NCBI GenBank assembly: GCA_964388865.1
Contig: CAYMDB010000002.1
Location: forward strand, 1-38,931
Origin: an uncultured Flavobacteriaceae bacterium
GTDB lineage: Bacteria; Bacteroidota; Bacteroidia; Flavobacteriales; Flavobacteriaceae
Length of the DNA: 38,931 bases
Direction of reading: 5' to 3'
The position numbers were made by a program, and so were the translations under genes. Within the stretch, counting starts at the first letter, position 1. The number at the start of each line of letters is the position of its first letter. Under the pieces are notes generated by a model, which saw only the letters and a list, made by a program, of their open reading frames with translations, searched no databases and had not been told where the DNA came from. Shown here piece by piece: positions 1 to 38,931 of this stretch.

Positions 1-837
1 GGCTATCCTAGAGGACGAGTTATTGAAATTTACGGTCCAGAATCCTCTGGTAAAACCACCTTAACGCTTCATGCGATTGCTGAAGCTCAAAAAGCAGGTG
101 GTATTGCTGCTTTTATTGATGCGGAACATGCCTTTGATAGAAACTATGCCAAAAATTTACATGTTGATATCGATAATCTAATCATATCTCAACCTGATAA
201 TGGTGAACAAGCTTTAGAAATCACTGATAATTTAATTCGCTCCGGAGCTATTGACATTGTTGTTATCGATTCTGTTGCCGCCTTGACACCAAAGAGTGAA
301 ATTGAAGGTGAAATGGGCGACTCTAAAATGGGACTTCACGCGCGCTTAATGTCTCAAGCCCTTAGAAAATTGACCGCTTCCATTAGCAAAACAAATTGCA
401 CCGTAATATTTATTAATCAATTACGTGAAAAAATTGGTGTCATGTTCGGGAATCCTGAAACAACCACTGGTGGTAACGCCCTAAAATTCTATGCTTCGGT
501 ACGTTTAGATATAAGACGATCAACACAGATTAAAGATAGTGATAGCAACGTATTAGGTAACAAAACCAGAGTTAAAGTCGTTAAAAATAAAGTAGCACCT
601 CCATTTAAAACTGCTGAGTTTGATATTATGTATGGTGTAGGTATTTCTAAAGTTGGTGAAATTTTAGATTTAGCTGTAGAACACGATATTGTTAAAAAGA
701 GTGGGTCTTGGTTTAGTTACGGTGACACAAAATTAGGACAAGGACGTGATGCAGTAAAACTGTTGCTGCAAGACAATCCGGACTTAATGGATGAACTTGA
801 AGCAAAAGTGAGGGCCATTGTAAACGACTCTAAATAA
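1..837 (+). CDS. recA: Recombinase RecA (5'-truncated by window)
   Basis: Frame 1 is open from base 1: [20 protein letters not shown] (Walker A), later [32 protein letters not shown]. The ORF-track start at 283 is internal. Confidence 0.99.
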
Positions 838-846
838 CCTTAAATT

Positions 847-875
847 AAAATCCTGAAAAAATTCAGGATTTTTTT
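847..875 (+). terminator. Intrinsic terminator after recA
   Basis: AAAATCCTGAA-aaaa-TTCAGGATTTT stem followed by a T run. Confidence 0.85.
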
Positions 876-885
876 AGTTTTAGAC

Positions 886-911
886 GCAACCCTTTTACTC
901 ATTGCGCATCT
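886..911 (+). promoter_or_regulatory. Candidate ECF-sigma promoter (GCAACC-N15-CATCT)
   Basis: AAC-containing -35 and C(A)TCT -10 elements lie just upstream of the lipoprotein-ECF-anti-sigma operon, consistent with ECF autoregulation. Confidence 0.5.
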
Positions 912-936
912 TATTGATGTATCTGAATGTATAATA

Positions 937-1350
937 ATGAAATCATATAGTTTTTATTCTTTATTTTTTTTAATCCTATTTACCTCGTGCAGCATTGATG
1001 ATGACATTCCTCAAGTTATTACAGAGGTTATGCCTATTGAAAGTGTAGACGTTCCAGAACATTTTATATTTGGCCAAACGCATGAGATCTCGGTAACCTA
1101 TAGCAGACCCTCGTCTTGTTATCAGTTTTACGATTTTATTTATGCCATTGATGGTAATACCCGAACCGTCGCCGTAGTAAATACTTTATATGCCAATGAA
1201 AATTGTACACAAGAACCGGAATCCGCAACAGCGAGCTTTGAGCTAACAGTAACAAGAACTGAAACTTATGTGTTCAAATTTTTTCAGGGTCAGAATGAAG
1301 ACGGTGTAGACCAATACCATCTTGTAGAAGTGCCGGTGGTGTTAGACTAG
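937..1350 (+). CDS. Hypothetical lipoprotein
   Basis: Lipobox FTSC followed by acidic SIDDD (Bacteroidota surface-export-like signal). Two further Cys. Confidence 0.85.
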   Translation: MKSYSFYSLFFLILFTSCSIDDDIPQVITEVMPIESVDVPEHFIFGQTHEISVTYSRPSSCYQFYDFIYAIDGNTRTVAVVNTLYANENCTQEPESATASFELTVTRTETYVFKFFQGQNEDGVDQYHLVEVPVVLD

Positions 1351-1401
1351 TTAATTTTAAAGAATAGATGAAAATAATTATTAATTAATCCCTAAACTAA
1401 T

Positions 1402-1947
1402 GTGAGTTTAGAACAACTCATAAAAAAGTGTATTAATCAAGATGCTGAAGCTCAAAGCCAATTATACAAGCAATATGCGAGTAAATTATTTTCGCTTTGT
1501 CTTAAGTACTCTAAAAATTACGTTGAGGCAGAAGACAATTTGCACGACGCATTTATAACTATATTTAGTAAAATAAGTCAGTATAAAAATAAAGGTTCTT
1601 TTGAAGGTTGGTTAAAACGCATTGCCATTAATACGGCATTACAGCGTTACAGAAAAGATGTTGGGGTTTTTGACATTGTAAACGAAGGTCAAATTGAAGA
1701 CGTTTCAGTAGATTTAAATGATACGAATTTAAATATCGATTATTTACTGAAAATTATTCAAGAATTACCAGATCGTTACAGGCTCGTATTCAATTTATAT
1801 GTGTTAGATGGTTACTCTCATGCCGAGATTAGTGATTTACTCACTATTTCAACTGGAACTTCAAAATCTAATTTAGCGAGAGCGCGAATGATTTTGAAAG
1901 ATAAAATAGAAACTTATAGAGCGAATTCTAATTCGCAAAGTTTATAA
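1402..1947 (+). CDS. ECF-type RNA polymerase sigma-70 factor
   Basis: Region 2 AEDNLHDAFITIF..GSFEGWLKRIAIN and region 4 ELPDRYRLVFNL..GYSHAEIS..GTSKSNLARAR. Confidence 0.97.
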   Translation: MSLEQLIKKCINQDAEAQSQLYKQYASKLFSLCLKYSKNYVEAEDNLHDAFITIFSKISQYKNKGSFEGWLKRIAINTALQRYRKDVGVFDIVNEGQIEDVSVDLNDTNLNIDYLLKIIQELPDRYRLVFNLYVLDGYSHAEISDLLTISTGTSKSNLARARMILKDKIETYRANSNSQSL

Positions 1948-1949
1948 AA

Positions 1950-3524
1950 ATGAACGAAAAGAAAAACATAGACAGACTTTTTCAAGAAAAGTTTAAAGAT
2001 TTTGAAGTAGCGCCTAATGATGCTATTTGGAATCGTATAAACGAAAGTCTTCCTAATAAAAAGAAAAAACGAAGGGTGCTTGCGCTTTGGTGGCAAATAG
2101 GTGCCGTCGCTGCAGCCATTGCTATTTTACTAACTATTGGTGTTTCGGTTTTCAATTCAAATAAAAACAACACCCAAGAATTTCCTGTTGTAGATACAGA
2201 TAAAATCGATACGGACAATAAACAATACAATACAAGTGTAGAGCCATCAAAAAAGTCTAATTCAATCCATTCTGAAAACGAAAGGGATAACCTCAAGTTT
2301 GTAAATTCAAATACCGATCAAAACACAGGGTTAGAGAATCAAAAAAATAGTTCTACTGAAAAAGATAAGTCCTCACAAAACCTCAACAATTCCAATGCCT
2401 ACAAACAGCACTCAAACACTGTTGTGACTCAAGAAAACAAAGAAGGCCATCAGGATTCCGCAGAAAAATCTCATAATTTAATTCAAAATCCGACTAAAAC
2501 TGAGACTGATAGGATTGTCGCAAATGCAAAAACGATTCCATCGACTTCAACTGAAAAAGAGACTTCTCAAATAACAGGAGAAAACGAAATAAAAGCTTCA
2601 GTTAAAAATACCATTGACGACAACACAACCGCTGTGGCAGAACAAAAATCTTCAGAAACACTTAAAAGGTCTACGCTACAATCGGATAAAAAGAATACTA
2701 CCGAATTAAAACATACGGCAATTGAAGATTCAGAAAAGCCATCTATAGAAGATGCGATTGCAGAAAATGAAACTACCCCTATTGAAAAAGAAGAAGGGAA
2801 ACAAAACAGGTGGAGCGTTTCACCAAATGTTGCACCTGTTTATTACAATTCTTTAGGGCAAGGCTCCTCTTTAGATCAACAATTTAATGAAAATACTAAA
2901 AGTAGCCCTGTAAACATCAGTTATGGGATTTCTGGCAGTTACGCTGTTTCTAAAACATTAAAAATTCGTGCAGGTATCAATCGTGTAAATCTCAGTCAGA
3001 TAACTTCAGATGTCCTTGCTTTTGCTGGTGAAGAAACCGCTGCTAGAGGCATAGGAGCGCAATTTGATAATATTAGTTTTAATAACGGAGACCACAGCGT
3101 TTCTTTGATGAGCTCGAATAGGTTAAAGCGATCTTCAGCACCAGAACTTTTTAATTCAAAAACAGCAGGAAATTTAGACCAAAAATTTGGATTTGTAGAA
3201 GTGCCTTTAGAACTCGAATATCGCTTAATAGATAAGACGTTTGGTATTAATGTTATCGGTGGATTTAGCACCTTCTTTTTAAGTCAAAATGATATATATG
3301 CAGATTTAGATGGAGTGTCAACCTTAATCGGTGAAGCAAATAATATTAATGACACCAGCTTTAGTGCAAACTTTGGGCTAGGCATGGATTACAATCTATC
3401 AAAACAATGGAATATCAATCTTGAACCCACCTTCAAGTATCAAATAAATACTTTTACCAATACATCGGGTAATTTTAGACCCTTCTTTATTGGTGTGTAT
3501 ACAGGATTAAGTTTTAAGTTTTAG
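1950..3524 (+). CDS. Putative anti-sigma factor with long low-complexity linker and C-terminal outer-membrane beta-barrel
   Basis: N-terminal IDRLFQEKFKDFEVAP..W domain, one TM helix, ~200 aa S/T/N/E/K-rich linker, alternating beta strands ending GLSFKF. Directly downstream of the ECF sigma. Confidence 0.85.
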   Translation: MNEKKNIDRLFQEKFKDFEVAPNDAIWNRINESLPNKKKKRRVLALWWQIGAVAAAIAILLTIGVSVFNSNKNNTQEFPVVDTDKIDTDNKQYNTSVEPSKKSNSIHSENERDNLKFVNSNTDQNTGLENQKNSSTEKDKSSQNLNNSNAYKQHSNTVVTQENKEGHQDSAEKSHNLIQNPTKTETDRIVANAKTIPSTSTEKETSQITGENEIKASVKNTIDDNTTAVAEQKSSETLKRSTLQSDKKNTTELKHTAIEDSEKPSIEDAIAENETTPIEKEEGKQNRWSVSPNVAPVYYNSLGQGSSLDQQFNENTKSSPVNISYGISGSYAVSKTLKIRAGINRVNLSQITSDVLAFAGEETAARGIGAQFDNISFNNGDHSVSLMSSNRLKRSSAPELFNSKTAGNLDQKFGFVEVPLELEYRLIDKTFGINVIGGFSTFFLSQNDIYADLDGVSTLIGEANNINDTSFSANFGLGMDYNLSKQWNINLEPTFKYQINTFTNTSGNFRPFFIGVYTGLSFKF

Positions 3525-3547
3525 GTTAGGTTATTGTATATTTGTCG

Positions 3548-3622
3548 GTAGACTGGCAACTCATTTAAGCAATGATGAATACAATGATTACAAAAGCTAC
3601 TCGTGGTTAGGGTAGCTTTTTT
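3548..3622 (+). ncRNA. Candidate small RNA (or 12-aa micro-ORF 3572..3610)
   Basis: Consensus -7 promoter TATATTTG at 3537-3544, ~75 nt body, terminator AAAAGCTAC..GTAGCTTTTTT at 3592-3622. Confidence 0.45.
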
Positions 3623-4359
3623 GTTTTTTCAGGTTGACTTAATTCGTCCCAAATTAGCGTTCTCGCTTTTTCGTTTACGGATTTTGTATCCGCAATTATC
3701 AGTCCATCTATTTTTATAAACTCATGTATTTTGGCGCGCATTCTACCGGGTCCGCCACTAAAAAAAGTATAAGAAAATCGTTTTTTATTATCATAGAAGG
3801 TTATTGGAACGACTGGAATTTGATGATTAATAGCTAAACGAAAGGCACCATCTTTAAATGTATCTAAAAGGACGTACTCCTCTGGTACGCCGCCTTCAGG
3901 AAAAATACAAATACTCAAACCCTGTTTAAGACGTCGTTGGGCTTTCAAAAATACAGTTTGTCTACTTTTAGCACTGTTTCGGTCTACTAAAATACAAGTC
4001 CGCTTGTAAAAAAATCCAAACAATGGAATTTTAGTCAATTCTTGCTTTCCCACAAAAACAAAAGGATTTTTTACAGTAACCAGCATTAGCATAATATCGG
4101 CCATAGAGGTATGGTTTGCGACAAACATGTAACTCTTTGAGCGATTTATAGTTTCCTCTTTTATGATTTTGTACCTAAAGCCCATTCCTATTAAAATAAA
4201 CTTGGCCCAAAACCGAGCCAGTTTAAAAAAATACGGATACCATTTTTCTCTAGAAATAGAAATAAATAAGAAAGGAAATAAAAATAAGATTGGTAAAGCT
4301 ACCAGAATGTAAAACCACACACGGTATAAAACCCAAAAAGGATATTTAATAACTGCCAT
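3607..4359 (-). CDS. plsC: 1-acyl-sn-glycerol-3-phosphate acyltransferase
   Basis: NHTSMAD (HX4D) and FPEG motifs. Confidence 0.92.
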   Translation of the reverse strand: MAVIKYPFWVLYRVWFYILVALPILFLFPFLFISISREKWYPYFFKLARFWAKFILIGMGFRYKIIKEETINRSKSYMFVANHTSMADIMLMLVTVKNPFVFVGKQELTKIPLFGFFYKRTCILVDRNSAKSRQTVFLKAQRRLKQGLSICIFPEGGVPEEYVLLDTFKDGAFRLAINHQIPVVPITFYDNKKRFSYTFFSGGPGRMRAKIHEFIKIDGLIIADTKSVNEKARTLIWDELSQPEKTKKLP

Positions 4360-4415
4360 AGCACCAAAACTAACTATTTAAATTAAATCGATTCCCATAG
4401 TTGTCCTAAAAAATT

Positions 4416-4423
4416 TACCTTTG
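4416..4423 (+). promoter_or_regulatory. Bacteroidota housekeeping -7 element (trpS)
   Basis: TACCTTTG matches TAnnTTTG. Confidence 0.6.
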
Positions 4424-4476
4424 CTTTTTCGTTTTATTTTGAGAATAAAAACAACGCGAGTATCGTAACACATCTC

Positions 4477-4548
4477 TGTCACCTTGAGCGCAATCGAAAT
4501 GCATTAATCCTAAGAGGACTAATCTTTTCGACTACCTTCGAAATGACA
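4477..4548. repeat. Degenerate inverted pair of GTCA-footed palindromic repeats
   Basis: TGTCACCTTGAGCGCAATCGAAATG ... TTTTCGACTACCTTCGAAATGACA; related to the copy at 24422-24449. Confidence 0.65.
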
Positions 4549-4573
4549 GTTTTGACTATAGTTTAATTAAAAA

Positions 4574-4594
4574 AGATTCCTGCTTTCGCAGGAA
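4574..4594. repeat. REP-like hairpin (CCTGC-TTTC-GCAGG subfamily)
   Basis: AGATTCCTGCTTTCGCAGGAA, 6 nt before the trpS ATG. Confidence 0.8.
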
Positions 4595-4600
4595 GTTAAC

Positions 4601-5569
4601 ATGGCAAGAATATTAACAGGCATACAAAGTACAGGCACTCCGCATTTAGGTAACCTTTTAGGGGCTATTTTACCCGCAATAGAAATGGCAAATGACGCTA
4701 AAAACGATTCATTTCTATTTATTGCTAACCTCCACACCTTAACACAAATTAAAGATGCTGAAGCTTTAAGACAGCACACCTATTCCGTAGCTGCCACCTG
4801 GTTGGCTTTTGGTTTAGACATTGACAAAACTGTGTTTTACAGACAAAGTGATGTGCCACAAGTAACAGAACTATCCTGGTATTTAAGCTGTTTTTTTCCG
4901 TACCAGCGCTTAACCTTAGCCCATGGTTTTAAGGATAAAGCCGACCGATTAGAAGATGTAAATTCGGGTTTATTTAATTATCCGATGCTTATGGCGGCGG
5001 ATATTTTATTGTATGATGCTGAAATCATTCCGGTAGGAAAAGACCAATTACAACATATTGAAATGACCCGAGATGTCGCCTCGCGATTTCATGCGAAAAT
5101 GGGTGAAACTTTTGTAATGCCTGAAGGAAAAGTTCAAGAACACAACATGTTAATTCCCGGAACAGATGGCGAAAAAATGAGTAAGAGTAGAGGTAATTTT
5201 ATCAATATCTTTTTACCTGAAAAGCAACTGCGCAAAAAAATAATGTCTATTGAAACCGATAGCACTCCACTCGAAGAACCTAAGGATTGGCGCAGCTGTA
5301 ACTGTTTTGCTATTTATAAATTAATGGCATCAAAAGCTCAAATTGCGGAAATGAAAGCCAATTATGAAGGAGGTAACTATGGTTACGGTCATGCAAAACA
5401 AGCTTTATATGAATTAATTTTAGACCGTTTTGCTGAACCTAGAGAACGTTATAATTATTATATGAGCAACCTCAACGAACTTGATGCGGCTTTGGCTAAA
5501 GGGGCTTCAAAAGCGAGATTGGTTGCAGATGATGTTTTAAAACGTGTTAGAGAAAAGGTGGGGTATTAA
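4601..5569 (+). CDS. trpS: Tryptophan--tRNA ligase
   Basis: HLGN and KMSKS class I motifs; YPMLMAADILLY, PVGKDQ. Confidence 0.99.
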   Translation: MARILTGIQSTGTPHLGNLLGAILPAIEMANDAKNDSFLFIANLHTLTQIKDAEALRQHTYSVAATWLAFGLDIDKTVFYRQSDVPQVTELSWYLSCFFPYQRLTLAHGFKDKADRLEDVNSGLFNYPMLMAADILLYDAEIIPVGKDQLQHIEMTRDVASRFHAKMGETFVMPEGKVQEHNMLIPGTDGEKMSKSRGNFINIFLPEKQLRKKIMSIETDSTPLEEPKDWRSCNCFAIYKLMASKAQIAEMKANYEGGNYGYGHAKQALYELILDRFAEPRERYNYYMSNLNELDAALAKGASKARLVADDVLKRVREKVGY

Positions 5570-5600
5570 ACATAACTCTAAAGACTCAAACTCCATAAAA

Positions 5601-5633
5601 AGACCTAACAGGTTTCAAAAACCTGTTAGGTCT
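5601..5633. repeat. 33-bp palindromic REP (ACCTGnCAGGT-type family)
   Basis: AGACCTAACAGGTTTCAAAAACCTGTTAGGTCT. Confidence 0.85.
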
Positions 5634-5664
5634 CTTCGCGACGGAAATGTGAAATCTTTAAACC

Positions 5665-5826
5665 CTAAATCACCTCAAACAATTTCCCCGGCAAGGACCT
5701 TATCACTCCTTTCAATTCCATATTCAGTAAAATACCTGCTAATTTATAGGTGGGCATTTCACACTTTAAGGCAATAACATCGAGCAATTCTTTATTGTTC
5801 TCTTTTAGAAAGTTATAAATGATTTT
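5665..5826 (-). pseudogene. dprA: Orphan 3' fragment of dprA (last 53 codons plus stop)
   Basis: Reads KIIYNFLKENNKELLDVIALKCEMPTYKLAGILLNMELKGVIRSLPGKLFEVI*. About 89% nt identity (18/162 mismatches, hand count) to 10089-10250. Confidence 0.95.
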
Positions 5827-5827
5827 A

Positions 5828-5887
5828 AAAGCTAAGGCAGTCGCAGATGCGGTTTTAAAACGTGTAATGGGAAAAGTGGGGTATTAA
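5828..5887 (+). pseudogene. trpS: Orphan 3' fragment of trpS (last 19 codons plus stop)
   Basis: KAKAVADAVLKRVMGKVGY* versus intact KARLVADDVLKRVREKVGY* (5510-5569). Confidence 0.9.
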
Positions 5888-5888
5888 A

Positions 5889-8550
5889 TTAAAATCGAAA
5901 CCCAACGGAAAATAAGATGAAACGCTCTTGTAAATTATGCTCAAAACTTGATGTTGATAAATCTGAAGAACGGATGTTCCTAAAGGTTTTTTGATTGAGC
6001 AAATTGTTTGCCCTAAGCCTATATTCTACTTTTTTGTTTTTTGACGTCAAACTTATTGAAGCATCCAAAAATAAATCCCCCGAAACACTAGATCTTAAAT
6101 CTGGTTTAAAATATTGACTATCTAAAGTAAATTGAAAATTATTCTTTACATACTTAACTGTAAAATCATTCCGAAATGAAGTGAATTCATTTGAACCTCC
6201 CAGATCTGTTTCAAAAAAATTATTGTTTACGAATAGCTTATTTTCAAAATTAATTGCGCTTTTAAAACCTGTTCTTGCTTTAAACTCAACCAGTAGGTTT
6301 CTGCTTGTATTGTTTCTTAATTCTGAATCATTTATTAAGTTTTGATACTTACTAATGCCATAGTTTGAATTTAAATTGAACGTAGTTCTTAAAAAATGTA
6401 AATATTTTTCTAGCCTAAATCCTAATTGATAATTCTCGTTATCCGTAGCTTCAACAATAGAAGTACTGAAGTTAATATTTTCATCAATATTCAATCGAGC
6501 CAAATAGCCAAATTTGCTATAATTATAACTTGAATAGATATTAAACTGAAATAAATTATAAAAATCATTGATGCGGTAACCTAATTTGTATGAATGATTA
6601 TTAAAAAGATTGAATGAAAAATCATTATTTAGTAATGATCTGTAATCAGTTAAAACAACGCCTGAAAACGTAGATCTAGCCTCTGGTATCTGGTTTGATA
6701 GGTTGTACGTTGCATACAAGTTAGATTTTTTATTGATATAATAATTGATTGTCAATTCTGGATAAACCATAAAAAATGAATCTTCATAATTCTCTTCTAT
6801 ATTAAAATCGTTAAGTTTGATTTGAAAAAATTCACTTTTTAAATTTGTTATAAAGCCCCATTTTTTTAGTCTGTAGTTGTAGTCTAAATTTAAATAAGGT
6901 TTTGAAATTTGATAGTATAAATTATTGATTGCAGACTGATTTACAAATGAAACTCCTTGTAGCTCGGAATCCACAAAACTTTCATCAAAAATATAGCCCA
7001 TACTGAGTGCAAGTTCGTTAGCCTTAATTTTTGAAAGCAAAGATGTATTAAAATCAATAGTATTTCTTTTAAAATCTATATGTTGTTCTGGGTTTTGAAC
7101 ACCTATAGTTACGTCTACATTTTGAGGTAGGTTATTTGTGGAAATATTGAGTGAAGATTGTAGAACTGTTGCTTTTTTAAATCGGTTTGTATACTCAATT
7201 TTATTTGTAAAAAACAGGTCTCTACTAAACGTCTCTTTGGAGAACAAGTCATTATTGTTAAATCCTGTTGAAGTTCTCTCAATTTTTTTATATTCTAATT
7301 TTCCGTCGGAGGTTAGTAATTTGGTGTCCTTTATTTTATAGATTAAGTTATAGGCAGAAGAATGCACTGACGGCCTTAACTTAATGTTCTCAGAGGTGTT
7401 AATATTTATAGTTTCATTATCAAAACCGTAAATGATAGTTGTTTCTTCCTTTCTTACTAATCTGTCTTTAAACGCATTATAGTTTACTCTCAACGACAAA
7501 TTATCTTGAATTTTAAAAAGAGAATTAACAGAACCAAAAAAATTATCATTTACTCGTGTTCTGTTATCTGGTAAAATGGAACTAAATCCGTTTTCATTGA
7601 CAAGATTAGACGTCCGTTGAGTCAATTCTGATAGCTTTGAAATATCTATATTGTTTGACACAAAGTTGAAGGGACTATAATTTTCTCCAATATTATTATA
7701 GCCAATAGAAGAAAACCCTTTGGTTTTCTTTGATACTAAAATAGAATTTAGTTTTGCATACTGTTTTGAGTCTAAACCTAACCCCAATTCTGCGTTACCA
7801 GACAAATCTGCTTTCCCTTTTTTTAATTTTAAATTTAAAGCTACATCTTGTGAGGATTTAACACCTTTCAATAATGGGTTATCGTCATAATCTTCAAAAG
7901 CCTCTATACTTTCTATAATATCAGAGCTGATATTTTTTGTCCCAATAGAATAGTTTGAATCAAAAATATTATCATTATCTAACAATAATCTTGTAACCGT
8001 TTTGCCTTTAAATCTTACCATGCCATTTTCCTCAACCGTAATTCCTGGCAATTTTTTTTAAAATATCCTCAACTACGCGTTCTGTACCATCTTTGAATTT
8101 TTCTATATTATACACAGTAGTGTCTTTTTTTACACTAATAGGAGGTTTTTTACCTTCTATATAGACTTCATCCAATTCATCAACACGTACATTTAAACTG
8201 AAATTTAGAATATAAGTCTCCCCTTTAGAAGGATTAATATTTAAAGCTATTATTTCTTTTTTATAGCTCAATATAGAGGCCTCAATAATTAATGCCTCAA
8301 ACTCTTTCGGTAGTCTTTTTTTATAAAACCCTTCTTCGTTCGTAAACGTATAATCTAATAGAGCCCCATCTTTAGTTTTAATAAGAATATTTACATTACG
8401 TAATGAAACATTTGTTGTAGCGTCTTTTACAAAACCCTGAATATCAGACTGAGAATAAACAATGTTAGTCAAAAAAAATAGAACCATAAAATTTATGGCT
8501 CTAATAAATTGGATAAAATAAAAAATGTTAATCCTCAATATACGTTTCAA
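5889..8550 (-). pseudogene. GLPGLI-associated outer-membrane beta-barrel (CarboxypepD_reg-like N-domain, TonB-receptor-like plug and barrel), split by a +1 frameshift in an A8 run
   Basis: ORFs 8032..8550 and 5889..8051 join as ..VEDILKKLPGITV.. if one A is removed at 8052-8059, giving ~886 aa. C-terminus FSVGFRF. Confidence 0.85.
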
Positions 8551-9292
8551 TTCCTCTCTTAGGTATCGATCTCACACCACCATCTGGAGACCTGTAATGC
8601 TTTAGCTCTTCGCTTTTTTTCTTGTAAGCATTAGTAAATGCCTCCCATGAAATACTCTTATCAATATTATCTATGTAAGGATTTTCAATTTCATTTTCTG
8701 TGTTTCTAATTTCAATTTCATTAGCCACTATTTTAAAAACATCATCTTCTGAAAATACCTTTAAGATCAATCCTGGTAAATTTCCAAATTTCCAAGGCCC
8801 GTTATTAAACTCTATTTCAGTTGTAAAATAAGCTATATAATCTCTTCCTCTGTGGGTTGTCGTAGCTTTTTGACTTTTATACCCTAGTATATATTCGAAT
8901 TCATTCTTAATAGTCCAATTAAAAATTGTGTCAGAATCTCTTACTAAAAAAGGTTTCATACCTATTCTCTGGATGCTAAAAATATCTTTAGTGACTAAAT
9001 TTTTATAAATAAAGTCATTTACTTTGGGTTTGATAGCAAATATAGCAACGCTTTCAGAATCTTCTTCTTTTTGAAAATTAGAATTATTCAAAAAGTCCAT
9101 TTCGTAGATTGAACCATATTTATTAACTCTTAAAAAAGCATTTACAGTGGTTGCTGTCGGTAAATTTTCCATATGAATTGAATGCTCATATTTAACAAGC
9201 AATAGCTCCGAGGAACTATTGCTTTCTTTAATTTGAGAGAATAATATTAAAGGGAAAATAAGTATAAAAATAAATATATTATTTACATTCAT
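8528..9292 (-). CDS. GLPGLI family protein
   Basis: Signal peptide; ILGYKSQKATTTHRGRDYIAYFTTEI..GPWKFGNLPGLIL. Confidence 0.93.
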   Translation of the reverse strand: MNVNNIFIFILIFPLILFSQIKESNSSSELLLVKYEHSIHMENLPTATTVNAFLRVNKYGSIYEMDFLNNSNFQKEEDSESVAIFAIKPKVNDFIYKNLVTKDIFSIQRIGMKPFLVRDSDTIFNWTIKNEFEYILGYKSQKATTTHRGRDYIAYFTTEIEFNNGPWKFGNLPGLILKVFSEDDVFKIVANEIEIRNTENEIENPYIDNIDKSISWEAFTNAYKKKSEELKHYRSPDGGVRSIPKRGIETYIED

Positions 9293-9305
9293 AAGTATTA
9301 ATTAA

Positions 9306-9605
9306 TTATAAACCTGTTGTGTCGCCTCCTTGAGATAATATATACATCAATGCTGCGGTTCTAGCTCGAGTACAAGCATTTGCAAGACCACCAGACTGAG
9401 AAGCATAAAAAGTAAATGTTTCTCTAACCTCCCCATTGTAAGTTACAGTAGCAGTACATGCAATGTCTTTTATGTAATCTAGTTTAAAGTCAAAATTTTC
9501 AACACTAAGATCTTCATTGATACTAGTTTGACTTGTAACAGATTCGTTACTTGTAAATGACATAAATCCAAATGCTAGTATAAATAAAATAAGAATTTTT
9601 TTCAT
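9306..9605 (-). CDS. Small secreted protein (signal peptide, acidic segment, two-Cys C-terminal domain)
   Basis: MKKILILFILAFGFMSF signal; acidic residues ~20-48; C-X27-C region; A/T-rich leader typical of Bacteroidota. Confidence 0.8.
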   Translation of the reverse strand: MKKILILFILAFGFMSFTSNESVTSQTSINEDLSVENFDFKLDYIKDIACTATVTYNGEVRETFTFYASQSGGLANACTRARTAALMYILSQGGDTTGL

Positions 9606-9711
9606 AATAATAAATTTTAAGTTAAAAGATTAATAATCAGATAAAATTCTCACAAAAGGACTTCATTGCCAATTAAAAAAATAATAGGTTTATTAAAATT
9701 TTAATAATTCA

Positions 9712-10062
9712 ATGAGTATAGGTAGCAATATTAAAAACAAAAGGACTGAAAAAAGCTTATCGCAAGAAATCTTAGCTGAGAAATTACATGTTTCACAAGC
9801 TACTCTAAGTAACATTGAGGCGGATAAATCCGTGCCAGATGTAATTCTTTTACAACAAATTGCTGAGATTTTAGATACCAATATCAATGAGCTTTTAGAT
9901 GGTAAAACTATTTTTGTAAACAATAATAACCAAAACGGTGGTGTTGGTTATGCCGAGGTTGTTAATCAATTATCTGAGAAATTAATTGCCCTGTATGAAA
10001 AGCAGCTTAAAGAGAAAGATGATCTCATAAAAGAATTAAAAATAAAATTAAAAGGTCGCTAA
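9712..10062 (+). CDS. XRE-family HTH transcriptional regulator
   Basis: IKNKRTEKSLSQEILAEKLHVSQATLSNIE HTH; C-terminal coiled coil. Confidence 0.93.
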   Translation: MSIGSNIKNKRTEKSLSQEILAEKLHVSQATLSNIEADKSVPDVILLQQIAEILDTNINELLDGKTIFVNNNNQNGGVGYAEVVNQLSEKLIALYEKQLKEKDDLIKELKIKLKGR

Positions 10063-10066
10063 AATA

Positions 10067-10086
10067 AGATTCCTGCTTTCGCAGGA
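10067..10086. repeat. REP-like hairpin between convergent XRE and dprA
   Basis: AGATTCCTGCTTTCGCAGGA, identical to the copy at 4574. Confidence 0.8.
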
Positions 10087-10088
10087 GT

Positions 10089-11192
10089 TTAGATCACCTC
10101 AAACAATTTCCCCGGCAAGGGCCTCACCACCCCTTTCAATTCCATATTAAGTAATATACCTGCAATTTTATAGGTCGGCATTTCACACTTTAGGGCAATA
10201 ACATCTAACAATTCCTTATTATTCTCTTTTAAAAAGTTATAGATGATTTTCTCGTCGGGTTCTAACTCAACAAACAATTGTTTTTGAACTGCGGGTTTTT
10301 TATCCGACTCTAATTGCCAGTTGAGCATGTAAGGCACATCCAATGGATCGGACAACAAATGTGCTTTCTGAAACTTAATCAAATTATTACAACCCACACT
10401 TTGGCTATCTGTAGTTCTTCCGGGTACAGCAAATACTTCACGATTATAAGAATTAGCAATATCTGCCGTTACTAAACTTCCGCCTTTTTCAGCAGATTCT
10501 ATAACGATAGTGGCTTCACTAAGCCCGGCAATAATTCGGTTTCGTTTTAAAAAATTGTTTCGGTCAAAACTATCTGTACTCCAAAAATCCGTAAAAAATC
10601 CGCCATGGTTTTCAATATCGGCCATGTACTTTTTATGCGTTTTGGGATAAATCTGGTTTAGGCCATGCGCCAAGCATCCTATGGTTTGCAGGTTGTGCTT
10701 TACAGCCGCTTTTTGTGCTGTGATATCCGTGCCGTAAGCAAAGCCTGATACAATTACTGGATTGTAAACTTTTAAGGTTTCCACTAATTTTTCACAAAAG
10801 GCAATACCGCTGGTTGTAATTTTTCGGGTTCCTACAATACTGATTATGTGTTGTTGTTTTAAATTAATGTTACCCGCTTGAAATAATACAATAGGACCAT
10901 CGATACAATGCTTTAGCCTTTCCGGATAGCTGTCATCGGTAAAGTAATGTACTACAATTTGGTTGTCTTTGATAAATTGTAATTCAGACTCAGCTTCTTC
11001 AAGGTGTGTTTTATCATAAAGCCCTTCAATAATAATACTACCAATACCATCGATTTTTAAAAGTTTAGATTTCCGCTCTTTTAAAACCGCTTCCGCAGAA
11101 CCACAATGCTGTATTAACTTTTTGGCTGTAGTCGATCCAATTTTAGGCACGTGTTGCAAGGCAAGTGCATAAATTAATTGTTGCTCTGTCAT
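10089..11192 (-). CDS. dprA: DNA-processing protein DprA
   Basis: SIVGTR, IVSGFAYGTD, FLKRNRIIAGLS, ESAEKGGSLVTA, VFAVPG. Confidence 0.97.
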   Translation of the reverse strand: MTEQQLIYALALQHVPKIGSTTAKKLIQHCGSAEAVLKERKSKLLKIDGIGSIIIEGLYDKTHLEEAESELQFIKDNQIVVHYFTDDSYPERLKHCIDGPIVLFQAGNINLKQQHIISIVGTRKITTSGIAFCEKLVETLKVYNPVIVSGFAYGTDITAQKAAVKHNLQTIGCLAHGLNQIYPKTHKKYMADIENHGGFFTDFWSTDSFDRNNFLKRNRIIAGLSEATIVIESAEKGGSLVTADIANSYNREVFAVPGRTTDSQSVGCNNLIKFQKAHLLSDPLDVPYMLNWQLESDKKPAVQKQLFVELEPDEKIIYNFLKENNKELLDVIALKCEMPTYKIAGILLNMELKGVVRPLPGKLFEVI

Positions 11193-11454
11193 TATTAGGT
11201 CTTTTTTTAATTGAAAGCAAATGTCAACTTGATTGCGTTCAAAAATTCAAAACGATTTCAATTTACTGAGTACTTCAAAGGATTAAAGTTCAATATTTTG
11301 AAAACACAAAATAAGCAATTTTACGCGTTAAATTAGCTTTCAAAATAAAAACTATTGATGTCTATGTTCAATCTCTTAAGGCTTAAACAGTCCGTATCTT
11401 AATAGTGTGTTGATAACTAAATTAGACTAAACTTCGTTCAGAATCAAAAATTTT

Positions 11455-11462
11455 TAACTTTG
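11455..11462 (+). promoter_or_regulatory. -7 promoter element (very short leader)
   Basis: TAACTTTG, 7 nt upstream of ATG 11470. Confidence 0.6.
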
Positions 11463-11469
11463 CTTCACC

Positions 11470-12408
11470 ATGCAGTTAGAAACCTACATTAGCGACTTAT
11501 TATACCGTTACGATTGCGTAACTATTTCTGGATTTGGTGCCTTTTTAACCAGCCGTGTTTCGGCAAAAGTGCACGAATCTACTCACACCTTTTATCCACC
11601 AAAAAAGGTCTTATCTTTTAATGAGCAGTTGCAAAATAACGATGGTTTATTAGCCAATTATATGGCTGAAATTGACAAAACACCTTATGCCTCAGCTACG
11701 GAAAAGATTTCAAATCAGGTAAAATTATTGAAATCGGCTTTAATTGAAGGAGAAAGCATTCAATTTGAACATATTGGTGAATTAAAGCTTAATTCCGATG
11801 GAAAGATTGTTTTTAATCCTTCTAGTCACATTAATTACTTAACAGATTCGTTTGGTTTATCTCACTTTTCATCTTCTCATATTTGTCGTGAAGTTTACAA
11901 AGCAACCGTTGAGACCATTGAGGAATCTACTCCTATTGCCTTTACGCCTGAAAAACGTGCCAACACTAATTGGTTAAAATATGCCGCAGCGGCTGTTATT
12001 TTTTTAGGGTTGAGCGGTTTTGCTGCGGCCAAGTACTACACAAATAGCATTGAAAATCACAATCAACTCGCACAAAAGCAAGCCAACGAGCAACTTGATG
12101 CCAAAGTGCAAGAAGCCACTTTTGTAATTAGTAATCCTCTACCTGCTGCCACCTTATCTTTAGAAAAGCAAACTGGCAATTATCATATTGTGGCAGGTGC
12201 TTTTAGAGTTGAAGCCAATTCAGATAAAAAAGTCAATCAGTTGAGAGCAAAAGGTTATAAAGCCAGAAAAATTGGTACTAACCGCTATGGCTTACATGAA
12301 GTGGTTTACGCTAGTTTTGAGACCAGAGCCGAAGCACAAAGCCAACTCTACAAAATCCGACGAGATCATAATAGAGATGCTTGGCTGTTAATTAAGAAAT
12401 TAGATTAG
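11470..12408 (+). CDS. SPOR-domain protein with N-terminal HU/CCDC81-like domains
   Basis: LLYRYDCVTISGFGAF, NDGLL, one TM, YHIVAGAFR..AWLL. Confidence 0.88.
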   Translation: MQLETYISDLLYRYDCVTISGFGAFLTSRVSAKVHESTHTFYPPKKVLSFNEQLQNNDGLLANYMAEIDKTPYASATEKISNQVKLLKSALIEGESIQFEHIGELKLNSDGKIVFNPSSHINYLTDSFGLSHFSSSHICREVYKATVETIEESTPIAFTPEKRANTNWLKYAAAAVIFLGLSGFAAAKYYTNSIENHNQLAQKQANEQLDAKVQEATFVISNPLPAATLSLEKQTGNYHIVAGAFRVEANSDKKVNQLRAKGYKARKIGTNRYGLHEVVYASFETRAEAQSQLYKIRRDHNRDAWLLIKKLD

Positions 12409-12468
12409 TAAAGTCTTTCTCTTTTATTTACCTAAAGCACCTTATCTTTGCACAAATACAAATAATTT

Positions 12469-12978
12469 ATGCAATCTAGAACTGCTTTTCAGTCAAAAAC
12501 TGTTGCTACTGATGTTGTTTTACCAAGCGAAACTAATCCAATAAACAACTTATTTGGTGGCGAACTATTAGCGCGTATGGATAGAGCTGCTAGTATTGCT
12601 GCCAGGCGCCATTCGCGGCGTATTGTGGTTACGGCTTCTGTAAATCACGTGGCTTTTAATAGATCTATACCTTTAGGAAGTGTGGTTACCATTGAGGCCA
12701 AAGTTTCTAGAGCGTTTACCTCTTCCATGGAAATATATATTGATGTTTGGACAGAAGATAGAGAGTCTGGCGAAAGTATTAAAGCCAATGAAGCTATTTA
12801 TACTTTTGTTGCTGTAGATGACACTGGAAGACCGATAAAAATTCCTGAACTCATCCCAGAAACGGCCTTGGAAATAGAGCGTTATGATGCTGCTCTTAGA
12901 CGTAAACAGTTGAGTTTGGTACTTGCTGGCAAAATGAAACCTAGTGAGGCTACTGAGCTTAAAGCGCTCTTTGAGTAG
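12469..12978 (+). CDS. Acyl-CoA thioesterase (hotdog fold, YciA-like)
   Basis: NPINNLFGGELLARMD, VVTAS, YTFVAVD. Promoter TATCTTTG at 12443-12450. Confidence 0.93.
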   Translation: MQSRTAFQSKTVATDVVLPSETNPINNLFGGELLARMDRAASIAARRHSRRIVVTASVNHVAFNRSIPLGSVVTIEAKVSRAFTSSMEIYIDVWTEDRESGESIKANEAIYTFVAVDDTGRPIKIPELIPETALEIERYDAALRRKQLSLVLAGKMKPSEATELKALFE

Positions 12979-13413
12979 ATTCTGAAACTCGTTTAGAATG
13001 ACAAAGCATGAAGAAATTTGTTCCAGTTAATTATGGAAAAACCCCAAATGATTGTCATGCTGAATTTAGTTCAGCATCTTGATAATATTTTAATCTAAGT
13101 ATTAATTTCATTAAACATCTAATCAATCAAAGGTTGAGATTCTGAAACTAGTTCAGAATGACAAATTAGTGTGGATTCATAAAAGGTTCAAAATTGTCCT
13201 AAGGCTCAATTGGTGTCATGCTGAATTTAGTTCAGCATCTTTAAAGTATTTTACTCGGTGCTTTATTTTCTTCAAACACTTAATCAATTTGAGGCTGAGA
13301 TTCTGAAACTAGTTTAGAATAACAAAGCGTGAAGCTATTTGTTGAAATTATTAATGGTTATAACCTTCGAGGATTGTCATGCTGCTCCGAGAAAACAGAA
13401 TAGTTCAGCATCT
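12977..13413. repeat. BIME-like array of six alternating 27-bp palindromes, period ~160 bp
   Basis: AGATTCTGAAACTAGTTCAGAATGACA-type at 12977, 13137, 13298; TGTCATGCTGAATTTAGTTCAGCATCT-type at 13053, 13214, 13375. Confidence 0.93.
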
Positions 13414-13459
13414 AATACTTCCTAGCCTTTTAATTTTGAATTACCCTAAGCTCTCTTTA

Positions 13460-14683
13460 CTAAAACTTAGCAAGCCACGGCTCAGGATTTTGAACTTGAT
13501 TATTCTTGTAGATTCTAAAACCTAATAAAGTTTCGCCTTTTATATTATTAGTAAACGCATTCCCAATCACCTGACCTGTTGATACCTTATCCCCTTTTTT
13601 TACCTTTACCTTTGAAAGGTTCATGTATACGCTAAAATACATACCATGTCTAACAAAAACTGCTGGGTTACCGTTTTTAATCACCAGAACCCTAGACACC
13701 TCGCCATCAAATACAGCTTTTACTTCTGAATCTTTCTCAGTTGCAATGTATATACTCTGGTAGTTTTGCGTAACACTATTGTCAATTAACGACCGTTGCT
13801 TTCCATACTTTCCTTTGATTACACCTCTGGCAACAGGCCAGCCTAATTTACCTTTGTTAGCTTCAAAATTTGCAGATAATCTTTTAGCTTCAGGTGTTTC
13901 AACGAACGTTCCTGCAGTAGATTTCCCTCCCGTTTCTTTATTTGAAGCGGCAATAGTTTCTCTAATGATGCGATTTATTTCCTTGTCTAAACGATCGGCT
14001 TCCTGCTTTTTCTGTTTGATTTGAGAAGCGAATCTGCTCATATCAGACTTAATAGAAGCCATTAGAACTTCACGCTCTTTGACCTCTTTTTCTAGTTCGC
14101 GTTTTGCTGCTCTGTTTTCTTCGACGAGTTTATTTTTGGCTTCTTTTTGCTTAGATAATTGAATGTTTAATTCTTGTAATTCTTTGGTTTTAGTTTTTAT
14201 GGCTTCACCTTGTTCTTTTTGATAATCGGCGTATTGCTGTATATATTGCAGTCTTTTATAGGCTTGCTTAAAGTTATCTGAAGACAGTAAAAACATCACC
14301 TTATTTTGTTCCGACTTACTTTTATAAGACTTCACAATCATAGCGGCATAATCGTCTTTTAATTCTTGAAGTTGCGTTCTTAGACTTGTAATTTCTTTTT
14401 GATTGGCGTTTATTTCTCTGGTGAGTAAATTGGCCTGCTCGTTGGTAATTCTGATTAAATTTTTTATAACATTAACTTTATAATTGAGGTCTTCAATAAG
14501 GGTAACTGCCGACTTTTCTTCTTTCTTTTTAGAGAAAAGCAAGGCATTTATTTGCTTCATTTCCTTAAGAACTTGTTGGCGCTGTTCTTCCAATTCTTTT
14601 TGCTTTTTACTTTGCGCCGAAACCGTAAGGCAAGACAGAACTCCGACTAAAACAAGTGTACTATAGAAATACTTTATCCTCAT
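13460..14683 (-). CDS. envC: Murein hydrolase activator EnvC family (coiled coil plus M23)
   Basis: Long coiled coil; NKGKLGWPV, VKAVFDGEV, VRHG..SVYMNL; degenerate Zn site. Confidence 0.9.
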   Translation of the reverse strand: MRIKYFYSTLVLVGVLSCLTVSAQSKKQKELEEQRQQVLKEMKQINALLFSKKKEEKSAVTLIEDLNYKVNVIKNLIRITNEQANLLTREINANQKEITSLRTQLQELKDDYAAMIVKSYKSKSEQNKVMFLLSSDNFKQAYKRLQYIQQYADYQKEQGEAIKTKTKELQELNIQLSKQKEAKNKLVEENRAAKRELEKEVKEREVLMASIKSDMSRFASQIKQKKQEADRLDKEINRIIRETIAASNKETGGKSTAGTFVETPEAKRLSANFEANKGKLGWPVARGVIKGKYGKQRSLIDNSVTQNYQSIYIATEKDSEVKAVFDGEVSRVLVIKNGNPAVFVRHGMYFSVYMNLSKVKVKKGDKVSTGQVIGNAFTNNIKGETLLGFRIYKNNQVQNPEPWLAKF

Positions 14684-15474
14684 TATTTTATAACAATTTC
14701 TTTATATCCTGAAGGAATATTAAACGGGAAACGCACATCTTCATTTAAGGTAATAGATTTAAATTCCATGGTAATAGTCACTTCATCTTTGTCTTCAACG
14801 GCAATAATTCTTATATTTTGTGGTAAGATTTGTTTGTTAATTTCTTGGTAAGATGAATAATCGACCTGAAGCATTCGTTTTTCAAATTTCTGATACATCT
14901 GCAAACTGTCCATTTTAAAATGAGATGGATTTATTAGATAAAACAACTCCAAAAGCACCTTCTGGTCTTTAGGTTGCAAAACATAGGAATTTCCGTTTAC
15001 TTCAACTTGATGTGGCTCCTCTTTTAAATCGTAAATAGCTTGACCTAGCAAGATATTTTGCACTTTCATAAAATCGAGATCTATACCAACAACATCACTT
15101 AATAATTTGTAATCCCCATCAAAATACTCATTGTCTATTTTATTGTAAAATCGAACTTTATCTGGAGTTATCATCATACGCGCCATTCCAATTGGGGCAC
15201 TTAACCATATCACTTTATCCTTTTCCATTCTAAAACTAAAGGTAGAACCTTGGTCTTTTCCGTCTTGAGACAGCTCAATTTTAACCCTTGCCTGCATCGT
15301 TTTAAAATCGGAATCGTTTTTTTGATGTTGTTTAATCACTTGCTTAGCAGACAACTTATCGCTTGCCTCACCAGAGTCTAAAACACTTTTGGTGGACTTA
15401 CAGCTAAAGGCAAGCAATATAAATACTGCACTTAAAGCGATTTTTAATTTTCTCAGGATTTGGGTTAATTTCAT
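14683..15474 (-). CDS. DUF4292 family lipoprotein
   Basis: Lipobox FSC; RMEKDKVIWLS; C-terminal FPFNIPSGY; usual position next to envC. Confidence 0.85.
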   Translation of the reverse strand: MKLTQILRKLKIALSAVFILLAFSCKSTKSVLDSGEASDKLSAKQVIKQHQKNDSDFKTMQARVKIELSQDGKDQGSTFSFRMEKDKVIWLSAPIGMARMMITPDKVRFYNKIDNEYFDGDYKLLSDVVGIDLDFMKVQNILLGQAIYDLKEEPHQVEVNGNSYVLQPKDQKVLLELFYLINPSHFKMDSLQMYQKFEKRMLQVDYSSYQEINKQILPQNIRIIAVEDKDEVTITMEFKSITLNEDVRFPFNIPSGYKEIVIK

Positions 15475-16836
15475 TTACTGTTGCACTTTAATTGCTTCTG
15501 CTTTTTTAGCAAACGTTTCAGATTTACTAATATTATTTAAGGCTTTGTAGGCTAAACTTAATTCAGAATAAAAATCGGCTTCCATCTGTGGGTTTTCAAT
15601 TAAAAAATCTAAGCCCATTTCTAAATTTTCTATAGCTTTTTTGTGTTGATTGAGATTATTGCTAGCCACGCCGATAACTAAATACAACATTGGCTGTGCC
15701 GGATATAACTCTAAAGCGCGTTCAGCATCTTTTACAACCGCTTTATAATCTTTAATATCTAATTGAAGTAATAGAACGTCTTTTATTAATTTGAAGTCCT
15801 TAGGATCTTGCTTTAGGGCTTCTTTAAAATTTGAAAGTGCTTTGACCTTATCACCTGCTTTTAGATAGTAGTGTCCTAAATTGCTATGGGTTTGGGCATC
15901 TTTGTTGTTATCTACTAAGACTGTGATATCAACTAAATCGGATTCGTACTCAGGATTTTTACCCACAAAACCTACAAAATCTTTGAGGACTTTTGCTTTG
16001 GCATCGGCATTGATTTCCGGACTGCTTAATGCAATTTTAATGGAACTCACAGCATCTTCTATTCTACCGTCTTGAAGGTAAAACTTATACAGCGCCAAAT
16101 GCACAAACTTTGAATCTGGTTTTACTTTTAATAAATTTTTAGCCGCCTTGTATGCGTTTTTATGATCGCCTGTTTGACTGTATCTGTAGATGAGTTTAAG
16201 ATGATTGTCTTCATTATTAGGATTGTTAGCAATACGCTGCTCTAAGTTTTCTATTCTATCATCTGCATTGCCTGTAATGCTATAAATATCGTTTCGCATG
16301 GCATCTCTAGATTCACTAAGACCTAAGTCGGCATCTAACTCATCTAAAAGCTCTAAGGCTTGCTTATATTTTTCCTCCCTTACGTAAAGTGCTGCCAAAT
16401 CTTCCTTATAATCTGGATGATATTTTACCAGTTGTTTAATGGTCTTTATGGCATTTTTAATATCCTCTTGCTGATAATAAACATCGTAAAGCTCATCTAA
16501 AAACCAAACATTGTCGGGTTGCATACTAATGGCTTTCTTTAAATTAGTTTCTGCCTCTCCGAAATTTTTAAGTTTGTTGTAGTTTTTTCCTAACTCGAAA
16601 TAAATAACAGGTAATTTGCTATTGAGATTTAAACATTTGTGAAGTGCTTCAACCGCTCTTTCATAATTTTCAATACCCTTTTGCTTTAAGGCTTCAAAAA
16701 AATACTCCTGAAATTCGTCTTCTACATTTCCTAAATCGTCATCTGGCCGTTTGTTGAAATCGACTTGAGCATAACTTGTCTGAGGAATAAGAGTCATTCC
16801 TAGGAAAAGAATTATTATGTAGATTTGTTGTTTCAT
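15475..16836 (-). CDS. Tetratricopeptide repeat protein
   Basis: Signal peptide and multiple TPR-like helices. Confidence 0.88.
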   Translation of the reverse strand: MKQQIYIIILFLGMTLIPQTSYAQVDFNKRPDDDLGNVEDEFQEYFFEALKQKGIENYERAVEALHKCLNLNSKLPVIYFELGKNYNKLKNFGEAETNLKKAISMQPDNVWFLDELYDVYYQQEDIKNAIKTIKQLVKYHPDYKEDLAALYVREEKYKQALELLDELDADLGLSESRDAMRNDIYSITGNADDRIENLEQRIANNPNNEDNHLKLIYRYSQTGDHKNAYKAAKNLLKVKPDSKFVHLALYKFYLQDGRIEDAVSSIKIALSSPEINADAKAKVLKDFVGFVGKNPEYESDLVDITVLVDNNKDAQTHSNLGHYYLKAGDKVKALSNFKEALKQDPKDFKLIKDVLLLQLDIKDYKAVVKDAERALELYPAQPMLYLVIGVASNNLNQHKKAIENLEMGLDFLIENPQMEADFYSELSLAYKALNNISKSETFAKKAEAIKVQQ

Positions 16837-16963
16837 ATGTATTTCCCTTTTAAAAAGGGCGGTTCAATCTAAAGGATGCTTCAATTAACTCTGAAGGATT
16901 TTGATAGGTTTAAAGGTTGTTCCAAATTAAAAAAATATCTAGAAAACTGAAAGGCCTATTCTT

Positions 16964-17043
16964 TGTCAATCTGAACTCGTTTCAGATTCTAAAATCAATA
17001 AAAAATAAATAATTGAGATTCTGAAATAAATTCAGAATGACAG
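16964..17043. repeat. Inverted REP doublet (GTCA..ATCT family)
   Basis: TGTCAATCTGAACTCGTTTCAGATTCT ... AGATTCTGAAATAAATTCAGAATGACA. Confidence 0.88.
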
Positions 17044-17071
17044 AACGTATCAATTTTTTATACCGTCGATA

Positions 17072-18091
17072 TTATTCTAAAACGGTATAATCACCAATAC
17101 TTATCTTGGTAAATTCGCCATCATACCTCACATGATTACCAATCATAGCTTCGTCTAAAGTAGCGTTTTTAATATGGGTCTGATTCTGAATTAAGCTATA
17201 TTTAACGCTTGCATTTTCAATGACACAATTGGTGCCAATAGATACATAGGGACCAACCGTTGCGTTTTTCAACACCGTACCTTTTCCGATGAAACAGGGC
17301 TCAATTATTTTTGAATTTTCTAAAACAACTGAAGAATCAATCAATTCCTCTTCCTTGTCGGCCGTTAAAAACCCTAACATTTTTGCATTCGTTTCTAGGG
17401 TTACAGCTTTGTTTCCACAGTCCATCCACTCATCAACCGTACCCGTTTTAAAGATTCTTCCATCAGCCATCATGCGTTTTATACCGTCGTTAATTTGGTA
17501 TTCGCCACCATTCATGATGTTCTCATCTAGGACTTCTTGCAGTTTTTCCTTTAAAACAGCCACATCTTTAAAATAATAAATACCTATTACAGCTTGGTCA
17601 CTAACGAAGGTTTCTGGTTTTTCAACAAGTTCTACAATATTTTGTTCTTCATTTAACTTTACCACACCATAAGCTTCCGGATTTGAAACGTGCTTGGTCC
17701 AAATGACACTATCGGCAGTTGGGTCTAAATCAAATTCTGCTCTAATTAATGTATCGGCATAAGCTATTACAGCCGGACCCGATAAGGACGGTTTTGCGCT
17801 CATTATGGCGTGACCCGTTCCTAAGGGTTGATCTTGTCTGTAGATAGATGCTTTTGCGCCTAAACCTTCCGCGAGTTGGGTTAAACTTTCAACCACATCC
17901 TCGCCAAAAAAAGCAGGATCACCCAAAACAAAAGCAATCTCTTCAATAGGTTGCTTTAAAACTTTTGCGATGTCCTTGACTAGGCGATGCACTATCGGTT
18001 GACCTGCAACTGGGATTAGGGGTTTTGGTACGGTTAAACTGTGTGGTCTAAGGCGAGATCCTCTGCCTGCCATTGGTACTATTATTTTCAT
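17072..18091 (-). CDS. Sugar-phosphate nucleotidyltransferase (glucose-1-P thymidylyltransferase-like, with LbH tail)
   Basis: PMAGRGSRLRP..PKPL, QPLGTGHA, LVEKP. Confidence 0.92.
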   Translation of the reverse strand: MKIIVPMAGRGSRLRPHSLTVPKPLIPVAGQPIVHRLVKDIAKVLKQPIEEIAFVLGDPAFFGEDVVESLTQLAEGLGAKASIYRQDQPLGTGHAIMSAKPSLSGPAVIAYADTLIRAEFDLDPTADSVIWTKHVSNPEAYGVVKLNEEQNIVELVEKPETFVSDQAVIGIYYFKDVAVLKEKLQEVLDENIMNGGEYQINDGIKRMMADGRIFKTGTVDEWMDCGNKAVTLETNAKMLGFLTADKEEELIDSSVVLENSKIIEPCFIGKGTVLKNATVGPYVSIGTNCVIENASVKYSLIQNQTHIKNATLDEAMIGNHVRYDGEFTKISIGDYTVLE

Positions 18092-18095
18092 ATCA

Positions 18096-18157
18096 CATGC
18101 CTGCGAAAGCAGGTATCTTTTTATGGTTAAACTTCATTCCTGCGAACGCAGAAATCT
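18096..18157. repeat. Two tandem REP-like hairpins
   Basis: CATGCCTGCGAAAGCAGGTATCT (18096-18118) and TCATTCCTGCGAACGCAGAAATCT (18134-18157). Confidence 0.85.
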
Positions 18158-18160
18158 CTT

Positions 18161-18393
18161 TTATTGTCTCAATTTATTATCGTTTAGATTCCGATTCATC
18201 CTTAAATCGGACCGATTTGGATTTATAGCTCAAATTAATTCTATTTTCCAAAATCTTTCACACTTTATAAATTGTCGTTCTCGCTTTTCAGCTTAACTCC
18301 AGGTTTCACATTCTTCAATAGAATCGGTTAACTCAATATAAAACACCATTATTCTTATTACTCATTATGTAAAAATACCAATGGTTTATGCAC
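18161..18393 (-). pseudogene. Decayed small GIY-YIG nuclease (UPF0213/YhbQ-like)
   Basis: Hand translation: WYFYIMSNKNNGVLY / frameshift / TDSIEE / internal deletion / CETWS*AEKRERQFIKCERFWKIELI*AINPNRSDL. This fits the pattern YVYIMxN..gvLYIGVT...AxxRExQxKxWxRxWKxxLI..NPxWxDL. Confidence 0.85.
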
Positions 18394-18403
18394 TTTAATT
18401 ATG

Positions 18404-18426
18404 AGATTCCTGCCTACGCAGGAATG
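18404..18426. repeat. REP-like hairpin, inverted relative to the 18134 copy
   Basis: AGATTCCTGCCTACGCAGGAATG. Confidence 0.85.
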
Positions 18427-18428
18427 GG

Positions 18429-18863
18429 TCACTTCACCCCAGTACTCCCAAAACCACCGTCTCCTCTTTCGGTTTCTGAGAGTTCCTCGGACAGTTCCCA
18501 TTCGGCACGCTCGTGTTTTGCTATGACTAGTTGAGCAATTCGCTCGCCATTCTGGATTTCAAAACTTTCGTTTGAAAGGTTGACTAAAATAACCCCGATT
18601 TCACCTCTGTAATCGGCATCAATTGTACCAGGTGCATTTAATACAGTGATTCCTTTTTTCGCTGCTAAACCACTTCGCGGTCTTACTTGGGCTTCAAAAC
18701 CAATAGGTAATTCTATAAATAAGCCAGTCCCAACAATAGTGCGTTCTAAAGGTTTTAAAACTCTAGAATCTGTGAGGTTGGCGCGTAAATCCATACCCGC
18801 TGAAGCAATGGTTTCGTAGTGCGGTAAATCGTGCCTCGATTTGTTGATAATTTTAATTTTCAT
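18429..18863 (-). CDS. dut: dUTP diphosphatase
   Basis: [36 protein letters not shown]. Likely start is MKIKIINKS at 18863. Confidence 0.97.
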
Positions 18864-18911
18864 AAGCGCATCTGCCGTCTTTCCCGAAGGAAACAACTTT
18901 AAAAGTTCTTC

Positions 18912-20372
18912 TTAAGTTTTCAAAAATTGTCGTAATTGCTTCTTTTCGAGCATTACAACTAATCCCAAAAATACAATTAACATTGCAATTCCTATATAAT
19001 AATTACCGCGATAGTAATAAAAAGATAACAAGGCTAAACCAATGGAGCTTATCATATAAAAGCCAATTTTCTTTAAATTATAGGGCATTGGGTAGTATTT
19101 TCTTCCGAAGTAATAGGATAAAAGCATCATCACGGCATAGGCGGCTAATGTTGCAACAGCAGAAGCCCTATAACTATACGTTTCAATAAAAAGGTAATTG
19201 ATGACTATGGTAATTATAGCGCCAACAACAGAAATGTAGGCCCCAAATTTAGTTCTGTCTGTAATTTTGTACCAAACCGAAAGATTGTGATAAATACCCA
19301 AGCAGAAATTTGCAATAAGAATGATCGGTACAATCCACATAGCTTCCCAATAAGCCTCACTTCTTATAATAAAGGGTTTTAAAATATCGGCAAACACAAC
19401 TACTGTTAGTAAAATGATGGAGCCGAAAGCCACAAAAAATTCTAAAATATTAGCGTAATTTTTTTGTGGGTATTTTGTTTTTGAATGGCTGAAGAAATAA
19501 GGTTCAATCCCCAAACGGTAAGCCGTTGCAAAAAGAGTCATAAATAAAGCGAGCTTATAACAGGCCGAATACATACCTATTTCGTTATCAGCAATATCGG
19601 GCGGCAACAATTCTTTTAATAAAATCCGATCGAAAGCCTCGTTAATAGAAAAAGAAATACCCGCAATTAAAATAGGGATGGCATAGGTGATCATTTTTTT
19701 CCACAAGCTAGAATTGAATTTGTACTTCAACTTGGTATAAAATGACAACATTAAAACTAAAGTGAAGGCACTGGCTACAAGATTGGCGATAAAGATGTAG
19801 CTAACTTCAAAATTGGGTTTGTACAGACTTTGAAACAGACTTTGATTTTGGGCTAAATCTTTTAAGGCTAATAAGAAAAACAGATTTAATCCAATATTAA
19901 TAATCACATTTAAGATCTTAACAATAGCGTATTGCATTGGTTTTTGATTGGCTCTAAGCCAGGCAAATGGGATTATTACTAGTGCATCTAGGAGTAAAAT
20001 CCAGATAACTAAGTTGATGTATTTTACATCAATATTTATAGCGTTGGCGATTTGACCTTGAAATAGTAAAGCAATTGCAAAAAATGTAAAGGATGAAATT
20101 ACTAAGGAAATGGTAGCGGTGCCTACAACGGCATCTCTATTTTCATCTTTATTGAAAAATCGAAAAAATGCGGTTTCCATGCCGTAAGTTAAAACCACGT
20201 TAAATATCACGAAGTAGGAGAATATGACTGAAACTTTACCGTATTCTGCCGGACTAGAAAGCACATCTGGACTTGTATACAAAGGCACTAATAAAAAACT
20301 CAACATTCTGGGTAGCACAGTAGCTAAACCATAAATAAATGTTTGCTTAAAAAGTGATTTAAATCCGCTCAA
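18912..20372 (-). CDS. Polysaccharide biosynthesis protein / Wzx-like oligosaccharide flippase
   Basis: About 12-14 TM; KQTFIYGLATVLPRMLSFLLVPLYT; -7 element TACTTTTG at 20393-20400. Confidence 0.88.
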   Translation of the reverse strand: MSGFKSLFKQTFIYGLATVLPRMLSFLLVPLYTSPDVLSSPAEYGKVSVIFSYFVIFNVVLTYGMETAFFRFFNKDENRDAVVGTATISLVISSFTFFAIALLFQGQIANAINIDVKYINLVIWILLLDALVIIPFAWLRANQKPMQYAIVKILNVIINIGLNLFFLLALKDLAQNQSLFQSLYKPNFEVSYIFIANLVASAFTLVLMLSFYTKLKYKFNSSLWKKMITYAIPILIAGISFSINEAFDRILLKELLPPDIADNEIGMYSACYKLALFMTLFATAYRLGIEPYFFSHSKTKYPQKNYANILEFFVAFGSIILLTVVVFADILKPFIIRSEAYWEAMWIVPIILIANFCLGIYHNLSVWYKITDRTKFGAYISVVGAIITIVINYLFIETYSYRASAVATLAAYAVMMLLSYYFGRKYYPMPYNLKKIGFYMISSIGLALLSFYYYRGNYYIGIAMLIVFLGLVVMLEKKQLRQFLKT

Positions 20373-20506
20373 TCTTTAGGACTTGTTTTTTTCAAAAGTA
20401 TTGAAATAATCTTAAACGTGTTCTCAAATATAGATTATCATTAATAGCACATCAAAAGATAAATCGATGTACAATTTGAAGCCTTTACTTAAGGAATTTA
20501 AGGCAT

Positions 20507-20537
20507 AAAAAAGCCTTACTTAAATGAGTAAGGCCTT
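20507..20537 (-). terminator. Intrinsic terminator
   Basis: GCCTTACT..AGTAAGGC stem with a T run on the minus strand. Confidence 0.75.
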
Positions 20538-20565
20538 AAGGTTATTAGACTAACTTATAATTGAT

Positions 20566-21096
20566 TTATTGTTCTTCGTCAGTGGTCGCTAATATGGTAC
20601 TTGAACTGTTTTCATAGATTGAAGGTGGGCCATTTTCATAATAAGTACCTGCAACTTCATTTAGATTCCGCACCTTAAAGTACTTGGTCTTTCCATTTTC
20701 AACATAGCTAATAGCACATTCGTAATCATTTAATGTGAATGGGTAGTCTGCAGGTTTTTCTGATTTTTTGAAAGTGTAAAGTTTAGATGCATTTTCTAAT
20801 GTTGCCACATATTTGCCATCCTTTTTAATGAGCTTTCCTTTCAAATTCCTGAAATAGACGCTGTCAATAAAAATATTTGGATTTTCATTTTCGATAGGGA
20901 TAAAGACATTAAGTCCTGTTCCCCCAACGTTTATACCAGCATACCATTCCTGAAAATAAACAGGTTTTACCTTAAGCGCGGTTGGTTGTACAAAAGTTGT
21001 TGTTGGAATGACTTCCTTGGGACTTGCACACTGATAAGTACTTGCAATTACACCTGTAAAGACAATGGCGTAAACAATTTTTTTTAGTAGTTTCAT
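20566..21096 (-). CDS. Hypothetical lipoprotein
   Basis: MKLLKKIVYAIVFTGVIASTYQC lipobox; YFQEWYAG..GGTG motif. Start at 21096 follows a promoter-like TATCTTGCA near 21121-21131. Confidence 0.8.
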   Translation of the reverse strand: MKLLKKIVYAIVFTGVIASTYQCASPKEVIPTTTFVQPTALKVKPVYFQEWYAGINVGGTGLNVFIPIENENPNIFIDSVYFRNLKGKLIKKDGKYVATLENASKLYTFKKSEKPADYPFTLNDYECAISYVENGKTKYFKVRNLNEVAGTYYENGPPSIYENSSSTILATTDEEQ

Positions 21097-21742
21097 TGTA
21101 AAATAGGTTAAGTTTTGGAAGTGCAAGATATGAAAAAAAACCATAAATACCTCAAAAAGTTATATTATTCCGATGTAATACTTTTTTTTGTAAGATTTTA
21201 GAACATTTATCTGCACTAAATTTTTCGTGGGATTACAGCAAAATAGGCTACTTCACATTGTAATTCCTATCGATTGAGTGAAGGGTAATTTGGGTAATTC
21301 ATAATCTTCCGTTCTAAACTATTTCTAATTTTGAAACTAACTATTTTTTCATTTTGAATATAATCCACTACACTATTATCTTAATTCTTTTGAAATGAAC
21401 TTATTAAAATTTTATTTGGTGACTTTGCAGATGTATTGACCGAATTGTAAGTGGCTACATGAACAAGAGCGTGGTTTGGACTTGTAGAATAGTGAGCTTC
21501 GTTCTAATTTTGCGCCCATAATGCCAATCAAATAAAACTTTTTGAGCTGCTTTGGTATAAAAATAACACCTGAACGGCTCCCTTCTTTTTTGAATTTCAT
21601 CTTTTAACATAAACCTACCTAATTTCGATAGACGCTTTGTCTCAAAGATGCTTTGCAGTATCACAGTGAACTAAACTTAGCCTAACAAGTGTAGCTCCGA
21701 TGAGTTTTAGTACTTTGATGATTTTATTATTTCAATAGTGAT

Positions 21743-21773
21743 AAAAAAACCCAACTCGTTAAAGTTAGGTTTT
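21743..21773 (-). terminator. Terminator of the atp operon
   Basis: AAAACCTAACT..AGTTGGGTTTTTTT on the minus strand. Confidence 0.75.
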
Positions 21774-21811
21774 CTGTATTCTATTGTGCTGAAAAATATG
21801 CAGCAGTACTA

Positions 21812-22672
21812 TTAATTATTTAAAGCCTCAGCACCACCAACAATTTCAAGGATTTCGTTAGTAATTGCGGCCTGACGCGCTTTATTATAGGTCAATTTTA
21901 ATTGATCTCTTAACTCTGTTGCGTTATCTGTTGCTTTGTGCATCGCTGTCATACGTGCGCCGTGCTCAGAGGCAAAAGAATCTCTAAGCGCTTTGTATAA
22001 CTGTGTCTTAAGAGATTTAGGAATTAAGGTTTCAATAATTTCTTTCTTAGAAGGTTCAAATACGTAGTCAGAATTAACGTTTACCTCACCTTCAACAGGT
22101 TCAATAGGCAAAAACTGCTCGGTTAAGATGACTTGAGTAGCAGCATTTTTAAAATGGTTGTAGACAATCTCTATTTTATCGTAGTCACCTTCAATAAATT
22201 TCTCCATTAATACTTCGGCTATCTCCGCTGCATTCTCAAAAGTTAATTCATCAAATACCTCACTTTTATTTGCAATCACTCGCTTTTGTTTTGCAAAAGC
22301 ATCGTTCGCCTTTTTCCCAATGGCAAAAACAGCTACATTCTTATTACCGTAAATTTCATTAATTAAGACATTGGTTTGTTTGATGACGTTAGAATTAAAA
22401 GCACCACACAAACCTCTATTTGAAGTTATAGCAACCACTAAAACATTGTTAACTTCTCTTTTCACGGCATACTGACTTCCTAAATCAGCATCTAATGTTG
22501 CACTTAAAGTTTGAAGTAATTCGGTAAGTTTAGTAGCGTATGGACGCATTGCTGTAACAGCATCTTGAGCCTTCTTTAACTTTGCAGCAGACACCATTTT
22601 CATGGCACTAGTAATCTGCATGGTTGATGACACCGATGCTATTCTATTACGTATTTCTTTTAAGTTTGCCAT
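21812..22672 (-). CDS. atpG: ATP synthase F1 gamma
   Basis: ITSAMKMVSAAK, RGLCG, SEHGARMTAM, RQAAITNEILEI. Confidence 0.99.
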   Translation of the reverse strand: MANLKEIRNRIASVSSTMQITSAMKMVSAAKLKKAQDAVTAMRPYATKLTELLQTLSATLDADLGSQYAVKREVNNVLVVAITSNRGLCGAFNSNVIKQTNVLINEIYGNKNVAVFAIGKKANDAFAKQKRVIANKSEVFDELTFENAAEIAEVLMEKFIEGDYDKIEIVYNHFKNAATQVILTEQFLPIEPVEGEVNVNSDYVFEPSKKEIIETLIPKSLKTQLYKALRDSFASEHGARMTAMHKATDNATELRDQLKLTYNKARQAAITNEILEIVGGAEALNN

Positions 22673-22683
22673 AGTTTCTTTTT

Positions 22684-22763
22684 TGTCATTCTCTTCCGAA
22701 GTTTCGGAATACTCAGAATCTTCATTTATATTTTCGAGATCCTGAAACGAGTTCAGGATGACA
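22684..22763. repeat. Inverted REP doublet; first copy carries a nested hairpin insertion
   Basis: TGTCATTCT[CTTCCGAAGTTTCGGAA]TACTCAGAATCT ... AGATCCTGAAACGAGTTCAGGATGACA. Confidence 0.85.
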
Positions 22764-22773
22764 CAAAACGGAC

Positions 22774-24354
22774 TTATCCTCTATACTTTGCAGAAAGATC
22801 TTTCGCTACGGTTGTTAAAATATCAATCACCTCATCTGTTAATTTTCCAGCTTTTAAGCTATCGAGCGCATCTCTATGCTTCGCATTTAAAAATTCTAAA
22901 TAGGCACGTTCAAATTCTTTCACCTTTTCTACAGGGACATCTCTTAACAAGTTTTTAGATCCTGCATATATAATAGCGACCTGATCTTCCACTTTGTAAG
23001 GATCATTTTGCGCTTGCTTTAAAATTTCAACATTACGCTTACCTTTATTAATAACATTTAAAGTAGTAGCGTCTAAATCTGAACCAAATTTAGCAAAGGC
23101 TTCTAATTCACGATACTGCGCTTGATCTAGTTTTAAGGTACCTGCTACTTTTTTCATTGATTTTATCTGTGCATTACCACCAACACGCGATACAGAAATA
23201 CCAACGTTAATTGCTGGACGAACACCAGAATTAAATAAATCACCGTCTAAGAAAATCTGACCATCTGTAATAGAAATTACGTTGGTTGGAATGTACGCAG
23301 AAACGTCACCTGCTTGGGTTTCAATAATAGGCAAAGCTGTTAGAGATCCACCTCCTTTTACCATTGGCTTGAGTACGTCTGGTAAATCGTTCATTTTTTG
23401 AGCAATAGCATCGTTATCAATGATTTTTGCAGAGCGCTCTAGTAAACGCGAGTGTAAATAGAATACGTCACCTGGATAGGCTTCACGTCCCGGTGGACGA
23501 CGTAATAATAATGACACCTCACGATAGGCTACCGCTTGCTTTGATAAATCATCATAGACAATTAAAGCTGGTCGACCTGTGTCTCTAAAGTACTCCCCAA
23601 TTGAAGCGCCTGTAAATGGTGCATAAACTTGCATTGCAGCAGGGTCAGATGCGTTAGCAGCAACAATAGTGGTGTAAGCCAAAGCTCCTTTTTCTTCAAG
23701 CGTTTTGGCAATTAAAGCCACTGTTGATGCTTTTTGGCCTATAGCTACATATATACAATACACAGGTTCACCTGCGTCGTAAAATTCTTTTTGATTTAAA
23801 ATGGCGTCAATACATACTGCAGTCTTCCCTGTTTGACGGTCACCGATTACCAACTCACGTTGTCCTCTACCAACAGGAATCATAGCATCAATAGCTTTGA
23901 TACCTGTTTGTAATGGTTCTGTTACAGGCTCTCTATAAATAACCCCAGGTGCTTTACGCTCTAGTGGCATTTCATAAGTTTCGCCAACAATAGGACCTTT
24001 ACCATCAATTGGGTTACCAAGAGTATCTACAACTCGTCCAACAATGCCTTCGCCTACATTAACAGAGGCAATACGTTCTGTACGTTTTACTATAGATCCT
24101 TCCTTTACGCCTATTGAAGCTCCTAAAAGTACAATACCAACATTATCTTCTTCAAGATTTAATACAATACCTTCTAAACCGCCTTCAAATTCTACTAACT
24201 CACCATATTGTGCGTTAGCTAATCCATAAGCACGTACTATACCATCACCTACCGTTAGGACTGTTCCTACTTCATCAAGTGAAGCGCCTGGTTCAAATCC
24301 TGAAAGTTGTTGTTTTAAGATTGCTGATATCTCAGCCGGATTTACTTCTGCCAT
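22774..24354 (-). CDS. atpA: ATP synthase F1 alpha
   Basis: [29 protein letters not shown]. Confidence 0.99.
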
Positions 24355-24356
24355 AA

Positions 24357-24449
24357 CATTGCCCGTGAAAACGGGTATCTTTTGGTTAATATTAATTTTA
24401 TAATAACGGTTACACTTTCAGAGATGCTTCGACTGCGCTAAGCATGACA
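24357..24449. repeat. Two REP-like hairpins of different subfamilies
   Basis: CATTGCCCGTGAAAACGGGTATCT (24357-24380) and AGATGCTTCGACTGCGCTAAGCATGACA (24422-24449). Confidence 0.8.
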
Positions 24450-24471
24450 CAACAAGTGCAACACAACGAAT

Positions 24472-25008
24472 TTAATTTAATGTAAATTCTTTTTTTAATC
24501 TATTTAATTTATCAGAGATACTGGCATTATATTGAATATCACCAACACGCAATACAAAACCACCTAAGATGCTTTCGTCTATTAGGTTTGTTAGTTCGGC
24601 CTCTTTACCCGTCAATTCTTTTACTTTCGCTAAAACTTTAGCTTTTAAGTCGTCCGTTAAAGGGATCGCCGTGGTTACCGTTGCCACTTGAGATTCTCTC
24701 ATTTGATCGTATAACAATGTATAGCTCTCAGCAACATCGTTTAAAAGTGCAAGTCGCTTGTTTTCGATTAAAGTGTCAATTAAATTAATCGTAGCGACGT
24801 TAACATTTTTAAACACCGCTAACAATACTGCCTTTTTCTCTGATGATCTCACAACAGGACTTTGAAGCATTTGACTTAAATCGGCACTTTGAGCTATGGT
24901 TTCTACCACAAGCTTCATGTCGTTGTTTAAGACATCAGTAGATTTTTGGTCTGTAGCCAAACTTAAAACGGCCTTAGCATATCGAATTGCTGCTCTCGAT
25001 CTTGACAT
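24472..25008 (-). CDS. atpH: ATP synthase F1 delta
   Basis: RYAKA, DESILGGFVLRVGD. Confidence 0.97.
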   Translation of the reverse strand: MSRSRAAIRYAKAVLSLATDQKSTDVLNNDMKLVVETIAQSADLSQMLQSPVVRSSEKKAVLLAVFKNVNVATINLIDTLIENKRLALLNDVAESYTLLYDQMRESQVATVTTAIPLTDDLKAKVLAKVKELTGKEAELTNLIDESILGGFVLRVGDIQYNASISDKLNRLKKEFTLN

Positions 25009-25013
25009 TTAAA

Positions 25014-25514
25014 CTAGTTTAAACTTGTTTCTCCTAACATGTCTTCAATCAATTTTAATTGTTTGTCTTTGTTAGATAATTCATTACGCACTACTTTTTC
25101 AGCAATTTCTAAAGATAAACCCGCTACATGACTTTTTAATTCTGCCATGGCGGCTTTCTTTTCACTTTCTATAGCCTCTTGCGCTTGTGTAATCATTTTA
25201 TTGGCTTGTAGTTGCGCCTCATTTTGCGCATCAGAAATCATTTTACTTTTAAATTCACGAGCTTCCTTTAACATGGTTTCTCTTTCTAAGCGCGCTTCTT
25301 GCAATAATCTTTGATTATCAGCTTGAAGATTTTCCATCTCCTTTTTTGCATTTTCAGCCGCATCTAAAGCACCTTGGATACCTTCTTCTCTTTCGTTTAA
25401 TGAATTGAGTATTGGTTTCCACGCAAACTTCACCATTATAAAAATTAATAACAATAATAGTATGGTTTGTACTGCAAATAACCCTGGTGAAAAATCGTTT
25501 AATAATTTATCCAT
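25014..25514 (-). CDS. atpF: ATP synthase F0 b
   Basis: N-terminal TM, KFAWKPIL, coiled coil. Confidence 0.97.
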   Translation of the reverse strand: MDKLLNDFSPGLFAVQTILLLLLIFIMVKFAWKPILNSLNEREEGIQGALDAAENAKKEMENLQADNQRLLQEARLERETMLKEAREFKSKMISDAQNEAQLQANKMITQAQEAIESEKKAAMAELKSHVAGLSLEIAEKVVRNELSNKDKQLKLIEDMLGETSLN

Positions 25515-25610
25515 CTGATTAAATAATTAAATAGTGTCTTTTTTTAATTTAAAAACACGTCCTGCAACCAACCGTTACAGGATCGTATTTTTTTAAATTT
25601 GATTTGGTTC

Positions 25611-25823
<213 letters not shown>

Positions 25824-25838
25824 TTAAAAAAACTCTGT

Positions 25839-27023
25839 TTAAATAAATTCCTTTCTTACAACTTCTGCATCAGGAATTTCGTGATCACTATCATCATGCG
25901 CATGTGCATGACCGTGGTCGTGCTCAGCTACCGCCATACCAATAAATAAGGCCGAAAGCATTGTAAAGATGTATGCCTGTAAAAACGCTACTAAAATTTC
26001 TATTAAAGTTATAAAAAACGACAATACTAAAGACAAAACTGTTGCACCCGCAACACCTAAAGCGTCTTTTAATGTAAACATAATTGCAATTAAACTCATC
26101 ACAACAATGTGGCCTGCAGAAATGTTTGCAAATAAACGAACCAATAATGAAAATGGCTTAATTAGAAAAGCACCAGCCAATTCTATAACTGCCAACACGG
26201 GTCTTATTAGGATGGGTACACCTGGCATCCATAATATATGCTCCCAATAGTCTTTATTCCCACTTGCCGTGTATATAATAAGGGTGAAAATTGCCAAACA
26301 AGCCGTGACCGCTAATTGACCTGTAACATTAAATCCAAATGGAGTTAAACCCAGTAGATTTAATAACCATATAAAAAAGAAAACCGTTAATAAGTAGCCT
26401 GTAAATTTTCGGTAATGTTTCTCTCCGATGTTTGGTCTAGCGATTTCATCTCTAACATAAAGGACCAGTGGTTCTAATACGCGTCCAAATCCCGTTGGTA
26501 TTTGTTTGTTTTTATATTGTTTAGCTAAGCTCGAAAACCAAAAAAGCATTAACAAACCAATAACCAAAACACCGATGACACTTTTAGTAATTGAGAAATC
26601 TAGAACTTTATGAGCGTTAGTAGCGTGCTGCTCTTCATCTAAACGCACTTCTGAAGCACCTGCCTCTAATTCATATATTTTTGAATGAATTTTAGCAAAC
26701 CGTAAACCGTTTTTTTCTACAATAACACTACCGTCATCATTATGGTGAAATTCTGAAGACATAAAGGTAACTAAACCTTCAGAGGTCCAAATAATTACTG
26801 GAAGCGGGAAACCAAAATGCTTACGTTCACCCTCATCATTTGTATATGAAAATAATGTAAAGTCGTGAGCGTCTTGTATGTGGTGCAAAATATACTTCTC
26901 AACCTCTTTTTTTGAGTTTACACGACCTTCGCCTTCCTCAGAAGAATTTGCGTAAATAACCGTCGAGGAAAACGCTAAAACTATAAGTGCTAAAAATTTA
27001 AAACTTTGTTGAAATATCTTCAT
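25839..27023 (-). CDS. atpB: ATP synthase F0 a (Bacteroidota long form)
   Basis: SLLVRLFANISAGH, LQAYIFTMLS; promoter TACTTTTG at 27064-27071. Confidence 0.97.
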   Translation of the reverse strand: MKIFQQSFKFLALIVLAFSSTVIYANSSEEGEGRVNSKKEVEKYILHHIQDAHDFTLFSYTNDEGERKHFGFPLPVIIWTSEGLVTFMSSEFHHNDDGSVIVEKNGLRFAKIHSKIYELEAGASEVRLDEEQHATNAHKVLDFSITKSVIGVLVIGLLMLFWFSSLAKQYKNKQIPTGFGRVLEPLVLYVRDEIARPNIGEKHYRKFTGYLLTVFFFIWLLNLLGLTPFGFNVTGQLAVTACLAIFTLIIYTASGNKDYWEHILWMPGVPILIRPVLAVIELAGAFLIKPFSLLVRLFANISAGHIVVMSLIAIMFTLKDALGVAGATVLSLVLSFFITLIEILVAFLQAYIFTMLSALFIGMAVAEHDHGHAHAHDDSDHEIPDAEVVRKEFI

Positions 27024-27112
27024 TGTTATAAAATCAAAAAAACTAGTCTTTCCAAATTCCGTGCAAAAGTACGTAATTTATTAAAATAACAATATCTTTT
27101 TATTCTTATAAT

Positions 27113-27505
27113 TCAGACCTGATTTTTCCTAATGATTTTTACTACAAAAAACACCTCTAAACCTAGGAATACTAGTAAAGGAATTAAAAGGCTTAAGCGC
27201 TCTATTGTGGTTAAAACGTCTAAACTGAATACTTCAGTTTTAAAAGCGAAAAAGAATATGATCCCTTTTATAAATAATGTTGGTAAATAGACAAAACCTA
27301 ACTGGGCCTCTAAGCTCTTAAATAAAGAAAAAAATTGAAAATGAATACATATAATTAAAGATGCTAAAGCAAAAAACAGGTTCGTATACAAAACATCAAA
27401 TCTTACAGAACTGCTAAGTTGATGGAGTATAAATTCCTGAGAAAAATGAACCACTAAAAATAAAACGACGAAGGCAAAACAATAAACAATAAGTGTTTTA
27501 AGCAT
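27113..27505 (-). CDS. Four-TM membrane protein (DUF6168 / AtpI-like)
   Basis: Hydrophobic, upstream of atpB. Likely start MLKTLIVY overlaps the upstream gene's end. Confidence 0.7.
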   Translation of the reverse strand: MLKTLIVYCFAFVVLFLVVHFSQEFILHQLSSSVRFDVLYTNLFFALASLIICIHFQFFSLFKSLEAQLGFVYLPTLFIKGIIFFFAFKTEVFSLDVLTTIERLSLLIPLLVFLGLEVFFVVKIIRKNQV

Positions 27506-27752
27506 CTTCTTTAGAAACTTTAATAACCTGTGCAATCACTAAATACATGGCTATAAATACAGAAATGAGCGTTACTGTAGATTCCCAAAACTCTTTATTG
27601 AACTTTGCATCTAGCCATTGCCCTAAGTAATGCCCTAAAAAAATGGTGCCCCCCATTTGAAAGGCAACTGACGTAAACCTTAGAAATTTATCGGGCTTTA
27701 TATTTGTTTTCGACGGTTTGGGTTTCGGCGGTTGCTTGTTTGGTTGACTCAT
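27498..27752 (-). CDS. AtpZ/AtpI family protein
   Basis: FQMGGTIFLGHYLGQWLD motif, two TM. Confidence 0.88.
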   Translation of the reverse strand: MSQPNKQPPKPKPSKTNIKPDKFLRFTSVAFQMGGTIFLGHYLGQWLDAKFNKEFWESTVTLISVFIAMYLVIAQVIKVSKEDA

Positions 27753-28134
27753 TAGTTAAAGATTTCACGGTTCCTTTCATACTGCACGTTGCATTGAATG
27801 TGGCACCTGGTTCAACGGCCAATTTAGTGATATGTACTTCGCCTTCAATATGCGCTGTAGATTTTAAAGTTAAGGTACCTGATAAAATAAGCTTACCCGA
27901 AAATTTACCTTCAAAATCGGCATTTTCACCTTGCAGTGTTCCTTTAATAAATCCTGATTTACCAACAACTACTTTACCCGAAGTTTTTACATTACCCTCT
28001 ATGGTACCATCGATTCTAAATGGGCCTTGGCTAGCTAAATCACCGACTATTTTTGTGCCCTTAGCTATGACATTCTGTTGCGTACTTGTTTCCATAATGG
28101 TCTGTTTTGATTTTTTATTGCTTGGAGAAAACAT
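27688..28134 (-). CDS. Bactofilin (polymer-forming cytoskeletal protein)
   Basis: IAKGTKIVGD..RIDGTIEG..LAVEPGATFNATC beta-helix. Confidence 0.93.
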   Translation of the reverse strand: MFSPSNKKSKQTIMETSTQQNVIAKGTKIVGDLASQGPFRIDGTIEGNVKTSGKVVVGKSGFIKGTLQGENADFEGKFSGKLILSGTLTLKSTAHIEGEVHITKLAVEPGATFNATCSMKGTVKSLTNESTKQATAETQTVENKYKAR

Positions 28135-28150
28135 GTTAAGTTTTTTTAAA

Positions 28151-30760
28151 TTACTGTAATTTCAAATAAGCATTTAAGTTTTTATGTCGTTGAATAATAG
28201 CATAGTTTGGTGAGGAAATTGCAAAATAGGACTTGGTTATTTTAGGCTTTACCCGCTTTCCTTGCTTGTCTCTTTCTTCGGTTTGAAGCAGTTCTGCAAA
28301 TCCACTTGCACCAGCGGCACTTTTTAAGCCGTGCACCACCACAAAAGTCGTGTTTTCGTTATACAAGTCTCTTGATGTTGTAAGATTAAAATATTGAATT
28401 TTTGCAACTTCTTCATTTAAAATTTTCATGAAAGCATCAATGTCTTCATCCGTGTTATTATCAAACTGATATATGACATTAAAATTTTCTGCATTTTCAT
28501 CTGAAACAAATGTTGTATTCGCTAAAACGGGAATGGCATTTTCTAACAAATCGAGTGCTTTTTTTCCCTCTTCAGTATTAGCATAGGTTAATGCAATATA
28601 GTTGATTCCTTCTTTGTAATCCTCAAAACCATAAAGTCGACCTTTGGCAGATGTTTTCAATAGTTCAAACTTGGGCACAAAATCATCGCCTTTTAGTCTT
28701 TTAATTTGTGCTTCAGCTTCTGAAATCACCTCAGCGTACTTTTCCGCTTTAAATTTCTGATAAAGTCTTTTGTAAATGGCTTCCGGACTGTTTTTGTCCT
28801 TGGATAATTCAGACTGCGGATTTAATAAAATCTCAGCATAACGCGAGTCTGAATAATTCTCAATAATATCGTTTTTAACGGTCTCCGCTTTTCTATTTAA
28901 GCCAAGTTCCATGTAAATTTGATATAAATTGTATTTTGAAGGTAAAATTAATCGGTCTTCAGGATTGTTCTCTAATAAACGCTCTAGTTTTGATTTTGCG
29001 AGTTCAAATTCTTTGAACTTTTCCTTGTAAATAATTCCTAGTTGATAGTAAGCAAAATTGCGCTCTTTAATTATACTATCGATTTCGCTTTGTTGTGTTG
29101 GTAGTGTTGCCAAATAAATATCGGCATTGAAGCGTTCATCTTCCTCGGTGGTTTCAGTTAAAGCGGCGTCCGTTACAGTACTTTTAAGGTTTGCGCGTTG
29201 ATTTGAAAGTCTCCAATTATCTTGAAGTTTACGATCTCCCCAAAGTTTTAAAAATTCACTCTTTCCGTAGGCTACGGTGGTAGGATTGTAAAAATAAAAA
29301 CGGCTACTTTCTAAACCTGCCATTTTTTTGTCTCTTAAAGCCCCAGGCGGACCTCCGATGGAATTCATCACTCTGCTATCAGGGTTTACATTAGCTGAAG
29401 ATACCGTGTTTTTTTGTTTGGCTAACTCTGCTTCTCTCTGCTCTTTTTCTTCTAAGGCTTTCAACCTCAATTTTTCTGTGTATTCAGTATAAATGGCAAT
29501 CTGCGCTTCTTTTGGTAGACTAATAATATGTAAAATGCTGTCGTTAGTTTGTGCGATACCTTCATAGTAAATAACGTCGTCGAGATTTTCGCGCTTTCGT
29601 TTTATAATTCTGAATGGTTTCGAATTTTGAACCATAACCGTCATTGTGCTATCGTAATACGCTCCTGCCGTTTTATACAAATTGCGGTCAAAATACATAG
29701 TTCCTAAAGTTTCGTAATTCACCGACTTTAGGTACTTGTCTGAAGTGATTTTGCGTAAAGATTTATTGTAATATACTTCCGACAAACTATCTGAAGTATT
29801 ATTGCGATGAAACTCTGCAATGCGATAATAAATCTTATCTAAGAAAGGTCTGTTTTCTCTGTTTTCTTCTAATTCTGTGAGATACTCTTGAAATGCTATC
29901 AAATCGCCATTGGAAGCATCAAAATTATTTGATTTTTCAATGTGAGCGTTGATATAATAGGAACGTGGAATTTGACGGTGCATGTCTATAATGGCATCAA
30001 ACTCTAAGCTAGCACTGTCCTTTTCACCAAACTCGTTGTAAAGTTGACCTCTAATATAATGGTAGCGTGCCTTTTCGTTTTTTATTTTAGTATGTGCTGC
30101 GGCAATTCCAAGCTCTGCTAATGCGCTGTCTTTGTGTTTTAAATTGATATACGCCTGTGCTAAGGCCGCTTTTGCATCTGCTAAATCTTGATCGCCTAGA
30201 TTTTCTTCTTCTAGCAGACGCTTTAGTTTCTTTATCGCACCGAGGTTGTTATCTAATCGGATACTCGACTTTTCGCGCCAGATTTTTACTTGGTTAATTT
30301 TGTCGCTAGTTGGATATTTATTTAAAATATTATTGAAAGCTGCCAAAGCGGGCACAAAGCGCTGATCAAAATAACGCGCTTTTCCTAAGAGCAAATAGGC
30401 TTCATCTATTTGCGGATTCTTTTCCTTACCATTAATGTTCATTCCGTGAAGCTGAATGGCTTTTATGGCCTTTTCTTCAGCTCTCTCAAAATCTTCGTTT
30501 TTGCTTTGCCCAGGCATAAAAATATCTTCCTTTACCTCCATGCGTTCAACAGGTAAAAACTCCCAGAAATTTTCAGTAAACTGGTTGTTGATCCCTTCCT
30601 TACCCCGCTCTAAAGCAATGTTGCCGTTGTATAACACATTGTATTTTGTACCTAAGGCATGGAAATTCCTGTTGATAAACGTATCCTTTTTTCTAGAACA
30701 GCCTTGTATAATAAATGCAAGGCAAAAAAGTGATACTATAATTTTAAAATAGGTTCTCAA
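28151..30760 (-). CDS. sprE: T9SS/gliding TPR lipoprotein SprE (PorW)
   Basis: Lipobox QGC-SRKKDTFINRNFH..YNVLYNG; FYFYN..WGDRKLQDNWR; TPRs; usual adjacency to bactofilin. Confidence 0.9.
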   Translation of the reverse strand: MRTYFKIIVSLFCLAFIIQGCSRKKDTFINRNFHALGTKYNVLYNGNIALERGKEGINNQFTENFWEFLPVERMEVKEDIFMPGQSKNEDFERAEEKAIKAIQLHGMNINGKEKNPQIDEAYLLLGKARYFDQRFVPALAAFNNILNKYPTSDKINQVKIWREKSSIRLDNNLGAIKKLKRLLEEENLGDQDLADAKAALAQAYINLKHKDSALAELGIAAAHTKIKNEKARYHYIRGQLYNEFGEKDSASLEFDAIIDMHRQIPRSYYINAHIEKSNNFDASNGDLIAFQEYLTELEENRENRPFLDKIYYRIAEFHRNNTSDSLSEVYYNKSLRKITSDKYLKSVNYETLGTMYFDRNLYKTAGAYYDSTMTVMVQNSKPFRIIKRKRENLDDVIYYEGIAQTNDSILHIISLPKEAQIAIYTEYTEKLRLKALEEKEQREAELAKQKNTVSSANVNPDSRVMNSIGGPPGALRDKKMAGLESSRFYFYNPTTVAYGKSEFLKLWGDRKLQDNWRLSNQRANLKSTVTDAALTETTEEDERFNADIYLATLPTQQSEIDSIIKERNFAYYQLGIIYKEKFKEFELAKSKLERLLENNPEDRLILPSKYNLYQIYMELGLNRKAETVKNDIIENYSDSRYAEILLNPQSELSKDKNSPEAIYKRLYQKFKAEKYAEVISEAEAQIKRLKGDDFVPKFELLKTSAKGRLYGFEDYKEGINYIALTYANTEEGKKALDLLENAIPVLANTTFVSDENAENFNVIYQFDNNTDEDIDAFMKILNEEVAKIQYFNLTTSRDLYNENTTFVVVHGLKSAAGASGFAELLQTEERDKQGKRVKPKITKSYFAISSPNYAIIQRHKNLNAYLKLQ

Positions 30761-30948
30761 CGTTGGTTCTATTTGGTCTTTAGATAACTAAAATGTTAGG
30801 CATTTAGTGTGTTTGGCAGTAAAAATAAACATCTTTTTGAATTTATGAGATTATTTGGAAGGATATTAGGTTACTTGGTTCTAGGAAATAGGAATCGGTA
30901 AGGGTGTATTGCATATTTGTTATTGTGCGTTTGTCTGAATTTTAAAAA

Positions 30949-31203
30949 GCGCGCAAAGCTTTAGGCTTTTTTGATATTGTGGGTATTGTTTGAATTTGAA
31001 ATTACCAAAATCATGAAACACAAAGTTCTATTTGTCTTTTTGTTGAATTATAATGGGCGCGCAAAGGCGCAGAGAGGCAAAATGTTCTTCTGTTTTATCA
31101 TGAACAGTGGCTACAACTTTAATTTTTATAGTCAACTGATATGGGATTTTTATAATTGATTTTTATAATTTAAATAGGCGAGCAAAGGCGCAGAGTCGCA
31201 AAG
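30949..31203 (+). repeat. Dispersed GCGCAAAGGCGCAGAG-type short direct repeats
   Basis: GCGCGCAAAG (30949), GGCGCGCAAAGGCGCAGAGAGGCAAA (31056), GGCGAGCAAAGGCGCAGAGTCGCAAAG (31177). Confidence 0.7.
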
Positions 31204-31235
31204 TTTGTTTTGAAAAAAACCCATTTTCTAAAAGC

Positions 31236-31267
31236 AAAAAACCCATGACTTAGTAATCATGGGCTTT
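31236..31267 (-). terminator. Terminator of the PadR/ABC operon
   Basis: CCCATGA..TCATGGG stem plus T run on the minus strand. Confidence 0.75.
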
Positions 31268-31285
31268 AAACTAATTCTAGCGTTC

Positions 31286-32011
31286 CTACTCTTCTTCTTC
31301 TTGTGCCGCCATCATACTGCCAGAAAAATGAGCTTCTAATTCTTTTAGGGTTGCTGGGTTGGTTTCTAAGTCTTTAATGACATCACCTTTTTCTAAAACC
31401 ACAATGCGCTCGCAAACATCTGTAACGTGCATTAAATCGTGACTAGACACTAAAACAGTGACTCCCTGTTTTTCCGCGAGGTCTTTTAGAATTTGCTTTA
31501 AACGTATTTGTGCAGTTGGGTCTAAATTAGCGAAAGGCTCATCTAATATTATGACTTCAGGATTTCCTATAAGCGCTGAAACAATCCCCGCTTTTTTCTG
31601 GTTGCCCTTACTTAAATCTCTGAGGTATTTTTTCTTTCCGATGATTTCGCCATTAAAAAAGTCTTCAAATTTGGCCGTTAGATTATCCACATCTGCTTTG
31701 TTTTGCCCGCGCAGGTCGCCAATAAAATAAAAATATTCTTCGGGTGTGAGGTAGCCTATTAAGAAACTTTCGTCTATAAATGAAGATGTAAAAGGTTTCC
31801 AATCTTCACTCTGATCTACAACAATACCATTGGTTGTAATATTTCCTGTGGTTGGTTTTATGAGGTCTAATAGTAAACTAAAATAGGTGGTTTTACCCGC
31901 TCCGTTATTTCCTACCAAACCAAAACTTTGGCCTTTTGGTATGCTTAAATCGGCAATCTTTAGAACTGTAGTGCCGTTATATGCTTTTGAAAGGTTTTCT
32001 GTATGCATCAT
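31286..32011 (-). CDS. ABC transporter ATP-binding protein
   Basis: GNNGAGKTT, LSKGN, ILDEPF, SSH. Confidence 0.96.
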   Translation of the reverse strand: MMHTENLSKAYNGTTVLKIADLSIPKGQSFGLVGNNGAGKTTYFSLLLDLIKPTTGNITTNGIVVDQSEDWKPFTSSFIDESFLIGYLTPEEYFYFIGDLRGQNKADVDNLTAKFEDFFNGEIIGKKKYLRDLSKGNQKKAGIVSALIGNPEVIILDEPFANLDPTAQIRLKQILKDLAEKQGVTVLVSSHDLMHVTDVCERIVVLEKGDVIKDLETNPATLKELEAHFSGSMMAAQEEEE

Positions 32012-32025
32012 AGTGCCTTTTATTA

Positions 32026-33504
32026 TTAATTATTTTGACTAAATGCGTCAATCATTTTATATTTTGAAACCAAATAGCGTTTCGTAATTAGGTTCATTAA
32101 TTTTTTATGAAAAATTACACCTAAAATACCGAGTATAATTAAGGTAGCCACTCCAGCTTCAAAACCAACCAACCAATTCATTAATGCAAAAATTAGCATG
32201 GGTAAAATCATAAGTGGTAATCCAATAAGCCACTGTACAGCACCTGTACCTTGATAATTGAATGCAGCGCGTTGGCTGAGGTCTATCTTTTTTCTATTAA
32301 ATGATCCGCCATAGAGAATCACATGAGAATTAACGCCAATGTTATAGATCGCTGCGGCAAAATGTGCAATGAGTATTTTCCAGCCAAAATATACATAAGG
32401 AATACTGAGTAGGAACATAATAACCACGCTCATAATCATTAAGATAAATTTTGAACGCAAGTATTGTTCGTATTTAATATTCTGACTCATTAGCAACTTG
32501 TAATAACCACTATCCCATGCCGGAATAAACTGACCGAAATTGATAAGAAAAATTCCTGTCACAAAAATTCCCACAAACGGAAATAACCAAACCATATCCG
32601 CAAATTGTGGCTGCGGATAGATGAACAAGCCATACAACAAGCCGATGATCATTATAAATACAAAAGATCGTGTGCGTTTGTTTCTCCAGATAAGTTTCAA
32701 ATCTAATTGCAAAAAAGGAGCAATATCCCCAAAGCGCTTGGTCCAAGATAAATCTGCCGCTTTTACTTCCGTTACTTTCGATTTTAGAGAACTATCTAAA
32801 AATAATTTGTCTTTTAAGATTTTAAAATTGTAGATGTACAGCGCTGCTAAAATCGCTATTGGAATTAAAATGAAAAAAGGATTATTTGCAATACTTATAA
32901 ACGCATCGCCAATAAGTGTTGCTATTGAAAAAATCTCAAAATGATTTAAGGCATAAAGCACCCCTAAAATGGCAATTAAAGGCAATGCTGAGAGTTCAGT
33001 TTTTGCAGAAAAGGCTTCAATAATAAAATTGAGAAAGTTTATAATGAGCACTAAAATGAACATTGTAAACATCCAGGTGACAGCCAATGTTGAAGAAAAC
33101 CCATCCCCAATTAGCATAATACTAAACGGAATGATAGCAAATAAAGGTAAAAAGTTAAAAAAGGAAATAGCAGATTTTCCAAGTACGTAGTTAACAATTG
33201 TAGACCGCTTAATTGGCAAGGTGAGTAGTGGCTTTACACTCATAACAGGCAGTTTCTGGAAGAAAAAACGAATGAGCAAATCGGCAATAATCCAGTAAAA
33301 TATAAATCCATTCGCCACTACAAATGGATCTTGATCTGGATAAGCTTTCTTTAAAATGAAAAGCAAACCAAATCCTAAGCCTAAAAATATGGCAATAAAA
33401 TAAAGCGCAAAAAACACCATCAAAATATTAATGACCATACTTTTTTGCCAATACGACGAACGGAAGTATTGTTTCCATTCGAGATTTAAGAAATGCTTTA
33501 TCAT
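32026..33504 (-). CDS. DUF5687 family multi-TM protein (putative ABC permease)
   Basis: About 12 TM in two repeats; LEWKQYFRS, LKLIWRNKR; adjacent to the ABC ATPase. Confidence 0.85.
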   Translation of the reverse strand: MIKHFLNLEWKQYFRSSYWQKSMVINILMVFFALYFIAIFLGLGFGLLFILKKAYPDQDPFVVANGFIFYWIIADLLIRFFFQKLPVMSVKPLLTLPIKRSTIVNYVLGKSAISFFNFLPLFAIIPFSIMLIGDGFSSTLAVTWMFTMFILVLIINFLNFIIEAFSAKTELSALPLIAILGVLYALNHFEIFSIATLIGDAFISIANNPFFILIPIAILAALYIYNFKILKDKLFLDSSLKSKVTEVKAADLSWTKRFGDIAPFLQLDLKLIWRNKRTRSFVFIMIIGLLYGLFIYPQPQFADMVWLFPFVGIFVTGIFLINFGQFIPAWDSGYYKLLMSQNIKYEQYLRSKFILMIMSVVIMFLLSIPYVYFGWKILIAHFAAAIYNIGVNSHVILYGGSFNRKKIDLSQRAAFNYQGTGAVQWLIGLPLMILPMLIFALMNWLVGFEAGVATLIILGILGVIFHKKLMNLITKRYLVSKYKMIDAFSQNN

Positions 33505-33550
33505 GATGGTTGGTTTGGTTTATTGGTAAGTGTGTAAAAACGCTATTTTG

Positions 33551-34240
33551 TTACAAACTAAATTCTGGATAAGTTTCGTTTAAGAGTTTTTCAGCTTTAT
33601 TAGGAATGACCTCGAAGCTAATGTAATTAATTAAAACGAGTGCTGTATAAGCTGTGGCTAAACCTATAATGGCGTATATATTATTTAGAAATTTATCGGA
33701 AATTATAAAGAGATTATAAATTTGAGATAAGAAAACCAAAGATGACATACCTGCTTGTCTGAAAATCATTTCCTCTAGCATCCATTTTTTGTTGGAAATT
33801 TCCTTTCTACGCTTAAATTGTCTGTTGAGTTGAATATTTTTATAAAATACCCAAACGGCAACTACAATATAAAAAACAACAGACAACTGAGGTGCCAAAG
33901 TTGTAGAAAACGAGAAATAAAACAGAAAAAAAAGACTGAGGGTTGCGATAATTTGTGGGATTTCAACCCATTTTTTGAGTTCAGTCCATAAGTAGCGCCT
34001 GTAGCGTTTGTTCATGGCTTTTGCTTTTTGCTCAATAGGTTCCATAAATCCGAATATACCAAACTTTTTAAAAGCTTTATTTTTAGCCTCTTCAAAGTCT
34101 AATTTTGGTTGCGTTTCCCACATGACTTCAATATCGTTGGCCAAATGATCCACGAGTTCGGTTTGCAGATCGTAATGCTCAACGAAGTGCTGTCGTGTAA
34201 AAGTGTACAGTTCTTGTATTTGGGATTCGGTTAGTGTCAT
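33551..34240 (-). CDS. Membrane protein with HAAS-like N-terminal helical domain (paralogue 3)
   Basis: LTESQIQEL..VEHYDLQTELVDHLANDIE..FG, then 4 TM. Confidence 0.8.
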   Translation of the reverse strand: MTLTESQIQELYTFTRQHFVEHYDLQTELVDHLANDIEVMWETQPKLDFEEAKNKAFKKFGIFGFMEPIEQKAKAMNKRYRRYLWTELKKWVEIPQIIATLSLFFLFYFSFSTTLAPQLSVVFYIVVAVWVFYKNIQLNRQFKRRKEISNKKWMLEEMIFRQAGMSSLVFLSQIYNLFIISDKFLNNIYAIIGLATAYTALVLINYISFEVIPNKAEKLLNETYPEFSL

Positions 34241-34956
34241 TGGGTTAGTAATTTATAATCCTTTCTGTTTTCCATTAAAGCGCTGCGATAACAATTTAAA
34301 CTGTGCCTTAAAAAAGGGAATAAAATCATGTAAATCATAATAGCAATGTAAAAAGGCTTTGTTATGTTGTCTTCATAATAACTATTAAATCCGCCAATAA
34401 AAAGATAATTTAGAGCCATAAACAGCGAACCTGTTGTCATGGCTATTTGCATATTTAAAGATTTTCTATTCGCTTTCTCAAAAGCACCAATTCCTAGTTT
34501 TACAAATTCTGGAAGAATAGATGCAATCATTGCTAAACCAAAAGCTGCTTTTTGGTTAAATTGAAAAATACTGTAAACCAACAGTGAAAGAGCTGAAAAT
34601 TCAAATAAAAATTGCTTGGAACATACAAATGAAAGGAATGTTTTACGGAAAAAGATTCTGTGTTTCCTTCCTATTTCCTTTTGCTTTTTCATGGTGAATT
34701 TTTTGAAACCTTTATGATCAATATACAATGCCTGGTTAAAATCTACATTATAGGAGTAACCGTTATCAATTCTGTTTCCAAAACCACGATGAACCTCGAG
34801 CAACGCCTCGTTAAAAGAAATACCGTCGTTGATTATTTTGTCTTCAACCGCAGTAACAATATGATCTAAAAGTTCTAAACGCACATCCCAATATTTCACC
34901 TCATTTTTTATGAGATAATCGTCTATGAATTTTATTTCTTCTTTGGTTAGTTTCAT
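34237..34956 (-). CDS. Membrane protein with HAAS-like N-terminal domain (paralogue 2)
   Basis: LTKEEIKFIDDYL..VKYWDVRLELLDHIVTAVE..FG, then 4 TM. Confidence 0.8.
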   Translation of the reverse strand: MKLTKEEIKFIDDYLIKNEVKYWDVRLELLDHIVTAVEDKIINDGISFNEALLEVHRGFGNRIDNGYSYNVDFNQALYIDHKGFKKFTMKKQKEIGRKHRIFFRKTFLSFVCSKQFLFEFSALSLLVYSIFQFNQKAAFGLAMIASILPEFVKLGIGAFEKANRKSLNMQIAMTTGSLFMALNYLFIGGFNSYYEDNITKPFYIAIMIYMILFPFLRHSLNCYRSALMENRKDYKLLTQ

Positions 34957-34976
34957 TTTTTTTTAAATTCTATTTT

Positions 34977-35009
34977 AGACCCCACAGGTTTTAAAAACCT
35001 GTGAGGTCT
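34977..35009. repeat. 33-bp palindromic REP
   Basis: AGACCCCACAGGTTTTAAAAACCTGTGAGGTCT. Confidence 0.85.
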
Positions 35010-35018
35010 TAACATCCA

Positions 35019-35666
35019 TTATTCTATGGGTTTAAAACGTTCATTGTAGGTCTTAAATATTTTTAAACTAACTCGTATTAGAAGCAACATAAATGTCAGT
35101 GCTAAACTTAAGCCTCCAATTAGCCAAAATGTAGCATAGCCCTCTTTTACAGTCTTTGAAAAATTGAGAACAATAACACTCATCTGATAAGACACAAAAA
35201 AAGGCCAAGCTAGACGTTCTACTGCTGAAAATCGTTTCAGTTGTTTTACTTGACTGTAAACCACATACATCAGCAAAAAACCTATTAAGCCTAATAATGG
35301 AATTACAGAAACAACGTTTTTAAAGATTTCTAAACTAAGGTTTTTATGTAAAAAATAAAAGCCTAAAAATGAAGCTGAAAGCAGCAAGGGCATAATTGGC
35401 TTAACCAATTCTTTTAGCAAGGCTTTCCATATTTTTTTATCCGCAGATGTTAAGAATTTTCTATTATCGTCTAAAAGTTTGGCTTTGTTTTCAACCATGT
35501 AATCTTTAAAAATAAAGTAGAAATCTCGGGTATCTCCTTCAGACATTTTTGCTTCAATACCAGAAGCCACATGATCTACCATTTCCATTCTAATATCAAC
35601 AAAAACGATATCAGAATTATCGAGATAGGTATCTATAAATTGTATGTTTTCTTTGGTTAGATTCAT
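35019..35666 (-). CDS. Membrane protein with HAAS-like N-terminal domain (paralogue 1)
   Basis: LTKENIQFIDTYL..IVFVDIRMEMVDHVASGIE, then 4 TM. Confidence 0.8.
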   Translation of the reverse strand: MNLTKENIQFIDTYLDNSDIVFVDIRMEMVDHVASGIEAKMSEGDTRDFYFIFKDYMVENKAKLLDDNRKFLTSADKKIWKALLKELVKPIMPLLLSASFLGFYFLHKNLSLEIFKNVVSVIPLLGLIGFLLMYVVYSQVKQLKRFSAVERLAWPFFVSYQMSVIVLNFSKTVKEGYATFWLIGGLSLALTFMLLLIRVSLKIFKTYNERFKPIE

Positions 35667-35670
35667 TTTT

Positions 35671-35694
35671 AGGTTTTAAACACCTGTCAGGTCT
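35671..35694. repeat. Truncated 33-bp-family REP
   Basis: AGGTTTTAAACACCTGTCAGGTCT. Confidence 0.75.
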
Positions 35695-35720
35695 TCAATT
35701 AAATTGATACGTTCTAGGCT

Positions 35721-36053
35721 TTATGCCAATTTCGGATTTACCAATGACTGCATCGTTTTAATATATTCTGCTAATTCTTCCAACTTACTTACCGTTTCTT
35801 TTGTGCCCTGTTCTGTGAGCTTGTAATATTTGCGTAACCGATTATCAACCTTAGCAACCTCAACATCTAATAAGCCTTCAGCTTCTAATTTATGCAAGGC
35901 TGGATACAAAGCGCCTTCAGTTATATTAAGCTCACCTTTGGTCAGGGCTTTTACCTTTTGGGTCATCTCGTAACCATACATTTTATCGTGCTCATTCAGC
36001 AACTTTAAAATAATGGTGTTTAAACTACCCTTATATAATTTTGAATTACTCAT
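35721..36053 (-). CDS. PadR family transcriptional regulator
   Basis: MYGYEM..EGALYPALHKLE..RKYYKLTEQG. Confidence 0.96.
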   Translation of the reverse strand: MSNSKLYKGSLNTIILKLLNEHDKMYGYEMTQKVKALTKGELNITEGALYPALHKLEAEGLLDVEVAKVDNRLRKYYKLTEQGTKETVSKLEELAEYIKTMQSLVNPKLA

Positions 36054-36056
36054 AGG

Positions 36057-36099
36057 TCAAATATACATAATTTTCTTATGTATAAGACTCTTAGGTATA
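36057..36099 (-). promoter_or_regulatory. padR -7 promoter overlapped by an inverted-repeat operator
   Basis: TATATTTG (36064-36057); perfect IR TATACATAA-N5-TTATGTATA (36062-36084); imperfect second site 36077-36099. Confidence 0.75.
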
Positions 36100-36104
36100 A
36101 TTTT

Positions 36105-36137
36105 AAACCTACAAGCTTGCCAAAATCTTGCAGGTCT
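36105..36137. repeat. Degenerate 33-bp-family REP
   Basis: AAACCTACAAGCTTGCCAAAATCTTGCAGGTCT. Confidence 0.55.
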
Positions 36138-36174
36138 ATCTGGAGATTGTTTATTTTTGCAAAAAACTGTTATA

Positions 36175-37233
36175 ATGTCACAATTTCATAGCCTGAATAT
36201 AAAATCGGTAACGCCACTTACCGAACAATCTGTTGCAATTTCATTTGAAATTCCAGAACACTTAAAATCTGTGTTTCGCTTTGATGCCGGACAATACCTC
36301 ACCCTAAAAACCAAAATCAACGGTGAAGAGGTGAGACGAGATTACTCCATCTGTGCCTCAAAAAACAGTGGCGAACTGAGCGTTTCTGTAAAAGCTGTGG
36401 AAGGTGGAACTTTTTCTGTTTATGCCAATTCAAAACTTAAAGCTGGCGATACTTTAGAGGTCTCTGAACCCAATGGCCGATTTCTTTTTGAAGCCAACAA
36501 AGAAAAAACAAGAACCATTGCCGCTTTTGCCGCAGGTAGCGGTATTACTCCTATTTTGAGTATTGCTAAAACGCTTTTAGAAGACGAACCCTTTAGCAAT
36601 TTTATATTGGTTTACGGAAACAAATCCTCTGAAAATACTATGTTTTTTAGAGATCTTGTTGAACTTCAAAAAACATACAGCAAACGCTTTCATGTCCATT
36701 TTATTTATAGTCAAACCAACGAAGAAGACGCTTTATTTGGTCGCATAGAAAAAAGTACGGTTAATCTTATCGTAAAAAACAAATACAAAGATGTAAGCAT
36801 TGAAAAGTTTTACCTCTGCGGACCTGAACAGATGATTCACACCGTTAAAGATGTTCTACTTGAAAACGGCGTTAAAGAAAAGTCAATTTTGTTTGAATTG
36901 TTTACCGCTCCTGTAGATACCGATTCTAATTCGGAAGTTGAAGCCCTATCCGGAAACACAAAAATCAAAGTTTTAGTTGATGATGAAGAATTTGATTTTG
37001 AAATGTCTAAAGAGCATACCATTCTTGAAGCTACTTTAAAACAAGATATTGACGCGCCTTATTCTTGCCAAGGTGGAATTTGTAGTAGTTGCATTGCCAG
37101 AATTACGGAAGGCGAAGCCAAAATGCGACAAAATAATATTTTAACTGATAGCGAAGTGGCGGAAGGTTTGGTCTTAACTTGCCAAGCACAACCTACTTCT
37201 GATAGTATTGTTGTAGATTATGATGATGTGTAG
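36175..37233 (+). CDS. Ferredoxin-NADP reductase family oxidoreductase with C-terminal 2Fe-2S domain (PaaE-like)
   Basis: RDYS, AAGSGITP, YLCGP, CQGGICSSC..C. Start MSQFHSL follows promoter TATTTTTG at 36152-36159. Confidence 0.93.
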   Translation: MSQFHSLNIKSVTPLTEQSVAISFEIPEHLKSVFRFDAGQYLTLKTKINGEEVRRDYSICASKNSGELSVSVKAVEGGTFSVYANSKLKAGDTLEVSEPNGRFLFEANKEKTRTIAAFAAGSGITPILSIAKTLLEDEPFSNFILVYGNKSSENTMFFRDLVELQKTYSKRFHVHFIYSQTNEEDALFGRIEKSTVNLIVKNKYKDVSIEKFYLCGPEQMIHTVKDVLLENGVKEKSILFELFTAPVDTDSNSEVEALSGNTKIKVLVDDEEFDFEMSKEHTILEATLKQDIDAPYSCQGGICSSCIARITEGEAKMRQNNILTDSEVAEGLVLTCQAQPTSDSIVVDYDDV

Positions 37234-37244
37234 CTCATCCCTTC

Positions 37245-37277
37245 AGACCTGTCAGGTTTTAAAAACCTGACAGGTCT
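37245..37277. repeat. 33-bp palindromic REP overlapping the GT9 stop
   Basis: AGACCTGTCAGGTTTTAAAAACCTGACAGGTCT. Confidence 0.9.
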
Positions 37278-38283
37278 CCTTTACTTTCGTGATTATTGTT
37301 TCAACAGAAATGCTTCCTGCTGCAGACTCATAGGCTTCAGGATAGGTGTTTCCATACACAGAAGTCGGTATTAGCGGATATTGATTTCGATCTGCTAATA
37401 AGGCAAAATGATCTGGCTGATGAAATGGTGCAAAACCTGCAAACGGATGCGTCACTCCCCATATGGTAATTACTTTTATGCCTAACATAGCGGCCAAGTG
37501 TGCATTGCCCGAATCCATAGATAGCATAGCATCCAAATTTGAGATCAGTGCTAGTTCTTCATCTAAATTAAGTTTCCCCGCTGCTGAAATGACATTGTTG
37601 TATTTGGTTTCAAAATCGTTTAAAATCCCAACTTCACTCTCTCCACCTCCAAACAAAATGATGGCGTGATCTTTACTCAACTCTGCGATGACTGCTTCCA
37701 TCTGATCTAAGGGATACATCTTGCTTTTATGTGCAGCGAAAGGTGCGATTCCGATGGCTTTGATAGCTTTATTTGGAATAAAACGCTTTAGTTTTTCAGA
37801 CAGCTGCGCTGGTTTTAGAAACTTAGGTTTGGATAAATTCACTTCAAATCCCAAAGCTTGAAAAACATCTGCATAGCATTGATGCGTTATTTTTAATTGT
37901 TGAAACCGTTTTCCTGAAATCAAAGCTTTTTTTTCGGCTCTACCTTTATCGAGTTGGACTACCTTTTTGCCAAGAAAAAAGAATTTTAAAATTTTACTTC
38001 GCAATACATTATGCAAGTCGGCCACAGCATCAAACTGTAAAGCTTTTAATTCTTTGGAAAGTTTATAGAGTCCAAAAATGCCTTTGTGTTTTCCTTTTAA
38101 GTCTGCTGAAAACACGTCAACATGTTTTAAATCTTGAAAAAAAGGCTTAAAAAATGCTCTTGTAACTACAGTAATTTTTAGGTTTGGATGCTGTGCAACT
38201 AAAGCTCTAATAACGGGAACCGTCATAGCAACATCTCCCATGGCTGAAAATCTTAAGACTAATATGTGATGGGGTTTTGACAT
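37252..38283 (-). CDS. Glycosyltransferase family 9 (heptosyltransferase-like)
   Basis: LRFSAMGDV, DSGNAHLAA. Likely start MSKPHH at 38283. Confidence 0.93.
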   Translation of the reverse strand: MSKPHHILVLRFSAMGDVAMTVPVIRALVAQHPNLKITVVTRAFFKPFFQDLKHVDVFSADLKGKHKGIFGLYKLSKELKALQFDAVADLHNVLRSKILKFFFLGKKVVQLDKGRAEKKALISGKRFQQLKITHQCYADVFQALGFEVNLSKPKFLKPAQLSEKLKRFIPNKAIKAIGIAPFAAHKSKMYPLDQMEAVIAELSKDHAIILFGGGESEVGILNDFETKYNNVISAAGKLNLDEELALISNLDAMLSMDSGNAHLAAMLGIKVITIWGVTHPFAGFAPFHQPDHFALLADRNQYPLIPTSVYGNTYPEAYESAAGSISVETIITKVKETCQVFKT

Positions 38284-38292
38284 TATTCCATT

Positions 38293-38325
38293 AAACCTGT
38301 CAGGTTTTAAAAACCTGACAGGTTT
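38293..38325. repeat. 33-bp palindromic REP
   Basis: AAACCTGTCAGGTTTTAAAAACCTGACAGGTTT. Confidence 0.9.
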
Positions 38326-38328
38326 CAA

Positions 38329-38931
38329 TTACTTCTGCCCTCGCAAAACAGGATTTAGCTCATCATCGTTGTACATTTTCATCTGCTTATACACTTTCAT
38401 GTACTTATCACCTTTGGAAATATCATGGAGCAAATCATCAATTGCAGTGCTTAAATCTGTGCGCTGCTCTAACAGAACATTTAACTTTTTCTGGCAAGCC
38501 ACTTTGTGGGCATCAGAAGCATCGTCCCTTACCGTTTCAAGATGCATATGATAAATTTTTAAAGCTAAAATTGAAAGTCTATCTATGGCCCAAGCCGGAC
38601 TTTCAGAATTAATTTTGGCAGTTGGCTTTACCTCAACATCTTTGTATTTTTCTAAAAAATAGCTGTCTATAAATTCTACTGTATCTGTTCTATCCTGGTT
38701 AGAGGCATCAATTTTGCGTTTCAACTTTAAAGCAGCAACAGGATCGATGTTTGGGTCTCTAATAATATCTTCGTAAGCCCATTGCACGGTATCAATCCAG
38801 CATTTTCTGTAAAGAAGGTGCGCGATTAAATCATCGTTTTTATCATACTTGTTTGTAAAAGACTGATCTACTGTGTTTAAAACTTTGTAGGTTTTAATAA
38901 CGTCCTGAAATATGGTATTGTCTTTTTGTGA
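38329..38931 (-). CDS. DUF4254 domain protein (5'-truncated by window)
   Basis: Frame open to the window end; WIDTVQWAYEDIIR, NQDRTD.VE.ID, ESPAWAIDRLSILALKIYHM. Confidence 0.9.
   Translation of the reverse strand, partial: SQKDNTIFQDVIKTYKVLNTVDQSFTNKYDKNDDLIAHLLYRKCWIDTVQWAYEDIIRDPNIDPVAALKLKRKIDASNQDRTDTVEFIDSYFLEKYKDVEVKPTAKINSESPAWAIDRLSILALKIYHMHLETVRDDASDAHKVACQKKLNVLLEQRTDLSTAIDDLLHDISKGDKYMKVYKQMKMYNDDELNPVLRGQK

What the first reader, a model, noticed from the sequence alone, without database searches (positions are those of the whole stretch)
18096..18426. Decayed GIY-YIG nuclease bracketed by inverted REP-like hairpins: candidate REP-mobilising system using GIY-YIG instead of a RAYT
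Seen: the gap between dut and the nucleotidyltransferase hides a pseudogene absent from the ORF track. It reads WYFYIMSNKNNGVLY..TDSIEE//..AEKRERQFIKCERFWKIELI*AINPNRSDL, with frameshifts, two stops and an internal deletion. It is flanked within ~10 bp by inverted hairpins (TCATTCCTGCGAACGCAGAAATCT and AGATTCCTGCCTACGCAGGAATG), with a third copy alongside. The same hairpin occurs alone at 4574, 10067 and 24357. Established: the layout of an enzyme gene flanked by inverted REPs, with solo REPs dispersed, is that of REP/RAYT 'REPtrons', where the enzyme is an HUH tyrosine transposase. Inference: a ~95 aa GIY-YIG nuclease is the cognate enzyme of these GTCA..ATCT repeats, forming a small selfish element that inserted inside a conserved operon. 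I know of no demonstrated mechanism for this.
Basis: partly seen in the sequence, partly recalled or inferred. Interest (0 to 1): 0.82.

Follow-up and report, generated by a model that had tools for sequence, protein, structure and literature searches.

The report
Dead Ssn hairpin-nuclease cassette in operon
A broken copy of a small DNA-cutting gene of the published Ssn family sits between two housekeeping genes, bracketed by DNA hairpins that lack the usual GTC tail; relatives show that this cassette has moved between gene junctions and likely between species, and the enzyme likely starts those moves by cutting at the hairpin foot.

Summary
Bases 18389-18161 (minus strand) are a dead GIY-YIG gene (start lost, one frameshift, 84-nt deletion, two stops) between inverted hairpins. 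It belongs to the Ssn family (cd10448), published in 2025 as hairpin-specific ssDNA nucleases. That paper already draws the REP/RAYT analogy but shows no mobility. The scan has met Ssn cassettes before on other DNA (211 notes match my search words).

What differs here: this Flavobacteriaceae branch uses hairpins without the GTC tail that SsnA needs for cutting (0 of 62 cassettes), so the published motif misses them. Hairpin 5' feet sit at gene boundaries (39 of 74 copies, versus 3 of 74 on the 3' side).

Mobility evidence comes from relatives: 12 gene junctions; 6 of 77 cassettes carry a duplication of 22-151 nt of the downstream gene, joined at the left hairpin foot; some host pairs share a near-identical cassette between diverged flanks. 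That the nuclease drives this is inferred, not shown. Verdict: a new variant of a known system, with testable evidence on an open mobility question.

The parts
18161..18389 (-). Pseudogene of an Ssn-family GIY-YIG nuclease (start lost, frameshift ~18342, 84-nt deletion at 18323/18322, stops 18295-18293 and 18232-18230, natural stop 18163-18161)
18404..18425 (-). Left hairpin (8-bp stem, 4-nt loop, 3' CT, no GTC tail); 5' foot 3 nt after the dut stop, 14 nt before the former start
   Evidence: (DNA fold -7.7 kcal/mol)
18136..18157 (+). Inner right hairpin (one stem mismatch), 3 nt past the ssn stop; present in part of the genus and in some paaA|paaB cassettes
18097..18118 (+). Outer right hairpin, the conserved right end; 5' foot 5 nt before the nucleotidyltransferase ATG
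18429..18863 (-). Host gene dut (upstream neighbour)
17072..18091 (-). Host sugar-phosphate nucleotidyltransferase gene (downstream neighbour)
4574..4595 (-). Solo hairpin just before the trpS start; present in 26 of 30 genus loci scored (own included), without an ssn gene
10067..10088 (-). Solo hairpin whose foot abuts the dprA stop
24359..24380 (+). Solo hairpin just before the atpA start; only in this genome among 30 genus loci

Best explanation
This is a dead copy of a ~330-400-bp Ssn nuclease cassette (hairpin, 14-nt spacer, gene, inverted hairpin) that has moved among gene junctions in Flavobacteriaceae, and the intact enzyme likely starts each move by cutting single-stranded DNA at the 5' foot of its tail-less hairpin, with host recombination likely finishing the job. 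Shown: family, layout, cognate hairpin, many sites, duplications joined at the left foot. Inferred: the cassette has no room for a promoter and is read through from the host operon; the freed end, carrying the cassette plus the start of the downstream gene, is joined by microhomology on one side and by homology on the other; selection then trims the junction back to the stop or start codon; copies decay to solo hairpins and sites can be re-invaded. The genome's intact paralogue (contig C28) would be the only local source of enzyme.
For: Membership: the branch groups with Neisseria SsnA (locus L205, both ssnA primers of the paper match exactly, NTS-flanked) at 100/100 support, 40-48% identity over 86-90 aa, apart from the control clade. 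Y6/Y17/E64 of SsnA correspond to Y7/Y18/E66, invariant in 11 of 11 rows. Cognate hairpin: 78 of 79 versus 1 of 30; spacer 13-15 nt in 56 of 62. Mobility: 12 gene-pair junctions (9 downstream genes), 25 site changes on a 91-row tree (minimum 11, shuffled mean 48.7). Junction signature: 6 of 77 cassettes carry a copy of 22-151 nt of the downstream gene ending 0-3 nt from the left foot; in 4 or 5 of the 6 the copy also includes the right hairpin, in 3 the ssn 3' end as well. Cross-species moves: Jejuia and L128 differ at 5 of 88 synonymous codons in ssn against 37% and 45% in dut and ntp; 29 of 496 pairs are significantly lower, none higher, control 0 and 1. dN/dS about 0.15. Co-directional with both neighbours in 75 of 82. 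Foot asymmetry 39 of 74 versus 3 of 74. Ssn cleavage 5' of hairpins is shown for four other members (PMC11893778).
Against: No activity has been measured for this branch. SsnA needs the three bases 5' of the stem to cut, and these hairpins lack them, so they might be bound but not cut. No duplication scored above background at the dut junction itself. Much of the dut-site history is vertical (ssn versus ntp pN, Spearman 0.74). The 29 low-divergence pairs are not independent (about three events), and ssn has lower synonymous divergence overall (median 0.39 versus 0.50-0.53). The AU test was uninformative because controls were rejected too. Five of the six duplications are at one target gene. 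The 79 loci are the best 80 of 557 hits to one query. The trpS hairpin is kept across the genus without ssn, which points to a host role. No co-conversion tract was seen in 25-codon bins of the flanks, which a long homologous anchor would predict.
Confidence: 0.55

Rival explanations
1. The nuclease is a domesticated host factor that restricts incoming hairpin-bearing ssDNA, as SsnA does in Neisseria. The cassette moves only as a passenger of ordinary recombination, and the hairpins persist as mRNA elements at gene boundaries.
For: SsnA lowers transformation by NTS-bearing DNA (PMC11893778). dN/dS 0.15 and broad host tracking at the dut site. The trpS hairpin is kept in 26 of 30 genus loci with stem changes. 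The paaA|paaB left hairpin keeps its fold inside coding sequence after full stem turnover.
Against: Frequent decay: 5 of 8 cassette-bearing genus relatives are broken, and 16 of 24 lack it at this site. Duplication junctions fall at the hairpin foot. Twelve junction types.
Confidence: 0.25
2. The hairpins and cassette are moved in trans by another enzyme (a RAYT, or the sister Ssn clade that goes with GTC-tailed copies of the same stem). Tail-less copies are eroded survivors that escape cutting.
For: Five Y1_Tnp hits in the genome. GTC-tailed copies of the same stem are common in other family members and bracket L086-type Ssn genes. One Y1_Tnp locus (L212) has family-A hairpins some 320 nt and more downstream.
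Against: The two RAYT loci that are bracketed by repeats are bracketed by a different family. This genome has 0 tailed and 38 tail-less matches and only this branch plus other GIY-YIG types, yet a lineage-specific solo copy at atpA; the assembly is 87% complete.
Confidence: 0.1
3. The nuclease is a true RAYT-like transposase that both cuts and rejoins hairpin ends.
For: REPtron-like layout with both 5' feet pointing outward; precise left junctions.
Against: Only cleavage is reported for Ssn. GIY-YIG enzymes hydrolyse DNA without a covalent tyrosine intermediate (recalled, no call). The captured length varies from 22 to 151 nt and the duplicate includes the element's own right end, unlike a fixed target duplication.
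Confidence: 0.1

Closest known systems
Ssn nucleases (SsnA, CDD cd10448) with NTS/SRM hairpins; Chenal et al. 2025, PMC11893778
   Same: Single-domain ~100-aa GIY-YIG protein, 40-48% identical to Neisseria SsnA and in one clade with it; gene bracketed by inverted hairpins with an 8-bp stem, 4-nt loop and the conserved C after the stem; solo copies dispersed.
   Different: No 5' GTC tail; stem CCTGC rather than CCCGC; the published SRM pattern finds 0 at the locus and 5 in the genome, and the paper's table lists these hosts as homologue-positive with background SRM counts of 0-6. Very compact cassette fitted between stop and start codons. Evidence of movement, which the paper only hypothesises.
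CGTC-1 REPs / Neisseria dRS3 (Di Nocera et al. 2013, PMC3733652)
   Same: Same stem-loop core; described as lacking a dedicated transposase.
   Different: The CGTC tag that defines the family is absent here.
REP/RAYT REPtrons (IS200/IS605-type HUH transposases)
   Same: Enzyme gene between inverted hairpins, solo and paired copies elsewhere.
   Different: The enzyme is GIY-YIG, not HUH; repeats are not GTAG-tagged; this genome's RAYT genes have their own repeat family.
Free-standing homing endonuclease genes (recalled, no call)
   Same: GIY-YIG gene in intergenic sites with intact, decayed, remnant and empty alleles, and apparent cross-species replacement.
   Different: The predicted target is the element's own hairpin on ssDNA, not the empty dsDNA allele; no co-conversion tract seen.

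Membership tests
Ssn (cd10448) | BLAST similarity to SsnA, E<1e-10 over at least 75% of its length | tested here: met
   14 of 14 branch members, 40-48% over 86-90 of 94 aa against the N. gonorrhoeae orthologue, E 1e-19 to 1e-23 at a set database size of 1e6; E 7e-16 in the plasmid collection. The N. meningitidis protein itself was not fetched.
Ssn (cd10448) | Falls in the Ssn clade of GIY-YIG proteins | tested here: met
   100/100 branch with Neisseria and Azospirillum members, excluding the C212-type clade (46 rows)
Ssn (cd10448) | Direct score against the cd10448 profile | not testable with these tools
   CDD not available; the paper's table marks host genomes such as W. costae, J. pallidilutea and H. 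marina as cd10448-positive at genome level
Ssn (cd10448) | Single small domain with catalytic Y6, Y17, E64 | tested here: met
   Y7, Y18, E66 invariant in intact members. The window copy has lost its start and 28 codons and is dead.
Ssn (cd10448) | Gene flanked by inverted cognate hairpins | tested here: met
   78 of 79 on at least one side, 61 of 79 on both; control 1 of 30
Ssn (cd10448) | Hairpin matches the published SRM pattern, including the 5' GTC tail | tested here: not met
   0 of 62 left hairpins have GTC; pattern finds 0 at the locus. This makes the repeat a variant; it does not remove the protein from the family.
Ssn (cd10448) | Site-specific cleavage of ssDNA 5' of the hairpin | not testable with these tools
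   needs purified protein
REP/RAYT REPtron | HUH tyrosine transposase (PF01797) | tested here: not met
   intact members hit PF01541; the Y1_Tnp hits lie on other contigs
CGTC-tagged REPs | 5' CGTC/GTC tag | tested here: not met
   2 of 74 genome copies
Homing endonuclease gene | Cuts the empty allele; co-converts flanks | tested here: inconclusive
   no tract at 25-codon resolution; cleavage untestable here

The most novel reading that the evidence does not exclude
This branch is a self-mobilising element of a type not yet shown experimentally: a 100-aa ssDNA nuclease with no strand-transfer chemistry cuts at its own tail-less hairpin, carries along the start of the next gene, and so hops between junctions of an operon and re-enters the same junction in other species, seeding the solo REPs. 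It would supply a mobiliser for CGTC-type repeats.
Probability: 0.45. Interest if true: 0.72.

Novelty: new variant of a known kind. Interest (0 to 1): 0.45.

Why it matters
How CGTC-type REPs spread is an open question: the 2013 survey found no dedicated transposase, and the 2025 Ssn paper only hypothesised mobility. This branch gives junction sequences, named culturable hosts with intact genes, and a sharp prediction (cutting at a hairpin without GTC, 0-3 nt from the stem), so the question can be tested directly. A tail-independent Ssn would also be a new ssDNA-cutting specificity, and the published motif overlooks these repeats. The window copy itself is only a fossil.

Tried and rejected
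Rfam: no match in the window at gathering thresholds. PDB sequence search: no hit at E 0.1. NCBIfam: no specific family for the intact paralogue. A metagenome scan with the ssnA primer found nothing; the Neisseria orthologue came from the plasmid collection instead. AU tests of ssn against the host tree were rejected, but so were all four host-gene controls, so the test is uninformative. I first thought the middle hairpin was unique to this genome; one search refuted that. I tested whether the second repeat family in the window (GTCA-tailed, near 12977-13357 and 16959-17042) belongs to either GIY-YIG clade: 0 of 79 and 0 of 30. No duplication above background at the dut junction. The null has a maximum of 28.5, likely because site labels that share the E2 gene were paired (not checked); its 95th percentile is 6.5. 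Genome co-occurrence of tail-less repeats with the branch (6 of 10 versus 10 of 140, tallied by hand; Fisher p 9e-5) is confounded by one-mismatch overlap with tailed copies and by kinship, so I give it little weight. No ssn remnant at the trpS or atpA solo sites in 60 genus loci. No structure or complex prediction was run. Literature searches; only PMC11893778 links this family to these repeats, and none of these searches returned a paper showing Ssn mobility or tail-less repeats (library is open-access only).

Full report
Observation. The window is contig C2 of a 3.2-Mb, 87% complete assembly whose nearest named homologues are Flavobacteriaceae. Alignment with relatives places the lesions: ATG to ATA at 18389, a 2-nt deletion near 18342, an 84-nt deletion at 18323/18322, and two stops. 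The deletion removes R28, E31, H32 and Y37, which are invariant in intact members. Read through with X, it scores 54.9 bits on a profile of 91 intact relatives against 6.6 for the best of 200 shuffles. Pfam on the pieces is below cut-off. Contigs of three runs carry the same letters where they cover the locus. Hairpins lie at 18404-18425, 18136-18157 and 18097-18118, and the solo copies are confirmed. The genome has 74 copies and one intact paralogue on C28, itself bracketed by the same hairpins.

What it is. A literature search returned Chenal et al. 2025 (PMC11893778). I read parts 1-6 of 11 of its text, Supplementary Data 5 and 8, and part 1 plus searches of Supplementary Data 4. I did not see the figures, and supplementary files 13 and 14 were not searched. 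The paper defines Ssn (cd10448) as single-domain GIY-YIG nucleases that cut ssDNA a few bases 5' of a hairpin (NTS/SRM). It shows that binding depends most on the C after the stem and cutting on the three bases before it, and it notes that NTS-ssnA-NTS looks like an IS and resembles REP/IS200-IS605 systems. It does not show mobility. The N. gonorrhoeae orthologue (L205) matches both ssnA primers exactly and is NTS-flanked. Our branch is 40-48% identical to it and groups with it at 100/100 support, apart from a second GIY-YIG clade used as control. So the protein is an Ssn.

Cognate repeat. Of 79 GTDB loci (the best 80 of 557 hits), 78 have the hairpin within 200 nt and 61 on both sides; the control clade has it in 1 of 30 and shows its own different hairpins. 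The spacer to the ATG is 13-15 nt in 56 of 62 scored cassettes (62 of 82 passed the pairing filter), and none has the GTC tail. The published SRM pattern finds none at the locus and 5 in the genome. The paper's table gives these hosts homologues but only 0-6 SRMs (30 rows seen). GTC-tailed copies of the same stem do occur in other family members: 60 of 151 genomes have a match at one mismatch, this genome none. At paaA|paaB the left hairpin lies inside the last codons of paaA with a fully changed stem but the same fold.

The site. Among 24 genus relatives the dut|ntp junction has an intact gene in 3, a broken or remnant cassette in 5, and none in 16. Among the 29 best-matching family loci it is intact in 3, broken in 3, reduced to the right hairpin in 5, and without ssn in 18 (scored by eye). 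The outer hairpin is the conserved end. The middle one is shared with six genus relatives and with some paaA|paaB cassettes. Intact dut-site genes have dN/dS about 0.15 and broadly track the host (Spearman 0.74 for non-synonymous distance, 32 loci). The insertion is old, and this copy is a decayed descendant.

Evidence of movement. The branch occupies 12 gene-pair junctions (9 downstream genes) in two neighbourhoods, dut-ntp-TPR and the phenylacetate (paa) cluster. The 91-row tree, which leaves out broken and duplicate rows, needs 25 site changes against a minimum of 11; support is rough. Three of 79 loci hold cassettes at adjacent junctions. Following a lead from scan note e1-2046479, I looked for duplications in 77 cassettes. 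Six carry a copy of 22-151 nt of the downstream gene's start that ends 0-3 nt from the left hairpin foot. In L080, L134, L143 and L170 the copy also includes the right hairpin, in the last three part of the ssn 3' end as well, and L151 has a hairpin remnant. This is a one-sided capture joined at the foot, not a fixed target duplication; five of the six are at one gene. At the dut junction, 29 of 496 host pairs have significantly fewer synonymous differences in ssn than in its flanks, none more (control 0 and 1). L123/L128 and L117/L161 are near-identical from hairpin to hairpin, with divergence resuming in the flanks. These pairs amount to about three events, ssn is somewhat less diverged overall, and the AU test was uninformative.

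Solo copies. The 5' foot abuts a stop or start codon in 39 of 74 copies and the 3' side in 3 of 74. A looser rule gave 42 of 74 against 108 of 2000 random intergenic positions. Eleven of 20 start-type copies carry the AGTTTAA-like motif seen in 41 of 82 cassette right ends, against a 20% background. The atpA copy is found in 1 of 30 genus loci, so new solos still arose in this lineage. The trpS copy is found in 26 of 30, without ssn, which suggests host use. The two RAYT genes with bracketing repeats use a different family.

Mechanism. Shown: family, cognate tail-less hairpin, compact co-directional layout (75 of 82), many sites, foot-anchored duplications. From the paper: other Ssn enzymes cut ssDNA 5' of the hairpin. 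Inferred: read-through expression, cutting at the tail-less foot, and joining by host recombination with capture of downstream DNA, followed by trimming and decay (0.55). Rivals: domesticated restriction factor with passive movement (0.25), movement by another enzyme (0.10), true transposase chemistry (0.10). The weakest link is that SsnA needs the tail that this branch lacks.

Comparison and verdict. It is a member of Ssn by protein and layout, fails the published SRM tail, works like a REPtron in layout only, and is not a RAYT system. For PMC3733652 I saw the search listing and passages only; it states that CGTC REPs lack a dedicated transposase. Other papers were seen only as listings. The scan's own notes hold 211 findings with the same words and four look-alikes by sequence; these are leads, not support. 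New variant of a known kind; interest 0.45.

Noticed in passing
window 5506-5888 and 10090-10250: A diverged copy of the dprA 3' end (5666-5826, 89% identical) and of the trpS 3' end (5824-5900) lie at the left edge of a 4.5-kb insert between trpS and dprA, with a family-A hairpin at the dprA stop and another repeat family after trpS.
   Followed up: partly
window 12977-13357, 16959-17042, 22725-22768: A second, GTCA-tailed hairpin family (55 pattern hits in the genome) that flanks neither GIY-YIG clade tested nor the RAYT loci; partner enzyme unknown.
   Followed up: partly
window 5593-5642, 34969-35018, 35671-35695, 37237-37286, 38285-38334; L211, L212: A third repeat family that brackets two RAYT (Y1_Tnp) genes elsewhere in this genome: an ordinary REPtron.
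   Followed up: partly
L175-L204 (G000:C212:4456-4752 and relatives): A second GIY-YIG clade outside the Ssn branch is itself bracketed by its own GTCA-tailed hairpin families, as earlier scan notes reported.
   Followed up: partly
window 4540-4601 and L245-L273: The hairpin 5 nt before the trpS start is kept across the genus with compensating stem changes, downstream of a TAnnTTTG-like motif in many relatives (promoter reading recalled, not tested); possible 5'-UTR element.
   Followed up: partly
L130, L163, L008, L042, L050, L053, L111 (ntp|TPR junction): Solo left-type hairpin plus about 12 nt, followed by an approximate 10-nt repeat of the ntp gene end, compared with empty alleles such as L014, L022 and L049.
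   Followed up: partly
L104, L110, L113, L115, L150; L112, L124, L144 and others: The left hairpin supplies the last codons and stop of the host gene paaJ/pcaF, or lies within the last codons of paaA.
   Followed up: partly
G000 contigs C28, C36, C58, C210, C401: Clusters and tandem units of family-A hairpins without ssn; seven copies lie on C28, the contig that holds the paa genes and the intact ssn.
   Followed up: no
L206 (Azospirillum lipoferum 4B): A canonical GTC-tailed Ssn cassette also sits inside an operon, between sufB and sufC.
   Followed up: no
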